Below, piece by piece: positions 1-64,000 of a stretch of DNA of 64,000 nucleotides (position 1 is the stretch's first letter; each line of letters begins with the position of its first letter). The stretch is from positions 1 to 64,000 of the forward strand of contig CAVOXA010000022.1 of the NCBI GenBank assembly GCA_963700285.1. The letters run 5' to 3'. The position numbers and the translations under genes were made by a program. Origin of the DNA: an uncultured Chloroflexia bacterium (GTDB taxonomy: Bacteria; Chloroflexota; Anaerolineae; JAAYZQ01). The notes beneath the pieces were generated by a model. That model was not told where the DNA came from. It saw only the letters and a list, made by a program, of their open reading frames with translations, and searched no databases.

Positions 1-814
1 AGCCGGACCGAACGGCTGATCCTCCGCTGCAGGTCGCGGCTACCCCGTACCGGAAGCCCTGACGGGGGCCCACGAGTTGGTCCGGCAGGTGACACGCTCC
101 AGCAACCCCGGCCAGGTCGTCAAGGCCTTCCTGGAGAACCTTGCGGCCATCCAGGCATGGCATCAGCGGGCACAGGCGCTCCACAAGTTCGTGGTCCTCG
201 ACAAGCAGTTGCCGATCTTTGAACGGGCCAGGCGGCTGGCAGCCGCGGTCAATCGCGCCCGTGAGGTGCCTGAAGCCGCCGAGCAGTTGGGCGCCCAGGC
301 ATTCGAATGGCGGGAAGGTCTGGTGGACATGATCTCCACAGGAAAGGTCGCCGAAAAGTGGGACCAGTTCCAGGCGATTCATACCCCGCTCAAGGCGCAG
401 TTCCAGCGGGCTTACGAGGCCCTGCACACTCAAAGGGCAGAAGCACTCGAAGGGGCACGGGCCAAGCTGGAGGGCGCTGAGGTCTCAGCGGTGGTGCTCA
501 GACCCTACGGCTGTCCTGGCCTCGGCTGGGCGACAGATGGCTTGGGCTGTGGCGAGTGCGGCGCAGCGTTGCACGAGTTGCCAACGCAGATCGTAGCGAT
601 TCCCTCACTTGCCAGGCAGCAACTTGTTCGTGAGCAGGAGGCACGGCTGAAGACCAGGCAAGATGATGGACGGACTGCCGTGAATGTACCGCTGTCAACG
701 GTGCTTGGTGGGCGCGAGATTTCCGATGCTACCGACCGTGATAGAGCGCTGGGAGACCTCAAACAAGTCATCGACGAGGCCTTGCAGGATGCGGATTTCG
801 TCACACTGGTATAG
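1..814 (+). CDS. brxC: BREX P-loop ATPase BrxC/PglY, C-terminal part (5' truncated by window edge)
   Basis: Helical C-terminus ending ALGDLKQVIDEALQDADFVTLV, similar to BrxC tails; lies upstream of pglX-pglZ-brxL. No ATPase motifs in view, so the call rests largely on context. Confidence 0.55.
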
Positions 815-886
815 TCATGCGAATCTAGACGACCAGGGCCTAAATCTGTATTGCTGATTGTCTACAAGCGATAGGTGAGTTTGCAT

Positions 887-3800
887 ATGTCAGAAGCTCG
901 GTCAACAGGCACAGTTGATTGGTTCAATAGGGATGGTCGCTACGGTGTCATCAAAGATCCTGAGGGCACAGAGTATTTTGTCTATTTCACGAACGTTCGT
1001 GGGCAGCGGGACCTATCACCCGGAATGCATGTCTCCTTCCTATCACGGTGGCGTACCAAGGGGATGCGGGGTCGGGAGGCGTATGATGTAGAGATTGACG
1101 GGATTGGGCCGCGCCCATCGGCCACTACACGAGGTACCTCACCCGCTCGCCGAGGGGATTCCACTCGTAGCACCGGGCCTACCGGGGGACTGGAAAACGC
1201 TGGTACTCAGAGAGTAGCTCAGGAAGCGTTGCGCCTGAAGATAGCGCGCCGGCAAGGGATAGTGCCTCCTCCTACCGAACAGTATCCGCCTGGCACTCGT
1301 GTGTATCACGAGCGATGGGGCTTCGGCAGGGTAGTACTCGCCGCCACAGAGACAGTCTCTGTCCGTTTAGAAGACGATCCACATAGAGTCGAGGATGTCC
1401 TGCGCTCTGAAGTTCAACCGGCCCCAGATGATGAGATCCAAAGGAATGTGCGTGACTACAGACTCGTCCCGCCCGGCCCCCAGTGTTCTTGGCGAACGAG
1501 TAGCCTCGCGGTCTTCGGCACTATGTCGTCAGCTGCGCCGCGATGTCCAGGGAGTCCTAGCAAAAGAACTTCTGGATACGGCATTTGTCCACCGCTCGGA
1601 AGAACCACTATCACCGGAAACCCCTTCTGCACCTCTCAGGATTGACACTCCGATTGCCGACTTGTTCAAGAACGTTGAGGGCATTTCGGACTTTTATTCC
1701 CATCAAATCGAGACTAGAGAACACCTCTTGGCTGGGCGGCACATCATGATCACCACGCCGACAGCCAGTGGCAAGACAGAAAGCTATAACCCCACCGTGT
1801 TGGAATCGCTGCTTTAGGGACCCTCAGGCAACCGCGCTCTATGTCTTTCCTCTCGTTGCCTTGGGTGAGGATCAGGTAGCGCGCTTGAGGCGGCTTAACA
1901 ACGCATTACCACCAGACCAGCAACTTCGGATTGGCATATACAACTCCAGCGTGGAGCCCAATGAAAAAAAGGCTACACTGCGAGCTGAAAACCGCATCTT
2001 GGTGACGACACCCGATTCCCTCCACTATCTCTCCTGCCAAAGCCCTATCCAAACTGGAGAAACTTCTACCGAAACTTGCGTTACGTAGTCCTTGACGAAT
2101 TTCATGTCTACAGGGGGGTGCTGGGTGCCAACATGGCCAACATTGTGCGGCGCTTGTTGGTTCGCTGCCGCCGGGAAGGCAATCCGAGCTTTCCTCAGGT
2201 GGTTGTCTCGTCAGCCACGGTCCGCAGCCCGCAGGTGCTTGCTCATCAACTCACGGGGCTGCCACTGAGGAATTCGCCGTTGTTGACGAGCCGGGGCGCC
2301 ACAGCCTGGTCGCCACTACCTGGTGACGCGTGAGGATATACATGACCTCGTGGACCTGTGTGCAGATCTACTGGACCTCGAAACCATCGACGCCCGGACA
2401 GGGAATTCGCGTCCGGCGCGCACAATCGTCTTCCTACGTTCTATCAATGAAGTCAAAGGTGTAACCGAGCGGCTACGAAAGCAGATCCGCAGTCATCGAA
2501 GATGGGACTTGGTGGCCAACGTGGCCGATTTCTACGCGGAGAGAGAGCTGACAGAAGGATATCTTTGTCCGCTTACAGCAGGGACAGATACGCACAGTAT
2601 TCGCCACCACGGCATTGATGGCGGGCATCGATATCGGCAGCCTTGACGTTGCGATAGTGAAGAACTTTCCGGGCCTAGTCATGGATGCGCGACAGATGTT
2701 CGGACAGACTGGCCGGGCTGGCGAGGGGGCTGCTATCTTTATCGCGAGGCGAACGGATCCGTTCGACCAGTTCTACTTCGAACGTCCCGATCTGCTGTTC
2801 AGTGGCGAGACAGAAGAGGTCATCGCCAATCCAGAAAACCCGTACTTACTGGCTGCGCATCTAATGTGTGCCACGCAGACCAGCAGTGATGCGCCGTATA
2901 ACAACCGAGAAGGTCCGCTGCCGGGTTCGTGGGCCGACATCTTTTTGGAGGAATGAGTACCGCGACGTGCTGCGTTTGCTGGAGCAGGATGGACAACTGG
3001 TGGTGCGGAGGGGTAGCTACGGCACTGCCGTTTGGACACCCTCATGATGAGCCGCCCTTGAACAACCTGCGCTCAATGGAGACAGATGAGTTTGCACTCG
3101 TAACCCAGGATGCCAGCGGACAGCGGGAACTGAGAAGAGAAGAAACGGGCGACGAATGCTTATCGGGACGCACATCCTGATGCCATCGTCTGGTGTGATG
3201 GAAAAAGCTACAAGGTCACACGATTTGATCAAGAGCATCGGCAAATCCATTGCCAATTGTATGAGGACTCGAACTTACGCACGCGGGGCATTCAGATCCT
3301 GACCATTGAGACAAAGGGGGACGTTTCCAGGAAGCGCCTACGCGAGGACGGCCTACAGGCAGGAAGTGGAGAGGTGGCAATTACTACCAACGTGGAGAAA
3401 TACTCGCTGTACAGAACAACCACGCTGATGCGCTGCCGAAATCGAAGACTGTCGTCACGAGACGCCGAACCTCGATGCTATGAGATGCCCGAGTTGTGGC
3501 GGGCCTGTACGGGCCAGACAGGTAGAGAAGATTGTAGAAACGATCCCAATCGTAAGCGAATTCCCTCTTTCCACGACGCTGGAGACTCGGGCAGGTTGGC
3601 TGGAGTTCCCGGAGAGCCTGCGTGCCTACTTTGAGCGCAAGTTCTGGCCGCGTTGGCTGAGTGACACACCGGGCATGCCTGAGGCAGAGCCGGCGATCAT
3701 GCCAACGTTTGTGGATGGCATCCACAGCCTACTTCATGGCCTTCTGAAGGCCTTTCCGAGCGAGTCCGGTGTGATCGTGACGAGATCAACGGCCTCTATC

Positions 3801-4152
3801 AGCTTGGCAGCAACGGTATGTCCGCCCAGGTCTACGTATATGACAACTTCCGGGAGGGCTGGGGCTAGCGGATCGAGTTCTTCTTCGAGCCCTGGGACTT
3901 TTTGGAAGACGGGCTTGGAATCATAGAGCGCTGCAACTGCGATGAAGATGAAGGTTGCCCTGTCTGTCTGAGCCGCTTCGGTTGCCATGTCTTTAACGCC
4001 CACCTCAGCAAGTTTGCCGGCCGCTTTCTACTACGTACGGTGCTCGGTCTTCCGGAAGACGAAGTCGTTCAAATCTAGAGGATTATGTGCACAAGGTCGT
4101 AGACCCGAGCCTGGTCGTGACAGGTGAGCAACTTGACAGGCCATCACAGTAG
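887..4152 (+). CDS. Cold-shock domain + Tudor-like domain + DEAH-box SF2 helicase with DUF1998 Zn domain (MrfA/DrmB/Hrq1-like); frameshifted
   Basis: CSD: GTVDWFNRDGRYGVI...YFVYFTNV. Helicase motifs across split ORFs: FYSHQ, TPTASGKT, FPLVALGEDQ, TTPDSLH, DEFH, SAT, AGIDIGSLD, QMFGQTGRAG. C-terminal CNCDEDEGCPVC...C; stop TAG at 4150-4152. Confidence 0.8.
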
Positions 4153-4167
4153 GTAAGGCAAGGACCC

Positions 4168-7100
4168 ATGAACCAACGAGTCCAAACGCGCCATCAAAGC
4201 CCTCGTCCTCGAGCTGCGCCACACCCTGGAGGACGACATCGCCATCCAGCTCCGGCGCTACGGCTACGCCGGCGGCCGCTGGATCGAGCCCGAAAAGCTG
4301 CCCCACATCTGGGACGACGACGCGGCGATGGCCCAGCGGCAGCGGATGGATACCGCCCTGGCTGGGACTGCGCGCATGGGCGTAGGCGACCCGGGGGAGG
4401 CCACTGCCAAACAGCGCGAGGAGGCGGTGGGCTGGTTCGTGCGCGAGATCGCCTACACCCACCTCAACCGGCTGGTGGCCCTCAAGGCGCTGGAGGTGCG
4501 CGGCCTGATCCCCGAGGTGATTACGACGCGAGATGCCTACGGCGGGCGCAGCCGAGCGCACTATGACTTGCGCAACAGCCACCCCGACTGTGCCGCGGTC
4601 CCGACGAGGGCCTGGGCGAGGCCATCCGCCAGGTTAGCCGTCTGGTCTACCGTGACTTTCGGCTGCTGTTTGACGTGGGGGACCCTGCGGACGGCCCGGG
4701 CGGCCATCCGGCGAGGGTCGCGCGGCACCGGTCAACACGCTCATCTGGCCCAGCCACACCGCGTTGCGGAGTTGCGTTGCTGCCGTCAATGGCCTGGACG
4801 AGCGTGCCGGCAACACAGGCCCCAGCCTGTGGCTGGAGGACGAGATCATCGGCTGGCTCTACCAGTTCTACAACGCCGAGCAAAAAGAGGCCATCCGCAA
4901 GCGGGGCAAGCCGCGCCGCCCGGCTGAGGTGGCGGTCATCAACCAGTTCTTCACCCCGCGCTGGGTGGTCAAGTTCCTGGTGGACAACACCCTGGGCCGC
5001 CTGTGGCTGGAGATGCACCCCGATTCGGAGCGGGTGCGGGAAAGTGTGACTATCTGGTGCCGGAGCCGCTGGGGACGGAGGAGGGGGAGACGGGGGAGGG
5101 GAAGAGGGAAGGGGAGAGCGGGGGCGGGGGATTCGCGCTGGATCCGGACTCGCCGGTGAACAACCCCCTGGCCCCCGCGCGGCGGGCGGCGAAGCGTCCT
5201 CAGGACATCCGCCTCATCGACCCCGCCTGCGGGACGATGCACTTTGGGCATTACGCCTTCGAGGTCTACCAGGAGATCTACACGAGAGGCACGGGAGCGG
5301 GGTTGGGTCGATGGCGCCGACGCCCTTCCGGACGAGCGAGGTCCCGGCTGCCATCCTGCGCCACAACCTGTACGGCGTGGACATCGACCTGCGGGCCGTG
5401 CAACTGGCCGGGCTGTCGCTCTACATCAAGGGCCGGAGCGCCGAGGCGGCGTTGGGTATTGACGAGACCCGCATCAACCAGGTCAACCTGGTGGTGGCCG
5501 ACGCGGTGCTGCCCCAGGATGGCGCCCGGCGGCAGTTCCTGGCCCAGTACAGGGATGACAAGGTGGTCCAGGACGCGGTGCGCCAGGTACTGGATGAGAT
5601 GGCCAACGTGGCCGAGGTGGGCAGCCTGCTGCGCGTCGAGGAGCGCCTGCGGGACATCCTGGGCAAGGCGGGGCACGCGGCGGCCCAGGATTGGGACATG
5701 CGAGCGACAGAGGGAGCTACCGGGCCTGGAGCCAGAGGTCCGCCAGCGCTCCCTGGCCGAGGCGCCGGCGCCGTGCCGGAGCAATGGGGTGCTCACTATA
5801 CGGTGGCCCGCCTGCTGGAGGACCTGCGGGCCTTTGCCGCCCGCGCCCTGCAGCCAGCACGACCTCAACGCCCAGCTCTTTGCCCAGGAAGCCAGCAAGA
5901 GCGTGCACCTGCTGGATGTGTTCCTGAACGAGTACGACGTCGTGGTGATGAATCCGCCGTACGGGATACAACCGACACTGCTCGGAACGGATACGTCGAG
6001 AGCTACCCCGAGGCAAGCGTGACCTCTACGCTGCATCTTGTCGACAGAGCTCTACGATCTTCTTTCACACGGGATATGTCGGTGCCCTCACATGCCGGAC
6101 CTTCTGACTCTGGCTACGTTCGAGGCTTTTAGACAGTATCTGATATCGAAGATTCGTTCCTATTCTGTTTTTGATTTGGGCTTTGGCATGTTGGATGATG
6201 CCACAGTTGAGACCTGCATTGTCTGTCGAGTCCAGAAGTGGCAGGGATCATCCATGAGTCCGCACTCACAGACGTCTTTTTCGCTGCAGGAAAGGGCACG
6301 AATGGTTAGATGTGTGTGTCAGCTCTCAAGAGACCGCAAGAGACGATTTCTATTGCCAAGCTACAAAGTATCCTCCGGCTTCCAGTATTGCCTACCGGCT
6401 CCTATAGCTTTGCTAGATCGTTACATTGAGACTGAATATCGCATTACGGACTTCGTTCATGCAGAAATGGGCTTGGGCACTCGGTAGGGATGCCCAGTTT
6501 GTCAAGTATCATTGGGAGGTCGCAAGTCCAGAGACCTCGAAGGCAGGGATTGGCGTCGCTTCTGCCAAAGGCGGGGATTTCTCCCGGTACTACTCAGATA
6601 TTGATGTAGTTGTTGACTGGCAGCAATGACGGACGACCTATGCAGGAGTTCCCTGGATCTCGCCGCAGGAGCGAGGACTACTACCTCCAAGCAGGGATCA
6701 CGTGACCATGGCTAACAGTGAAAGGATTCAACCCTCGGGTGCTGCCATACTCAGAGCATGTTTGCTAACATCAGTCCCCTTGCACCGTTTCCAAGTGATC
6801 GAATCTGTACAAGAACTTGTGCAGGAGCGTTTTGAGTGTCTTGCAGAACTCCGATTATTCGCTTTCCTTGGTTATTGAACTCGAAAACAGTCGTGCAGTT
6901 CTGGATCTAGATAACGCCAAGTCGTAACGTATCAGTCGGTCAAGTACCGCATTCCGACTTACTGAGGAAGTGATGGGCTGTCCTAGCTCTACTGCAGATA
7001 GCGTTTACTGTAAAGCCACCTGGGACACCGGCAACGAGATCTGCACCCGCTTCGATGCCCCCTGGCTGGTCGCAGGCCCACCGCCGCCAACTCCTGGCCT

Positions 7101-7984
7101 GCCTTCCCCGACCTTCATCCCGCCCAACCTCCAGCCACCAATCTGCAGTCTCTGCTCGATCTACGTCCGCGCCGTCGAGGACGCCGCTGACGCTCGCCTA
7201 CAGCAGCTCCAGGCCGAGATCGATGAGACGGTCTACGACCTCTATGAGATCAGCGCCGAGGACCGGGCTCTTATCGAGCGCGAGCTGGGCGAGCGGCCGC
7301 CCGGAGCTGGTCTGGCCCCAGATGGAGCGCAAGAGCGACGCCGAAAAGCGCCGCGAGCACGTCCGGCGGCTGGTCTCCTGGTGCCTGCTGGAGACGCTCA
7401 AGGCCGACCCCGACGGCATCCTGACCCTGGACGAGGCGCGTGGCCGGCGTGCGCGATCGCCTGGAGGCCGAGTTCGGCGAGGAGGCGGCCTTCCGCATGG
7501 AGGCCGACATCAAGGGCGTGCTGGGCCGGGACCTGGCCGATTGGCTCGACGGGCCTTTTGTCCAATGGCACACCAAGCTCTACAAAAAGACGCCCATCAT
7601 CTGGCACCTGGCCAGCGATGACGGCGCCCGGACGCTGAACCTGTTTCGTCCACTACCACAAGCTGGACGGCGACACGCTGCGCAAGGTGCAGACGCTGTA
7701 CCTCTGGCCGGCCAGGCGCCGCCAGGAGAGCCAACGGTCCACCGCCCAGGCGCGGAACGATCCTGCCGGCGTCGAGGCCGCCGAGCTGGCGCTGGAGGCG
7801 CTGGAGGAATTTGAGAAGCGGCTGCTGTCGGTCATCCAGGCCCAGGTGCCGTACCGAGCCGCCCGACTGGGCCGAGGGGCCGTTCCGGGGTGGCGTGTAT
7901 GACCCAGTTCTGGATGACGGGGTGAAGGTCAACCTGTTGCCCTTGCAGGAGGCGGGGTTGCTGCGCTACAGGAAGGTGGTGTGA
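4168..7984 (+). CDS. pglX: BREX adenine methyltransferase PglX/BrxX (frameshifted)
   Basis: EIAYTHLNRLVALKALEVRG, IIGWLYQFYN, QFFTPRWVVKFLVDNTLG, DPACGTMHF (motif I), NPPY (motif IV), WHTKLYKKTPIIWHL, C-terminal YDPVLDDGVKVN. Confidence 0.9.
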
Positions 7985-7988
7985 GCTG

Positions 7989-9045
7989 ATGTTCGAGCCC
8001 AATTTTCGCCGGACCGACCTCCTCATCGAGTTGGTCGCCCGCATCGCGGTCGGCGCGCGACCGTATCCTGCGGGCGCCCATCGTGCCCCGCTGGGAGGCC
8101 GAGCTGCGCCGCGAGGCCCTCGCCCGCAGCGCCCACCACTCCACCAGCATCGAGGGCAATCCGCTTTCCCTGGAGCAGGTCACGGACCTTTTGGCTGGCC
8201 GGCAGGTGCTGGCCCACCCCCGCGACAGGCGGGAGGTCCTCAACTATGCCGCTGTCCTGCGCTACATCGACCGCAGGACTCCGGCTCAGGGTGGCGCGGT
8301 TACCGAAGAGACCATCCTGCAGCTCCACGCCCTCCTCGTCGCAGAGATCCTGCCGCCGGCGGAGAGCGGCCGCCACCGGCAGGTACCCGTGGTCGTGGCG
8401 GTGCCAGCCACGGGTGAGGTGATCTACCGCCCACCCGATTGGCAGGATGTGCCCGAGCTGATGGCCGGCCTGGTCGCCTGGCTCAACAGCCCTCAGGCCG
8501 CGGCCCTCATGCCCGTGCTCGAGGCCGGGATCGCCCATTACGAATTGGTCCGCATCCACCCCTTCACCGACGGCAATGGGCGCACGGCCCGCGCCCTGGC
8601 CACGCTCATCCTGGCCCGGAGGGGCTTTGACACCAAGCGCTTCTTTGCCCTGGACGAGTACTACAACCAAGACCGGCCGAGCTACTATGACGCCTTGCGC
8701 TCCGTCGATGCACACTCCCGTGACCTGACCGAATGGCTGGAGTATTTCGTCCAGGGCATCGCCGTGGAGATGGTGCGCGTCGAGGACCGGGTGCAGCAGT
8801 TGACGAGGCTACACCGTGCTACACAGGAGGGGGAGCAGATCTCCCTCAACGCGCGCCAGCTCCAGCTTCTCGATTATCTGCGCCAGAGCGGTGGCAGCAT
8901 CAGCAATGGCGAGTACCAGGAGATCTTTATGGTCTCCAAGCGGACGGCCAGCAACGATCTGGGCGAGCTGGTGACCCATGGCCTGCTGGCCGTCGAGGGC
9001 GCCGGGCGTGCAACACGATATCGCCTGACAGAGTCCCATGCCTGA
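7989..9045 (+). CDS. Fic family protein with C-terminal winged HTH (frameshift near 8060)
   Basis: STSIEGN, intact Fic motif HPFTDGNGRTAR, C-terminal ISNGEYQEIFMVSKRTASNDLGELV wHTH. Confidence 0.9.
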
Positions 9046-9079
9046 TTGCCCGATTCTTTGCCCGATTTCTGCCCGATTC
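9039..9079 (+). repeat. Four short direct repeats TGCC(C/T)GAT overlapping the fic stop codon
   Basis: tgcctgat-tgcccgat-tctt-tgcccgat-ttc-tgcccgat. Confidence 0.6.
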
Positions 9080-9204
9080 CCGGGCTGGCAGCGTACGCCA
9101 TCCCAGGCCGCTGCCCAGGTACATAGGCCAGAACTCGGCCCGGGGCTGTGGTGCGCGGTGCAGCCCTCCGCGGCCAATCGCTGTTCTGGCGAGGAGCAAT
9201 CTCG

Positions 9205-11826
9205 ATGCTCATCCAGGCCCTAAAGGACCACTTCACGGGCTATTTTGCCCAGGCGGCAACCAAGGACACCGTTCTTTGGTTCGACCGGGAGAAAGAGTAC
9301 GCCGGATTGCTCGACTCGCTGGCAGGCCTGCCCCTGTGGCGCTTCGAGGGCAGCTTGCTCCAACTGCGCTACCGGCTGGTCCAGCGCGCTACCGGAGAGC
9401 GGGCTGTCGTCTACCTGCCGATGACAGAGGAAGAGGCGGACTTGCTCCGTCCCTTCTTTGCCACCAGCCTGTGCTTCAAGGACCGGCTCTACCGTTTCCT
9501 GCGCCACCAGGGGCTGGCCTTCCCCGATGATCCCAGGGCAGCCCACCTCATGCGAGAGTTGCTGCCTCAGTTGGCCATCCGGTCTGTCGGCAAAGGACGC
9601 CGGTTCTGGGAATACAACCTGGAGAATATCGAGCGGGCCATCAACACGCTCCTGGGCGAGTTTGACGGCACACTGCTGCGCTTCCTGGACCAGCCTGCCG
9701 ACGAGCTGGCGGATCTGCGCGCCCAGCAGTTCGATGGCCTCTTCTACGCCGAGCTGGCGGGCGCCTATGGCCTGGAAGCAACGCCGGATGATGATCCAGG
9801 GCAGGTTGCACGCGACCTTACCGCACAGCTCGTCCTGGCCCGGGCCTACACTCACGCTTCACTCAGTGCAGGCACTCACGCTTCACTCAGTGCAGGCACT
9901 CACGCTTCACTCAGTGCAGGCACTCACGCTTCACTCAGTGCAGGCACTCACGCTTCACTCAGTGCGGGCACTCACGCTTCACTCAGTGCAGGCACTTATA
10001 CCGCGGCCAGCGGGGGCGCAGAAACGGCGCAAGCAGAGGGTTTTCCCTATCCAGATCGCTTGCCCCAGCCCCATCAATTCGACCGCTGCCTGCGCTTCCT
10101 GGATCGCTGGCAGAACGACGCCCGCTATGCGGCCACCTTCGTCCGGCTGGCGACCGATGTAGGGCAGGCCTACAGCCTGGGCCCCTGGCTGGAAGCCTTG
10201 CCCATGGAGCAAGCGCTCAGCCTCGGTCCAACCCTGCCTGATGCCGAGACGGTACTCTGGGAGCGCGTACTGGCCACCTTGACCAAACGGGAGAGCGAGG
10301 CTGAATGGCGGGAGTGGCTCGCGGCGCAACGAACGGCCCTCCAGGAACGTGCGGAGGGGTTTTGGGTTCGCCAGGGCCGGGATCCCGGCTGGAACGTCCT
10401 CGTCCAGGCGGCCGCCCTGCTCACCCTGGCCCACGAGATGCGGGCCGAGCTGCCCAAGGTTGCTCAGCCCAGCGCCATGCTGCAGCGCTATGCCGGCCAA
10501 TGGTGGCGCATCGACGCCGCCTATCGCACCTTCCGCCAGGCCCTGGCGGACGCCCCGGGTGGGCTTGACCCCGTCCGGGACCGCTGCGCCCGGGCCTACG
10601 GTGAGGCCCTGCGGGCTATAAACGAACGCTTCAGTACCCTCCTTGATGCAGAGGGGCGCTGGCCTCCGGAGGGCGCACCGGCCGCTCAGGATCGTTTCTG
10701 GGCCGAGGAAGTGGCGGGCTTGAGCAAAGGTCAGAGGCAGGCTGTCCTCTTTGTCGATGCCATGCGCTACGAATTGGCGCAGACCCTGCTGGCCCAATTG
10801 GAGGCCGATCGGGCGGGGGACAGCCGCACACTGAAGCCGAGGCTGGGCGTCCTCCCCACCGTCACGCAACTGGGCATGGCCGCCCTGCTGCCAGATGGGC
10901 ACCAGCGTCGGGTGACCCACGATGGCGAGTGGCATGTGCACATCCGCGACAGCGGGGATCTGGCCATCAAGGCCGCTCGCATCGAGTGGCTGGTCGCCTG
11001 CCTGCCTCAGTGCACGGTCGCGGCCTACAACCTGAACGATCTGCTCAGCACCCCCACCGACCGCATCGAACAAGCCGACTATACCTTTGTCTTTGATACC
11101 ACGCTGGATGCCGTGGGTGAGAACGCCAGCGAGCTGGCCTGGGACGCCTTCGAGCCGCTGGTTCGCTCGGTGAAGCAGGGTGTGCACAAGCTGCTGGAAT
11201 TGGGGATCGAGGTGATCCACATCGTGGCCGACCACGGCTTCTTGTTGTTGCACGAGGTGGCCGAGCACGACAAGGTGCCGGCGGGCAAGGCACCAGCGCT
11301 GGCGCGCAAGTCTCGCTACCTCGTAGGCAAGCACCTGGGCAGCACGGATCAGCTCGATTTTCCGCTGCCCTGCAGTGAGGATCTTGAGATCTGGTTTCCA
11401 TGCGGCATCGGTTGCTTCCGCACCCCAGGGCGCTACAATTATGTGCATGGCGGCCTGTCCCTCCAGGAGGTGGTCGTGCCCCAGTTGACGGTCCGGCAGC
11501 AGCGGTTGGGCCGGCCGGTGGGCGTGCGCGTCGAACTGCCAGCCGCGATCCGCCAGGGGCAGATACGGCTCACCCTGGAACCCGTGGTCGAGAGCGTCGT
11601 CGACCAGCCGCGACGCGTCAGCCTGGCGCTGGAGAAGGGTGGACAGCCGGTCGTGCCACCCTCTGAAGCGACGGTGCTGCCCAGCGGGCCGGCCACCGTG
11701 AATGTGTGGTTGCCCCAGGGCTGCGGCCTGGAGATCGGTGACCGGGTTGAGTGGGTGCTGCGCGACCTGCTCACCGGCGAGGTGCTGGAACGCCAGGAGA
11801 CGCTCAGCCAGGTAGACCTTTGGTGA
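9205..11826 (+). CDS. pglZ: BREX PglZ alkaline-phosphatase-fold protein
   Basis: GAGGAG RBS; VLWFDREKEY N-terminus; FVDAMRYELA, LPTVTQLGMAALLP, IVADHGF, YVHGGLSLQEVVVP. Confidence 0.92.
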   Translation: MLIQALKDHFTGYFAQAATKDTVLWFDREKEYAGLLDSLAGLPLWRFEGSLLQLRYRLVQRATGERAVVYLPMTEEEADLLRPFFATSLCFKDRLYRFLRHQGLAFPDDPRAAHLMRELLPQLAIRSVGKGRRFWEYNLENIERAINTLLGEFDGTLLRFLDQPADELADLRAQQFDGLFYAELAGAYGLEATPDDDPGQVARDLTAQLVLARAYTHASLSAGTHASLSAGTHASLSAGTHASLSAGTHASLSAGTHASLSAGTYTAASGGAETAQAEGFPYPDRLPQPHQFDRCLRFLDRWQNDARYAATFVRLATDVGQAYSLGPWLEALPMEQALSLGPTLPDAETVLWERVLATLTKRESEAEWREWLAAQRTALQERAEGFWVRQGRDPGWNVLVQAAALLTLAHEMRAELPKVAQPSAMLQRYAGQWWRIDAAYRTFRQALADAPGGLDPVRDRCARAYGEALRAINERFSTLLDAEGRWPPEGAPAAQDRFWAEEVAGLSKGQRQAVLFVDAMRYELAQTLLAQLEADRAGDSRTLKPRLGVLPTVTQLGMAALLPDGHQRRVTHDGEWHVHIRDSGDLAIKAARIEWLVACLPQCTVAAYNLNDLLSTPTDRIEQADYTFVFDTTLDAVGENASELAWDAFEPLVRSVKQGVHKLLELGIEVIHIVADHGFLLLHEVAEHDKVPAGKAPALARKSRYLVGKHLGSTDQLDFPLPCSEDLEIWFPCGIGCFRTPGRYNYVHGGLSLQEVVVPQLTVRQQRLGRPVGVRVELPAAIRQGQIRLTLEPVVESVVDQPRRVSLALEKGGQPVVPPSEATVLPSGPATVNVWLPQGCGLEIGDRVEWVLRDLLTGEVLERQETLSQVDLW
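9849..9996 (+). repeat. In-frame 24-bp tandem repeat x6 (CACTCACGCTTCACTCAGTGCAGG; THASLSAG) inside pglZ
   Basis: Six near-identical copies (one A>G) plus a 4-nt partial copy. Confidence 0.95.
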
Positions 11827-11843
11827 CGGGGCGCTCTCTCTAG

Positions 11844-11902
11844 TTGACTGGCGTGGCAATTGGCGATAAAATGCAGCCATGAGATATAGCCACAAAAGTG
11901 GC
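11844..11902 (+). promoter_or_regulatory. Sigma70-type promoter and operator palindrome of the TA module
   Basis: TTGACT-17 bp-TAAAAT (11844-11872); GCCAC-AAAA-GTGGC inverted repeat at 11889-11902. Confidence 0.6.
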
Positions 11903-11925
11903 CACATATGAGAGGGGGGCAGGCA

Positions 11926-12210
11926 ATGGCCCGAGTTGGCGTGCGTGAACTCAAGAATCAGGCGACAGAGATCATCCGCAATGTGCGGGAAAACCAGGCG
12001 GAGTATCTGGTCACCTACCGCGGGAGGCCGGTTGCCGTCCTTTTGCCCGTAGATGAGGCGTGGCTGGCGACGGAGGCGAGACGAGCTGCCGAGACCGTGA
12101 CGCCGAGCGATGACGTGTGGGCAGAACTGGAGGCTCTTCGGGAGGAGATCGACCAGAGCTGGCAGTCGGAAAAGACAGCTGTCGAGCTGGTCTCCGAGCA
12201 GAGGCGATAG
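11926..12210 (+). CDS. Phd/YefM family antitoxin
   Basis: MARVGVRELKNQATEIIRNV...YLVTYRGRPVAVLLP. Confidence 0.9.
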   Translation: MARVGVRELKNQATEIIRNVRENQAEYLVTYRGRPVAVLLPVDEAWLATEARRAAETVTPSDDVWAELEALREEIDQSWQSEKTAVELVSEQRR

Positions 12211-12220
12211 GCGGGCCACC

Positions 12221-12652
12221 ATGTATGTCATCGATGCCAGTGTCCACGTGGCCGATGCCCGGCCCCAGGAGCCCTATCATGCGGAGGCTCGAGCGCTGAT
12301 GGCACGGGTAGCAGCACGAAACCTGCCTGTCTTGCTACCTGAGATCGTCCTTGCCGAGGTTGCAGCGGGTATCTCCCGCGGCACGGGACAGATAGCCTTG
12401 GCTCAGCGGCTGGTCGGGGTTCTGCGGAGAGTGCCTCAGTTCCGATTTGTTCCCGTGGAGCATACCCTCGGGGACCTGGCAGCCGAGATTGCGGCCAGTC
12501 ACCAGATTCGTGGCTGCGATGCCCTGTACGTAGCTCTGGCCCAACAATGGGATGCAATACTCATTACACTGGATCGCCAGCAGCGGGAGCGAGTCCCCAC
12601 GTACATTATCGCTCGGAGCCCCGCTGAAGAGCTGGCTCAAATGGACCGGTAG
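12221..12652 (+). CDS. vapC: VapC/PIN-domain toxin
   Basis: YVIDASV, LAEVAA, IRGCDALYVALA, LITLD PIN acidic residues. Confidence 0.9.
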   Translation: MYVIDASVHVADARPQEPYHAEARALMARVAARNLPVLLPEIVLAEVAAGISRGTGQIALAQRLVGVLRRVPQFRFVPVEHTLGDLAAEIAASHQIRGCDALYVALAQQWDAILITLDRQQRERVPTYIIARSPAEELAQMDR

Positions 12653-12691
12653 GCTTCACAAAGGCAGAAGGTGGATGCGGAGGAACCACCA

Positions 12692-14738
12692 ATGAACCTT
12701 GACTCTTTGGACCGCAAGTTGGCAGACGCCTTTCCCGGCCGCGTGGTGCGCAAGGACCTGGTGCGCCAGACCAAGACCGGCTTCAACGTGCCCGTCTACG
12801 TGCTGGAATACCTGCTGGGCCAGTACTGCGCCTCGACCGACCCCGAGGTGGTGCGCCGGGGCCTGGAGTACGTGCGCGACACCCTCAGCCGCAACTACGT
12901 CCGCGCCGACGAGAGCGAAAAGATCAAGGCCATCACCCGCCAGAAGGGCCGGCATCGCATCATCGACAAGGTCAAGGTCCGCCTGCGATACCAAGGCCAA
13001 CCGTTTCTGGGCCGAGCTGATCAACATGGGCGTCCGCGACGCCGTCATCGCCGATGAAGTGGTGCACCAGTACGACAAGCTGCTGATGGGCGGCATCTGG
13101 GCCATCGTCGACCTGGAGTACGATCCCGAGTTCCAGATCGGCGGGGCGACGCGCCCTTCATCGTCGATGCGCCTCAAGCCGATCCAGCAGCCGACCACCG
13201 ACCTGGACGAGTACGTGCGCGGCCGGGCCGCCTTCACCACGGGACGAGTGGCTGGACGTCCTGCTGCGCTCGCATCGGCCTGGAGCCGACCCATCCCGAT
13301 TTCACCCTCCGCAAGAAGCTGCTCATCCTGGTGCGCCTGATGCCGATGGTCGAGAGCAACTACAACCTGATCGAGCTGGGTCCGCGCGACACCGGCAAGA
13401 GCTACGTCTACCGCGAGATCTCGCCCTACGCCATCCTCATCTCCGGCGGGCAGACCACCGTGGCCCAGCTCTTCATGCACCTGGGCACCGGGCGTATCGG
13501 CCTGGTGGGTCTGTGGGACGTGGTCGCCTTTGACGAGGTGGCCGGCGTGCGCTTCAAGGACCCCGGCGGCGTGCAGATCCTCAAGGACTATATGGAGTCG
13601 GGCAGCTTTTCCCGGGGCAAGGAGGAGGTGCCGGCCGAGGCATCCATCGTCTTTAACGGCAACATCGACGGCGACATCAAGACGCTCGTCAAGACCTCGC
13701 ACCTGCTCCAGCCTCTGTCCGAGCAGTTGCAGGACCTGGCCCTCATCGACCGCCTCCACTTCTACCTGCCCGGCTGGGAGATGGACAAGATGCGGCCCGA
13801 TTACTTCACCTACCACTATGGCTTCGTGGTGGACTATATCACCGAGGTGTGGCGCGGGCAGCGCAAGACCAGCTACGCCGATGCCATCGACCGGGACTTC
13901 AGCCTGGGCAGCCACCTCAACCAGCGCGATGTGCGGGCCGTGCGCAAGACCGTCTCCGGCTTGATCAAGCTGCTGCACCCTGACGGACAGTTCACCCGCG
14001 AGGAACTCGAGACCTACCTGGAACTGGCGCTGGAGGGCCGGCGGCGGGTCAAGGAGCAGTTGCGGCGCATGGGCGGGCTGGAGTTCTGGGCCGTGAACTT
14101 CTCCTACCTGGACCTGGAGACCCGCCAGGAGACCTTTGTCGCCGTGCCCGAGCAGAGCGGCGGGCGGTCTGATCACGCCGGGCCAGCTCGACCCAGGCGT
14201 GACCTTCACGGTGGGCACCGACCAGGCGGATGGCCGGCTGGCCATCTTTCGCGTCGAGGTGCAGGCCCTCAAGGGCAACGGCCGGCTGCGTGTCACCGGC
14301 GCACCATCGCGGGCCATACGCGACGCAATCCAGACCGCCCATACCTATCTGTCCTCCCACGCTGCCAACCTCGGCCTGGGCAAGAACCCCGCCGAGTACG
14401 ACCTGCACGTCCAGTTGGTCAACCTGATGCAGTCCAAGGAAGGCAGCGAGACTGGCGTAGCCTTTTTCGTCGCGATGGTCGGCGCACTGCTCGACAAACC
14501 GGTGATGGAGTCGCTGGTGGTGCTGGGCGAGATGAGCCTGCGCGGTGGGTTGCTCAAGGTGGGCAGCCTCACCGAACGGCTGCAGCTGGCCATGGACAAC
14601 GGAGCTAAGCGGGTGCTGCTGCCGGCTGAGAACAAGCGGGATTTTGCTGACATCCCCACCGAGGTACTGGACAAGCTGCAGATCATCTTCTATTCCGATC
14701 CGATCAACGCTGCATTCCGGGCGATGGGGGTGGATTAA
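12692..14738 (+). CDS. brxL: BREX BrxL (AAA+ with Lon-like C-terminal domain); frameshifted
   Basis: FPGRVVRKDL, NVPVYVLEYLLGQYC, Walker A GPRDTGKS, VAFDEVAG, LKDYMESGSFSRG, C-terminal FYSDPINAAFRAMG. Confidence 0.93.
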
Positions 14739-14739
14739 C

Positions 14740-14900
14740 CTTGGGGTTCAGGATCAGGATGGAGGCCAGGCATGCTCCGCGCACGCTGCCTGGAAACCGT
14801 TCACAAACTGCGCCTGACTTGGCTGCGTCCGCCTTCTTCACGCCATACGGCGTCCGCAGTACCTCAATCCCGGTCCCCGCCCGGGCCAACGCATTTGGAT
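14740..14900 (-). pseudogene. Degenerate integrase-core (rve-like) transposase remnant
   Basis: GTGIEVLRTPYG...GAVCERFPGSVRGACLASILIL resembles the (K/R)TPxxxPxANAxCERFxGSVRRECLDHILI segment of IS integrase cores. Confidence 0.6.
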
Positions 14901-15138
14901 CCAGCCGTCTAGGTGCAACGCACCTCCTTGGATGGCCGCCGCAGGGCCATCCAGGCGCGGGTTCTGTGGAATTCTGGGGATTCACTAGGGTGCCAAGGTG
15001 CGTTGCACCTGCAGTTCACGCCAAGCTCCGTCTCCAAATCGCGAGGCGTGTCGTGGCCAGGGGCACACACAAGGACACTGAGACACTGAGACACTAGCCG
15101 CTGCCCTAGACAGCACCACCACCACCCCGGCCATTCCT

Positions 15139-15167
15139 TTGCACTCAATTTGCTTTTCGTGTATAAT
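15139..15167 (+). promoter_or_regulatory. Sigma70-type promoter of the moeA operon
   Basis: TTGCAC-17 bp-TATAAT. Confidence 0.65.
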
Positions 15168-15262
15168 GCGCCAAGACTGTGGTTGCGGATGAGACAGGGC
15201 CGTTGCCTTGCAGAGCCGTTGCCACGATCGGTTCCATCCCAAAATGAGGAGCAGCCAGGCAA

Positions 15263-16531
15263 TTGATTAGCGTAGAAGAAGCCTTGGCCGAGATCCTGAG
15301 CCACGTGGCAGCCGCTGGAAGCGGAGCGGGTGGCCATCCTGGACGCCCTGGGCCGGGTTCTGGTCGAGGAGATTGTTTCCGATATCGAGATCCCACCTTT
15401 TGACAATTCGGCCATGGATGGCTATGCCGTGCGGGCCGCGGACGTGGCCGGGGCGACCCCCGAGGCGCCGGTGGCCCTGCACGGTCGCCGGCAGCGTGGC
15501 CGCGGGCTATGTGACCGGGGCGCAGGTGGAGCCGGGGACGACCATTCGCATCATGACCGGCGCGCCGATGCCGGCCGGGGCGGATGCCGTGGTCCCCTTC
15601 GAGGACACCAGCGATTTTGACCGCTCCAAGGAGGAGCGGCTGGCCAGCCCGGCAACCGAGATCGAGGTCCGGCAGCCCCTCCAGCCCCGGGATCACGTCC
15701 GGCCGGCGGGCGAGGACGTGCGCCTGGGCGAGCTGGTGATGGCGCCGGGCAGGTTGATCCGCCCGCAGGAGATCGGGGTGCTGGCCTCTCTGGGGCACGC
15801 GACGGTGCTGGTCCACCGCCGGCCCAGGGTGGCCATCCTGGCCACCGGCGACGAGCTGCTGGAGGTGCACGAAGCCTCTGGCGCCGGGCAAGATCCGCAA
15901 CTCTAACGAGTACACCAACGCCGCCCTGGTGACGCGCACGGGCGGCATCCCTATCCGGCTGGGCATCGCCCGCGACACGGTCGTGGAGCTGACGGCCAAG
16001 ATCCGCAGTGGGCTGGAGCAGGGGGCCGATCTGTTTCTCACCTCGGGCGGCGTGTCGGTGGGCGACTATGACGTGGTCAAGGACGTGCTGGGTACCGAAG
16101 GGCGAGATGCAGTTCTGGCAGGTGCGCATGAAGCCGGGCAAGCCGCTGGCCTTTGGGCTGCTGGCGGGCGGCGTGCCCCTCATCGGCCTGCCGGGCAACC
16201 CGGTGTCGGCCATGGTCTCCTTCGAGCAGTTTGCGCGGCCGGCAATCCTCAAGATGCTGGGCCACACCGACCTGGCCAAGCCGACGGTGCGGGCCATCCT
16301 GGACGAGCCGCTGACCAACAGCGGGCGGCGGGGTTTTGTGCGCGTCGATCGTGACCCGGCGCGAGGGCGAGCTATCACGCCCGCACGACGGGCGAGCAGG
16401 GCTCGGGGGTGCTGACCTCCATGGCCAAGGCCAACGGCCTGGCGGTGTCCCAGAAGGGATCTACCGGCTGGAGGCGGGCAGCCGCGTCGACAGTGCAGAT
16501 GCTGGACTGGCCAGAGGGAACGGGCGCATGA
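15263..16531 (+). CDS. moeA: Molybdopterin molybdotransferase (frameshifted)
   Basis: ISVEEAL, PPFDNSAMDGYAV, IMTGAPMP, TGDEL, TSGGVSVGDYD, MKPGKP, LPGNPVS. Confidence 0.92.
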
Positions 16532-17037
16532 GCGGGGGCACGGGACGTACCCGTCGTTTCGCTGGTGGGCAAGTCGGGCGTGGGCAAAACCACGGCCCTG
16601 GAGCGCGTGATCCGCGAGATCAAGCGGCGGGGCTACCGGCTGGGTACGGTCAAGCACGACACCCATGGCTTTGACGTGGACAAGCCGGGCAAGGACTCCT
16701 GGCGCCACGCGCAGGCAGGCAGCGATGCGGTCGTCATCTCTGGGCCGCGCAAGATGGCCCTCATCCGCCAACTGGACGGAAGAGATGCCCCTGGACGAGA
16801 TCGTCGTCGCTGATGGGCGACGTGGATCTGGTCATCACCGAAGGCTACAAACGGGGCGACAAACCCAAGATCGAGGTGACCCGCCAGGAGCGGGGGACCG
16901 AGCTGCTGTGCCAGGCCGAAGAACTGATCGGCATCATGACCGACTATCCGGTGGACATGCCGGTGCCGCAGTTTGCCCTGGACGATGCAGCGGGCGTGGT
17001 CGACCTGCTGGAGAAGCTCTATTTGCGACACTGCTGA
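16528..17037 (+). CDS. mobB: Molybdopterin-guanine dinucleotide biosynthesis protein B (frameshifted)
   Basis: GKSGVGKTT, VKHDTHGFDVDKPGKDSWRH, DLVITEGYK. Confidence 0.9.
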
Positions 17038-17049
17038 GGAGGCCGAAGG

Positions 17050-17314
17050 ATGACGCACATTATTTGCCGGGCATCCACTTGTCTGTTTTGGGAGCAGGGC
17101 GTCTGCGGCTCGGAAGAGATCGAATACGAGCCGGACATTGGCTGCCTGACTTTCCAGGATATCGGGCGACCTCGAATTGGCCGAGGAGGACGAGGAGGAC
17201 CTTGACTGGGACGATTCGGACGCCGAGCTCTTTGACGAGGATGACGACGACGACGATGACGATGACTGGGAGGAAGAGGACGACGACTGGGAGGACTGGG
17301 AAGACCGCGTCTAG
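17050..17314 (+). CDS. Small Cys-motif protein with very acidic Asp/Glu/Trp tail (DUF1540-like); frameshifted
   Basis: MTHIICRASTCLFWEQGVC...GCLTF, then EEDEEDLDWDD...DDDDDDDWEEEDDDWEDWED. Confidence 0.6.
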
Positions 17315-17454
17315 CACCTGACCCTGCCAGGGTGCTGGGCGGCGATGCTGGGCCAGAGGGCAGCGGGGCGCGGGTGCGCTGGCTATCAAGACCTCCTGGA
17401 CCGTGTACGAGTCGTCCTTGCCCCGTTCCCGGCCAGGTCAGAGGAGCGTGCGAT

Positions 17455-19447
17455 TTGACAACCAAAGCGGCGGATCTACTCTTGACCAACGGCCTGGTCG
17501 TGACGATGAACGCCCTGGGGGACCTGATCACCCCAGGGCGCTGTTGCAATTGCAGGGGCGTGACATTGTGGCCGTGGGGCCCGCCGACGAGATTCTGGCC
17601 GAGTGGCAGGCGCCCGAGGTGGTGGACTGCGAGGGCGCGGCCATCCTGCCCGGCCTGATCAACGCCCACAGCCCACGTGCCGATGAGCCTGCTGCGCGGC
17701 CTGGCCGACGACCTGCGCCTCGACGTGTGGCTGTTTGGCTACATGCTGCCCGTCGAGCGCGAGTTCGTCAGCCCCGAGTTTTGCCGCTGGGGCACGCTGC
17801 TTTCGTGCGCCGAGATGATCCGCTCCGGCGTGACCTGCTTTGCCGACATGTACTATTACGAGGACGAGGTGGCCGCGGCCGCCGCCGAGGCCGGGATGCG
17901 GGCCGTCTGCGCCGAGACGATGATGAAGTGGCCCACGCCCGACGCCGAGAGCTATGACGAGAGCCTGGCTCTCTGCCGGGATTTCATCGAAGCCTGGAAG
18001 GACCATCCGCTGGTCACCCCGGCCGTCGGCCCCCACGCCCCCGAGACGAGCACGCCCGAGCTGCTGCGCGAGTCGGCGCGGCTGGCGGTCGAGTACGATG
18101 TGCCCTTGCTGATCCACATCGCCGAGACGGCCATCGGGGTCGAGGAGACCCGCGATCTCTACGGCCTGTCGCCGGTGGAGGCGCTTGCAGGAGCTTTGGT
18201 GTGCTGGAGGCCCAGGTGCTGGCTGCCCACTGCGTGCACATCACGCCTGACGGAGCGGGCGACTCCTGGCCCGAGCACGGCGTGGGCGTGGCCCACAACC
18301 CGACCAGCAACCTGAAGCTGGCCAGCGGCATGGCCGATGTGGTGGGCATGCTGGAGGCCGGGATCGCCGGTGGGCATTGGCACCGACGGCCAGGCCAGCA
18401 ACAACGATCAGGACATGTTCGAGGAGATGCGGCTGGCGGCGCTGCTGCCCAAGGGGATGACGCTGGATCCGACGGCCGTCCCGGCGCGGCAGGCGTTTGC
18501 CATGGCGACCATCGACGGCGCCCGGGCGCTGGGCCTGGACGACGATCATCGGCTCGCTGGAGCCGGGCAAGCGGGCCGACATCGCCGTGCTGGACCTGGA
18601 CCGCGTGCACAACGTGCCCGCATTTCGACCTGTCGCCCGACAACGTCTATTCGCAACTGGTCTACGCCGCCAAGGCCCACGACGTGCAGCACGTGCTGAT
18701 CGACGGCCGCTGGGTGATGCGCGACCGGGAACTGCTGACCCTGGACGAGGCCCAGGTGCGGGCCGAGGCGCAGCGCATCGCCACCCAGGTGGGCGCCTTC
18801 CTGGCCCGCCGCGAGCAGAGCCTGCTGGACAAGCTGGTGGCCCTGGGCACGCTGCAGTGGACCGAGACCTACGAAGTGCAGGTCAAGGTCTGGGTGCCCG
18901 ACGAGGAAGCGCTGTCTGGCGCGCCTGCTGGACTGCCCAGAGGTGATGGTCATCAAGCCCAGCGAGCGCAAGCAGTACGACACCTACTTTTTCTTTGACG
19001 ACCCCGAGGAGCGGCATCATCCGCTACCGGGAGGATTACTTGCTGGACCGGGGCATGGAGGTCAAGCCGATCTACAACCTGACGCTGCGCGGCCCACCGG
19101 GAGCGCGAGTACGCCGACTCGGTGCTTCTGTCCCGCTCGCGTTTCACGGCCGACGCGGACCGCAGCCTGCGTTTCTACCGCGAGTATTTTCAGCCCAGGA
19201 CGAGAGAAAGGTGGACAAGATCCGGCGCCGCTGGCGCATCAAGTACAAGGGCGTGGATTTTGCCCTGAACCTGGACCGCCTGATCCAGCCACCCTCGGAG
19301 CGAAGTCTACCTGGAGCTCAAGGCCCGCACCTGGAGCAAACACGACGCGCTGCAAAAGGCGGAGATGATCTCCGAGCTGCTCGACGTGCTGGCGGTGGAC
19401 AAGGCCGCACCTGGTCCAGGACGAGTACGTAGTCGTTCTGAGTGCTG
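17455..19447 (+). CDS. MTA/SAH deaminase-like amidohydrolase fused to a C-terminal CYTH-like domain (frameshifted; end approximate)
   Basis: [52 protein letters not shown]; then [29 protein letters not shown]. Confidence 0.8.
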
Positions 19448-19480
19448 AGCTCAGCATCGACTGGCAGAGTTGAGGCTCAG

Positions 19481-20340
19481 ATGACAGCTCGAGTCCGTCC
19501 TATTGCACGGCGAATTGCCGAGTTCACGCCTGTCGAGGCGCTGCAGCGCCAGGTGTGGGCCATGCCCGACGACCTGGAGGTGGTGCCGCTGCACCTGCTG
19601 GTCACGGCGCAGCGGAACGGCGGGCTGCTGCTGGGCGCCTTTGACGGCGACGACCTGGTGGGTTTTGTCTTTGGCTTCCCCGGCTTGACCGCCGAGAGGG
19701 CAGGATCAAGCACTGCTCGCACATGATGGGCGTGCGCCCCGGCCTATCAGAGCCGCGGCGTCGGCTACCAGCTCAAGCTGGCGCAGCGGGCGTATGTCCT
19801 GGACCAGGGGCTCGACCTGATCACCTGGACCTACGATCCCCTGGAGAGCCGCAATGCCTATCTGAACATCCACAAGCTCGGTGCGGTGTGCCGGACCTAC
19901 ATCCGCGATCTACTACGGTCCGCTGGCCGATGGGCTGAACGCGGGCCTGCCCTCCGACCGCTTTCAGGTGGAGTGGTGGCTCGAGCGAGCGGGTGCAGCG
20001 GCTGGCTGAGCGGGCTGAGGCGCCGCCGGTGTCCGGACCCTTGTCGCGGCGAACCGCGTGTCTGGAACCGCGCAAGTGGCCATCCGCGCCGGGCAACCTC
20101 CACCTCGAGCCCGTCCAACGCTTCGCATGGTCACGTTTGAGATCCCGGCCGACTATCAGGCCGTCAAGGCGGCCGATCCCGATCCTGGCCCTGGACTGGC
20201 GGCTGGCGACGCGGGCGGTGTTTGAGGCCTACTTTGGCCGCGGGATACATTGTGGCCGACTTTGCGTCAGTCTTGAGGAGAGCGGGAGACGTCGCAGCGT
20301 TATATGCTCCGCAAGCATGCAGGATCTGAAGGCAGAGAGC
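19481..20340 (+). CDS. GNAT acyltransferase (putative D-amino acid N-succinyltransferase); frameshifted, end approximate
   Basis: [61 protein letters not shown]. Confidence 0.75.
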
Positions 20341-20343
20341 GGC

Positions 20344-21454
20344 ATGCGCATCGAACAGATCGAGATCCGTCACCTGGAACTGCCGCTGGTCCACCCCTTT
20401 GAGACCAGCTTTGGCCGCGAGGAGGTGCGCCAGACGATCCTCGTCGCCGTCCGGAGCGACGGGCTGACCGGCTGGGGCGAGGCGGCCACCTCGGCCGGGC
20501 CGTGGTACGAGTACGAGACGGTGGAGACCTGCTGGCACGTGCTCGCGCGACTTTCTGGGGCCCCGGGTCGTGGGCCAGGAGGTATCGACGCCGCGAGGAT
20601 GCGGCCCGCCTGATGGCGCCGGTGCGGGGCCACAACATCGCCAAGATGGGCCTGGAGGCGGCGGTCTGGGACCTGTTGGGCCAGGCGCAGGGCCGGTCGG
20701 TCTCGCAGCTGCTGGGCGGCACGCGCGACCGGGTGCCGGTCGGGGTCAGCATCGGCGTGCAGGACTCGGTGCCGGCCCTGCTGGATCGCATCGGCGACTT
20801 TTGGGAGCCAGGGCTACAGCCGCATCAAGATCAAGATCAAGCCGGCTGGGACGTCGATGTCGTGCGCCAGGTGCGCCAGCGCTTTCCCGACGTGCCGCTC
20901 ATGGTCGACGCCAACTCGGCCTATACCCTGGCCGATGCCGACCATCTGGCGGCGCTGGACGAGTTCGATCTGATGATGATCGAGCAGCCGCTGGCCTACG
21001 ACGACCTGGTGGACCACGCCGAGCTGCAGCGGCGGCTGCGCACGCCCATCTGCCTGGACGAGAGCGTGCCCTCGCTGGCGGCGGCGCGGGCGGCGCTGGC
21101 CCTGGGCAGCGGGCGGATCATCAACATCAAAGCCGGGACGCGTCGGCGGGCTGACCGTGGCCCGGGCCATCCACGACCTGTGCCGGGCGCAGGACGTGCC
21201 GGTGTGGTGCGGCGGCATGCTGGAGACGGGCATCGGCCGGGCGCACAACGTGGCCCTGGCCAGCCTGCCCGGTTTTACCCTGCCGGGCGACATTTCGGGC
21301 AGCGCCCGCTACTTCCACCAGGACCTCGTCGAGCCGGCCTTTGTGCGTCAACGACGACGGGACCATGACCGTGCCGACCGGGCCGGGCATCGGGGTCGAG
21401 GTTGTGCTGGAGCGGGTGACTGCTGCGACAGTGCGCAAGGAGATCCTCTCCTAA
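20344..21454 (+). CDS. menC: o-succinylbenzoate synthase / N-succinylamino acid racemase (enolase superfamily); frameshifted
   Basis: PFETSFG, RIKIKIKP, MVDANSAY, IEQP, CLDES, WCGGMLETGIGRAHN, LPGDISGSARYF. Confidence 0.85.
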
Positions 21455-21688
21455 CGCGAATTGACGATGCCCGAAGTACTTTGCGTGAACTGGCGGGCCT
21501 CTTTGGCCCGCCAGTCCTGCGTGTTAAGGCTATCCTTCCAGAGGCAGGATGGCACCCACCACGAAATGCTCAGCCTGCGCCTCGCCGGCAAGCCGGCCAA
21601 CCCAGCCAGGCCAGCGCGCTGGCAGTTAGGTAGCAGCCTGGTAGGCTACCCTTCCTCCAAGCACGGTCATCCTTTGGAAAAGCGCGCA

Positions 21689-22216
21689 CTAGGAGCGAGT
21701 CCCAATCCCAGATTCCCCAAGCATCCCCACCAGGTCGTCCACCTGCTGGGCGACGGTCTGGCCCCGGCTGGTGTCGTAGGTGATGTTTGCAAAGCTCAAG
21801 TACAGGTCCTGGTGTTCCCGCCAGATGGTCTGCAGATCCTCTTCCAGGCTGGTGCCGGCGTGGACCCGGGGCCGGTCCTGGGGGCGCACGCGGTCAGCCA
21901 GAACCCCCAGGTCCGCCAGCAGCAGGATGTTGACCCCGGTCCCGGCCAGCACGTCGCGGTTCCATTCGTAGCGCACGGTGCCGCCGCCCAGGCCGATCAC
22001 CGTGCGGTCCTTGGCGGCGAACCCCTTGCAGATCTGGTACTCGTACTGGCGGAAGGCCAGCCAGCCCTCCTCCTGGACCACGGCGTAGAAGGGCTTGCCC
22101 GCCAGGGCGGCCATGGCCAGATCCAGGTCGTCGAATTCCCAGTCAAGCCGTGCAGCCAGTTCCCGGCCAACCGTTGTTTTGCCAGCCCCGATGAGGCCCG
22201 AGAGGTAGATGTTCAT
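21689..22216 (-). CDS. aroK: Shikimate kinase-like P-loop kinase
   Basis: GLIGAGKTTVG, DLD, GWLAFRQYE, GLGGG, RPRV. Confidence 0.75.
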   Translation of the reverse strand: MNIYLSGLIGAGKTTVGRELAARLDWEFDDLDLAMAALAGKPFYAVVQEEGWLAFRQYEYQICKGFAAKDRTVIGLGGGTVRYEWNRDVLAGTGVNILLLADLGVLADRVRPQDRPRVHAGTSLEEDLQTIWREHQDLYLSFANITYDTSRGQTVAQQVDDLVGMLGESGIGTRS

Positions 22217-22241
22217 GATAAAGTCAGTTGCACGTGGCAGC

Positions 22242-23104
22242 CTAGATGTACTTGCGTACGATGGGATCGAGGCGTTCCAGCGTCTCGGCCGGGATCAGGT
22301 CGCGCTGGGTGATCATGGCCATGGACAGGGCCTGGCCGCAGTCGCAGGGACGCTCGTCGGGCAGCCGCGAGACCAGTTCGGCGATGGCCCTCTTGGACAG
22401 CGCGGCGTTGGCCATCAGGTTCTCGATGAGCATCTCGACGTTGACGGCCTCTTCCTCCTCGTGCCAGACGTCATAGTCGGTGACGTGGGCCATGGAGGCG
22501 TAGCAGATCTCGGCCTCGCGGGCGAGCTGGGCCTCGGGCACGGTCGTCATGCCGATGATGTCGACGCCCCAGGTGCGATAGATGTTGCTCTCGCCGCGGG
22601 TGCTAAAGCGAGGGCCCTCGATGATGATAAAGGTGCCGCCCATGTGCACCGTGCCGCCGGCCGCTTGGGTCGGCCTGGCCCAGGGCTTCGCGCAGCTGGG
22701 GGCAGAAGGGGTCGGCGATGCCGATGTGGGCCACGAGACCCTCGCCGAAGAAGACTGAGGTCGCGCTGCTTGGTGTTGTCATAAAGCTGGTCGGGGATGA
22801 CGACGTGGCGCGGCTCGTAGCGCTCGCGCATGCTGCCGCAGGCGCTGAGGGAGATGATGCGCTCGACGCCCAGGCTCTTGAGGGCCCAGATGTTGGCCCG
22901 GTAGGGCACCTCGGTGGGGGTCAGCCGGTGGCCGCGACCGTGGCGGGACAGGAAGGCGATGCGCTTGCCTTCCAGGGTGCCGAGGACGATCTTGTCGGAT
23001 GGATCGCCAAAGGGGGTGGGGATGTGCCGCTCCTCGACGTCGGTCAGGGCTTCCATCTCATAGACGCCGGATCCGCCAATGACGGCTAGTTTGACCTCAC
23101 TCAT
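22242..23104 (-). CDS. mtnP: 5'-methylthioadenosine phosphorylase (frameshifted)
   Basis: VIGGSGVY, TPFGDPSD, SRHGRGH, YRANIWALK, EGPRFSTRGES, GMTTVPEA, VTDYD. Confidence 0.9.
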
Positions 23105-23146
23105 GCCTCTGTCCTCCTCGCTGGTGGTCTGTCGTGTGCTGAGGGG

Positions 23147-23175
23147 ATTATAACAAAAGGCGGAGGTTGTTGCAA
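23147..23175 (-). promoter_or_regulatory. Sigma70-type promoter of mtnP
   Basis: Minus strand TTGCAA-17 bp-TATAAT with extended TG. Confidence 0.6.
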
Positions 23176-23209
23176 GTGTCAAAGGGCCGGGTCCGAGGCC
23201 CTCGACCAG

Positions 23210-23306
23210 GTAGGGCAAGTTGGTAACTTGCCTGGTTCATGGACAAGATGCCATCTTGTCCTGCGCGAGCCTTTAGAGGAGTGGACAAGATGGCATCTTG
23301 TTCTAC
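23210..23306. repeat. GTAG-type REP cluster (three hairpins)
   Basis: GTAG-GGCAAGTTGGTAACTTGCC; GGACAAGATGCCATCTTGTCC; GGACAAGATGGCATCTTGTT-CTAC. Confidence 0.7.
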
Positions 23307-24067
23307 GGGTCGAGCTGCAGTTCTACGGGACAGTGGTCTGAGCCCATGACGTGGACCAGGATGCGGGCGTCTTGGACGCTGGGGAGGAGCGCTTTGTCTA
23401 CCAAAAAGTAGTCGATGCGCCAGCCGACGTTGCGCTCGCGGGCGCCGGATCGATAGGTCCACCAGGTGTATTCCTGGGCGTCGGGATGCAGGTGGCGGTA
23501 GACGTCGACAAAGCCCTGATCCATCCAGCGGCCGAGGGCCTCCCGCTCCTCGGGAAGAAAGCCGGAGGTCTTGATGTTCTCCTTGGGCCGGGCCAGGTCG
23601 ATGGGCTGGTGGGCCGTGTTATAGTCGCCACAGACGACGAGCTTGTGGCCCTGGGCGCGGAGCTCCTGGCAGAAGGCCAGCAGCGCGTCGTAGAACTGGA
23701 GTTTAAATTCGACGCGGTTGTGCCCGCGGGTGCCACTGGGAAAGTAGGCGTTGAGCAAGGAAAAGCCGCGGTGCTCGGTGAGCAGCACGCGGCCCTCGAT
23801 GTCGAATTCTTCCCGGCCAAAGCCCTGGCGGACGGCCAGGGGTTCCTGCCGGGAAAAGGTGGCCACGCCGCTGTAGCCTTTGCGCTCTGCGGCGTGCAGG
23901 AAGGTGTGATAGTCGAGCGGCTGGCGCAGCTCAGCGGCCATCTGGTCGGGCTGGATCCGGGTTTCCTGGAGACAGAGGAGGTCCGGCGCGTCGGTATCCA
24001 GCCAGTCCCAGAAGCCCTTGCGGATGGCGGCCCGGATGCCGTTGACGTTCCAGGAAACGAGTTTCAT
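23303..24067 (-). CDS. xth: Exodeoxyribonuclease III
   Basis: SWNVNGIRA, CLQET, KGYSGVA, YFPSG, CGDYNTAH, GWRIDYF, GSDHCP. Confidence 0.95.
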   Translation of the reverse strand: MKLVSWNVNGIRAAIRKGFWDWLDTDAPDLLCLQETRIQPDQMAAELRQPLDYHTFLHAAERKGYSGVATFSRQEPLAVRQGFGREEFDIEGRVLLTEHRGFSLLNAYFPSGTRGHNRVEFKLQFYDALLAFCQELRAQGHKLVVCGDYNTAHQPIDLARPKENIKTSGFLPEEREALGRWMDQGFVDVYRHLHPDAQEYTWWTYRSGARERNVGWRIDYFLVDKALLPSVQDARILVHVMGSDHCPVELQLDP

Positions 24068-24069
24068 TC

Positions 24070-24462
24070 CTAGGCGGCCAGCACCTCGATGGTCAGGGCC
24101 CCGGTCGGGCATTCCTTGGTGCAGAGCCCGCAAGAGATGCACTTGATCGGCTCGACATAATCACGGTGGTAGTACATGGTGTGGGTTGGGCAGAACTCGA
24201 CACAGGAGAGACAGCCGACGCACTCTTCTTTTTTGATGCGGACGACGCCGGACTTGTCGCGATAGAGCGCGCCCGAGGGGCAGATAGCGATGCACTCCCC
24301 GCACTGCTTGCAGACGGCCATGCCCCACTCGGCGTTGCCCAGGGAGGTAATGTGGATGGATGACTTGGTTGGCACCATGTCCTTGTACCAGGCCTGGGCG
24401 CAGACGTCCTCGCACAGGTGGCAGCCGATGCACAACTCTTGGTTGGTTACCAGAACCTTCAT
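24070..24462 (-). CDS. Multi-[4Fe-4S] ferredoxin-like protein (AOR/CooF/DmsB-like electron transfer subunit)
   Basis: CIGCHLCEDVC, CKQCGECIAICP, CVGCLSCVEFCP, CISCGLCTKECP. Confidence 0.85.
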   Translation of the reverse strand: MKVLVTNQELCIGCHLCEDVCAQAWYKDMVPTKSSIHITSLGNAEWGMAVCKQCGECIAICPSGALYRDKSGVVRIKKEECVGCLSCVEFCPTHTMYYHRDYVEPIKCISCGLCTKECPTGALTIEVLAA

Positions 24463-24690
24463 GTTTGATCCCCTTTCCTTGGCGGCTCCATTCACGGTTG
24501 CCGGTTGCTGCGGGCGGGCCGCCAGAATGCTATCCTTGAAGGCCCATCCGGAATCCTCGTCCGGGAAGCCAGGTTGACAAAAATAAAACGCTCCCACCTT
24601 TGTGGCGAGAGCGACAAAAATCCAGCACCAAAGGGCTTGGCATCTTTGCCGGCCCGCCCGGGCAGAAAGCTGTGTAACAATGTTGAACAC

Positions 24691-24719
24691 AGCATAACCC
24701 AAGTGCGGGAAAATGTCAA
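24691..24719 (-). promoter_or_regulatory. Sigma70-type promoter of the ferredoxin-xth unit with overlapping palindrome
   Basis: Minus strand TTGACA-17 bp-TATGCT; GCTGTGT...ACACAGC inverted repeat at 24669-24693. Confidence 0.65.
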
Positions 24720-24720
24720 G

Positions 24721-24814
24721 CTTGTCACTGCGAGCGCCAGCGAAGCTTGTCACTGCGAGCGCCAGCGAAGCAGTCTGCTCCTCGGCCGCAGGTGGAGATT
24801 GCTTTACGAACTCG
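24721..24814. repeat. REP-like element, left half, with 25-bp tandem duplication
   Basis: CTTGTCACTGCGAGCGCCAGCGAAG x2, then CAGTCT...GAGATTGCTT. Confidence 0.7.
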
Positions 24815-25812
24815 CGCTCTAGAAGGGGCCAGACCAGATGAGGAACTGGTCGTGGTCATGGAGGCAACGGACATCAACTGGTATCCAGTCTCCGTCTACT
24901 TTTCGCGTCAGTTAGCGACGGTGCACGTTGTGAATCCCCGCATGGCCGCCGATCTGGCACGTTTCTACAAGCGCCACGCCCGGAGTGATCGCCTGTCGGC
25001 CAAGGTCCTGGCTCGTCTGCCGCTCGTCAGCCCAGAAAGTGTCTATCCCTTGGTCTTGTCGGGCGCCGACTATCTGACCCTGCAACGCGCCTGCAAGGAG
25101 TTGGATCGCTTGACCGTTCAAATCAGTGCCTACAAGAACCGCTTGCAGGCCATCGATCGTCTCGGCTGGCCAGGCTTGAAGTCGCGCGTCTTCAGAGATT
25201 CTGCCAGCCCCCTCACCCGTTGGTTCCGAACTCACTTCTATGACCCACGACTGGTTGTGGAAGCCGGCGTGGCCGGGTTGTGTCAGGCTTGGCGCACAGC
25301 GCAGGTCTACAACGAAGACGAGGGCTGGATTGAGCCGCTGGTGGTGCTGGCGGAGGAACTCCTGGACCTCTACGGAGACCAGGGCTCCTATCTCGACTAT
25401 GCTGCCCTTGCCGGTGAAGTCGATCGTGAACAACGGCGGCTCGCCAAGGTCGAGGCCGATGCTCACGACCTACGCCTGCGCGTCACGCGGCCTCGCTACC
25501 GCCAGCTTCATCCCAGTCGCAATCTGGAGACGATGCGCGGCGTTGGCCAGGATGGTGCAGCGGTGTACATCGGCTTTGTCGGCAACCCGGACCGCTTCGC
25601 CAGCAACCGCGCTTTCCGCGGCTGGAGCGGGATGACGCCTTGCAGCCGCCAGAGTGGTGAGAGTGAGAGCAAAGGCCTCCGCATCAGCAAAGCAGGACCC
25701 AACCTCGTCAAGAAGTACGCCTACCTCGACGCCGACGCTGCTCGTCAACGCGACCCACAGATCGCGGCAATCTACTACGATCAGATGGTGAGAAAGGGCA
25801 AGCACCATACCT
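24813..25812 (+). pseudogene. IS110 family transposase, internal fragment truncated at both ends
   Basis: VVMEATDINW, VVNP, RSDRLSA, LETMRGVG, WSGMTP..RQSG, ISKAGP, YYDQMVRKGKHH; the first DEDD strand (GID) and the C-terminal helix are missing. Confidence 0.8.
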
Positions 25813-25815
25813 CCT

Positions 25816-25946
25816 GTCGCCGCGCTCAGGACAGGCTCGCGCTGCGCTCGTCGCAATGACACAGTGGCGGTGTCATTGCGACGAGCGTGGCGCCCGGCGC
25901 CATGGAACACTCGGAATGACGGATGCTTTGCTGCGCTCAGGATGAC
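25816..25946. repeat. REP-like element, right half, plus inverted copy
   Basis: GCGCTCAGGACAGGC...CGCTCGTCGCAATGACA-9 nt-TGTCATTGCGACGAGCG (17-bp perfect IR); GCTGCGCTCAGGATGAC. Confidence 0.7.
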
Positions 25947-25972
25947 GGATTTTCGCCCTGCGGGCGATGGCG

Positions 25973-26903
25973 CTAGGTTGTCAGGTAGCCGTGGGCGTAG
26001 ATGACCTGGTTTTCCAGGATCCGTACGGTCTTGTAGATTGCGTCCTGGTCCGGATCCTTCAGGTCCACGTGGTCGGGCGTGAACTCGTCCATGGCGGCTA
26101 CGCTGTCATACAGGGCCAGGTATGCCTTGCCGGCGCCGGTGCTATCGTCCCGCTCTTCGACGATGCGGATGACCTCGTTCTGGGCCTCGTCCAGCGGATC
26201 GGCGATGGCCGAATCCAGGTCGCAGGCCATGAGCATGACCAGGAAGGTGCGGTTGAGCAGGCTGCGGTTCTCGTGGGGCACGCTGTTCGAGATGTTGGAC
26301 AGGCCGACGGTGGTCATGGGCGACGGATCCCAGAGCATCTTGAAGGAGCGGATGGCGTTGAGCGTCTCTGGACCGTGCTCCTGGCAGCCGTTCACGGTCA
26401 GGACCAGGGGATCCAGATAGATGTTTTCCATGGGGATGCCCAGCTCTTCAGCCTTGGGGATGAGGATCTCCATGGCCAGAGCCACGCGCCCGTCGGCGGT
26501 GGCCGGGATGTTCTTGTCCATGGCCAGGGCGATGATCTTGCGCCCCATATTCGGCGGCCATGGGCATGGTCGTGTTCAGGCGATCCGGATCGGCCGAAGT
26601 GGAGTTGATCATGGCCAGGATGCCCAGCTCGTTGCACTTTTTCAGACCAGCCTCGATGGCCGCGGCGTTGGTCGTGTCGAGCGACAGGGGCACCGGGCCG
26701 ATCTCGTCGTAGACCTCTTCGATCATCCACTGCATGACCTCGATGCCGTCGCGCTTGCGCGGGCCGATGTTCAGGTCGAGCGTATTGGCGCCGTTCTCGA
26801 CCTGCTTGCGCGCCAACTCGCGCACGTAGGTGGCGTCGCGATCGGCGATGGCCGCCTTGACCTTGGCGGATAGAATCTGTATGTTCTCACCAATGATGTA
26901 CAT
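25973..26903 (-). CDS. acsE: Methyl-THF:corrinoid FeS protein methyltransferase (frameshift near 26545)
   Basis: IIGENIQI, LDLNIGP, LSLDTTN, MINSTSAD, IYLDPLVL, GLSNISN, LNRTFL. Confidence 0.9.
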
Positions 26904-27035
26904 GTTTTCCTCCCTTGATTGTGAAAAGCACTTGTGGCTTGCCGCTTGCGCCTTGTCGGCGTGCAGCCGGTCTGCTCGCTTTGTTCCGTCCGGGACCGCG
27001 CCTCTGGGTACGGGGGCCAGAGCGAGCGGCTGATC

Positions 27036-28991
27036 CTAATCCGCTCTGGCCTCCAGAACGCGCATCACCGACGGGAAGGCCGAGATGTCGGTGTGCGGCA
27101 GGAACAGGGCTGACATGAACTGGTCGTAGAAGGTGTTGTCCGCTGACAGTTCCAGGTAGGTCATCTTCTTGGCGATCTCGATCACCTCGCGCCGCATGGG
27201 GCGCGATACCAGGGAGTAAAAGGCACCCAGCACCGACGTATTGCCCAGATAGCGGAATCGATCCCAGGGCATGTCGGGCAGCAGGCCGATCTGGATGGCC
27301 TTTTCCACGTTGATATACTGGCCAAAGGCGCCGGCGATGAGCACCTGCTCTACGTCGGCCAGTTGCAGTCCGACGCTCTGGACCAGCACCGAGAATCCGG
27401 CATAGATGGCGCCCTTGGTGCGCAGCAGGTTCTCGATGTCCACTTCGTTGATGACAATGTCGGTGCCAATGCCCGACTGGTTGGCCCAGACGACGACATA
27501 CTCGCCGCCATGGTCGCCCACGCGGACGCGGGGCGTCGGCAGGTCGCGCCGGATCTTGCCCGCTTTGTCCAGGATGCCGGTGACAAACATCTCGGCCAGC
27601 AGCCCGATCATGCCCGAGCCGCAGATGCCCCGGGCGGCAGTTGGCCGATGGTCTCGTAGGTGGGCTCGAAGGTTCGGTGGTCTATCCAGATCTCTTCGAT
27701 GGCCCCGGCCGTGGCCCGCATGCCGTGACGGACACCACTGCCCTCAAAGGCCGGGCCCGCCGAGCAGGCGCAGGTGATCAGCCAGTCCCGGTTGCCCAGC
27801 ACGATCTCGCCATTGGTGCCCACGTCGATAAAGAGGGTCAGCGCGTCGGTGTCGTACATGCCCGAGGCGAGGACCCCGGCGGTGATGTCGGCCCCCACGT
27901 AGGCGCCCACGACGGGCAGGCAGTCCACCAGTGGCCTGAGGGTTGATGTTCAGGCCGATTTCTTCGGCCGTGATCGGCCAGTGGCTGGCTGATGGTGGGG
28001 ATGAAGGGCATCTCGCGGATGGCACTGGGGTCCAGGGCCAGGAAGAGCTGGATCATGGTCGTGTTGCCGGCCACAACAGCCTTGGTGATCTGCCGGGATG
28101 GTATCTGGTTGCGCGATGTCAGCTTCGTCCAGCAGCCCGTTGAGGGTCTTGAGGACCATCTTTTGCAGGCGCTGGAGGCCGTCCCGTTTCTGGGAAAAGA
28201 TGATGCGCGAAATGACGTCCTCGCCGGCCGAGATCTGGGCGTTGTAGGCCGAAGCGCGGTCGAGGACTCGTCCGGTCAGCAGGTCGACCAGGTAGACGAC
28301 GTTGCTGGTGGTGCCGATGTCGATGGCGACCCCGTAACTGCGTTTGCTCTGATCTCCGGGCAGGAGATCCAAAAGCCGGGGCTGGTCCTTGGGATGGGAG
28401 ACAGGGTCGCCCATCTCCAGCACGGCCGTGACATCCCACTCGGCATCCCGCAGATCGCGAGCCAGGCTGCGAAGCATCGTCAGGCTAGCGGTGAGTATCC
28501 TGGATGCCGTGCTGGAGGGACAGCTCCCGCAGGAGCCGGTCCCAATCGGTGGTCTGATCATCCAGGCTGGGCGGTTCGATGGCCATGTGGGCGCGGCGAA
28601 CGCTGGGGTCGACCTGTCCGTCAAAGTCGGCGGCCAGAGCGACGCGTTCGGCACCAACGGTCTTGGCGACGAACTCGACCTCGACCGCCTCCTGCTCGGG
28701 CACAAAGACGACCGCGTCGCCCTTGATCACTGCCTGGCAGCCCAGTGCCCATCCACCCTCGAGGTCGGCGGCGGACAGGCGTACGCCGCTGCGGTGGCTA
28801 ACGGCTCCGTGTTCAACCCGAACCCGGCAGCGTCCACATCGCCCCTGTCCGCCACAGGGCAGGTTCAGGGCTACGCCGGCCTCGACCGCCGCGTCAGAAA
28901 GCAGGGTGCCGACCTCGACTTCTACCACCTTGCCAGATGGCTTGAAGACAACGATGCCTTTTTTCGTTCGATTCTCCGGCTCGGAAGCCAC
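27036..28991 (-). CDS. acsV: Corrinoid reductive activator (2Fe-2S + ASKHA, RACo/AcsV); frameshifted
   Basis: CGGQGRCGRC...GCQ, AIDIGTT, GEDVISRI, AGNTTM, DVGTNGE, SAGPAFEG, AGAFG, YLELS. Confidence 0.88.
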
Positions 28992-29019
28992 GGTTTTTGC
29001 TCTACCTCGGCGTCCGCTC

Positions 29020-29100
29020 AACGAACGTGGTACGTGGTACGTGTCGCGTGAGGTGGCGGATGTACCATGCAGCACGCAACACGTACCACGAATCGCGCGT
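29020..29100. repeat. Inverted heptamer-type repeat between acsC and acsV
   Basis: ACGTGGTACGTGGTACGTGT ... ACACGTACCACG. Confidence 0.5.
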
Positions 29101-29101
29101 T

Positions 29102-30449
29102 CTAGCTCCAGGTCTTGAGATAGGCCGGGATGTCTACCGCTTCGCGAGGACCGACCTGGATCTCCCAGCCAGGCAGTTCTTCTTCCAGTTCGCCAGAGAG
29201 CACGGCGACGTGGCCGGGCAGGGTGATCTTTTTGTGGTTGAGCTGATCGCCTACGTTAAAGGTCTTGACGGCCTTGGCGATGGTCTCGGCATCGTACTTG
29301 CCCGCGGCCCAGGCGGTGAGGACGCTCATGCCCTCGGCCTCACAGACCAGCAGCCAGGCGGGCATGCCGCTGCCGTCCAGCTCTCCCGCCACACTAAAGT
29401 AGGTGAGCGAGAAGTTGGTCGTCGTGAGTAGCGGCGAATCGGCGGTGGGATTGTTAAAGTCATAGATGCCCGGATCGACCGAGATCGGTTTCTGTGGGTC
29501 GGTATAGATGTTCAGTCGCAGCGTCAGCAGCGGGTAGGCCACCGCAGGGTCAAAGTGATCCATGACAATGACGCCGGCGTACTTGCAGATATACTGGGTT
29601 GCGGCGACAATCTCACCTTCTTCGCTGTCCGCCACCTCGCCCGGGAAGGCGATGAGCGGGTAGCCCAGCGCGCGAAAGTTCTTTTTCAGCGCCAGGCGCC
29701 GGAGCTGGGTCATTTCGGCCAGCGAGCCGGCGAGATCCCGGCTGCCGGGATCGAGCACGAGGTCGGCCACGCCCGCGTCGCTGATCTTTTTGGTCAGATC
29801 GGCAAGCTCATCCAGCCCATCATGGGAACGAATTGCCAGCGATGCCCCACCCTCTTTGGCAACCGCGGCCATCTCTTCCCAGTTGTCGGCCGTCGCCGCG
29901 TAGAGAAGGGGTTTGTTCCCTCCGTCGGCAGCCAGCGCGGCCTTGAGGGCAGCGGCGCTGCCGGACATCAAGATGAAGGGCAGTTTGGTCTTGGCCCGCA
30001 CGGCCTTGACGGTCTCGGCAAAGGCGCCGGCATCGCCGGAAGCATTCTCGATGGCGATGGCATTGAGCGCCATAATAATGCCCACGCGCTCGACCTTGTA
30101 GGCGGTGACCTGCTCGACCTTGGCCGCAATCTCGGCGGCGTCATCGGTGTCCTTGACCCGCAGGGCCAGGCCGGGCTGCGTTAAAGAAGGTCTTTTCGTG
30201 GCGGTACATGACCGTCTCGTTCCCGACCTGGAACTCTTGTTCGGCAGTTCCCATCTTGATCAGGCGGATGGGCGGCGCTGCCGCGGCGGACAGGGATTCT
30301 TTGGCCTCGTCCGATACGTGGGGGCAGTCGCCCAGCTCCACCTGTTGGGCTGCCAACTTCATCGCAAAGGCCAGACAGGTTGGGTACCCGCAGTCCTTGC
30401 AGTTTGTCTTGGGTAGAAGTTTGTAAATCTGAAGACCTGACAATGCCAT
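29102..30449 (-). CDS. acsC: Corrinoid FeS protein large subunit (frameshift near 30175)
   Basis: LPKTNCKDCGYPTCLAFA, ETVMYRHEKTF, IYTDPQKP, TNFSLTYF, GMSVLTAWAAGK. Confidence 0.95.
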
Positions 30450-30479
30450 TTTGGTTTACCTCCTCCGGTGCGTGATGGG

Positions 30480-31448
30480 CTACTGCGCCATCAGGTTGTT
30501 GATGGTCTCGCGGACGACGCCTACTGTTTGGGGATGGCGCAGGACCACGATATCTGCGCCTGATTCCAGCAGCGACGCGGCGGTCACAGTCTCCCAGACG
30601 ACGCCCCGTTTTCCCACTTCTCCCCATTCGTCGGGTACGCCTTGGGCGGCGCGGGACTCTTTTTGGCGCCAGCTTTCCTCGCCCACCAGGCAGACCATGG
30701 GCTGCTGGGTCATCCCATCTCCGGTCATGGCGGCGACCCGCAGTCGCTCCATGACAGAGTAGGTGTACTCCAGCCCATAGCCCAGCGCACCGGTGGTGGG
30801 GTCCATCAGCACGCGGTCCAAAGGTAGTCGCATGTCGCTGATCAGGATGTTGAGCTGCTTGGCCAGATTGACGTCGATGGGCGAACTGGACACGACCAGG
30901 TGGCCGTGGGCCAGGGCGGCAGCGACAATGGTCCGGTAGTTTTTGTCCTCGCAGAGGCCCAGGGCCAGCCTTTCGCCCGGCGCGGCCTCGGCCACGGCTA
31001 CCAGCAGGGTGTTATCGGCTTCAGCCTGGCCCGGCCCGCGTACAAAAATGGGCAGGCCGGTCGCGGCCAGTACGGCCTTGATGGTGGCTGCCGCCTGTTG
31101 GGCAGTGGTGGGCTTGCCATCGGCGTCCGTCCCCCGCAGCTTGAGCATGATAATATCGGCGCCCAGTTCCTCGGCTTTTTTGGCCCAGGCTGCCGGATCG
31201 CTGGCGGCATCGCCCCACGCCTCCAACAACGCTGCCGACCATTCGGCAGGGTAGCCGTCCTGGATCTCAATGCCGATGACCGGCGGGTTGGGCATGTCGC
31301 CCTCAAAGTGTAGGAAGGGCATGGTTGTCTGCCCACCCACGGTGACGGTCTTGGCCCGGGTGCCGCCCTCGGCAGCGGTGGCCCCAAGGGTCACTTCCCG
31401 GATAGAGCCGGTCCACCGTTCCGTAGGAATCTCAACTGTGGCTGGCAT
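30480..31448 (-). CDS. acsD: Corrinoid FeS protein small subunit
   Basis: VGGQTTMPFLHFEG, SPIDVNLAKQLN, DPTTGALGYGLEYTYSVMER, LRHP. Confidence 0.95.
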   Translation of the reverse strand: MPATVEIPTERWTGSIREVTLGATAAEGGTRAKTVTVGGQTTMPFLHFEGDMPNPPVIGIEIQDGYPAEWSAALLEAWGDAASDPAAWAKKAEELGADIIMLKLRGTDADGKPTTAQQAAATIKAVLAATGLPIFVRGPGQAEADNTLLVAVAEAAPGERLALGLCEDKNYRTIVAAALAHGHLVVSSSPIDVNLAKQLNILISDMRLPLDRVLMDPTTGALGYGLEYTYSVMERLRVAAMTGDGMTQQPMVCLVGEESWRQKESRAAQGVPDEWGEVGKRGVVWETVTAASLLESGADIVVLRHPQTVGVVRETINNLMAQ

Positions 31449-31623
31449 AGATTCTCCTCCTGAATCGATAATAAGTTGAACAGACTCTTGCGCAAAAAAC
31501 CTGTACGGTGCGCATGTCAGTTTGTGATCTGGCAGAATCAGCAGCAAGGAAAGGCCCTTGCTGCTGTAGAGTTCTCTGTCTGTTGTGACGATACCGGCAC
31601 TGTCCTGCTGTCTGGCTTGGGCG

Positions 31624-32016
31624 TCATGCCGTACCGGCGATGTCGCGGACGACGTCGCTAAGAGACAGCACTCCCACCGGCCTCTGGGGCGCTGGTTTGG
31701 AGTGCATGATGACCAGCCGATCGACCTTGTGATCGAGCATGATCAGGACGGCGGCGGACACCGGGATGTTGGGGATGATGGTCTGTACATCGTGGGTCAT
31801 GACCGCTTCGACCATGACGGCGTCATAGTCCTGGTCATAGACGCTGGCCAGATCAGAGCGGCTGACGAGCCCCTCCAATTCGCCGGATGCCTCTTCCACG
31901 ACAACGAGGGCGTTCACATTGTGCTCGGCCATTCGCTGCGCGGCTTCCCGCACGGTGGTCTCTGGATTGCAGGCCATCACGTTGCGGCTCATCACGTCTC
32001 GTACCATCTTGACCAT
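31624..32016 (-). CDS. Stand-alone CBS-pair protein
   Basis: VRDVMSR...ALVVV...GLVSRSD; VMTHDV...GVLSLSDV. Confidence 0.9.
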   Translation of the reverse strand: MVKMVRDVMSRNVMACNPETTVREAAQRMAEHNVNALVVVEEASGELEGLVSRSDLASVYDQDYDAVMVEAVMTHDVQTIIPNIPVSAAVLIMLDHKVDRLVIMHSKPAPQRPVGVLSLSDVVRDIAGTA

Positions 32017-32070
32017 CGCGGCTCCCCCTTATTCCAGGACCTGTCCAGGCAGGCCGGAACCGGAAGAAGA

Positions 32071-32108
32071 GCAGGGATCAGGGGCCCTTGGCCTCTCTGA
32101 TCCCTGCC
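32071..32108. terminator. Strong hairpin between acsB and the CBS gene (terminator or processing site)
   Basis: GCAGGGATCAG...CTGATCCCTGC; CTTCTT follows on the minus strand. Confidence 0.5.
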
Positions 32109-32117
32109 CTCGAATCG

Positions 32118-34373
32118 CTACATCAACGGTTCCATGGCCAGGGCCGGGTGTCCCGTCTCTTCCAGGAAGGCCATCACTTCTTCCTCGGTGGTCGCTACCC
32201 GCTCGTCGGCAATCTTGTCGATGAGGTCGGGGTCGCCGGCTCGGATGGCGGCTTCTTTGAGTTCCTCGGCCATGCTCTCTTTGAGGAAGCTGGACATCCA
32301 GACGATGCGCTTCAGGCCACCGTCGGCGCGGATGAACTTGTCGCTGATGATAAAGTACTTGCCGATGCCCAGTACTCCGGGTGTCTGCAGCCCTCCTCCG
32401 GCCATGCCGGCCAGGGTGGAGAAGGTCATGCCGGCCGGGGTCATGCTGGGATCCTCACGGCTGACGATCATAAAGCCGTTGCAGAGGGGCATGATCATCA
32501 TGATACACTCGAAGCAGCCGCAGGAGGTCATGGGCCACTCCATGATGGAGTACATGGTCACGTTCTCCACCGCGCCGTGGGAGGCCTGGTTCACAAAGTC
32601 GTTGACGTTGTCAAAGATGCCCTGCCACTCGTCAATGGCCCGGCCCTTGAGTATGGGCTGATTGGGGCCGGTGGGGTTGATCTGGTAGCTGGCCTTGCAG
32701 TCCAGCCAGTTGTAGGCGCCGCACAGACCCAGCCGCTCCGGGCTGACCACGCAGAGGTGATCGGGGGCAAAGCTCTGGCAGAGGGTGCAGGAGTAGAACT
32801 CGTCCACCGACTCGTCGGTCATGGCCGCCAGGCGCTGGTTGCGGTAAAGGTAGGCGTCGCGGGCCTTTTCCAGCCACTCGGCGTGAAGGTCCGGGTCGGT
32901 GTAGATGGTGACCTGTACCTTGTCCACGATGGCGCCAAAGTCGGCGTGGAGCCTGGCATAGAGGATCTCGCCAAAGTGCTCGAGTCCAAAGCCCTTGTCG
33001 ACCGCTGCCTTGCTGACGCGCAGCCAGGCGATGTCGCGCTGGCCGATGTGCTGGATACCGCTGGCGCCGTTGATAAAGTAGTGGACCTGACGCTCCAGTA
33101 CAGGCTCAAAGTCCTCCTGCATCTTGCGCCCGGCTACTTGGATGACGATACCCAGGTCCATCGCGCCGGCTTCGGGCACGTCTTCAAAGCCGGGGCCTAC
33201 GACCTCGATCTTGTGGTCCTCGATCTCGTCCAGGTCTGTCATGCGCAAGAACTCGAAGGCGCGGGAGTTCTTGCCGCCGAACTCGACGCGCATGTCGGCC
33301 TTGCGCACCCGCTCGCCTTCAAAAGCCGAGCCATAGGGCACGGGAACCGGGACCTCGGTGATCTGGATCTTGACACCGCGGACTTCGACGGCCCGCTGCA
33401 CAAAGCGGGCGGCCTTTTCGGCGTCGTCGGCGCCATCGATGTCGTCCCAGGGTATGGAGATGACGTGCTCGTACGGGGTAATGCCCGTAGGCCGGATCTC
33501 GGGGATGACGGTATCGGCCAGGACGGGGAAGCCATAGGTGATGGCGCCCGCGGCCGTGGCATACTTGAGGTCGTCCACCTCGCCCAGTGCCAGCGCAAAG
33601 GCAAAGACGCGGTACTTGTTGTAGAGCAGGATGTCGCGGGCCTGGCCGCCCTTCATCCCGCCAAAGGTCAGGGCCGAGCGGGTGGCAAAGCCCAGGGGAT
33701 AGACTGTGGAAATGGTGTCCAGGCCAAAGGGCACGATGTAGGTGTCGTAGCCCATCTCCACGCCTTCCTCCATGAGCTGGTGGATGATGCTGCGGCCATT
33801 GACGTTGCCGCTGAGGAAGATGAGGATGTTGCGCCGCTGGAGCTGGCGGACGATCTCGACGGCCGCCTGGTTGGTCCTGGCGGCGCCAATGATGGCGGCA
33901 AAGCCTGGCATGCGGCCGTCCACCAACTGGATGCCCCAGCTTCGGAGCTGGATGTCATCGATGGGGCCGTTCAGGTAGCCGTTGCCGGGGGCGCTGGAGC
34001 CGGTGAGTTGCAGCCCGGGCATCTTTTGCGGCTCCTGGCCATAGGCGAAGCGCAGCGCCATGATCGATTCCTCGGCCAGCAGGGTGGCGACGCCCGCATC
34101 CAGCGTCTCGCCCAGGTAGGGCAGCCAGGTTTTGTTTCCGGGCGGGCTGTGCAGCAGCGAGCGGCAGTGGGCAAGCACCGGCTTGAGGCCGCCAATGTTC
34201 TCCACTTGCATTCCGGTATAGCCCAGAATGGTTGGCAGATAGTAGGCAGTGTTGGTGAATTTGAGTTCCTGGTCAGGGCCAAGTTCCTCCAGCCCCTTCT
34301 GCAAGAAAGCATCAAACTCCTGGACGATCAGGTTGGCTCCACGCAGAGCTCGGGTAGCTATGTATCGGGACAT
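32118..34373 (-). CDS. acsB: Acetyl-CoA synthase (bacterial type with N-terminal domain)
   Basis: TAYYLP, DGRMPG, A-cluster ligands FYSCTLCQSFAPDHLC...GLCGA and TSCGCFE. Confidence 0.97.
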   Translation of the reverse strand: MSRYIATRALRGANLIVQEFDAFLQKGLEELGPDQELKFTNTAYYLPTILGYTGMQVENIGGLKPVLAHCRSLLHSPPGNKTWLPYLGETLDAGVATLLAEESIMALRFAYGQEPQKMPGLQLTGSSAPGNGYLNGPIDDIQLRSWGIQLVDGRMPGFAAIIGAARTNQAAVEIVRQLQRRNILIFLSGNVNGRSIIHQLMEEGVEMGYDTYIVPFGLDTISTVYPLGFATRSALTFGGMKGGQARDILLYNKYRVFAFALALGEVDDLKYATAAGAITYGFPVLADTVIPEIRPTGITPYEHVISIPWDDIDGADDAEKAARFVQRAVEVRGVKIQITEVPVPVPYGSAFEGERVRKADMRVEFGGKNSRAFEFLRMTDLDEIEDHKIEVVGPGFEDVPEAGAMDLGIVIQVAGRKMQEDFEPVLERQVHYFINGASGIQHIGQRDIAWLRVSKAAVDKGFGLEHFGEILYARLHADFGAIVDKVQVTIYTDPDLHAEWLEKARDAYLYRNQRLAAMTDESVDEFYSCTLCQSFAPDHLCVVSPERLGLCGAYNWLDCKASYQINPTGPNQPILKGRAIDEWQGIFDNVNDFVNQASHGAVENVTMYSIMEWPMTSCGCFECIMMIMPLCNGFMIVSREDPSMTPAGMTFSTLAGMAGGGLQTPGVLGIGKYFIISDKFIRADGGLKRIVWMSSFLKESMAEELKEAAIRAGDPDLIDKIADERVATTEEEVMAFLEETGHPALAMEPLM

Positions 34374-34409
34374 TGATACGGTCTCCTTCTTTGGCTGTTT
34401 CCCAGTTTC

Positions 34410-36407
34410 CTAATCTCCAACCGTAGCATAGGGCTTGCGGCTGTACAGGTTCCGCTCCTCTGGCGGTGTGGCAAAGAATGCGTCCAGCGGAAAGTCCCCG
34501 CTCTGGCCGAAGCGATTCGGGTCATACTCCACCAGGCCCAACGCGGCGCGCTTTTTGTCGATGTGGTCCAGGGTGGCTTTGACCATCTCCTCGGGGTCGA
34601 GGATGAACTCCAGCTTGCCGCCGACCTTGGCCTCCCAGCCCTCGCTGATCAGCCTCATGACTTCTTCGCTGCCGGCGACCGGGTTCTTGGTGCCAAAGAT
34701 GACGTAGACGCCCGAGGCCACAAAGTAGGTGCCGATGGACAGGGCTTTTTCACTCATCCACTCTGGCGCCAGGCCAACGGCCGGCAGGTCGGCGATGTCG
34801 TCGCCCAGGCCGCCTTCGGTGGCCATCTGCGATGCGACGGTGAGGATGCGGGTGTTGTCGACGCAGGAGCCCAGGTGCAGAACCGGCGGGATGCCGATGG
34901 CCTCGCAGACTTCGCGCAGGCCTGGTCCGGCATGGTCCAGCGCCTCCGGTCCCAACAGTCCCAGCTTGGCCACAGAAATGGCGCTGCATCCGGTCTGGAC
35001 GACCAGCACGTCGTTCTTGATCATCTCCTGCACGACATAGTTGTGCGTATAGTCGTGGGGCGTCCGCGGGTTGTTGCAGCCCACGACACCGGCCACGCCG
35101 CGGATGCGCCCGGTGATGATGGCGTCGTTCAGCGGCCGGAAGGAACCCCGGTAGTAGCCGCCCTGCATGTAGCGCAGGTACTCGTGAGAGAAGCCGGCCA
35201 CCAGGGGGGCGCTGACGTTGGGGATATAGACCTTTTCCGTCAGGCCGCGGTTGGGGTAGTTGTCGATGCCTTCTTTGACAATCTCTTTGGCAATCTCGAG
35301 GGCCCTGGACTCGTCGAACTGCATGTGCTGGGCGCCCGTGATCTTGGCCTTGCGCGAGGTGGTGATTAGCTTGGTGTGATACTGCTCGGCCACGGGTACG
35401 AGGGCTTGCATGATGCACTGGATGTCCACGACCATGGCCTCGACCGCGCCGGTGGCGATGGCCAATTCCTGGCTGAGAAAGTTGCCGGCGGAGCGCACGC
35501 CCTGGCGCATCAGCGTCTCGTTGGCCGTGCAGCAGATGCCGGTCAGGTTGATGCCCTTGGCGCCTTTGGTCTTGGCGTACTCGATCATCTCCGGGTCCTG
35601 GCAGGCCATCAGGATCAACTCGGACAGCAGGGGCTCGTGGCCGTGAATGACGATGTTGACCTCGTCGTCCTCCAGGGTACCCATGTTGACCTCGCTGCTC
35701 AGGGGAACCGGCGTGCCAAATAGGGTGTCGGTGACGTCGGTGGAGAGCATCGAGCCGCCCCAACCGTCTGACAGGGCCGTCCGCAGGGCATGGTCCAGGA
35801 TGTGCTCCGCGTCCTGGTCGTTGCCGATGTGGGTGCGGTGGAGGGTCTCGATGACCTCGCGGTCAACGCCCCTGGGCTGGATGTCCAGTTCGCGCCAAAT
35901 CTCCTGGCGCTTCTTGGGGGCTCGTTCCAGGTACTTGAGGCTGCCCCGCTGCTGGCCAAATTGGGCCAGGGCTGCTTCGGCCACGTCCAGGGCGATGTCG
36001 TTGGTCTCGCGCCCCTGGACGGGAATGCCCAGGAAAGTGGCCATTTCCACGAGCTTGCCCACGTCGCGGATGCGATAGTCCGGGGCATGGCCTTCGGCCA
36101 CGGCCAGCATGGCCAGGACCATATCGCGGCCATGGTCCGAGTGGGCGGCCGCGCCGGCGGCGATCTGCCGGGCCAGGTTTCGGGCGACGACCGTCTCTAT
36201 TGTAGCGCCACAGATGCCGGCTTTGACTTTGCCCACCAAGCGACAGGGACCCATGGCGCAGATCTTGCAGCAAACACCGTCGCTGCCAATGGGACAGGGC
36301 TTGATTCTTTCAGCGCGGTCAAAGGCGGTATCGATGCCTTTTTCGTGCGCGATCTCTAGCATTTTCTCAACGGCTGGGTCGGCGGTCACTGATGCGTAAT
36401 TGGACAT
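34410..36407 (-). CDS. cooS: Ni,Fe carbon monoxide dehydrogenase
   Basis: CPIGSDGVCCKICAMGPC, HSDHGR, C-cluster ligands HGHEP, GICCT, IQC, GCNN, TGC, GSCVDN; EWMSEKA. Confidence 0.97.
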   Translation of the reverse strand: MSNYASVTADPAVEKMLEIAHEKGIDTAFDRAERIKPCPIGSDGVCCKICAMGPCRLVGKVKAGICGATIETVVARNLARQIAAGAAAHSDHGRDMVLAMLAVAEGHAPDYRIRDVGKLVEMATFLGIPVQGRETNDIALDVAEAALAQFGQQRGSLKYLERAPKKRQEIWRELDIQPRGVDREVIETLHRTHIGNDQDAEHILDHALRTALSDGWGGSMLSTDVTDTLFGTPVPLSSEVNMGTLEDDEVNIVIHGHEPLLSELILMACQDPEMIEYAKTKGAKGINLTGICCTANETLMRQGVRSAGNFLSQELAIATGAVEAMVVDIQCIMQALVPVAEQYHTKLITTSRKAKITGAQHMQFDESRALEIAKEIVKEGIDNYPNRGLTEKVYIPNVSAPLVAGFSHEYLRYMQGGYYRGSFRPLNDAIITGRIRGVAGVVGCNNPRTPHDYTHNYVVQEMIKNDVLVVQTGCSAISVAKLGLLGPEALDHAGPGLREVCEAIGIPPVLHLGSCVDNTRILTVASQMATEGGLGDDIADLPAVGLAPEWMSEKALSIGTYFVASGVYVIFGTKNPVAGSEEVMRLISEGWEAKVGGKLEFILDPEEMVKATLDHIDKKRAALGLVEYDPNRFGQSGDFPLDAFFATPPEERNLYSRKPYATVGD

Positions 36408-36542
36408 AATCTTCCTTCCTTCTAGGTCCTTTGCTAGACGCTTTGTCTTGGATCACCAAATTCCTGCGATCCGAAGGGCTGGGGTCCCCGGCCTGGGATA
36501 GAACGTACTACCGGGTCTGGGCCTGGCGCCATCGGATCGTGC

Positions 36543-36875
36543 CTAGTACTTGCGGTGGTCGCCCGACATCACTAGATCGCGCATGTCGGTCTCTGTCACG
36601 CGCTCCTGGAACTGGAACCAGTCGGAGCTGTCATCGATACGCTCGGGGTAGGTGGGGAGTTCTGGTGCGATTTTGGCCCGATAGCCGGCGTCAGCCAGGG
36701 CACTTTCCAGTGCATCGGGGCTTACGGCGGACGGGTCGTACTCGATCACCACGTCCTTGTAGATCGCGCTGGCGATGATTCCCTCAACACCGCTCACCTG
36801 GCCCAATGCTTCACGCACGGCCAACGTATGGTGGTCGGCCCACAACGATGGGATGTTAAAGACTACCTTTTCCAT
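36543..36875 (-). CDS. HMA-fold (CopZ-like) protein with ADHH in place of CxxC
   Basis: VVFNIPSLWADHHTLAVREALGQVSGV...VVIEYDPSAVSPDALESALADAGY; contains no Cys. Confidence 0.8.
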   Translation of the reverse strand: MEKVVFNIPSLWADHHTLAVREALGQVSGVEGIIASAIYKDVVIEYDPSAVSPDALESALADAGYRAKIAPELPTYPERIDDSSDWFQFQERVTETDMRDLVMSGDHRKY

Positions 36876-36938
36876 TCAATTCCCTCCCTTGGCGCTGGCT
36901 AGAGTCTGCAGGGTCGGTCACAACGAAAAAGCAAAAGT

Positions 36939-36966
36939 ATTATAGCACAAAGCAGGACCATTGCAA
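36939..36966 (-). promoter_or_regulatory. Promoter of the HMA-cooS-acs operon
   Basis: Minus strand TTGCAA-16 bp-TATAAT with extended TG. Confidence 0.55.
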
Positions 36967-37050
36967 ACTTGATACGCAGCAAAGCTATCAACGCGGATTG
37001 TTAAGCGGTCCAGGCAAGACGGCCATAGACCGCGGCAAGGCTCATCTTGG

Positions 37051-37081
37051 AGATGGGGAGGGTGATGAACCCTCCCCATCC
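37051..37081 (-). terminator. Hairpin downstream of fhs
   Basis: GATGGGGAGGGT-GATGA-ACCCTCCCCATC. Confidence 0.55.
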
Positions 37082-37130
37082 TGACGGTTGTTACGTGGAT
37101 CCCACGGCGGCATCCGCCCCGGCTTTGGGC

Positions 37131-39017
37131 CTAGAAGAGGCCGACGACGCGGCCGGTCTCCAGGTCAATGTCCACGTCGGTAAAGGCCGGGCGTGTGGGC
37201 AGACCGGGCATGGTGCGCATCGTGCCGCACAGCGGGAAGATAAAGCCGGCACCTACAGAGGCCCGCACATCGGTGATGGGCAGCGTCCAGCCGCGCGGCG
37301 CGCCCTTGAGCACCGGGTCATGGCTGAAGGACAGGTGCGTCTTGGCCATGCACAAGGGCAGGTGGCTCAGGCCCATGTCGGTAAAGAGCTTGATCTTGGC
37401 CTCGGCTTCCGGCGTGTAGCTGACGCCGTCGGCGCGATAGATCTCTTTGGCCACGGTTTCGATCTTTTCCTTGATCGAGTACTCGTCGGGGTACAGGAAC
37501 TTGAAGTCGGTGGGCTGCTCGCAGGCTGCCACGACGGCCTCGGCCAGTTCGGCGCCGCCCGCGGCGCCCTCCATCCAGACCCGGCTCTCGGCCACGTCAA
37601 AGGCGCCTGTTTCTTTGGCCCGCCTGCGGATGAGTTCGATTTCGGCGTCGGTGTCGTCCTTGAAGCGGTTGATGGCCACGACCACCGAGACGCCGAACTT
37701 GAGCGCGTTCTCGATGTGCTGCAGGAGGTTGGGCAAACCAGCTTCCAGCAGCTCGAGATTCTCCTCGACGTACTCTTTGGCCAGCGGCTTGCCGGCAACG
37801 ACTTTGGGTCCGCCGCCGTGCATCTTGAGGGCGCGGATGGTGGCCACCAGCACGACGCAGTTGGGAACCAGGCCGCTGTAGCGGCACTTGAGGTCCATGA
37901 ACTTTTCCATGCCACAGTCAGCGCCAAAGCCGGACTCGGTTACCACATAGTCGGCCAGCTTGAGGGCGATCTTGTCGGCGATGATGGAGCTATTGCCCTG
38001 GGCAATGTTGGCAAAGGGGCCGCAGTGTACAAAGGCTGGGCTGCCAGCCAGTGTCTGCATCAGGTTGGGCATGATGGCGTCTTTGAGCAGCACGGTCATC
38101 GCGCCGGCCACGTTGAGATCCTCGGCCGTGATGGGTTCCACCGGCCGCTTGACGGGGCCGCCGCCGGGGTTGCTGGTGCCGATGATAATGCGTCCCATGC
38201 GCTCGCGCAGGTCGGCCAGGTCGGTGCACATGGCCAAGGCGGCCATGATCTCGGAGGCGACGAGGATGTCGTAGCCTGTCTGGCGTGTTACGCCGTCGCC
38301 CTTTGGTCCCAGGCCGACGATGACGTTTCGCAGCGCGGCGTCGGAGACGTCCACAACACGCCGCCACTGGATCGCGTCGGGATCGATGTTCAGGCGGAAC
38401 ATACGCTCCTTGTCGTCGTCGCTCAGGTCCGACGGCTTTTCCGACTCGATGCCCAGCTTTTCCAGTCGTTTGCGCATGCTGGGCGTGTACTCGTCATCCG
38501 GGCAGAGCGCCCTGGCCAGATAGTCCGTGCTCCAGCGATACTCTTTGGCCAACCGGTTGTCGATGGCCGCCGCGAGCTGGTTGTGGGCCGCGCCCACGGC
38601 GTGCATGTCGCCGGTCAGGTGGAGGTTAAAGTCCTCCATGGAGACAATCTGAGAGTATCCACCGCCGGCCGCGCCGCCCTTGATGCCAAAGGTCGGTCCC
38701 TGGGAAGGCTGGCGGATGCAGGTCATGACCTTCTTGCCAATGTAGTGCAGACCCTGGCTTACGCCGATGGTCGTCACCGTTTTGCCCTCGCCAAGCGGCG
38801 TGGGTGTGATGGCCGTCACGTCGATGTACTTGCCCTGGGGACGGTCGGCGAACTTGGCCGCGACATCCAGGTGCACTTTGGCCTTGTACTTGCCGTACAG
38901 ATCCAGGTCGTCCTCATCCAGACCCAGTTCGGCGGCAATCTCCATGATCGGCCGCATCTTGGCTTCCTGCGCGATCTCGATGTCGCTCGGTACGGGGTGC
39001 TTGATTTCCACTAACAT
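37131..39017 (-). CDS. fhs: Formate-tetrahydrofolate ligase
   Basis: TPTPLGEGKT, FGIKGGAAGGGYSQ, FNLHLTGD, GPFANIAQG, TESGFGAD, TMPGLP. Confidence 0.97.
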   Translation of the reverse strand: MLVEIKHPVPSDIEIAQEAKMRPIMEIAAELGLDEDDLDLYGKYKAKVHLDVAAKFADRPQGKYIDVTAITPTPLGEGKTVTTIGVSQGLHYIGKKVMTCIRQPSQGPTFGIKGGAAGGGYSQIVSMEDFNLHLTGDMHAVGAAHNQLAAAIDNRLAKEYRWSTDYLARALCPDDEYTPSMRKRLEKLGIESEKPSDLSDDDKERMFRLNIDPDAIQWRRVVDVSDAALRNVIVGLGPKGDGVTRQTGYDILVASEIMAALAMCTDLADLRERMGRIIIGTSNPGGGPVKRPVEPITAEDLNVAGAMTVLLKDAIMPNLMQTLAGSPAFVHCGPFANIAQGNSSIIADKIALKLADYVVTESGFGADCGMEKFMDLKCRYSGLVPNCVVLVATIRALKMHGGGPKVVAGKPLAKEYVEENLELLEAGLPNLLQHIENALKFGVSVVVAINRFKDDTDAEIELIRRRAKETGAFDVAESRVWMEGAAGGAELAEAVVAACEQPTDFKFLYPDEYSIKEKIETVAKEIYRADGVSYTPEAEAKIKLFTDMGLSHLPLCMAKTHLSFSHDPVLKGAPRGWTLPITDVRASVGAGFIFPLCGTMRTMPGLPTRPAFTDVDIDLETGRVVGLF

Positions 39018-39083
39018 CTGCTACCTCCTCCTAGAGTTCTCCGTGGCAACTGTGCCATCGACTTTGCATGGTGGGCATTCCAC

Positions 39084-39135
39084 TTGTGATGGATATCACG
39101 CTGCTCAGTCTACCACAGCCACCATCGATTGTCAA
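39084..39135 (-). promoter_or_regulatory. fhs promoter with downstream Rex/CRP-like operator
   Basis: Minus strand TTGACA-17 bp-TAGACT; TTGTGA-N6-TCACG at 39084-39100. Confidence 0.6.
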
Positions 39136-39183
39136 ACAGAATCATAAATGTGACTGCGACCTGTCCTTTGAGGTCCCTGGCCC

Positions 39184-40074
39184 TCAGGGTCTGCCCTTCC
39201 GCATCTGCCGTTTGGACGCCTGCAATACGTTGCTCATGAGCATCACGTTGGTCATCGACCCTGTGCCCCCTGGTACAGGCGTGATCATGCCGGCGACCTC
39301 TTTTGCCTCTTCAAAATCCACATCGCCCACCCACTGGTCTCCCAGGCGATTGAAGCCAAAATCAATGATGACGGCGCCCGGCTTGACCATGTCGCCCTTG
39401 ATCAGGTGGGGGATGCCCACGGCGGTGCAGAGGATGTCGGCTTCCTGGGTGATGGGCGCCAGGGGCCGGGTGCGGGAGTGGCACATGCTCACGGTGGCAT
39501 TGTGCTGCATGAGCAGGAAGGACATGGGCCGCCCGACAATGTTGGAGCGGCCGACGACGACGGCACGCCTGCCCTCCATCTCTACGCCGGCCCTCTTTAG
39601 CATCTCTAGTCCACCCAGCGGTGTGGCGGGTACCAGGTAATCGGGGACCGCATCGGGGTCGCGTACCGGGCCGGCCTGGGCCAGCCGTCCGGCGTTGATG
39701 GGGTTGACGCCATCGGCGTCCTTGATGGCCCGTATGGTGGCCTTGATCTCATCCTCGTCCAGGCCCCTGGGCAGCGGCTCCTGGAGCATGATGCCGTTGG
39801 TCCTCCCGTCGGCGTTGAGGGTGGCGATGAGGTCGATCACTTCATCCTGGCTGGCCGAGTCGGGCAGGGTGTGAATGGCAAAGCCCATGCCTGCGCTTTC
39901 AAAAGATCGCTTGATCATTGTGCCATAGCTGACCGACGCTGGATCGCTGCCCACCCGGACCACGGCGATGGCTGGTGCAAAGCCGTATGCCTCCTGGAAG
40001 ACGGCTACTTCGGCCATGATCTCTTTTCGCACCTCTTTGGCCATCTCGCGCCCGTCGAGAATTTGTGCTGTCAT
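39184..40074 (-). CDS. folD: Methylene-THF dehydrogenase FolD, paralog 1
   Basis: GAAAGGAG RBS; ILDGR, KDADG, VGRSNIVGRP, CHSRT, GDVDF, TPVPGGTG. Confidence 0.92.
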   Translation of the reverse strand: MTAQILDGREMAKEVRKEIMAEVAVFQEAYGFAPAIAVVRVGSDPASVSYGTMIKRSFESAGMGFAIHTLPDSASQDEVIDLIATLNADGRTNGIMLQEPLPRGLDEDEIKATIRAIKDADGVNPINAGRLAQAGPVRDPDAVPDYLVPATPLGGLEMLKRAGVEMEGRRAVVVGRSNIVGRPMSFLLMQHNATVSMCHSRTRPLAPITQEADILCTAVGIPHLIKGDMVKPGAVIIDFGFNRLGDQWVGDVDFEEAKEVAGMITPVPGGTGSMTNVMLMSNVLQASKRQMRKGRP

Positions 40075-40353
40075 GCTCTCTCCTTTCATTCCAGATTGCG
40101 CCAGGATCGCGTCCTGCAGGTCCAGGTTCCAATCTTCGATCCGCTCGCACGCGCCAGTCTCGCCCCATACGGCGATGACGCGGGGATCGGAACAGATGGA
40201 TTGGACAAAAGCCTCAAACTTGGTCTGTTCCGGTCCGTCGGTACTGACATAGACCAGTGTCGCCTGCGTGACCAAGGCGTTTGCAGTTTGGCGACCCAAT
40301 GCTTCTACAAGTTCGGGTCCAATGGTTGCATTGATGATGTCTTCGACGTCCAT
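40075..40353 (-). CDS. Hypothetical ~93-aa segment in frame with folD1
   Basis: Own RBS (GAGGGAG) and ATG; protein-like composition; no stop before the folD ATG. Confidence 0.45.
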
Positions 40354-40383
40354 TCACTCTCCCTCAACCCTGGTCTCGTACGT

Positions 40384-41991
40384 TCAGACGGGTACATCTA
40401 CGACGATGCGGGTTCCCTGGCCGGGCGCCGAATCGACCACCAGGTTGCCGCTCAACAGGCGTGCGCGCTCGTGCATGCCGATGAGGCCCAGGCCGCTGGC
40501 GTTTGCCGGATGGTCGGTCAGTGTGGGGGGCTTGAAGCCCCGGCCGTCATCTTGCACGGTCAACTTGATGGAGCTATCGCTCATTTCCACCAGGGTGATC
40601 ACGTGCATAGCTCGTGCATGCTTTCTCACGTTGTTCAGCGCTTCCTGCGCAATGCGGAACAGGGTCAGCTCTACTTCCGAGGAGAGGCGCCGGCGCTCAC
40701 CTTTGAGTTGGAACTCGGCGCAAAGCCCGTCTTCGCGGTTCAGATCGGTGGTTAGCTCCTCGAGGGTAGGCAAGAGCCCCAGATCATCCAGGATGGAGGG
40801 GCGCAGATCCTGGCTAAAGCGCCGCACGCGGCGGATCATATCGCCCGTCTCTAGCTGGAGCACCCGGATCCGGGCCGCGGCGGCCTCGGGCAGCGTTTCA
40901 TCGGAGGTGGTCAGGGCCTCCATGTGGCGGGTCAGGGCGATGAGGGACTGGATGGTGTCATCGTGCAGCTCGCGGGCGATGCGCTTGCGCTCGTTCTCCT
41001 GGGCCTGGGTGATCCTGCGCGCGTAGAAGCGCATGTTCTCGTACAGGTAGGCGTTTTCGATGGCGATCCCGGCCTGTCGCCCGATGGCCGTCAGGATGGC
41101 GACGTCGCGTTCTGAAAAGCCCTTGGGCCTCTCGATGGTCAGGACACTGAGGGCGCCAAAGACCCTGTCGCCGCTCACGATGGGCACTGTGGCGATGCTG
41201 GTCAGACCCGCCTGCAGGAAGGCGTCCACCGCCCGGGGGTAGGTCTTGTAGTCGTCGATGATGGTGGGCTGGCCGGTACTCATTACCTGGGCAGAGACAC
41301 CCTCGCTCCTGGTCACGGTTACACTGGCCAGTTCTGCGGGCAGACGGTGGAGATAGGGGTAGGTGACCATGTTCCGTGCTTCGTCCAGGAGGGCGATGAT
41401 CCCGCCATCCGTGCCCACGATATCCACGGCAATCTCCATGACCTTGGGCAGCACGCGGTCCAGCTCGAGTTCGGAGGTGACTTCTTCGGCGACCTGGCCC
41501 AGGGAACGCTCGATCTGGAGGTCGCGCAGGCGTTCCTGGTAGAGCCGCACGTTCTCGACAAAGGTGCCGATGATGTTGCAGATGGTATTGAGCAGCTCGA
41601 CTTCTTGGCGGAGGAGGGGGCAGGCGGTCCGGGCGCCGACAAAGAGCAATCCGTTGACCTCGCCCTTGGCCTTGAGCGGCCCGGCCAGCTTGCAATGGAG
41701 GTCCTCGTGGCGGGCGAGCATGCGCGATGACTTTGATCCGTCAGGGCAAGCAACCACCTCGGGTGGCAGGTCCCTGTGGGCGACCAGTGTCAGCCCCTGC
41801 TCCTCTTTGGACAGAAGATAAACCGCGCCCAGCTCCATACCCAGCACCTGGATGACGGTGTCCAAGATATCGTTGAGCGTTTTGTCAACGTCGAAAGACT
41901 GGGTCAGCGCCGTGGTGACATTGTTGATCATATTCAGGCGCGAGAGGACTCGTTCGTACGATTCCCGGCCTTGCATGATATGGCTCTCCAT
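40384..41991 (-). CDS. GAF-GAF HisKA_3 sensor histidine kinase (NarX/ComP type), cytoplasmic
   Basis: QENERKRIARELHDDTIQ, LRPSILDDLGL, FRIAQEALNNVRKHA, DDGRGF, GLGLIGMHER. Confidence 0.92.
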   Translation of the reverse strand: MESHIMQGRESYERVLSRLNMINNVTTALTQSFDVDKTLNDILDTVIQVLGMELGAVYLLSKEEQGLTLVAHRDLPPEVVACPDGSKSSRMLARHEDLHCKLAGPLKAKGEVNGLLFVGARTACPLLRQEVELLNTICNIIGTFVENVRLYQERLRDLQIERSLGQVAEEVTSELELDRVLPKVMEIAVDIVGTDGGIIALLDEARNMVTYPYLHRLPAELASVTVTRSEGVSAQVMSTGQPTIIDDYKTYPRAVDAFLQAGLTSIATVPIVSGDRVFGALSVLTIERPKGFSERDVAILTAIGRQAGIAIENAYLYENMRFYARRITQAQENERKRIARELHDDTIQSLIALTRHMEALTTSDETLPEAAAARIRVLQLETGDMIRRVRRFSQDLRPSILDDLGLLPTLEELTTDLNREDGLCAEFQLKGERRRLSSEVELTLFRIAQEALNNVRKHARAMHVITLVEMSDSSIKLTVQDDGRGFKPPTLTDHPANASGLGLIGMHERARLLSGNLVVDSAPGQGTRIVVDVPV

Positions 41992-42100
41992 TAGCCTGCT
42001 CCTCTGGTTTGGCTTTGTGGACTGCCAGTAGTACTGGTACTTTAGGTCCAGCAGGCCTGCCGCCGGTAGCTTGCCGTTGGGGTGGGCCTGCCAGCGTTCT

Positions 42101-42766
42101 CTAGAAGGTATCCTCCAACGTGATGAGACCTTTTCGAAGCCCGACCATGACGGCTTCGGTCCGTGAACCTACGCCCATCTTGTTAAAGACGTTGCTGAGG
42201 TGCGTTTGGACGGTACGCACGCTGATGGACAGTTCCCGGGCAATGACCCGGTTCGACATCCCCCTGGCGGCCAGGCCCAGGACCTCCAGCTCTCTTTCGG
42301 TGATCTGCTCCAGCCCGTTCTTGGCGCCGGATCCGGGGTCGCTGGATGCGAAACGATTGATGACCTTGCGGGTGATGGCCGGATGCAGTACCGATTCACC
42401 GGCGTGTACGGCCCGGATGGCCTCGACGAGCTTGTCCACGCTGATGTCCTTTAGGAGATAGCCGGCGGCGCCGGCCTCGAGGAAGGCAAAGATGTATTGC
42501 TCGCTGTCATGGGCGGTGAGTACCAGGATGGCGATGCCGGGGGCGACGGCCTTGATGTGCCGGGTGGCCTCGATGCCGTTCAGCTTGGGCATCGCAAAGT
42601 CCATGATGACCACGTCGGGACGCTCTTTGAGGGCCAGTTGGACGGCTTCCTGGCCATCGCTGGCTTCCGCCACGACCTCCAGATCCTCCTGCTGATCCAG
42701 CAGTTCCCGCGTGCCTTGGCGCACGACGGCATGGTCTTCAGCCAGCAGGATTCGAATCGTCTGCAC
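42101..42766 (-). CDS. NarL/LuxR family response regulator
   Basis: EDHAVVRQG, MDFAMP, GYLLK, ITERELEVL...SVRTVQTHLSNVFNKMGV. Confidence 0.95.
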   Translation of the reverse strand: MQTIRILLAEDHAVVRQGTRELLDQQEDLEVVAEASDGQEAVQLALKERPDVVIMDFAMPKLNGIEATRHIKAVAPGIAILVLTAHDSEQYIFAFLEAGAAGYLLKDISVDKLVEAIRAVHAGESVLHPAITRKVINRFASSDPGSGAKNGLEQITERELEVLGLAARGMSNRVIARELSISVRTVQTHLSNVFNKMGVGSRTEAVMVGLRKGLITLEDTF

Positions 42767-42862
42767 AGTGATCTCCTCAGGACGCTATTATATCACCGGC
42801 CTGTTGTATGCACAAACCGGGGACGCGAACCGCACCTTGTGTGCTGGCACGCCTACGCCAAA

Positions 42863-42884
42863 ACACGTAGAGGACTCTACGTGT
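42863..42884. promoter_or_regulatory. Perfect 10-bp inverted repeat in the divergent RR/folD2 intergenic region
   Basis: ACACGTAGAG-GA-CTCTACGTGT. Confidence 0.55.
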
Positions 42885-43061
42885 CTTGGGAAGTCCAGGT
42901 GCCGCAGAACACGCAGATGCAGGGTAGGCATCCACGCCCTTTTTCGTAGGGATAAGTTCCAAGGACGAAATGGTTGCTTTAGCCGATGACAGCGCAGCGA
43001 CCCTGTGGTAAGATGTGGACAGTTGAGAAGAAAACGAACTCATGCACAAGGAGCATATGAA

Positions 43062-44033
43062 ATGACAGCAAAGATTCTGGATGGCAGCGCGGTATCGAAG
43101 CAGATTTTGGCAGAGATCAAGGATCAAACCTCCGTTTTTCAAGCGGAATGGAAAGCGGCCCCGACCCTGGCCCTGATGCGTGTAGGCGATGACCCGGCTT
43201 CGGTGAGCTATGCCGGTATGATCGAGCGCACCTGCAATCAGGTCGGCATGGTCTTCCAAAGCCATACCCTGCCCTCGGACGCTACCGAGGACGAGGCGGT
43301 ACGGCTGATGCGCAAGCTGAACGACGACGAAAACGTGCACGGCATCATCCTGCAGCAGCCGTTGCCCGAAAGCATACACGCCGAGGCCGTCGTTGAGGCC
43401 ATGGACCCGGCCAAGGACGTGGACGGCGCTCACCCGCTGAACGCCGGCCGGCTGGCCCGCGCAGCCTTTGTCGACAGCCCGCAGAACGTCGGCCCCTACT
43501 TTGTCCCGGCCACGCCATTGGGCGGCCTGGAACTGCTGAAGCGCTACGCCATCCCGGTCGATGGCCAGCGAGCCGTGATCGTCGGCGCCAGCAACCTGAT
43601 CGGCAAGCCGATGTCGCTTCTGCTGACCCGCCACTGGGCGACGGTGACGGTCTGCGACCTGCACACCAAGCCCCTGGCCGAGATCACCCGGCAGGCCGAC
43701 ATCCTGGTGAGCGTCACCGGAGTGGCCCACCTGATCACGGCTGACATGATCAAGCCCGGCGCGACGGTGCTGGACTTTGGCTTCGCTCGCCTGGAAGGCA
43801 AGTGGGTTGGCGACGTGGACGCGGAATCCGCCAAGGAGATCGCCGGGGGCATCAGCCCTGTGCCAGGCGGCACCGGCCCCATGACCAACGCCATGCTCAT
43901 GCGCAACACGCTGACAGCAGCGGAGCGCCAGGTACGCCTGGGTGTCAAGGTCGCGAGCCGTGTCTCTGCGGCGAGCCTGACCCCGGTGGGAATGGGTGAC
44001 AGGCAGCGGCCCGCCGACAGCATCATGCAGTAA
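43062..44033 (+). CDS. folD: Methylene-THF dehydrogenase FolD, paralog 2
   Basis: AAGGAG RBS; ILDGS, KDVDG, VGASNLIGKP, CDLHT, GDVD, SPVPGGTGPMT. Confidence 0.92.
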   Translation: MTAKILDGSAVSKQILAEIKDQTSVFQAEWKAAPTLALMRVGDDPASVSYAGMIERTCNQVGMVFQSHTLPSDATEDEAVRLMRKLNDDENVHGIILQQPLPESIHAEAVVEAMDPAKDVDGAHPLNAGRLARAAFVDSPQNVGPYFVPATPLGGLELLKRYAIPVDGQRAVIVGASNLIGKPMSLLLTRHWATVTVCDLHTKPLAEITRQADILVSVTGVAHLITADMIKPGATVLDFGFARLEGKWVGDVDAESAKEIAGGISPVPGGTGPMTNAMLMRNTLTAAERQVRLGVKVASRVSAASLTPVGMGDRQRPADSIMQ

Positions 44034-44075
44034 GATGGACTCGGCCGCGATAGGGCGGCAGAGGGTTGCGAGCAC

Positions 44076-44108
44076 AAGGGACGGCCAAAGGCCGTCCCTT
44101 TTTTCATT
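44076..44108 (+). terminator. Rho-independent terminator after folD2
   Basis: AAGGGACGGCC-AAA-GGCCGTCCCTT followed by TTTTCATT. Confidence 0.8.
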
Positions 44109-44231
44109 GGTTCTGGAGGATGCGCAGCGCCCCGCGAGCCACAACTGGCTGCGGGCCACGTCCCGTCTCCCGCTCAGGAACGCCTGGGGATGAACAGCCT
44201 GGACCCTTGTGCCGCCACGCCCCACATGGCT

Positions 44232-44858
44232 CTAGAGTCTGCTCACGACATCGTCATAGATGTCGTCGCGCATGACGCCTCTGCCCTCGAGCAGGGCGTT
44301 CAGTTTGGCCCGGCGGTCGGCGACAAAGTCCTGGTCTTTGAGTGTGCCCAGGTTGATGAGCACGTTGAGGGCCGCGCTGCGCAGCGCGGCTTCGGCCATC
44401 AGAACGGCCACGCCCGCGTCGCTGACGGCCCACTTGTTCCCCATGTCGGCGGCGGGCTGGCAGAGGTCCATCACCTCGGCCGCCGCTGCGGCGATGCTGA
44501 GGGGCACGTCGGTGGCGACCCGGAGCGCGGCCTGCATTGCCACTGCGCGCTCGGCCTTTTCGGCGTCGGTATCCCGCGGCATCTTGGCGGCCTGCGAGTA
44601 GCCGGTGTAGGCTTGTACGTCCGCTTCCAACAGGCCGGTCAGTTTGGCGCGCAGGGCCTCGGACTGGGCGAGCAGGTCGCCAATCTCATCCTGGACGCCG
44701 GCGTAGGCTTGCTTGCCCAAGGTCAGGTTGCAGACCATGCTGACCAGCGCCGCTCCCAGGGCGCCGCTGATGGCCGCAACGCTGCCCCCTCCCGGGGCTG
44801 GGGCGCTGCTTGCCAGTTCGTCGAGAAAGTTGGCCACCGGTTTGTCTGTGAGTTTCAT
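44232..44858 (-). CDS. fchA: Methenyl-THF cyclohydrolase (FTCD_C / FchA family)
   Basis: FLDELASSAPAPGGGSVAA, SMVCNLT, GNKWAVSDAGVA, NVLINL. Confidence 0.88.
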   Translation of the reverse strand: MKLTDKPVANFLDELASSAPAPGGGSVAAISGALGAALVSMVCNLTLGKQAYAGVQDEIGDLLAQSEALRAKLTGLLEADVQAYTGYSQAAKMPRDTDAEKAERAVAMQAALRVATDVPLSIAAAAAEVMDLCQPAADMGNKWAVSDAGVAVLMAEAALRSAALNVLINLGTLKDQDFVADRRAKLNALLEGRGVMRDDIYDDVVSRL

Positions 44859-44884
44859 GTTGTGTAGCATCCTCCTTGAAAGGT

Positions 44885-45963
44885 TTGAGGCGGACTCCAG
44901 TCCGCCGGTTTCTGTGCGCCAGAGTGCTGGACTGTGGTCCAGCACGAGCAACCACCTATCCTCTGCTCGGCGTGGACCACAGTCCACGCCCAGTCGCCAG
45001 GGTGCTGGACTGTGGTCCAGCACAAGCAACTACCTATCCTCTGCTCGGCGTGGACCACAGTCCACGCCCAGTCGTCAGGGTGCTGGACTGTGGTCCAGCA
45101 CGAGCAACTACATCCAGTCGCGACACAGTGGAGCACATCCTCTGCTCGGCGTGGACCACAGTCCAGCACCAGCAACTACCTATCCTCTGCTCGGCGTGGA
45201 CCACAGTCCACGCCCAGTCGCCAGGGTGCTGGACTGTGGTCCAGCACGAGCAACTACCTATCCTGCTCGGCGTGGACCACAGTCCAGCACAAGCAACTAC
45301 CTATCCTCTGCTCGGCGTGGACCACAGTCCACGCCCAGTCGTCAGGGTGCTGGACTGTGGTCCAGCACGAGCAACTACCTATCCTCTGCTCGGCGTGGAC
45401 CACAGTCCACGCCCAGTCGCTCGGCGTGGACCACGGTCCAGCACAAGCAACTACCTATCCTCTGCTCGGCGTGGACCACAGTCCACGCCCAGTCGCCAGG
45501 GTGCTGGACTGTGGTCCAGCACGAGCAACTACCTATCCTCTGCTCGGCGTGGACCACAGTCCAGCACCAGACTACCATCGGTCGGCTGGACTATAGTCCA
45601 GCACGAGCAACTACCTATCCTCTGCTCGGCGTGGACCACAGTCCACGCCCAGTCGCCAGGGTGCTGGACTGTGGTCCAGCACAAGCAACTACCTATCCTC
45701 TGCTCGGCGTGGACCACAGTCCAGCACAAGCACTACCTATCTCTGCTCGGCGTGGAACGTCCACGCCCAGTCTCGTCTGGACGTCCAGCACAAGCGACTA
45801 CCTTTCTGCCGGCGTGACCGTAGCACAAGCAACTACCTATCCTCTGCTCGGCGTGGACCACAGTCCACGCCCAGTCGCCAGGGTGCTGGACTGTGGTCCA
45901 GCACGAGCAATTTGCATGAATACTGCTTGACAATCCCTGCTTGAGGCGGACCACCGTCCGCCG
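44885..45963. repeat. Left REP/BIME-like tandem array (about 14 units of 78 or 45 bp)
   Basis: Unit GTGCTGGAC-TGTG-GTCCAGCAC / GAGCAACTACCTATCCTCTGCTC / GGCGTGGAC-CACA-GTCCACGCC / CAGTCGCCAGG; bounded by TTGAGGCGGAC-N4-GTCCGCCG at about 44885 and 45941. Confidence 0.95.
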
Positions 45964-46524
45964 CTAACCCATCAATGCGCGAGCGTCCTGGATGGGAATG
46001 ATACACTGCCCATCTCCCAAGTAGAAGCGAGCAGACGACCAGGCATACTCCTCAGGCGCGTCAACCAAGTGCCACGCAGGCTGCAGCGGATTGTTGTGAA
46101 TGTACGTCAGTTTTTGGCTGAGGAACCCGGCTGTCGCAACACTCTTGGGCAAGTAGCCATCCTCCCATACCTTGTGCATCTGCTTGTCCGGACGAGTGAC
46201 CAATGAGGTCAGAATACTGAGTGCTTTGTGGTTGTTCTCAACCTGATAGTAGCGGACAATCAGTTGGGCAGAACTGGTCTTGAAAGCTCGGGCCCAATCT
46301 GCAGGTGGACAGTCGGGTGGGCAGCGAATGATGGCGTGTACGTGATTGGGCATTACAACAAACGCATACAGGTCGACGTGGTTCATCAGACTGACAAAGT
46401 ACAGAGCATCGACGAGCTGGCGCTTGACGATGTCGCGGTGGAAGATTTGTGTACGGTCAGCAGCAGTCGTCGTGACAAAGTACAGATGGTCGGGATCAAA
46501 GTCTGGGCGCCATCGTGTTGTCAC
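45964..46524 (-). mobile_element. REP-associated tyrosine (Y1 HUH) transposase, RAYT/TnpA-REP
   Basis: LYFVTT, AFVVMPNHVH (HUH), VWEDGY, KLTYIHNNP (catalytic Tyr), EEYAWSSARFY; flanked by REP arrays. Confidence 0.92.
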
Positions 46525-46599
46525 GTTTACCCCACCCGGAAGTCTTCTGACCAGTATCCTGCCAGAGTCAGATAACGGTTCGTCGCTTGTATGCCCTAT

Positions 46600-47580
46600 G
46601 TGCTGGACTGTGGTCCAGCACGAGCAACTACCTATCCTCTGCTCGGCGTGGACCACAGTCCAGCGCCCAGTCGTCAGGGTGCTGGACTGTGGTCCAGCAC
46701 GAGCAACTACCTATCCTCTGCTCGGCGTGGACCACAGTCCACGCCCAGTCGCCAGGGTGCTGGACTGTGGTCCAGCACGAGCAACTACCTATCCTCTGCT
46801 CGGCGTGGACCACAGTCGACGCCCAGTTGCCAGGGTGCTGGACTGTGGTCCAGCACGAGCAACTACCTATCCTCTGCTCGGCGTGGACCACAGTCCACGC
46901 CCAGTCGCCAGGGTGCTGGACTGTGGTCCAGCACGAGCAACTACCTATCCTCTGCTCGGCGTGGACCACAGTCCACGCCCAGTCGCCAGGGTGCTGGACT
47001 GTGGTCCAGCACGAGCAACTACCTATCCTCTGCTCGGCGTGGACCACAGTCCAGCCAGTCACCACGGGTGCTGGACTGTGGTCCAGCACGAGCAACTACC
47101 TATCCTCTGCTCGGCGTGGACCACAGTCCAGCACGAGCAACTACCTATCCTCTGCTCGGCGTGGACCACAGTCCAGCACAAGCAACTACCTATCCTCTGC
47201 TCGGCGTGGACCACAGTCCACGCCCAGTCGCCAGGGTGCTGGACTGTGGTCCAGCACGAGCAACTACCTATCCTCTGCTCGGCGTGGACCACAGTCCACG
47301 CCCAGTCGCCAGGGTGCTGGACTGTGGTCCAGCACGAGCAACTACCTATCCTCTGCTCGGCGTGGACCACAGTCCACGCCCAGTCGCCAGGGTGCTGGAC
47401 TGTGGTCCAGCACGAGCAAGAACTATCCTCTGCTCGGCGTGGACCACAGTCCAGCACAAGCAACTACCTATCCTCGCCGTGTGGGCGCCGGTTTGTGCGT
47501 GTCAGGGTGCTGGACTGTGGTCCAGCACGAGCAACTACGTATCCTCTGCTCGGCGTGGACCACAGTCCAGTACGAGCAGT
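46600..47580. repeat. Right REP/BIME-like tandem array (about 14 units), same orientation as the left array
   Basis: Unit starts at 46679, 46757, 46835, 46913 and 46991 (78-bp period); 45-bp hybrid units around 47100-47190. Confidence 0.95.
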
Positions 47581-47593
47581 TGTTGGAATCCTG

Positions 47594-49081
47594 TCACGCT
47601 GGAAGCAGTCCTTTGCTCTGCAGCAGCCCGATGGCATCGGTGGAGTGCTTGTCCATACCCAGGGTCTTGGCATCAATGCCATAGGCGACGCCCATCAGTT
47701 GGGTAAAGTAGGTGATGGGAATGTCAAACTGGCCGCCAAACTGCTCGTTGATCTGCTTTTGGCGTAGGTCCAGGTTGGCGTGGCACAGGGGACAGGCCGT
47801 GGTGATAAGGTCCGCCCCTTCGTCGATGGCGTTCTTTAGGATCTTTTGGCTCAGGTCCAGGGCAATCTCCAGGGTGCTGAGCGACAGCGATCCACCACAG
47901 CAGTCGGTCTTGTAGGACCAATCCACCACCTCGGCGCCCATGGCCTCCATCAGGTGGTCCATGTTCATGGGATACTCGGGGTTGTCGGCGCCGGTTACGG
48001 CGGGCGGCCGGGTGAGCAGGCAGCCATAGTAGCTGGCCACCTTGAGGCCCTGCAGGGGTTTGACCACCGGCTCCGCGGCCGCTTTGATGCCGACGCGGTC
48101 GGTGACGGTCGTCAGCAGGCTGTCCACCTTGATGCCGCCTGTATAGTCAAAGCCGATATCGTCCGCCAGTTTCTGCCGAAGCGCGGGGTCGTTTTCGACC
48201 TCGTGCATGGCCACACGGAACCGGGAAAAGCAGGCGGCGCAAGGCATGGTCATATAGTCGTGGCCCAGGTCCTCGGCGATGGCCAGGGTCTGCATGGGCA
48301 GTTTGATGGCCCGGTAGTGGTTGGTGTTGTGGGCCGGCGAGGTACCGCAACAAACCCAGCCCTCGGGCTCGACCAGGTTCAGACCCAGTCGTTTGGTCAC
48401 GGCCATGGTGGACATGTGGAACTCGATGCCGGTGGCATGCAGGCTGCAGCCGGGATAGTAGGACACGACCTTGTCCTTGATCTCTCCGGTTCCTGCTTCC
48501 GTGCCGACGGGTGCCGTATGCGCGCCCGCCGGGTCCTTGGCCGATCGCCCGTTGCGCGATCGCCGGGCGATGCTGGGCAGGATCTTGAGCTTGCCCGCAC
48601 GGAGCATCCTGACGGCCAGCGGGATGTCGTACTTGAAGAGCTGGCCGAAATCCAGCTCACCGGCAAAGAACTCGCGGGCGTAAAGCTCGGCCATCAGACC
48701 CAGCTCCCACATGCGGCCGAACCAGTCGATGCCCCGGTTGGCCGATTTGTAGAACATGGGCACGGTAGGCGCCTTGGCCTTGATGCCCTGCTCCTTGGCC
48801 ATGATCTCCAGCACGTCCATGATGCGGGCGATGTCAATGTCCTGCGGGCAGCGGGTAGAGCAGGTCTCGCAGGCGGCGCAGAGAGAAATGGTCCGCGAAT
48901 TGAGCACCAGGTCGGTCTGCCCGAACTGGGCGGCTCGCAGAACCTGGTGGGGTGTCAGGTCAAAGAAGGCCGCCACCGGGCAGCCAGCAGTACACTTTTT
49001 GCATTGGTAGCACAAAAAGACATTCTCGCCGGAACGGTTGCGGATCTCGTGGGCGAGGTTTGTCTCGAGCGTAATTGTCAT
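47594..49081 (-). CDS. Fused HdrC-HdrB (heterodisulfide reductase-like FeS/CCG protein)
   Basis: CYQCKKCTAGCP, CAACETCSTRCP, YYPGCSL, WVCCG, YYGCLLTRP, CCGGS, ACPLC. Confidence 0.9.
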   Translation of the reverse strand: MTITLETNLAHEIRNRSGENVFLCYQCKKCTAGCPVAAFFDLTPHQVLRAAQFGQTDLVLNSRTISLCAACETCSTRCPQDIDIARIMDVLEIMAKEQGIKAKAPTVPMFYKSANRGIDWFGRMWELGLMAELYAREFFAGELDFGQLFKYDIPLAVRMLRAGKLKILPSIARRSRNGRSAKDPAGAHTAPVGTEAGTGEIKDKVVSYYPGCSLHATGIEFHMSTMAVTKRLGLNLVEPEGWVCCGTSPAHNTNHYRAIKLPMQTLAIAEDLGHDYMTMPCAACFSRFRVAMHEVENDPALRQKLADDIGFDYTGGIKVDSLLTTVTDRVGIKAAAEPVVKPLQGLKVASYYGCLLTRPPAVTGADNPEYPMNMDHLMEAMGAEVVDWSYKTDCCGGSLSLSTLEIALDLSQKILKNAIDEGADLITTACPLCHANLDLRQKQINEQFGGQFDIPITYFTQLMGVAYGIDAKTLGMDKHSTDAIGLLQSKGLLPA

Positions 49082-49177
49082 CAGCCAGCTCCTCAACAGA
49101 ATACAATCCGAAAAAGCTCTGCCCCCAAGACCCTGTTCACCGGGTACCGGGGGGCGCAAGCGACTCTTCGGACAGAC

Positions 49178-50209
49178 TTAGGCAGATTGCCGTGATGGAT
49201 CGTACTTGGGTCCGATCTGGGTTGCCTTGACGATGCGGTCCACGGCCGATTCCCATTCGATGGCCATAATGTGGACGCCGGCCACGCCTTCGATCTCTTT
49301 GCAGGCGTTTATGACCTCAACACAGATGCCAATGCCTTCGGATTCGGCGGCCTCTGTGCGCAGGCGGCGGGCCTCCTTGGCCTCGTTGGGATCGTCCATG
49401 GCCTTGATCTCGTTCAGGGAGGGCAGGCCCTGGGTCGAGTTTCTCATGCGCTCGATATACTCTGGATCTACCTCCATGCCAGGCACCTTGGTGGCCATGT
49501 ACCTCGCGCCGCCCAGGCTCCTGATGGGCGCAACGCCGGCCAGAATGTAGATCTTTTCATGCAAGCCCAGATCTACCACCCGGCGCATATATTCCGCGAA
49601 CTTGGGTACGTTAAAAATGATCTGCGTCTGGATAAAGTCGGCGCCGGCGCGGGCTTTTTTTCCCAGGCGGTAGGGACGGAAGTCAAAGGGGTCGGCAAAG
49701 GGGTTGGCCGCCGCGCCCAGGAAAAATCGGGGCTCCTGTCCCTTGATGGCATCGCCGCACTGAAAGATCCGCTTGTCGCGCATGTCCCGGCACATCTGGA
49801 GCATCGAGATCGAGTCCAGGTCGTGCACGTTCTTGGAATTGGGGTGATTGCCAAAGGTCTGGTGGTCGCCGGTGAGGCACAGCAGGTTGCGCGCCCCCAG
49901 GGCATAGGCCCCCAGCAGATCGCTCTGGATGGCGATGCGGTTGCGGTCGCGGGCGGTCATTTGGACATTGGGCTCGATGCCCATCTCCATGAGCATGACC
50001 GCGACCGAGATGGAGGACATGCGTACCACCGCTGTCTGGTTGTCGGTGATGTTGACCGACTCGACGATGCCCTTCAGAAACCCGGCCTTGTGCGCGATCT
50101 CCTGGCGGTCGGCGCTCTGCGGTGGTCCGAGTTCTCCCGTGGCCACAAAGTATCCGGCTTTGAGGGCCTTTTCGAGATTGCTGCCTACGATGTATCCATT
50201 GTCGCTCAT
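49178..50209 (-). CDS. metF: Methylene-THF reductase, MetF subunit
   Basis: ELGPP, NITDNQTAVVRMSS, RDRNRIAIQSDLLG, LTGDH, GADFIQTQ, GVHIMAIEWE. Confidence 0.93.
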   Translation of the reverse strand: MSDNGYIVGSNLEKALKAGYFVATGELGPPQSADRQEIAHKAGFLKGIVESVNITDNQTAVVRMSSISVAVMLMEMGIEPNVQMTARDRNRIAIQSDLLGAYALGARNLLCLTGDHQTFGNHPNSKNVHDLDSISMLQMCRDMRDKRIFQCGDAIKGQEPRFFLGAAANPFADPFDFRPYRLGKKARAGADFIQTQIIFNVPKFAEYMRRVVDLGLHEKIYILAGVAPIRSLGGARYMATKVPGMEVDPEYIERMRNSTQGLPSLNEIKAMDDPNEAKEARRLRTEAAESEGIGICVEVINACKEIEGVAGVHIMAIEWESAVDRIVKATQIGPKYDPSRQSA

Positions 50210-50880
50210 AGCCGTAGATCCTCCCGCACGATTTTGCGCTGTCCGCCATCGCGGCTGGTGTGCCATTGCTTGGCCGGTTCGACCTCCATCAGCCTGTCCA
50301 GTTGGCCCAGTTCCTCCATGCGGTGGTAGATCTGGTCCCAGACACAGGGCGTCTCCTTTTCGGCATAGACCTCGCAGATGCCGCGCTGGGAGCCGCCGCA
50401 GGGCCCGTTGAGCAGGCTCTTGGCGCAGCGGGCAATGGGGCACAGGCCGCCTGTTTGGTCCAGGATACAGTCGCCGCAGGTCTGGCAGCGCTCTTCCCAG
50501 ACGCCCTGCTCGACAGGCTGGCTGAGACCATTGGTGTTCAAGCCGGGCACCGTCAGTTTCTCGGGAAACTGCTCGTTCATGGTCTGAACGCCGATGCCGC
50601 AGGCCAGCGAGACGACGAGATCGGCATCCCGCACATAGTCAGCCGCCAGATCGTTGTACTCGTACTCGCACTGGCGCTGGACCGTGAATTCGGTGACCTC
50701 TTTTTCGTCCCCGTCCAGCCGCGTGGCCATCCTGAGCTGTGAGGCCAGGATGGACGCTTCTTTTTCGCCACCGGCGAAACAGACGGTGACACAGGTGCCG
50801 CAGCCGAGAACGAGTACCTTCTCAGCGCCAGCTAGCATGCCCTTGATCTCTTCAAGGGGTTTTTGTTCGGCTACTATCAT
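50206..50880 (-). CDS. metV: Methylene-THF reductase FeS subunit MetV
   Basis: GCGTCVTVC, RQCE, LACGIG, CQTCGDC, CPIARCAKSLLNGPCGG; ATGA overlap with metF. Confidence 0.92.
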   Translation of the reverse strand: MIVAEQKPLEEIKGMLAGAEKVLVLGCGTCVTVCFAGGEKEASILASQLRMATRLDGDEKEVTEFTVQRQCEYEYNDLAADYVRDADLVVSLACGIGVQTMNEQFPEKLTVPGLNTNGLSQPVEQGVWEERCQTCGDCILDQTGGLCPIARCAKSLLNGPCGGSQRGICEVYAEKETPCVWDQIYHRMEELGQLDRLMEVEPAKQWHTSRDGGQRKIVREDLRL

Positions 50881-50924
50881 TCTTCATCCTCCGAAAAGTA
50901 TACGAATGGATGTGCCCATGCTGC

Positions 50925-52326
50925 TCAATAAGATGGATTGGAATGCGAAATCTCCAGATCGTTGACCTGCATGAACCTCGGGACAATGACTGCCGTTGGG
51001 TTTCGCGCGTCGTAGCTCTGCGACGTATTGTAGGCGCAGCGAGTCTCTCGACAGCCAGGCCACGTTTTCGCCAAAGATGTCGAGCAAGCTCAGCGTCAGG
51101 CGCACGTTGTATGGGATTTCGACGGAGCCGTCAGGCTTGAGGTACAGGGCCCCAAAGCGTGAGGTGGCCGTGATGATGCCCTGGGAAGGATTGACGATGT
51201 TCATATAGTGCAAGAAGGGAATGTAGAGGGCACTCTTGACCCGGGGCATGGCGGCCAGCTCTGCCAGCGTGCTTGCCGCCTGGTCGCCGCCGTCGAGGAC
51301 CAGGCTCTTGTGTGTGACGGTGTGTCCGGTGGGCTGGGCGCCAAACTCGTCGGCATCGTCTTGATCCCAGACAAAACCCTGGAAGACGCCCGCCTGGAAT
51401 ATGGGGAAGGGCCGGCGCGGGATCCCGGTAAAGTCCTGTTTGAAGGGATAGGTTTCAAGGCGGCCGGGATCGTCCACAAGGGTGAACTTGTCCGAGAGTA
51501 CTCGCTGGCCGGCCTGCTCCCGGCTCAGGAAAGAAAAGCCCCGCTCCATCAGGCCGCCATCAAAACCGATCCAGTTCATAAAGCTGAGCATCTCGGCGGT
51601 TGCCGCGGGCCCAAAGACGATGTCGTACTTGCCCAGGGGAAGCTGCCGCGGTGTATCGTTTTCATAGCGCTCGATCAGAAAGGCCAGGTCCTCACGCAGC
51701 AGGGCCGGGTCCAGATCAGCGCGCGCTTGGGCCGATTGCTCGGCGATCACTTCCCACTTGAGGGTGGTGTGGGCCAGGACCGCTGTGATCTGGGCATCGG
51801 ACGTCCGGAAATACTGGGCGTGTTCCGATTTGGTGTTCATGAGGGCGATGGTGTTGGAGCCAGAGGAAAAGATGCCAGAGAGCTTGAGATCCCCGGTCTC
51901 CAGGCCCTGGACCGCGCTGTTAAAGAAAGCCAGCTTCTTTTCGTTGCCCAGGTTGGCCAGTTCCGCATCATATCCGCTCTCGTCGACAAAGGTCTCCTGG
52001 TACACCGGGACGGTCGGTTGATAGGTGAGCGGTTGTGAGTGCTCGACCATGCCGGCAGCGATGTCGATGCCCTGTTTCATGTCATCGATCTTGGCCAGGT
52101 CGGTGACGAGATCGTAGCTTGCCCGCTTGTGCCCGGAATAGGCCCTGATGCCCAGGCGGATCAGGTGTTCGTTCGTGTTCAGCGAGATGGCCGAGTTGGC
52201 AAAACGCATCAGGTAGCTGTCTTCCTCGTGGTAGAAGATGGCCACGGACGAGCCATTGGCCCCATAGCCTTGGTCCAGTGCGTATGCCCGCAGTTCGCTC
52301 AGGGTCGCCAGTATTTTCTCTCTCAC
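50925..52326 (-). CDS. PmbA/TldE-like protein (frameshift near 51040)
   Basis: MRFANSAI, LGKYDIVFGPAA, FTLVDDP; follows tldD and has no HExxxH. Confidence 0.75.
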
Positions 52327-52328
52327 CG

Positions 52329-53791
52329 CTATTCCCCTATCCTGACATCGTCAAAGCGGCAGACGGGGACGCCGTGTCCGAGCTGCATGGCCTGGTTGGG
52401 CTGCCCTTTGCCGCAGTTTTCCACGTAGCTCAGGCGCCAGGTTGTCTCATCGCCAACGGCTGACAGCGAGTTCCAGAACTTGAGCGTATCGTCCTTGTAG
52501 GTGGCGTTTTTGACGACCTGGGTGATTTCTCCGTCCTCCACCAGCCAGCCGATCTCCCCTGCAAAATGGAACTGTTCGCGGTTGGGGCCGATGGACCAGC
52601 TCCGGTCCCCGTCGACGATGATGCCCTTTTCCGTGCTTCCGAACAATGTCCTCCAGCGAGCCGTCATCGCCGGGATCGATGTTGATGTTGGTCATTCTCT
52701 CAATGGGCACCCGGTAGAAGGAGGAGGCGCGGTTGCAGCCGCCGCTCCCGGCGAAAATCTCCTTGCCGGCCCTGGCGTTGGCTTCTTCCACCATCTGGCG
52801 GCCTGTAATGGCGCCGACCAGGATGCCCCTGTCGATGAGGACCGTGTCCTGGCAGGCGACGCCGTCGTCATCGTAGCCAAAGCTGCCGGGGCTGTTGGGT
52901 ACCGTGCCGTCGGCCCGGGCTGTCAGCTTTTCGGAACCGTAGCGCAGCGTGCCGAAATCGCCCAGGGTCACCAGTGAGCCGCCCGCGTAGGACAGTTCAT
53001 AGCCCAGGATGCGGTCCAGTTCCAGGGGGTGGCCAATGGTCTCGTGCGTCTGCAGCCACATGAGGGTGGGCAGCAGGATAACCGAACGGTTCTCTTTGGG
53101 GCACTGCTCGGCGACCAGCAACTGGTTCATTTCCCGGACAATCCTATCGGCGTTTTCCCCAAAGAGGTCTGCCGTCGATGGATTCCCAACCCCGGCTGCT
53201 GCTGTCCTCTCGGCCGAGCCTGAACTTGCGTTCGTGTGTGACGCCCTCTTTGTCTTTGCCCGAGACCTGGATCTGGGCAAAGACGTCGGTGATCTGCTTC
53301 TCAATCTCGCTGCCTTCCGAGTCCAGAAAGAGGATCTGCTTCCGGATGAAGAACAGGTCCCCGATGCGCTGGAGCACGCCGGGCTGATCGAGACGCTCGT
53401 CCATGTCCTTCAGGAAAGCAACCTTGTCGGCCAGCGGGACCTCAAAGGGGTCGATGGCGCAGGGGCTGGTGAATTCTGCCTGGAGCGCCTCCCTTTCAGC
53501 CAGCCGCACGGGAAAAGTCACCCGCCGCGCGGCGATCTGGGCGTTTCCGAGGGCGCGGTCAAAGACCGGCCCCAGATCACTCAGGTCAGACGTGGCCGAG
53601 AATCCCCAGGCACCCTCGTATAGAACACGAACTCCCATGCCGCTCTCGCGGGCAGAGGTCGTTCCTTTTCAGGTTGCCGTTCCACATCAACAGGTTGTTT
53701 CTTTTTTCAGAGGGAACCCAGCGTGCATCCACGTAGGTGGCGCCCGACTTTTGTTACTCGATCGATCTGTTCTTTGATCTGTTGTCAGCAT
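52329..53791 (-). CDS. tldD: TldD metalloprotease (frameshifted)
   Basis: GVRVLYEGAWGFSA, THETIGHPLELDR, GYDDDG, IERMTN, SWSIG, CGKGQP..LGHG. Confidence 0.88.
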
Positions 53792-53797
53792 GCTCGA

Positions 53798-54238
53798 CTA
53801 CTCCGCCGGCTGGCTGCCGGGTGTTTGTCCATCCTTTAGCGGATTGGGTCCCAATCTGCGGGCCCGTTCCGTCATCTCTGTCGCAATCTCTGCAAAGCGA
53901 ACGCCTTCCGCCGAGGAGAGAAAATGCATCTCCAAGCGCTCCGGCTCCAGGCCGACTTCGGCCAGCAGCTTTTTGGCATAGGTTACCCTTCGTTCAGCGC
54001 CCAGATTACCTTCCAGGTAATGGCAGGTGCCCTTCAGTCAGCCGGCGACGAAAACGGCGTCGGCTCCCTTCTCAAAGGCCCTGAGCAGGTAGAGAACGTC
54101 TACCTTGCCGGTGCAGGGCAGGTGCAGCACCTTGACGTTGGGCGGATAGCTCAACCGCATGGATCCCGCCAGGTCCGCTGCGGCATAGGCACAGTAGTGG
54201 CAGGCAAAGGCAAGAACTTGAGGTTCAAAGTCAGCCAT
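53798..54238 (-). CDS. mvhD: MvhD/FlpD [2Fe-2S] subunit, predicted selenoprotein (UGA at 54038-54040)
   Basis: CHYCAYAAADLAG, PCTGKVD, VAG-UGA-LKGTCHYLEGN; the frame continues with MvhD sequence to TAG at 53798. Confidence 0.88.
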
Positions 54239-54284
54239 GTCCACGTCCTTTGTTACGCGACTCGCACGCGAGTGTCGCGCCAGT

Positions 54285-54339
54285 GTTCGCAGTAGGCGCC
54301 TTAGCGCCGTGAGAGCGCGCTGAAGCGCGCACTACGAAC
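54285..54339. repeat. Inverted GTAG-type REP pair
   Basis: GTTCGCAGTAGGCGCCTTAGCGCC ... GCGCGCTGAAGCGCGCACTACGAAC. Confidence 0.65.
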
Positions 54340-54378
54340 GGTGCGTCTCTCAGCAACTGGTCCAAGTGTAAAGGTTCG

Positions 54379-57300
54379 TCAGGCCGCCAGGGCCAGGTCC
54401 ATGGCTTCGAAGAGGGCTTCTTCTTTGGCCAGGACCTGATCGTCGGTAAAGTGCTGCAACTGGATGGCCCTGGCCGGGCATTCCGCGGCGCAGAGCCCGC
54501 AGCCACGACAGGCGGCCGCAGCGACCTCGGCCGCGCCGGCGATATCGCCCACCCCAACTAGTTGCGGGTTGATGCGCACCGCCCCAAAGGGACAGATGCG
54601 CACGCAGGTCAGACAGGCCGTGCATTTGGCCTGGTCTACCTCGGCGACCACGCCGCCCACTTCTAGCTGCTCTTTGGACAGGATGCTGGCCGCGCGGGCG
54701 GCCGCGGCCCCCGCCTGGGCAATGGTCTCGTCCAGCAGCTTGGGATAGTGGGCCGTACCGGCCAAATAGATGCCCTCGGCGGCAAAGTCCACCGGCTGGA
54801 GCTTGACGTGGGCCTCCAGAAAGAATCCCTCCAGGGTGCACGAGAACTTGAAGGTTTCGGCCAGTTCGCGGCTGCCATCGGCCGGTACGAGGGCCTGGGA
54901 TAGGACCAGCAGATCGGGATCGAGGGCCAGCGGCTGGCGCAACAACTCGTCGTGGACCGTGATGCGCAGCCGTCCGTTGCGGCTCACCCGGGGCTGGCTC
55001 CCCTCTTGGTAGCGCACAAAGACGACGCCCGCTTCCCGGGCGCGGGTATAGAGCGACTCCTGGAAGCCATAGGTGCGGATGTCGCGGTTGTAGAGCACAT
55101 AGACCTGGGCGCCGGGGTTCCGTTCCTTGATGCGCAGCGAGTTCTTGGCCGCTGACGAGCAACAGATGCGGCTGCAATAAAAGCCCGTCTCGTCCCCCTC
55201 CTCATCCCAGGGCCCGACACACTGCAGCATCACCACGGACCGGACCTTGGCGATGGGGGCCCGTGGCCCCTCTTCGGCCAGCAACTGCTCCAGGTCGGTC
55301 TGGGTGATGACGCGCCGGTCGCTGTCGAGCCCGTAGGCCGCGCCGCGGTATTCCTGCCCGCCGGTGGCGATCAAGGTCACGCCATGTTCGATGAGACGCT
55401 GCGTCGGATCGCTGTGGCTGGCCACGGTGGTCTCGAAATTGCCCACAAAGCCGCTCGTTTTGACCACCTGGTGGCCGGTCAGGACCTCAATGCGCGGGTG
55501 GCGGGTCACACTGGCAATGAGATCCGCCACAAAGGCCCGCGGGTCGCCGCCGTCGCCGGTGGCGGTGAGTTTGCGCGCCTGGCCGCCCAGTTCCTGTTCC
55601 CGCTCCACCAGCGTCACGTCGTATCCCTGCTGGGCCAGGTTGAGGGCCGCCGTCATGCCGGCCACACCCCCGCCCAGGATCAGCGCCCGGTGGCTCAGGC
55701 TTTGGGCCTGGGTGTACAGCGGCGCCAGTTGCCGGGCACGGGCGACGGCCATCCGCGTCAGGTCTTCCGCCTTTTGCGTCGCCAAGTCGGGCCATTGGGC
55801 GTGCACCCAGGAGTCCTGGTCGCGGATGTTGGCCATCTCGAATAGGTAAGGGTTCAGACCTGCCTCGCGAATCGTATCGCGAAAGATGGGCTCGTGGGTG
55901 CGCGGCGTGCAGGATGAGACGATGACGCGGTTGAGGCGCTTTTCGCGGATCTGTTCCTGGATCTGAGCCAGCGAGTCGGCGGAACAGGTATAGACGGTGT
56001 TCTCGGCGTGGACCACGTTGGGCAGGGTGGCGGCATACTCGGTCACGCCGGCCACATCGACCACGCCCGCGATGTTGCTGCCGCAACTGCAGACAAAGAC
56101 GCCAATGCGCGGCTCGTCGCCGGGTGCTACCTCGATCTCGGGAGGATAGCCGGCCGGTGTGACCAGGCTCCCCCGGGCTTTGCCAATGGTGGCCAGGGCC
56201 GCCGCCGCCGCGCCCCCGGCCTGGATGACACTGTCGGGGATGTCCTTGGGCTCGGAAAAGGCGCCGCAGACAAATACGCCGGGACGCGTCGTTTCAACCG
56301 GATGGAAGGGGTTGGTCTGGCAGAAGCCATACTCATCGAGTTCGATACCGGTCGCCGTGGCCAGTGCCTCAGCGCCAGCCGGCCGCTCCATGCCCACACT
56401 CAACACGACCAGGTCGTACTCGTCCTTGCAGAGCTGGCCTTCGCCGGTCTCGTAGACCAGCCGCAGGTTGTGGGTCGCCGGATTCTCGGTCCAGGGTGGG
56501 CACGCGACAGCGGACATAGTGGATGCCGTACTGGTCCCGGGCCCGCTGATAGTAGGCGTCAAAGCCCTTGCTAAAGGCCCGCATGTCCATCATAAAGACG
56601 GTGCAGTCGAGGTCCTGTACGTGCTCGGTGGCCAGCATGGCCTCCTTGGTGGCGTACATGCAGCATACCGCGCTGCAGTACTCGTGCTCGCGGTCTCGTG
56701 AGCCCACGCACTGGAGAAAAGCGACGCGCTTGGGTTCCTGCCCGTCGGAGGGCCGGAAGATGTGGCCACGGGTTGGCCCTGATGCCGAGAGCAGCCGTTC
56801 GAATTCCATTGAGGTGACCACGTTGGGGTAGCGGCCATAGCCCAACGCTGTGTAGGGTTCCGGGTCAAAGAGCTGGTAGCCCGGAGCCAGGACCACAGCC
56901 CCTACCTCGACCTCTTCCTCGTAGGGCGCTTGCTGGTGGTCAATGGCATGCGCCTTGCAGGCCAGTACGCACTGGTAGCACTCGGAGCAGAGGCCGCAAC
57001 TGAGACAGCGAGCGGCTTCGGCCAGGGCCTGTTCCTCATTCAGGCAGAGCTCCACCTCGCGAAAATCACCCACACGCTGGGAGACGGGAGCCTTGGGCAT
57101 CTCGACCCGGGGGGCCAGGTCCACCTGGCCGCGGGCGATGCTGGCGGCGATCTCGTCCTCCGTCAGTTCTGTGGTGGGCAGCGGCAGCAGCTCGCGGGGA
57201 GTCAGGAGCGGAACGCCCCGCAGGTAGCGATCGATGGAGAGGGCCGCCCGCCGGCCGGCGGCAATGCCCTCGATGAGCGCCCCCGGGCCGGCCGCCGCGT

Positions 57301-58945
57301 CGCCGCCGGCCAGGATGCCGGGCCTGTTGGTCTCCAGCGTCTGGGGGTTCACCCTGAAGGTGCGCCAGCGTGTGATCTCGAGCCCGTGGTCGGGATCCAG
57401 AAAACTGATCTCAGGGGCCTGGGCGATGGCCGCGACCATGGTATCGCAGGGGATCTCGAATTCGCTGCCCTCGATGGGGATGGGGCGCCGCCGGCCGCTG
57501 GCGTCCGGTTCGCCCAGCCGCATCCGGATGCAGCGGATGGCCGAGAGTTGCCCATTCTCGGATAGCACGGCCACCGGCTGGGTCAAAACATCCAGTTTTA
57601 CCCCTTCCTCCAGGGCATCGTCGATTTCCCAATCGTTGGCGGGCATCTCGGAGCGCGTGCGACGGTAAAGCAGGGTCACGTCGCGCGAGCCCAGCCGCAG
57701 GGCCGTGCGCGCCGTGTCGATGGCGGTGTTGCCGCCGCCGACAACCACGACCCGCTGGCCCAGGTGCACCTCCTGGCCCAGGGCCACCTCGCGGAGGAAG
57801 GGCACGCCGTGCAGGACGCCCTCGGCCTCGTCCTCGCCGGGGATGCGCAGTTTCTGGGGCTCGTGGGCGCCAATGGCCAAAAAGACTGCGGAGAAGCCCT
57901 GGTCAAAAAGCTTGTTGATGTCCCGGATGGGGCGGTTGAGCTCCAGCTTGACGCCCAGGCGCAAGATCTCGTCGATCTCGTGGTTCAGGACGTCGTGGGG
58001 CAGGCGGTAGGCGGGGATGCCGACCCGGGCCATGCCGCCCGCCACAGGCAGGGCTTCAAAGACCGTGACCTGGTAGCCCATGCGCGCCAGAAAATGGGCC
58101 GCGGTGAGACCCGTCGGACCGGCCCCGACGATGGCCACGCGCCGCCTGTCCTCAGGCGGCAGCTCGGCGGGGGCTTCGGGGTAGGGGTGCAGCTCCCGAT
58201 CCTCCTCTGGCCTGCCTTCCCGCTCCCATTTGTCATAAACTGTATCGGCCGCGAAGCGTTTGAGCGCGCAGATGGCCACGGGGCTGTCGAGCTTGTTGCG
58301 GTTGCACTCGGTCTCGCAGGGATGGTGGCAGACGCGGCCCACGGTGGCCGGGAAGGGGTTATACTGCTTGATGACCTCCAGCGCCTCCTCGTAGCGCTGC
58401 TGGGCGATGAGGGCGATGTAGCCCTGGGCGCTGGTGCCGGCCGGGCAGGTTGCCTTGCAGGGGCTGGTGCCCTTCTTTGAGATGACATAAGCGCTGGGAA
58501 CGGCCTGCGGATAGGGTTTGTAGACGGCCGCACGCTGGGACAGGGCCTGGTTGAACTCATTGTCCACGGCAACCGGGCAGACGTCGACGCAGTCGTTGCA
58601 GGCGGTGCAATCCTCCAGGCTGACGTAGCGCGGGCGACGCCGGAGCGTGGCCTTGAAATGACCGGGCTCGCCCTCGAGGCTCAGCAGGTCGGTCATGGCC
58701 AGGATCTCGATGTTGCGGTGGCGTCCGGCCTCGACCAGCTTGGGCGACAGAATGCACATGGCGCAGTCATTGGTGGGGAAGGTTTTGTCGAGCTGGGCCA
58801 TCTTGCCGCCGATGGCCGGCTCGCGCTCGGCCAGGTAGACCTTGACACCGGAGCCGGCCAGATCCAGGGCCGCCTGGACACCAGCGATGCCGCCCCCAAC
58901 TACGAGCGCAGCGCCTATCGGTTTGCCGTTCGTAGATTGTGTCAT
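54379..58945 (-). CDS. hdrA: Large HdrA-like flavoprotein with inserted GltD-like NAD(P)H module (HdrL type); frameshift near 56490
   Basis: GGGIAG, LDKTFPTNDCAMC, CKATCP..GRVCHHPCETEC, GAGPTG, VGGGNTAID, QCVGSRD..YCSAVCC, second FAD domain, terminal ferredoxin motifs. Confidence 0.9.
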
Positions 58946-58973
58946 AGCTCGCTTCCCCGTCAAGCCTTGCCAG

Positions 58974-59858
58974 CTACTTGCCTCTGGCCGCCTGCATGAG
59001 CACCCTGGATTTCACCCTGTTCAACGGCAGCCCGACCTCGTCGGCGGAAAGACCCATGGCCAGGCCCAGGAGCTGTGGGTAGAAAAGAACCGGCAGACGA
59101 TATTGGGTCTCATAGATCTTTTCGATGCGGCGCTGCTGAAACTCGTACATGATGTCGCAGAAAGGACAGACCACGACCAGGGCATCGGCGCCGGCGGCCA
59201 CGGCCCGTTCCAGCTTGAGCCGGGGCATGGCCAAGGCCGTCTGCTCATCCGCGGCCAGGATCCCCCCGCCGCAGCACTGCTCTCGCCCTTCGTAGTTGAT
59301 CGATTCCAGGCCCAGGGCCTGGATCATCTCGTCAAGGCTCCGCGGGTCCTCCGGGTCGTCAAAATCGTCATGGGCCCCGGTTGGCTTGAGGTAGTGGCAG
59401 CCATAGTGGGCGGCAAGCCGCAGGTCCGGGAGATCGGCGGTGACCGCTTCCCGTATGCGCTGCAGTCCAACCTCCTCGTACAGGACCCGGGCATAGTGCC
59501 TGACCCGGATGGTGCCGTTGTAGCGCAGGCCCGTCGCTGTTTCCAGTTTTTCGTTTATGCGCCGGCGCAGTTCCGCGTCTTCTTTCAGCAGGCGGTTGGC
59601 TTCGGCCTGCGTGCCGGTGCAAGAGCTGCACAGCGCGCAGATGTCCAGTCCCTGTTCCTCGGCCAGGGCCAGGTTCCGTGCTGACATCAGCAGCGCGGTA
59701 TCGTGGTCCAGCGCTTTCAGTGGAAAACCGCAGCAGCCAAAGTCATTGATGTCGACGAACTCAATCCCCAGCCTCCGGGCCGTGTTCCGGGCGGACAGTT
59801 CATAGTTCAGGGTACGGACCGGAGCTGTGCATCCCAGATAGAAGGCGTACCTCATCAT
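58974..59858 (-). CDS. hdrB: Heterodisulfide reductase subunit B-like
   Basis: FYLGC, GCCGFP, CSSC, HYGCH, CCGGG, CPFC. Confidence 0.92.
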   Translation of the reverse strand: MMRYAFYLGCTAPVRTLNYELSARNTARRLGIEFVDINDFGCCGFPLKALDHDTALLMSARNLALAEEQGLDICALCSSCTGTQAEANRLLKEDAELRRRINEKLETATGLRYNGTIRVRHYARVLYEEVGLQRIREAVTADLPDLRLAAHYGCHYLKPTGAHDDFDDPEDPRSLDEMIQALGLESINYEGREQCCGGGILAADEQTALAMPRLKLERAVAAGADALVVVCPFCDIMYEFQQRRIEKIYETQYRLPVLFYPQLLGLAMGLSADEVGLPLNRVKSRVLMQAARGK

Positions 59859-60373
59859 GTCGCACTCTCTGCGGCTGGTTCGCCGAGGGCATCCAGGCCG
59901 GTCGCTGCCAGGATCCGCCGGTAGTCCTCCGGCCGTTCGGTGATGGCGGGCAGGCCCAGTTCCGTGCGCCGCTCGTTCTCAAAGGCCGTGATGTCGTACA
60001 GCCGCCCGTGATCCGCGATGAGGTCCACCTGGGTCAGGAACGCGGGCGGGACATGGCCCTCCTGCACGGCGACGTTCTTGATGGCGTGCATCAGGTCGGT
60101 GATGCGCACGTCCTGCGGGCAGCGCTCCTGGCAGGCATAGCAGGTGGAACAGAGCCAGATGAAATCACTGGACAACACCTGTTCCTTGAGTCCCAGCAGG
60201 GACATGTGAATGATGCGGCGCGGATTGTATCGCTCTGTGACCTCGCGGACCGGGCACGACGCGGTGCAGGTGCCGCAGGCAAAACAGCGCGCGATACGCT
60301 CGCCGCCCGGTTGGGCAGCCACCCGTTGGGCGAAGGTCGGGTCTATGACGCTGGCATCAATCACTTGCTGCAT
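59855..60373 (-). CDS. hdrC: Heterodisulfide reductase subunit C-like
   Basis: CFACGTCTASCP, WLCSTCYACQERCP. Confidence 0.93.
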   Translation of the reverse strand: MQQVIDASVIDPTFAQRVAAQPGGERIARCFACGTCTASCPVREVTERYNPRRIIHMSLLGLKEQVLSSDFIWLCSTCYACQERCPQDVRITDLMHAIKNVAVQEGHVPPAFLTQVDLIADHGRLYDITAFENERRTELGLPAITERPEDYRRILAATGLDALGEPAAESAT

Positions 60374-60383
60374 GCGCGCCTCC

Positions 60384-60821
60384 CTACGTCTGGGCCGGCC
60401 TCCTCAGGGGGCTGGGCCCCAGTGCCTGTATGCGGTCGGTCATCTGCTGGGCGGCGGCGGCAAAGGCATGCGCCTGGCTGCCCGACATATAAAAGATGCC
60501 CAGCCGCTCGCCCTCAATGCCGACATCCTCCAGCAGCTTGCGGGCATAAGTCAGGCGGCGCGTGGCCCGCACGTTGCCGTGAACGTGATGGCAGTTGCCG
60601 ATGGGACAAGCGACGATATAGACACCATCGGCCCCTTCCTCGAAGGCCTTCAAGATGTATTCCACGTCGACTTTGCCCGTGCAGGGAAAGCGAAACAGTT
60701 TTACGGTGGCCGGGTAGGTCAGTCTCATGGCGCCGGCCGTGTCGGCCGCCATGCTGCCACAGTAGATGCAGGTAAAAGCCGTCAGCTCGGGTACAAATCC
60801 GTTGTTCGATGGTTCACTCAT
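60384..60821 (-). CDS. mvhD: MvhD/FlpD [2Fe-2S] subunit (Cys form)
   Basis: CIYCGSMAAD, PCTGKVD, VACPIGNCHH. Confidence 0.92.
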   Translation of the reverse strand: MSEPSNNGFVPELTAFTCIYCGSMAADTAGAMRLTYPATVKLFRFPCTGKVDVEYILKAFEEGADGVYIVACPIGNCHHVHGNVRATRRLTYARKLLEDVGIEGERLGIFYMSGSQAHAFAAAAQQMTDRIQALGPSPLRRPAQT

Positions 60822-60837
60822 GTCGTGTCTCCTGGAC

Positions 60838-63800
60838 TCACGCGTAGGCCCACTGGCCGAGGATCGGCGCCTCAGCCAGTACCAGTTGGTCATCGCGGTA
60901 ATGGCGCAGTTGTATGGCATCGGCCGGGCACTCGCTGGTGCAGATCCCGCACCCGGTGCAGAGCGACGGCTCGATAAAGGCCGCGCCGATGATGTCTCCC
61001 ACACCAACCGCCTGGGCATCGATGGCCGGGACCTGGAAGGGACAGACCCGCACGCAAGTCAGGCAGCCAACGCATTTCGACTGTTCCACGATGGCGATGG
61101 TGCCGCCTACTTCGAGACGGTCCTTGCTCAGATAGGTCATGGCTCGCGCAGAAGTTGCCAGGGCTTGGGCGATGGTTTCCTCGATGAACTTGGGATAGTG
61201 GGCCAGCCCCGCGAGAAAGATGCCCTCGCGGGTAAAGTCCATGGGCCGCAGCTTGAGGTTGTCCTCCATGAAAAAGCCTTCGCTGGACAGCGGTACCCCC
61301 AGGATGCGTGCCAGTTCGGGATTTGTCTCCGCGGGCATGATGGCCATGGAGAGGGCCAGCAGGTCCGGGTTGAAGATGAGTTCCTGTTCCAGGGTGAGGT
61401 CGGTGATGTGCACCTGGACCCGTCCATTGTCGACCTGCACCTGTGGCGGGGAGCCCTCCTGGTAGCGCAAAAAGATGACGCCGCGCTCGCGCGCATCGGT
61501 ATAGTACTCTTCCCGGAAGCCGTAGGTGATCAGATCCTTGTAGAGGACATAGACCTCGCAATCGGGGTTGATCTGCTTGATGAGCGAGGCGTTCTTCATG
61601 GTGTTGGTGCAGCAGGTCCGGCTGCAGTAGTGGACGGCCGTACCGTCCGGGTTGACGCACTGGATCATCACCACTTGCTTCAGCCTGCGCGCGCTGTCCA
61701 CGTCCTGGGCGAGCTGCTTCTCCAGCTCCAGTTGGGTGATCACCCGGGGATGCTCCCCATAGAGGAAGGTGTTGCCCTTGTATTCATAGCCACCCGTGGC
61801 CACGACGGTCACGCCGTGTTCGATCTCCCAGCACTGGGGTGGTTCTCCGTCACCGGCATAGTCCAGACGGGTACGAAAGTTGCCCACGTGGCCTTCGTAG
61901 CCGATAACCTCGGTGTTGTAGTGCAGCGCGATGCGCTCGTGGCTGTGGACGCGCTTGACGAGGGAGTGGAGCAAACGCTGGGGGCTCGGTCCTTCGGCGG
62001 TCCTGTAGAGGTACTTCAAGTTGCCGCCCAGCTCCCCTGATTTCTCGACGAGAAAGACATCATAGCCCTCGTCGGCGATGGACAGGGCCGAGGTCATGCC
62101 CGCCAATCCTCCGCCAATGACCAGGGCCGAGCGTATGTGGGGCCGGCTCTCCTTCTGATAGGGCTCGAAACGGCCTACCCGGGCCACGCCGATGCGCATC
62201 TCTTCCTTGGCCTTGCGCGTCGCGCCGGCGGGATCGTCGGCGTGCACCCAGGCGCAGTTGTCCCGCAGGCTCACGAATTCCAGCAATTGCGGGTTCAGGC
62301 CTTCCTGCTGGATGACATGGTGGAACAGGGCCAGGTGGGTGCGCGGCGTGCAGGCGCCGATGACGACGCGGTTCAGATTGTGCTCGCGGATCGCGTCCTG
62401 GATGGCCTCGGGTCCGCCCGGCAGGCAGCCATAGTCCAATGCCTGGGTGTGCACCACGCCGGGCATGGCGCCGGTATGGGCCAGCACGCCGTCCACGTCG
62501 ACGACCTCGTCGATGGTTGGATGGCAGTAGCAGGCAAAGACGCCGATGCGCGGCTCCTGGCCGCTCACGTCCCGCTCGGGTGGATAGTCGGGCTTGGTGA
62601 TCTCGGTGCCGCTTTTTCCAGAAAGGAGGGCCATGCACCGCGCCGCGGCGCCGCTGGCGTCCATAACCGTTTCGGCGATCTCTTTGGGCGTAGCAAAGGC
62701 GCCGGCCACAAAGACACCGGGACGGCTGGTATCCACCGGCTCGAACTTGTCTGTTTTGGCAAAGCCGTACTCGTTCAGCTCGATCTGCATGTCGCCGGCC
62801 AGGGCCACGGCCTTGGGCGGCGGTACGCTGCCCACCGATAGCACCACCATGTCAAAGGTCTTGCGCCGGAGCTGGCCCTTTTCATCCTGGTAGTGCAGGA
62901 TCAAGTCGTTGTTGGTGGGGTCCTGTTTGATCTCGGAGATGCGGCAGCGCGTGTATTCCACCCCCCAAAGGTCCTTGGACTGCTCAAAATAGGCGGTATA
63001 CTCTTTGCTGAAGGCGCGCTCGTCCATGATAAAGACTTCGCACTCGACGCCGGGCAGCCGCTCCTTGGCCAGAACGGCCTCCTTGGTGGCGTACATGCAG
63101 CAGATGGAGGAGCAGTAGGGGTGCTCCTGATCGCGGGAACCGATGCACTGCAGCCAGGCGATGCGCTCCGGGATCTTGCCGTCAGAGGGGCGCTCGACGA
63201 TGCCCTCCGTGGGGCCCGAGCGGCTCGATAGTCGCTCGTACTGGATGCCGGTGACCACGTTGGGATAGCGACCGTAGCCCAACTCTTCCATGGGCGTGGG
63301 GTCGTAGAGCTGGTAGCCCACGGCCAGGATGATGGCGCCGACGTTGATCTCCTCGTACCAATCTTCCTGGTCCAGGTTGATGGCCTTGGTGGGGCAGATC
63401 TCCTCGCACTTGCGGCAGGGCTCGCAGTAGGGGCCCTTTTCGATGACGTAGGCGTTGGGCGCGGCCCGGATCGAGGGCTTGTAAGCGGCCTTGCGCGTCA
63501 CCAGGCCGGCCTGGTACTCGCTGGTGAGGTCCACCGGGCAGATCTTGGTGCATTCGTCGCAGTTGATGCAGAGACTGATGTCCACGTAGCGGGGCTGATG
63601 GTGTACCTTGACCGTAAAGTCGCCGGGCAAGCCCTTGGCGCCCACGACGGTGCTGTTGGTCATGATCTCGATGTTGGAGTGCTGGCTGTGGTCCAGCAGG
63701 AAGGGCGAGATCGAGGGCCGTGAGCAGCCGTAGCCGTGGTCAGAAGTGCCCCGGCAGAGCACACAATCGTGGGTCGGGAACATGAAGCCCAATTGGGCCA

Positions 63801-63951
63801 CGATCCCGCCGATGCTGGGGGCCGAATCCAATAGATAGACCTTGTACCCAGAGTCAGCCAGGTCCACGGCGGCGCGCATGCCTCCCACTCCGGCGCCGAC
63901 GACCATTACCGAGCCGAGCATTTTGCGTTGAACCACTACGTTCCTCCCCAA
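60838..63951 (-). CDS. hdrA: HdrA-like flavoprotein (two FAD domains)
   Basis: GAGVGG, FPTHDCVLC, CINCDECTKICP, QCIGSRD..CSSICC, GGGLAG, YCSRTCC, terminal ferredoxin motifs. Confidence 0.93.
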   Translation of the reverse strand: MGRNVVVQRKMLGSVMVVGAGVGGMRAAVDLADSGYKVYLLDSAPSIGGIVAQLGFMFPTHDCVLCRGTSDHGYGCSRPSISPFLLDHSQHSNIEIMTNSTVVGAKGLPGDFTVKVHHQPRYVDISLCINCDECTKICPVDLTSEYQAGLVTRKAAYKPSIRAAPNAYVIEKGPYCEPCRKCEEICPTKAINLDQEDWYEEINVGAIILAVGYQLYDPTPMEELGYGRYPNVVTGIQYERLSSRSGPTEGIVERPSDGKIPERIAWLQCIGSRDQEHPYCSSICCMYATKEAVLAKERLPGVECEVFIMDERAFSKEYTAYFEQSKDLWGVEYTRCRISEIKQDPTNNDLILHYQDEKGQLRRKTFDMVVLSVGSVPPPKAVALAGDMQIELNEYGFAKTDKFEPVDTSRPGVFVAGAFATPKEIAETVMDASGAAARCMALLSGKSGTEITKPDYPPERDVSGQEPRIGVFACYCHPTIDEVVDVDGVLAHTGAMPGVVHTQALDYGCLPGGPEAIQDAIREHNLNRVVIGACTPRTHLALFHHVIQQEGLNPQLLEFVSLRDNCAWVHADDPAGATRKAKEEMRIGVARVGRFEPYQKESRPHIRSALVIGGGLAGMTSALSIADEGYDVFLVEKSGELGGNLKYLYRTAEGPSPQRLLHSLVKRVHSHERIALHYNTEVIGYEGHVGNFRTRLDYAGDGEPPQCWEIEHGVTVVATGGYEYKGNTFLYGEHPRVITQLELEKQLAQDVDSARRLKQVVMIQCVNPDGTAVHYCSRTCCTNTMKNASLIKQINPDCEVYVLYKDLITYGFREEYYTDARERGVIFLRYQEGSPPQVQVDNGRVQVHITDLTLEQELIFNPDLLALSMAIMPAETNPELARILGVPLSSEGFFMEDNLKLRPMDFTREGIFLAGLAHYPKFIEETIAQALATSARAMTYLSKDRLEVGGTIAIVEQSKCVGCLTCVRVCPFQVPAIDAQAVGVGDIIGAAFIEPSLCTGCGICTSECPADAIQLRHYRDDQLVLAEAPILGQWAYA

Positions 63952-64000
63952 GTACTAGCTGTATTGTAGCTGCGGCGGGCGCCTTGGAGCCCGCGGCGGC

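Follow-up and report, generated by a model that had tools for sequence, protein, structure and literature searches.

A helicase gene within a type 1 BREX locus

The window analysed here is a 64,000-nucleotide stretch from a contig of an uncultured Chloroflexia bacterium, which begins inside a BREX locus. The type 1 BREX gene set is complete over two contigs, with pglX, pglZ and brxL in the window and brxA, brxB and a full brxC on contig C4, which carries a second BREX allele of the assembly. As originally predicted, a helicase gene lies between brxC and pglX; both flanking genes were identified, although the profile support for brxC is weak (NF033441, E 2.4e-8 to 3.5e-5). The features are as follows.

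1..814, + strand: 3' end of brxC (the contig begins within the gene); NF033441; 87% at the nucleotide level to the complete C4 brxC over 1-652
815..4167, no strand: variable cargo slot, brxC stop to pglX start; different cargo on C4 and in the related genome G022
887..4152, + strand: helicase gene, ~1,085 codons; frameshift-aware alignment to homolog P0178 and tblastn with P0001
905..1090, + strand: cold-shock domain; Pfam PF00313, 32.1 bits
1091..1210, + strand: low-complexity linker of variable length and sequence; alignment A1
1211..1260, + strand: basic helix, consensus AAxEALRLKRERxxG (A1); helix 91-119 in the homolog model
1280..1420, + strand: SH3/Tudor-like barrel, relative of the UvrD/PcrA C-terminal domain; model, Foldseek and profile comparison
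1690..2760, + strand: RecA1 and RecA2 motor domains; Walker A TPTASGKT at 1755, motifs II at 2094, III at 2208 and VI at 2693
2761..3729, + strand: MrfA-like winged helix, rope, OB fold and connector sheet; homolog model, limits approximate
3434..3500, + strand: additional four-cysteine ribbon within the connector sheet; C845, C850, C862 and C865
3730..4000, + strand: MrfA Zn-binding domain (DUF1998/MZB); Pfam MZB on P0001 and P0178
4168..7950, + strand: pglX (frameshifted); sequence searches
8083..9045, + strand: Fic-HTH gene, cargo between pglX and pglZ; sequence searches
9148..11826, + strand: pglZ; sequence searches
11908..12652, + strand: Phd/YefM and PIN toxin-antitoxin pair, cargo between pglZ and brxL; sequence search
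12671..14738, + strand: brxL (frameshifted); sequence searches

The closest intact homolog, P0178 (1117 residues), is collinear with the window helicase over residues 1-1101; 694 of the 1067 aligned positions are identical (~65%). The frameshift-aware alignment requires 14 one-base frameshifts (near 1454, 1815, 2032, 2265, 2288, 2548, 2954, 3021, 3133, 3446, 3759, 3848, 3874 and 4070) but no in-frame stop. The shift at ~1454 falls between the Tudor and helicase parts, and the alignment is continuous across it; the single fused gene that had been proposed is upheld, and two genes separated by a stop and restart are ruled out. No sigma-70-like promoter or terminator was seen at 600-1000. The gene is also AT-richer than the BREX core, as had been suspected, with a GC content of 0.561 against 0.633-0.669 for the brxC end, pglX, fic, pglZ and brxL. 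Genome GC is 0.610, and only 4% of 2,146 equal-sized segments reach 0.565 or less.

Assembly error is the most likely source of the frameshifts. The alternative, that this copy is a true pseudogene, is compatible with the other readings for the family and would fit the density of shifts (14 within 3.3 kb), an altered motif VI and the unbroken rpoB and pcrA of contig C1. However, neighbouring genes are split as well, namely pglX, brxL, the housekeeping moeA, an amidohydrolase and an enolase-superfamily gene; the alignment of the window and C4 pglX copies contains 36 gap bases in 1,726; and the helicase gene, free of stops, retains all but one of the 94 invariant family residues and 205 of the 216 near-invariant ones. 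We regard decay of this copy as improbable. Split housekeeping genes were used as evidence here in place of a genome-wide long-ORF coverage profile, in which the helicase contig was not an outlier. The sole invariant residue lost lies in motif VI, where Q-T replaces the family R-A (2705-2710); the first arginine of the motif, present in 53/53 relatives, is Q at 2705. If real, this change would impair the helicase.

Domain architecture

From the N-terminus, the protein comprises a cold-shock domain, a basic helix, a Tudor barrel and an MrfA-type (YprA, DUF1998) core with an extra four-cysteine ribbon. The predicted cold-shock domain exceeds the PF00313 gathering cut-off (32.1 against 27 bits) on the window's own ORF. 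At what we take to be the canonical RNP1 and RNP2 positions, the window retains the tryptophan, the RNP1 tyrosine and the RNP2 phenylalanine, with valine at the second RNP1 aromatic; that position is V/I in 42 of 53 family members. The domain is present in 48 of the 53, and column counts across its surface give W in 39/53, Y/F in 36/53, F in 39/53 and H in 34/53. The linker that follows is poorly modelled (pLDDT <50 at homolog residues 74-90). The conserved basic helix at 1211..1260 was missing from the original description.

The motif YPPGTRVYHERWGFGRVV..VSVRL, located at 1283-1369, had been likened to the Tudor domain of PcrA/UvrD, and modelling bears this out: the region forms a five-stranded SH3/Tudor-like barrel (pLDDT 91.7) whose first and second Foldseek matches are 7egt_B and 5dma. 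Its profile matches 7egt_B with E 5e-9, and hhalign gives 96% over 31 columns. Comparison with 5dma_A gives a VIA Z of 7.0 and rmsd 1.8 (47 aligned), a score that many KOW/SH3 barrels tie, up to Z 8.5. The PF21196 gathering score of 23.9 bits is not reached, the barrel scoring 13.2-14.3 bits over model positions 2-19 only, whereas the genome's own PcrA scores 53.9 bits.

The RNA-polymerase-binding residues of PcrA are H681, W684, K712 and L714 (PMC5397179). The window barrel has H and W at the first two positions; across the family the H681 position is H in 39/53 and the W684 position is aromatic Y/F or H in 38/53. With the register of the second half set by hand, the K712 position is V/I in 32/53 and the L714 position L/V/F/I in 46/53. 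The barrel shares with PcrA/UvrD its fold and a homologous N-terminal half and, in the window copy, has H and W at the H681 and W684 positions, but it lies N-terminal to an SF2 motor, scores under the Pfam cut-off and, in the manual register, is mostly hydrophobic at K712, with a conserved D and R instead. Coupling to RNA polymerase is at most a possibility: PcrA is matched in fold and at two of its binding residues, and the key lysine appears not to be kept. The nearest UvrD/PcrA Tudor structures are those of complexes with UvrB and RNA polymerase. The UvrD Tudor domain also binds UvrB.

In the motor, the SF2 motifs I, II, III and VI are present; the label DEAH was incorrect, motif II reading DEFH (2094). 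The homolog model aligns with the MrfA structure 6znp_A over 714 residues (Z 34.3, rmsd 5.7, 30% identity), and the family profile covers MrfA 18-606 without a large insertion. The core profile scores best against repair-branch MrfA, at 433 bits versus 121 for the next solved helicase. In the profile alignment the MrfA rope arginine, given as R491 in PMC7797055, aligns with the family-invariant R724, which is kept in the window. The extra CxxC ribbon that had been noticed (CPSCG at 3486, between model strands 819-845 and 868-882) has four cysteines invariant in 53/53 relatives, finds no match in the host MrfA copies and is predicted to be a zinc ribbon. The DUF1998 cysteine cluster was likewise found: Pfam MZB matches P0001 with E 2e-16, and its four cysteines are retained in the window at 3932-3967. 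No nuclease or toxin domain was seen in the chain, which ends ~55 residues and two helices after MZB.

Genomic context and distribution of the family

Three related BREX copies carry three different cargoes between brxC and pglX. Where the window has the helicase, C4 has AbiEi and AbiEii, and the relative G022 has a NERD-kinase, kinases, PP2C and an STK_OB-like gene; homology between window and C4 weakens within the 3' end of brxC and is regained from the pglX start codon. Other defence-type genes occupy the slot in related copies, so the helicase is likely to be an exchangeable defence gene and not part of the core machine. A fixed type 1 BREX component was rejected, the helicase being missing from the C4 and G022 loci. 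BREX accounts for three of 11 homolog loci, with the helicase in slots other than brxC-pglX. The idea of a dedicated BREX accessory was not sustained, because only 4 of 12 loci (window counted) are BREX, the slots vary, and two related copies hold unrelated cargo in the same slot. Independent systems embedded in BREX loci are known (PMC11341690; PMC12839542). Those of type 1 BREX (PARIS, auxiliary nucleases) are likewise cargo inside the operon, but here the slot is brxC-pglX and the cargo a DUF1998 helicase. The 2026 BREX survey does not mention DUF1998, YprA or MrfA in its main text.

Homologs occur in other BREX slots, beside restriction-modification genes or in ordinary DNA. Among loci with flanking genes, a defence neighbour (PADLOC match E<=1e-10 within two genes) was found at 7 of 11 homolog loci and at 0 of 10 housekeeping MrfA loci, the controls all coming from one family and not being independent. 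PADLOC matches to helicases (L005, L014) can be generic. Left out of the count were L011, which repeats the context type of L009 and has one short flank, as well as L012 and L013 (no flanking gene), L015-L017 (fragments) and L018 and L019 (not family). These defence-enriched surroundings, which had been anticipated, support the "second defence layer" part of the original prediction. Helicase GC is below that of the flanks at 6/9 homolog loci. Four of the 11 loci are not defence islands (L004, L008, L009 and L081); L004 lies between purM and a glycosyltransferase, and L081 has toxin-antitoxin genes only.

An adenine methyltransferase adjoins the helicase in the window and at L006, L007 and L031; at L003 and L010 the adjoining genes are those of BREX. 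Two loci have a gene content like that of ARMADA II and DISARM: L031, with SNF2, the helicase, NERD-UvrD and an IIG methyltransferase, and L007, with an IIG methyltransferase, the helicase and PLD. These neighbours, and a nuclease-free helicase on the operon strand, are consistent with a plug-in for methyltransferase-based systems (BREX, type IIG restriction-modification), comparable to DrmAB in DISARM, which would load on single-stranded DNA of unmethylated invaders and feed a host nuclease (PglZ, PLD, NERD). Yet partner and position are not fixed, four of 11 loci have no such genes, the brxC-pglX slot is also filled by unrelated systems, and the BREX loci of C4 and G022 do without the helicase. 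This role appears unlikely.

About 60 intact relatives of ~1,050 residues exist, the named ones being Chloroflexota. Literature searches did not find the architecture in print, and the original description had not recognised it either; the supplements of the BREX survey and the YprA preprint may list such proteins. The family forms its own clade beside housekeeping MrfA with support of 100, in a tree drawn without DruE, ArmC and DrmA rows; comparison with the defence YprA branch was by profile scores only. Carriers number 1/401, 0/401, 1/401 and 1/28 in the genome samples, with no further carrier among 22 other genomes of the window's family. A contig profile search with P0001 alone gave no match, and one with the family alignment found at least three loci. 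Viral contigs gave five matching loci, all distant (25-41%) and none of them family members; plasmids gave no family member (best match 30%), and the ESM Atlas gave no usable match to P0178 1-260. Large cyanobacterial plasmids carry a related Tudor/ribbon clade, whose neighbours there are mixed, and outlying relatives have different modules at the N-terminus. The tree hints at assembly in steps, in which zinc ribbon and Tudor barrel would have come first and the cold-shock domain later.

A mobile accessory repair helicase is a possible, if doubtful, reading of these data. As an MrfA paralog it would reach RNA polymerase or UvrB through the Tudor barrel, hold nascent RNA with the cold-shock domain and clear crosslinks or R-loops, riding in islands without defending. 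The MrfA fold with its rope arginine, the kinship of the barrel to domains solved with UvrB and RNA polymerase, the ordinary DNA at four of 11 loci and the cyanobacterial plasmid clade are in its favour, as is genome G888 (94% complete), where the helicase is the only MrfA-like gene at E<=1e-30. Against it, a canonical second MrfA-like gene is retained in 5/6 carrier genomes, samples of ~400 genomes contain 0 or 1 carriers, the helicase alternates with AbiE in one slot, and the Tudor barrel is degenerate or lost in 5/53 members. No mrfB-type exonuclease was seen among scanned neighbours (those of the window and of 11 loci, several of which have short flanks), and none is fused.

Relation to known YprA systems and proposed function

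MrfA (YprA) of Bacillus subtilis and SftH of Mycobacterium smegmatis share with the helicase the single chain RecA1-RecA2-WH-OB-connector-MZB. The helicase differs in ~200 additional N-terminal residues (cold-shock domain, basic helix, Tudor), the ribbon, the lack of a visible mrfB, its separate clade and its sporadic occurrence in defence-island contexts. The YprA helicases of ARMADA, TALON, BRIGADE and Druantia belong to the same family and also have an extra zinc module in the canopy; Bell et al. (10.1101/2025.09.15.676423) describe additional zinc modules of the OB-connector region as a mark of defensive YprA proteins, and TALON, too, is mostly from Chloroflexota, with a cold-shock domain on a separate TPR protein. 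Unlike these, the helicase has no BrxA-like insert after RecA1, no RecA2 zinc beta-barrel, no C-terminal nuclease or RNase H-fold domain and no fixed operon. Membership of TALON, ARMADA or Druantia was rejected on the absence of that insert and beta-barrel from the family profile alignment to MrfA. DruE and DrmA were not among the best 50 structure-search matches listed, which excludes nothing.

DISARM DrmA/DrmB likewise combines a YprA motor free of nuclease with a nucleic-acid-binding domain at the N-terminus (in class 1 an EVE-like one), and methyltransferase, SNF2 or PLD genes sometimes lie beside the helicase as partial sets (L007 and L031 only). DrmAB, however, splits the motor from OB-connector-DUF1998, whereas the intact homologs are single chains, with cold-shock and Tudor domains replacing EVE and trigger loop and no conserved five-gene array. 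The current YprA census separates a repair from a defence branch and places N-terminal DNA-binding domains in DISARM class 1 and Dpd only.

Our preferred explanation, to which we give an even chance, is that an MrfA/YprA-type helicase with added modules is exchangeable cargo of a BREX hotspot, likely its own single-gene anti-phage layer. On this view a helicase of the repair branch has likely been taken up anew into defence, as exchangeable cargo that works on single-stranded DNA. Capture of single-stranded nucleic acid would fall to the cold-shock domain and the basic helix, and the Tudor barrel would dock onto a protein partner at the target. Sensing of RNA, part of the original prediction, is possible, though characterised relatives are single-stranded DNA helicases. 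By homology to MrfA and SftH the protein would be a single-stranded-DNA-dependent ATPase whose core would load on single-stranded DNA and move 3'-to-5' with ATP, unwinding as it goes. It may unwind or strip the invader's replication, recombination or transcription intermediates, stalling the invader directly, and any cutting would fall to unrelated cell nucleases. The cassette may move by recombination through conserved flanking genes (compare the break and resumption of homology with C4).

Several observations sit less easily with defence cargo: there is no obvious effector, the chain having no nuclease or toxin domain; the core is nearest repair-branch MrfA, without hallmarks of the defence clades; and four of 11 loci lie outside defence islands, with G888 having no other MrfA-like gene. 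In a bolder version, which we think rather unlikely, this would be a second, independent recruitment of YprA into immunity from the repair branch, as a nuclease-free system of one gene whose cold-shock domain and Tudor domain, the latter borrowed from UvrD, would let it ride on transcribing RNA polymerase and dismantle phage transcription bubbles or R-loops.

By combining a repair-type core with N-terminal cold-shock and Tudor domains and a defence-island habit, the clade would blur the split between repair and defence branches. The brxC-pglX slot is a ready site for mining defence genes in these uncultured bacteria. How a nuclease-free helicase stops phage is a standing question for DISARM and BREX, and a single gene with deletable modules would offer a direct test of nuclease-free phage arrest by a helicase.

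Integrity and domain architecture of the helicase gene

The open reading frame of the helicase gene (window 887-4152, + strand) is fragmented, with pieces spread across all three frames. Its 199-residue first piece contains the predicted N-terminal cold-shock domain (Pfam, 32.1 bits, over the cut-off), together with the low-complexity linker, a basic helix and the Tudor-type motif quoted in the original prediction. As a query against longer proteins this piece gave a single match, P0001 (1077 aa; 40% over 90% of the query), which carries DEAD, Helicase_C and MZB/DUF1998 domains and is collinear with the window gene end to end, in agreement with the DUF1998 Cys cluster proposed. The SF2 core likewise stands, but its assignment as DEAH does not, as motif II reads DEFH.

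Alignment with P0178 (1117 aa), the closest intact homolog of 31 tested (694 of 1067 aligned residues identical, P0178 residues 1-1101), places 14 one-base frameshifts and zero in-frame stops in the gene; the frameshift at ~1454 connects the Tudor part with the helicase part. Two genes separated by a stop and restart are therefore rejected in favour of the single gene proposed. The frameshifts most likely stem from local assembly error: neighbouring genes (pglX, brxL, moeA, an amidohydrolase and an enolase-superfamily gene) are also split, and rpoB and pcrA, on a different contig, are unbroken. The window copy retains 93/94 invariant and 205/216 near-invariant family residues, the sole invariant loss being the first arginine of motif VI; that this copy is truly broken, a matter weighed apart from the readings of the family, seems improbable. 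The gene is AT-richer than the BREX core, as first noted (GC 0.561 against 0.63-0.67 in BREX genes).

A search with P0001 residues 400-1077 matched 176 proteins. Among the best 120 of these, 63 scored at least 309 bits (38-100% identity), below which the scores fall to 219 bits and identity to 32% or less. Four additional cysteines, the extra ribbon originally described, are invariant in all 53 near-full-length proteins aligned, a set made up of P0007, P0010 and 51 of the 63; the other 12, short or incomplete, were excluded. The cold-shock domain is found in 48 of the 53, an intact Tudor in 48 by pattern (51 by a laxer profile derived from the same alignment) and both domains in 44; one member has two Tudors. 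The architecture is real, well bounded and apparently undescribed. It was unfamiliar at first reading, and full-text literature searches gave, among the matches listed, no description of a DUF1998 helicase that carries a cold-shock or Tudor domain. DUF1998, YprA and MrfA are absent from the main text of a 2026 BREX survey (PMC12839542); the supplements of that survey and of the YprA census (10.1101/2025.09.15.676423) may contain unlabelled members.

Helicase core and Tudor-like domain

The AlphaFold2 model of P0001 (pLDDT 85) has B. subtilis MrfA as its best structural match (Foldseek E 2e-52; Z 34.3, rmsd 5.7, 714 aligned), and the profile score to MrfA is 433 bits, against 121 bits for the next solved helicase. 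The rope-anchoring residue of MrfA, R491 (PMC7797055), aligns with an invariant arginine of the family. No large insertion separates the RecA domains and just two helices lie past MZB. The family therefore lacks the defining traits that the YprA census gives for ARMADA, TALON, BRIGADE and Druantia helicases, and membership of TALON, ARMADA or Druantia was rejected. In the model the extra cysteines sit at a hairpin tip of the connector sheet, a likeness to the zinc inserts that the census ties to defensive YprA members.

The middle domain of the window copy is modelled as a five-strand barrel (pLDDT 91.7). Its first and second Foldseek matches are the UvrD and PcrA C-terminal domains, at weak E-values (3.8e-3 and 1.4e-2); by VIA it ties with many KOW/SH3/Tudor barrels. 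Among solved structures, Thermus UvrD is the closest to it by sequence (E 5e-9); hhalign against six host PcrA domains gave 96% over 31 columns only, and its score is under the Pfam cut-off. The predicted likeness to the PcrA/UvrD Tudor fold is supported. Polymerase binding by PcrA requires H681, W684, K712 and L714 (PMC5397179). Equivalents of H681 and W684 (H, W) are present in the window copy, K712 maps to a mostly hydrophobic column in a register set by hand, and the UvrD domain binds UvrB plus further partners (PMC8318588). A similar motif occurs in host RpoB near residue 498. The helicase may thus be coupled to RNA polymerase. A 257-residue non-helicase ORF (L048, G382:C360) also ends in a PcrA/UvrD Tudor domain, here one that clears the Pfam cut-off, which is another use of the same module.

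A hotspot between brxC and pglX

The window gene order is brxC end, helicase, pglX, fic, pglZ, Phd/PIN, brxL.

Cargo in BREX copies
Window 887-4152, + strand: helicase, between brxC and pglX
Window 8083-9045: Fic-HTH, SoFic-like (E 1e-56)
Window 11908-12652: Phd/PIN pair
G000:C4:1-9000 (L057): second BREX copy, AbiEi/AbiEii between brxC and pglX
L085:887-9353 (G022:C3): 8.5 kb inside BREX; NERD-kinase, kinase-FGE, kinase, PP2C-like, kinase-TPR, 222-aa gene

Contig C4 of the same assembly carries brxA, brxB, full brxC and the start of pglX, its brxC and pglX being 87% and 93% identical to the window pieces, with AbiEi and AbiEii in the slot. Homology between the two fades over the final 160 bases of brxC and picks up again at the pglX start codon. 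The genes brxA, brxB and the brxC start occur only on C4, and pglZ and brxL only on C22, the window's contig; as C4 ends in pglX and C22 begins in brxC, they may be alleles of a single locus in different strains.

Among 22 relatives, G022 is the only further genome with a close pglX. Its slot holds a NERD-kinase and two kinases, together with a PP2C-like phosphatase, an STK_OB-like kinase and a further protein of 222 residues. PADLOC labels PP2C and STK_OB in this cargo, genes we take to be TerY-P-like; no vWA gene was seen within it. In the window, Fic-HTH and Phd/PIN occupy two further cargo slots of the BREX operon; both are missing from the G022 copy. The brxC-pglX interval is a hotspot in which the helicase is one tenant among others; the proposal of a dedicated BREX accessory is not supported, given these exchanges and the presence of BREX at only 3/11 homolog loci, in other slots. 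Cargo within BREX is already documented (PMC11341690).

In the window, the target-recognition part of pglX (6000-7000) has a GC of 0.50 against 0.63 for the whole gene, the pattern expected where a specificity region has been swapped. At 9801-9996, pglZ contains about six in-frame tandem copies of an 8-residue unit (THASLSAG).

Neighbourhoods, distribution and predicted role

BREX contexts were found at L003 (after truncated brxB), L006 (between pglX and pglZ) and L010 (before higBA-pglZ), type IIG restriction-modification at L007 and L031, other defence-like genes at L005 and L014, and no defence-like context at L004, L008, L009 and L081. A PADLOC match (E<=1e-10, within two genes) accompanies 7 of these 11 loci, which have flanking genes, and 0/10 housekeeping MrfA loci; the controls are kin of one family and some genes may have escaped the ORF picker, which makes the comparison an indication, not a statistic. 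Some homologs do lie near defence genes. Three generic matches fall farther off, in two of the control loci. That the helicase is a plug-in for methyltransferase systems, an idea that the BREX and type IIG contexts favour and the four loci with no such genes do not, appears unlikely.

L031:2622-14816 (G382) holds an integrase, SNF2 helicase, Tudor-less family member, NERD-UvrD and type IIG methyltransferase; its content is like ARMADA type II, from which it differs in its repair-type YprA core. Downstream of the helicase in L003 (6223-9465), a 1080-aa gene is similar to the repeat portion of NB-ARC/STAND proteins, and in L006 (7763-9784) BrxL has a Schlafen AlbA_2 domain replacing the Lon domain.

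In a helicase-core tree of 100 rows, the 34 family members included form one side of a branch (support 100), separate from eight host MrfA rows. Tudor-only members diverge early, although the order of domain gains is a hint only, given a quick search, midpoint root and absent defence-branch rows. Named family records are Chloroflexota, as the window's organism probably is too. Carriers are rare (1/401 class genomes, 0/401 phylum genomes, and 1/401 and 1/28 in two orders), the counts being lower bounds, as the 401-genome searches scored two candidates per genome and both of those including the window's genome overlooked its broken copy. A separate canonical MrfA-like gene is present in 5/6 carrier genomes, G888 being the exception. 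A mobile repair paralog, to which the MrfA-like core lends itself, is a minority reading, somewhat ahead of the methyltransferase plug-in.

A related ~930-aa clade (P0030, P0016, P0035; L068-L071), whose members have a Tudor-like N-terminus and a zinc ribbon, lies on large cyanobacterial plasmids; of 40 plasmid records matched, 31 span no less than 80% of P0030. Other DUF1998 helicases (P0032, P0014, P0134, P0136) have unusual fusions: a DUF4145 N-terminus (sister to the family), a C-terminal DnaJ and an N-terminal protein kinase.

To a stand-alone defence cargo we give an even chance. The relatives that have been characterised translocate 3'-to-5' on ssDNA as monomers (PMC3424565, PMC7797055), and cold-shock-like domains recur among defence proteins (PMC11090510). 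The cold-shock domain and basic helix would strengthen binding to single-stranded nucleic acid, the Tudor barrel would attach to a protein at the site, and the motor would strip or unwind invader intermediates, the helicase itself making no cuts. A defence role is predicted from context and sequence, with good circumstantial support; the architecture itself has a modest spread.

What the first reader, a model, noticed from the sequence alone, without database searches (positions are those of the whole stretch)
44885..47580. RAYT between two ~1-kb arrays of back-to-back double-hairpin repeats
Seen: about 14 units on each side, in the same orientation. Each 78-bp unit has a minus-strand GTAG-TTGCTC-GTGCTGGAC-CACA-GTCCAGCAC element joined back to back with a plus-strand TGCTC-GGCGTGGAC-CACA-GTCCACGCC element that lacks GTAG. 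The two share the loop and inner stem but have covarying outer stems. 45-bp units have chimeric hairpins (GGCGTGGAC..GTCCAGCAC), consistent with recombination at the shared core. A third variant (GGCGGAC-N4-GTCCGCC) brackets the left array. Known: RAYTs are flanked by REPs/BIMEs, characterised mainly in Proteobacteria. Inference: a recently active amplification system with an unusual REP architecture, inserted inside the C1 cluster between hdrCB and fchA.
Basis: partly seen in the sequence, partly recalled or inferred. Interest (0 to 1): 0.7.

Follow-up and report, generated by a model that had tools for sequence, protein, structure and literature searches.

The report
GCTC-tagged REP arrays flanking a RAYT
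A hairpin-cutting transposase-like gene sits between two 1-kb tandem arrays of short DNA hairpins that carry a GCTC tag instead of the textbook GTAG; the enzyme likely built the arrays, which makes this a barely described variant of the known bacterial REP/RAYT repeat system.

Summary
The arrays and the RAYT are real, but the proposed asymmetry is not. GTAG is incidental: the genome-wide REP family is GCTY tag + 9-bp stem + CACA loop (92 of 96 copies outside the locus carry GCTC/GCTT/GCTA; 1 of 96 has GTAG nearby), and both hairpins of the 78-bp unit carry GCTC. The unit is an ordinary inverted REP doublet (BIME/REPIN) in tandem; 45-bp units are 'double-foot' deletions. The RAYT fits subclass 2.6 (Quentin 2018), whose supplement lists a few GCTN-footed REPs; GCTN tags dominate 18 of 24 close relatives, GTRG none. 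The REPtron entered hdrCB-fchA in this genus (site empty in 16 of 17 relatives); the arrays grew from about 0.2 to 1.1 kb relative to a sister genome. Kilobase arrays also flank two other RAYTs in these genomes. Likely mechanism: RAYT cleavage and rejoining, predicted at G|A, plus slippage; untested. The scan has 392 RAYT/REP-array notes on other genomes, none found for this protein or tag. Verdict: new variant of a known kind, moderate interest.

The parts
45964..46524 (-). RAYT (TnpA-REP) gene, 186 aa, subclass-2.6 signature: NHVH (H61, H63), WE, YIHNNP (Y141), SS tail
   Evidence: NF047646 above cut-off; invariant columns in 114 homologues; dN/dS 0.15 against the sister genome; model pLDDT 94, highest query TM-score 0.66 to 4ER8
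44924..45908 (.). Left (RAYT-downstream) array of 78-bp REP doublets and 45-bp double-foot units; expansion inside one ancestral REP
   Evidence: alignment to the single REP at this place in the sister genome
46600..47577 (.). Right (RAYT-upstream) array, same unit and orientation, 24 REP elements
46835..46860 (-). Example REP subtype H1: GCTC tag (46857-46860) directly 5' of a 9-bp stem with CACA loop
46876..46901 (+). Example REP subtype H2: the same GCTC tag (46876-46879), 9-bp stem with a different outer half, CACA loop
46875..46939 (.). The unit re-phased as a tags-outside doublet that folds into one long REPIN-type hairpin; 13-nt spacer to the next
   Evidence: folding with DNA and RNA parameters on both strands
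46863..46866 (-).
   Evidence: 1 of 96 family copies outside the locus has GTAG within 15 nt; absent before the hairpins of the sister REPtron
47109..47157 (.). Example 45-bp unit: chimeric hairpin with a tag on both sides (double-foot REP), a 33-bp deletion between the two REPs of a doublet
   Evidence: same unit as a 75-nt unitig in run X4
44883..44908 (+). Third REP subtype H3 (7-bp stem), decayed tag GTTT; ancestral part of the REPtron
45939..45964 (+). Third REP subtype H3 with GCTT tag, abutting the RAYT stop codon; ancestral
45728..45830 (.). Degraded array stretch with small deletions (decay or assembly error)
44232..44858 (-). fchA-like gene (FTCD_C; NF045657 260.5 bits, below the 275 cut-off), downstream neighbour
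47594..49123 (-). HdrC-HdrB-like fusion gene, upstream neighbour

Best explanation
This is a REPtron: an intact subclass-2.6-type RAYT gene between two tandem arrays of inverted REP doublets whose tag is GCTC, and the RAYT likely built the arrays by cutting and rejoining single-stranded DNA, predicted at G|A sites. Shown: the REP is GCTY + 9-bp stem (invariant GGAC-CACA-GTCC apex, freely covarying outer half); both hairpins of the 78-bp unit are such REPs; the cassette is absent from this site in other genera; each array replaced one to four REPs present in the sister genome. Inferred from E. coli and Marinomonas biochemistry: the enzyme binds the tagged strand exposed at forks or R-loops, the tag selects the cleavage dinucleotide by complementarity (GTAG gives C|T; GCTC would give G|A, found in the complement of the tag and in the stem), and strand transfer makes small circles or extra units. 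A new H1/H2 doublet that arose here was so multiplied and copied to both sides of the gene; host slippage and unequal exchange then likely changed copy number and produced the 45-bp deletion units.
For: Tag: (48 matches in G001, reversed control 0). Clade-wide: 18 of 24 close loci majority GCTN, 0 GTRG; 15 of 21 and 0 in class genomes (two loci shared). Protein: E. coli Q95/E100/H101/R104 align to E121/P126/K127/A130; subclass 2.6 signature and GCTN-footed REPs in Quentin 2018 Table 1 and Table S1. Empty site. Growth: intergenic 1069 and 1105 nt against 224 and 147. Enzyme dependence: a different REP family has 137 copies and 1-kb arrays on both sides of its RAYT in G001 and 0 copies with an empty site in G000; the 78-bp linker occurs only at this locus yet on both sides of the gene; by element count the largest cluster of each of 6 REP families flanks its own RAYT. 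Published model and iREP cleavage.
Against: No activity was tested. Every array junction I could map lies in a microhomology or a whole REP, which slippage explains equally, and GA lies inside the shared core, so it is no test of the predicted site. The sister genome has the same intact RAYT with short arrays. Kilobase REP arrays also lie away from their RAYT: 2485 bp on C7, longer than the 2304-bp RAYT-flanking array of that family, and 20 elements of the focal family on C5. The 6-of-6 result is biased because each pattern was taken from the RAYT's own flank, and three of the six top clusters hold only 3-4 elements. Dispersed focal clusters are not enriched near the RAYT (0 observed, 0.5 expected within 50 kb). 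The fourth tag base varies (C, T, A, G), which fits poorly with a strict guide role. The tree group joining this RAYT to Bacteroidota ones has 95/74 support, not starred, and W is followed by E, not the subclass-2.6 Q.
Confidence: 0.68

Rival explanations
1. Same GCTC-tagged REPtron, but the arrays grew by host replication slippage, unequal exchange and gene conversion among hairpin-rich repeats; the RAYT only seeded the REPs and its adjacency is historical.
For: Junctions lie in microhomologies or whole REPs. Orthologous REP sites far from any RAYT differ in copy number in both directions between G000 and G001. Kilobase arrays lie far from RAYTs. 5 of 9 chimeras share one tag variant, suggesting one deletion spread by duplication.
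Against: One new unit stands on both sides of a 560-bp gene in the same orientation here and at a second REPtron, which needs a transfer step; a REP family and its arrays are present only in the genome with the cognate RAYT, 137 against 0.
Confidence: 0.22
2. The arrays are kept by selection as an RNA element in the hdrCB-RAYT-fchA transcript (mRNA stability, pausing, damping of RAYT expression) or are processed into small RNAs.
For: All three genes are on one strand and the units fold stably as RNA; pieces of the RAYT gene and one array end occur in metatranscriptome libraries, which does not show transcription.
Against: 16 of 17 relatives have the operon with no repeats; the sister genome has only short flanks; no Rfam match near a gathering score; no terminator-like site on the coding strand.
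Confidence: 0.05
3. One reading: a bipartite unit of one GTAG-tagged active REP and one untagged partner hairpin, a new architecture.
For: GTAG precedes 22 H1 copies at a fixed 6-nt distance.
Against: Those 22 are copies of one amplified spacer; 1 of 96 family members elsewhere has GTAG nearby; absent in the sister REPtron; 0 of 24 close loci majority GTRG; GTAG-contact residues replaced.
Confidence: 0.02
4. The array length is an assembly artefact and the genome holds only a few units.
For: A degraded stretch at 45728-45830; no spanning read found; raw unitig depth only 1.5-4 times that of flanks.
Against: Both units exist in short-read unitigs of other studies; correcting for sparse single-copy cover gives 7-21 copies; units carry heterogeneous variants.
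Confidence: 0.03

Closest known systems
TnpA-Y1 subclass 2.6 (Bertels group 5) REPtrons, Quentin et al. 2018, PMC6006769
   Same: NH[LIV]H, YIH[QN]NP, SS tail, insertion before the W motif, length near 179; non-GTRG short hairpins; Table S1 has a Flavobacterium indicum REP with foot GCTC, 9-bp stem, 4-nt loop, and 7 of 26 listed genes have a REP starting GCTN (my count by eye).
   Different: Described as mostly Bacteroidetes with 'atypical' weak structures and no named tag; here a Chloroflexota clade with WE instead of WQ, a consistent GCTC tag, a genome-wide population (159 elements, 39 clusters) and kilobase arrays.
E. coli REPtron and BIME-2 (TnpA-REP/RayT; Ton-Hoang 2012 PMC3333891; Messing 2012 PMC3479197, PDB 4ER8)
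   Same: Single HUH-Y1 gene bordered by variable numbers of tandem REP/iREP doublets of two subtypes with compensating stem changes; copy number varies by locus and strain; same fold.
   Different: Tag GCTC not GTAG; perfect 9-bp stem without bulge; tag-contact residues replaced; the cassette has an empty site in relatives and no shared neighbours across 25 loci except the sister genome.
Pseudomonas REPINs and group 3 RAYTs (Bertels and Rainey 2011 PMC3116915; Corneloup 2021 PMC8266576)
   Same: Short perfect hairpins, tags-outside doublets folding as one long hairpin, tandem REPIN clusters, clusters beside RAYTs, deletion between the two REPs giving one long palindrome.
   Different: Largest SBW25 clusters hold 12 REPs; here 22 and 24. 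Different tag and RAYT group.
GTAG- and CGTC-tagged REP superfamilies (Di Nocera 2013, PMC3733652)
   Same: Tetranucleotide tag at one stem foot, HH/TT dimers, tandem clusters with flanking DNA; Chloroflexi GTAG families clustered in large blocks.
   Different: GCTC does not occur in that main text; CGTC repeats lack a transposase, GCTC repeats have one.

Membership tests
RAYT / TnpA-REP | HUH motif and catalytic Tyr in Y---NP; family model | tested here: met
   NF047646 82.7 > 80 bits; H61, H63, Y141, N145, P146 invariant in 114 sequences
RAYT / TnpA-REP | Single copy, purifying selection, cognate hairpins on both flanks and dispersed in the genome | tested here: met
   1 match in G000; dN/dS 0.15; 159 elements in 39 clusters
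RAYT / TnpA-REP | REP-dependent ssDNA cleavage and strand transfer | not testable with these tools
   needs purified protein
RAYT / TnpA-REP | Gene stays at one site (does not move as a unit) | tested here: inconclusive
   Same site in the sister genome, but empty in 16 of 17 relatives and 1 of 300 locus pairs share neighbours; the published claim is at species level, these comparisons are across genera
Subclass 2.6 (group 5) | NH[LIV]H, YIH[QN]NP, SS tail, insertion between alphaC and beta4, length near 179 | tested here: met
   NHVH, YIHNNP, WSSA, about 25 extra residues against E. coli, 186 aa
Subclass 2.6 (group 5) | WQ motif | tested here: not met
   WE in this protein and nearly invariant in the clade; WE also occurs in Bacteroidota locus L021 whose REP matches a listed 2.6 entry, so filing is 'subclass-2.6-like branch'
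Subclass 2.6 (group 5) | Groups with Bacteroidota 2.6 proteins in a tree | tested here: inconclusive
   46-row group apart from E. coli RayT, support 95/74, no reference 2.6 protein from the paper in the tree
Subclass 2.6 (group 5) | Flanking hairpins without GT[AG]G | tested here: met
   Table S1 rows
GTAG-tagged REP | GT[AG]G 0-2 nt 5' of the stem | tested here: not met
   GTAG is 6 nt away here and in 1 of 96 copies elsewhere
BIME-2 / REPIN | Two inverted REPs with a short linker, folding as one hairpin, repeated in tandem with flank | tested here: met
BIME-2 / REPIN | Copy number varies between genomes at a locus | tested here: met
IS200/IS605 element | Y---Q motif, near-identical multiple copies, one hairpin per end | tested here: not met
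   Y---NP; NF033573 38.7 < 55 bits; single copy
CRISPR array | Unique spacers between direct repeats | tested here: not met
   spacers are identical copies

The most novel reading that the evidence does not exclude
A third REP superfamily, tagged GCTC and served by group-5/subclass-2.6 RAYTs across Chloroflexota and beyond, whose enzymes read a different tag and cut a different dinucleotide (G|A), travel between lineages as whole cassettes, and amplify REP doublets in cis into kilobase arrays in short bursts. Sister genomes with GCTC-, GGAG- and GTAG-tagged systems in different states would be a natural experiment on how REP populations are born.
Probability: 0.35. Interest if true: 0.62.

Novelty: new variant of a known kind. 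Interest (0 to 1): 0.42.

Why it matters
How REPs multiply and whether their terminal tetranucleotide acts as a cleavage guide are open questions studied on three GTAG systems only (passages of PMC8266576). A natural GCTC system gives a clear prediction (G|A) and a test of the guide model without engineered mutations. It also counters the statement that only group 2 and 3 RAYTs are associated with REPs or REPINs (passage of bioRxiv 10.1101/2022.05.22.493013), and GTRG-based REP searches would miss the family. The architecture itself is known, so the gain is an extension, not a new kind of system.

Tried and rejected
GTAG as tag: rejected. Cleavage site from array junctions: all mappable junctions lie in microhomology or whole REPs, uninformative. 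Local-hopping gradient of dispersed copies around the RAYT: not found for the focal family. One search undercounted the focal arrays (16, 13) because my script merged back-to-back REPs; searches give 22 and 24. Tag-protein covariation (GCTC against GTTC or GCGC loci): no clear residue seen by eye in 19 aligned proteins. Rfam: 4 weak miRNA matches far below gathering scores. Promoter scan: 0 sites. PDB sequence search did not find 4ER8 with the single protein and only weakly with the profile (E 0.0098). Plasmids: 6 records at 26-31% identity, uninformative. Sequencing runs: no run holds half the stretch; all are contigs at low depth, none spans an array, and RNA-library pieces do not show transcription. 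Tree: 3 of the selected loci dropped because my motif extraction failed (L045, L113, L115); L003, L004, L006, L117 sit on a very long branch and were not checked as correct frames. Earlier scan notes gave no lead. Bertels, Gallie and Rainey 2017 (group numbering) was not read; the mapping 2.6 = group 5 comes from Quentin Table 1. bioRxiv supplements were not seen and could list non-GTAG REPs.

Full report
Observation. The window is contig C22 of a 7.05-Mb, 22-contig genome; record titles of the closest relatives say Chloroflexota, several Anaerolineae, so the host is likely of that group. A 186-aa gene at 45964-46524 (-) scores 82.7 bits against the 80-bit cut-off of the RAYT model NF047646 and below the IS200 cut-off. 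It lies between an hdrCB-like fusion and an fchA-like gene in a one-carbon cluster. Arrays of periods 78 and 45 lie on both sides in the same orientation: 14 and 13 central linkers, 22 and 24 REP elements (the left count includes one third-variant hairpin). Nine hairpins are chimeric, all of one polarity, none of the reverse types. Short-read unitigs of other samples contain the 78-bp unit (X2, X5) and the 45-bp unit (X4) with no differences. Their raw depth is only 1.5-4 times that of flanks, but only 7-17% of single-copy words are covered, and a rough Poisson correction gives 7-21 copies (3 of the 7 runs laid were used). No record spans an array.

What the REP is. The 12-nt apex GGAC-CACA-GTCC occurs exactly 139 times in the genome against 1.5 expected. 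Of the 96 copies outside the locus, the four bases at the foot of the 9-bp stem are GCTC in 76, GCTT in 14, GCTA in 2 and other in 4; GTAG lies within 15 nt upstream in 1 of 96. The outer five pairs vary freely and stay paired (16 different fully paired versions among 65 deduplicated copies, my count by eye; list). Both hairpins of the 78-bp unit carry GCTC at that place, as does the third variant (GCTT). The sister genome G001 has 48 matches to the tagged pattern and 0 to the reversed control. The 22 GTAG copies are one spacer amplified. Re-phased, the unit is a tags-outside doublet that folds into one long hairpin plus a 13-nt spacer, that is a REPIN or BIME.

The tag belongs to the protein clade. 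The protein has 214 relatives at E <= 0.001, most on short contigs. Of 147 related loci examined (two duplicates dropped), 29 are at 40% identity or more; 24 of these have at least two recurring hairpins, 18 of 24 have a majority with GCTN 13-14 nt before the loop and 0 of 24 a GTRG majority (86 of 126 hairpins GCTN; chance about 0.07 each by my arithmetic). Among distant loci the figures are 17 and 4 of 82. Exceptions seen by eye have GTTC (L008, L012) or a GCGC-like foot (L011); L130 has GCTC one base further off. In class-wide genomes 15 of 21 loci were majority GCTN and 0 GTRG (25 loci examined, 5 duplicates dropped, two repeat loci). Most close loci show two alternating REP subtypes sharing the apex, so the double-hairpin design is the norm. 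The E. coli residues Q95, E100, H101, R104 of the GTAG-binding region (Quentin 2018) align to E121, P126, K127, A130. The model (pLDDT 94) has its highest query TM-score, 0.66, with E. coli TnpA-REP 4ER8, ranked third by E-value behind ISDra2 chains.

History. G001 has the same RAYT (86% identity, dN/dS 0.15, dS 0.5) at the same site, with 224 and 147 nt of flank against 1069 and 1105 here. On the fchA side one REP between the two third-variant hairpins has become the whole left array. Of 17 family genomes of other genera with an fchA match, 16 have hdrCB 15-214 nt upstream and no RAYT; one shows no hdrCB in the DNA held. The clade is patchy (46 of 401 class genomes at E <= 1e-25) and only 1 of 300 locus pairs, G000 with G001, shares neighbours. 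So the cassette arrived in this genus and the arrays differ between the two species; growth here is more likely than loss there because the units are near-identical, but direction is inferred.

The layout is not unique. A GTAG-type RAYT on the same contig lies between 376-bp and 2.3-kb arrays, shorter in G001. In G001 another RAYT lies between about 1.2-kb and 0.9-kb arrays of a 103-104-bp GGAG-tagged doublet in one orientation; that family has 137 matches in G001 and 0 in G000, where the site is empty. Arrays of 800 bp or more were found in 5 of 168 RAYT loci, many on contigs too short to show them. By element count the largest cluster of each of 6 REP families in G000 flanks its RAYT, but the patterns came from those flanks, three top clusters are tiny, and by length a 2485-bp array on C7 exceeds the 2304-bp flanking array of its family. 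Orthologous REP sites far from RAYTs also differ in copy number both ways.

Mechanism. Shown for E. coli: cleavage of single-stranded DNA at C|T, including a site overlapping the complement of the tag, strand transfer, and a model of circle excision and local amplification (Ton-Hoang 2012, passages). Shown for a Marinomonas enzyme: changing the tag changes the cut site by complementarity (Corneloup 2021, section 21). By that rule GCTC would give G|A (or G|G); this is my inference. I think the RAYT multiplied a new doublet and moved it to both sides (0.68 for the whole account; identity as a GCTC REPtron about 0.9). The main rival is host slippage (0.22): all mappable junctions lie in microhomologies, 5 of 9 chimeras share one tag variant, and the sister RAYT is intact without long arrays.

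Comparison with the known. Signature motifs fit subclass 2.6 except WE for WQ; a tree of 57 rows puts it with Bacteroidota RAYTs apart from E. coli RayT at 95/74 support; locus L021 has a REP matching a listed 2.6 entry. Quentin Table S1 lists GCTC-, GCTA-, GCTG- and GTTC-footed hairpins for subclass 2.6, so such feet are in print as table rows, but GCTC does not occur in that main text or in Di Nocera 2013, and a search for GCTC with REP sequences and TnpA found 0 papers (other searches; open-licence literature only). Tandem doublets of two subtypes, clusters beside RAYTs and double-foot deletion products are described; the largest SBW25 clusters hold 12 REPs. One preprint states that only groups 2 and 3 are associated with REPs. 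What I saw: Quentin 2018, passages, text parts 4-5 of 10, Table S1 parts 1 and 6 of 7 and 30 searched rows; Corneloup 2021, part 1 of 7, passages, section 21; Di Nocera 2013, Messing 2012, Bertels and Rainey 2011, Ton-Hoang 2012 and two bioRxiv preprints, passages only.

Verdict. Real, correctly located, partly misread. It works like a REPtron with BIME-2-type amplification and is a subclass-2.6-like member with a GCTC tag. New variant of a known kind; interest 0.42.

Noticed in passing
L108:1598-4313 (G001:C4:763598-766313); empty site at G000 C22 about 74186-74258: A GGAG-tagged REPtron with 1-kb arrays on both sides, present in G001 (137 REP matches, many in arrays within about 85 kb of the gene) and absent with all its REPs from G000, where another palindrome pair occupies the site.
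   Followed up: partly
L107:1744-5057 (G000 C22:207743-211056): GTAG-type RAYT with HYH motif and proline-rich N-terminus (subclass-2.8-like) between 63-bp and 108-bp unit arrays; its family has 256 elements and further 1.6-2.5-kb arrays on C6, C7, C10. The G001 orthologue has shorter arrays and frameshifts (mutation or assembly error).
   Followed up: partly
G000 C7:152880-152930, C7:27513-28083, C4:97000-97040, C4:114020-114060, C10:871420, C10:1563150: A long form of the focal REP with an extra small hairpin inserted in the loop (10 copies, 9 near other family members); at one orthologous site G001 has the short form.
   Followed up: partly
G000, 24 of 32 matches lie near focal REPs (e.g. 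C7:27609, C4:96944, C14:379724, C9:11896): A recurring motif GACTGTGYGAAA beside the REPs, resembling the iREP arm and loop; serves as crossover point for some arrays and may be the end of another element.
   Followed up: no
L003, L004, L005, L006 (G000 C10:223232, 1334096, 1428142, 1496833): Four more RAYT-like genes, each with its own palindrome family, some copies apparently inside the gene; one has an 83-bp array of 5 units.
   Followed up: partly
G000 C22:117334-119156: An IS200-like Y1 gene (Y---Q with H tail) next to a 1.3-kb array of a 185-bp unit.
   Followed up: no
window 39184-44033: Two divergent-strand folD paralogues around a GAF histidine kinase and response regulator; the minus-strand ORF has about 93 extra N-terminal residues (start not checked).
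   Followed up: no
window 52329-53638: An apparently TldD-like gene in three overlapping frames upstream of a PmbA/TldD-family gene, probably frameshifted in the assembly; not scanned against families.
   Followed up: no
L012:2655-3919: A 1.27-kb array of a 164-bp GTTC-tagged doublet directly upstream of a related RAYT (46% identity) in another Chloroflexota genome.
   Followed up: partly
window 9849-9996: A 24-bp tandem repeat, 6.2 copies at 98% identity.
   Followed up: no
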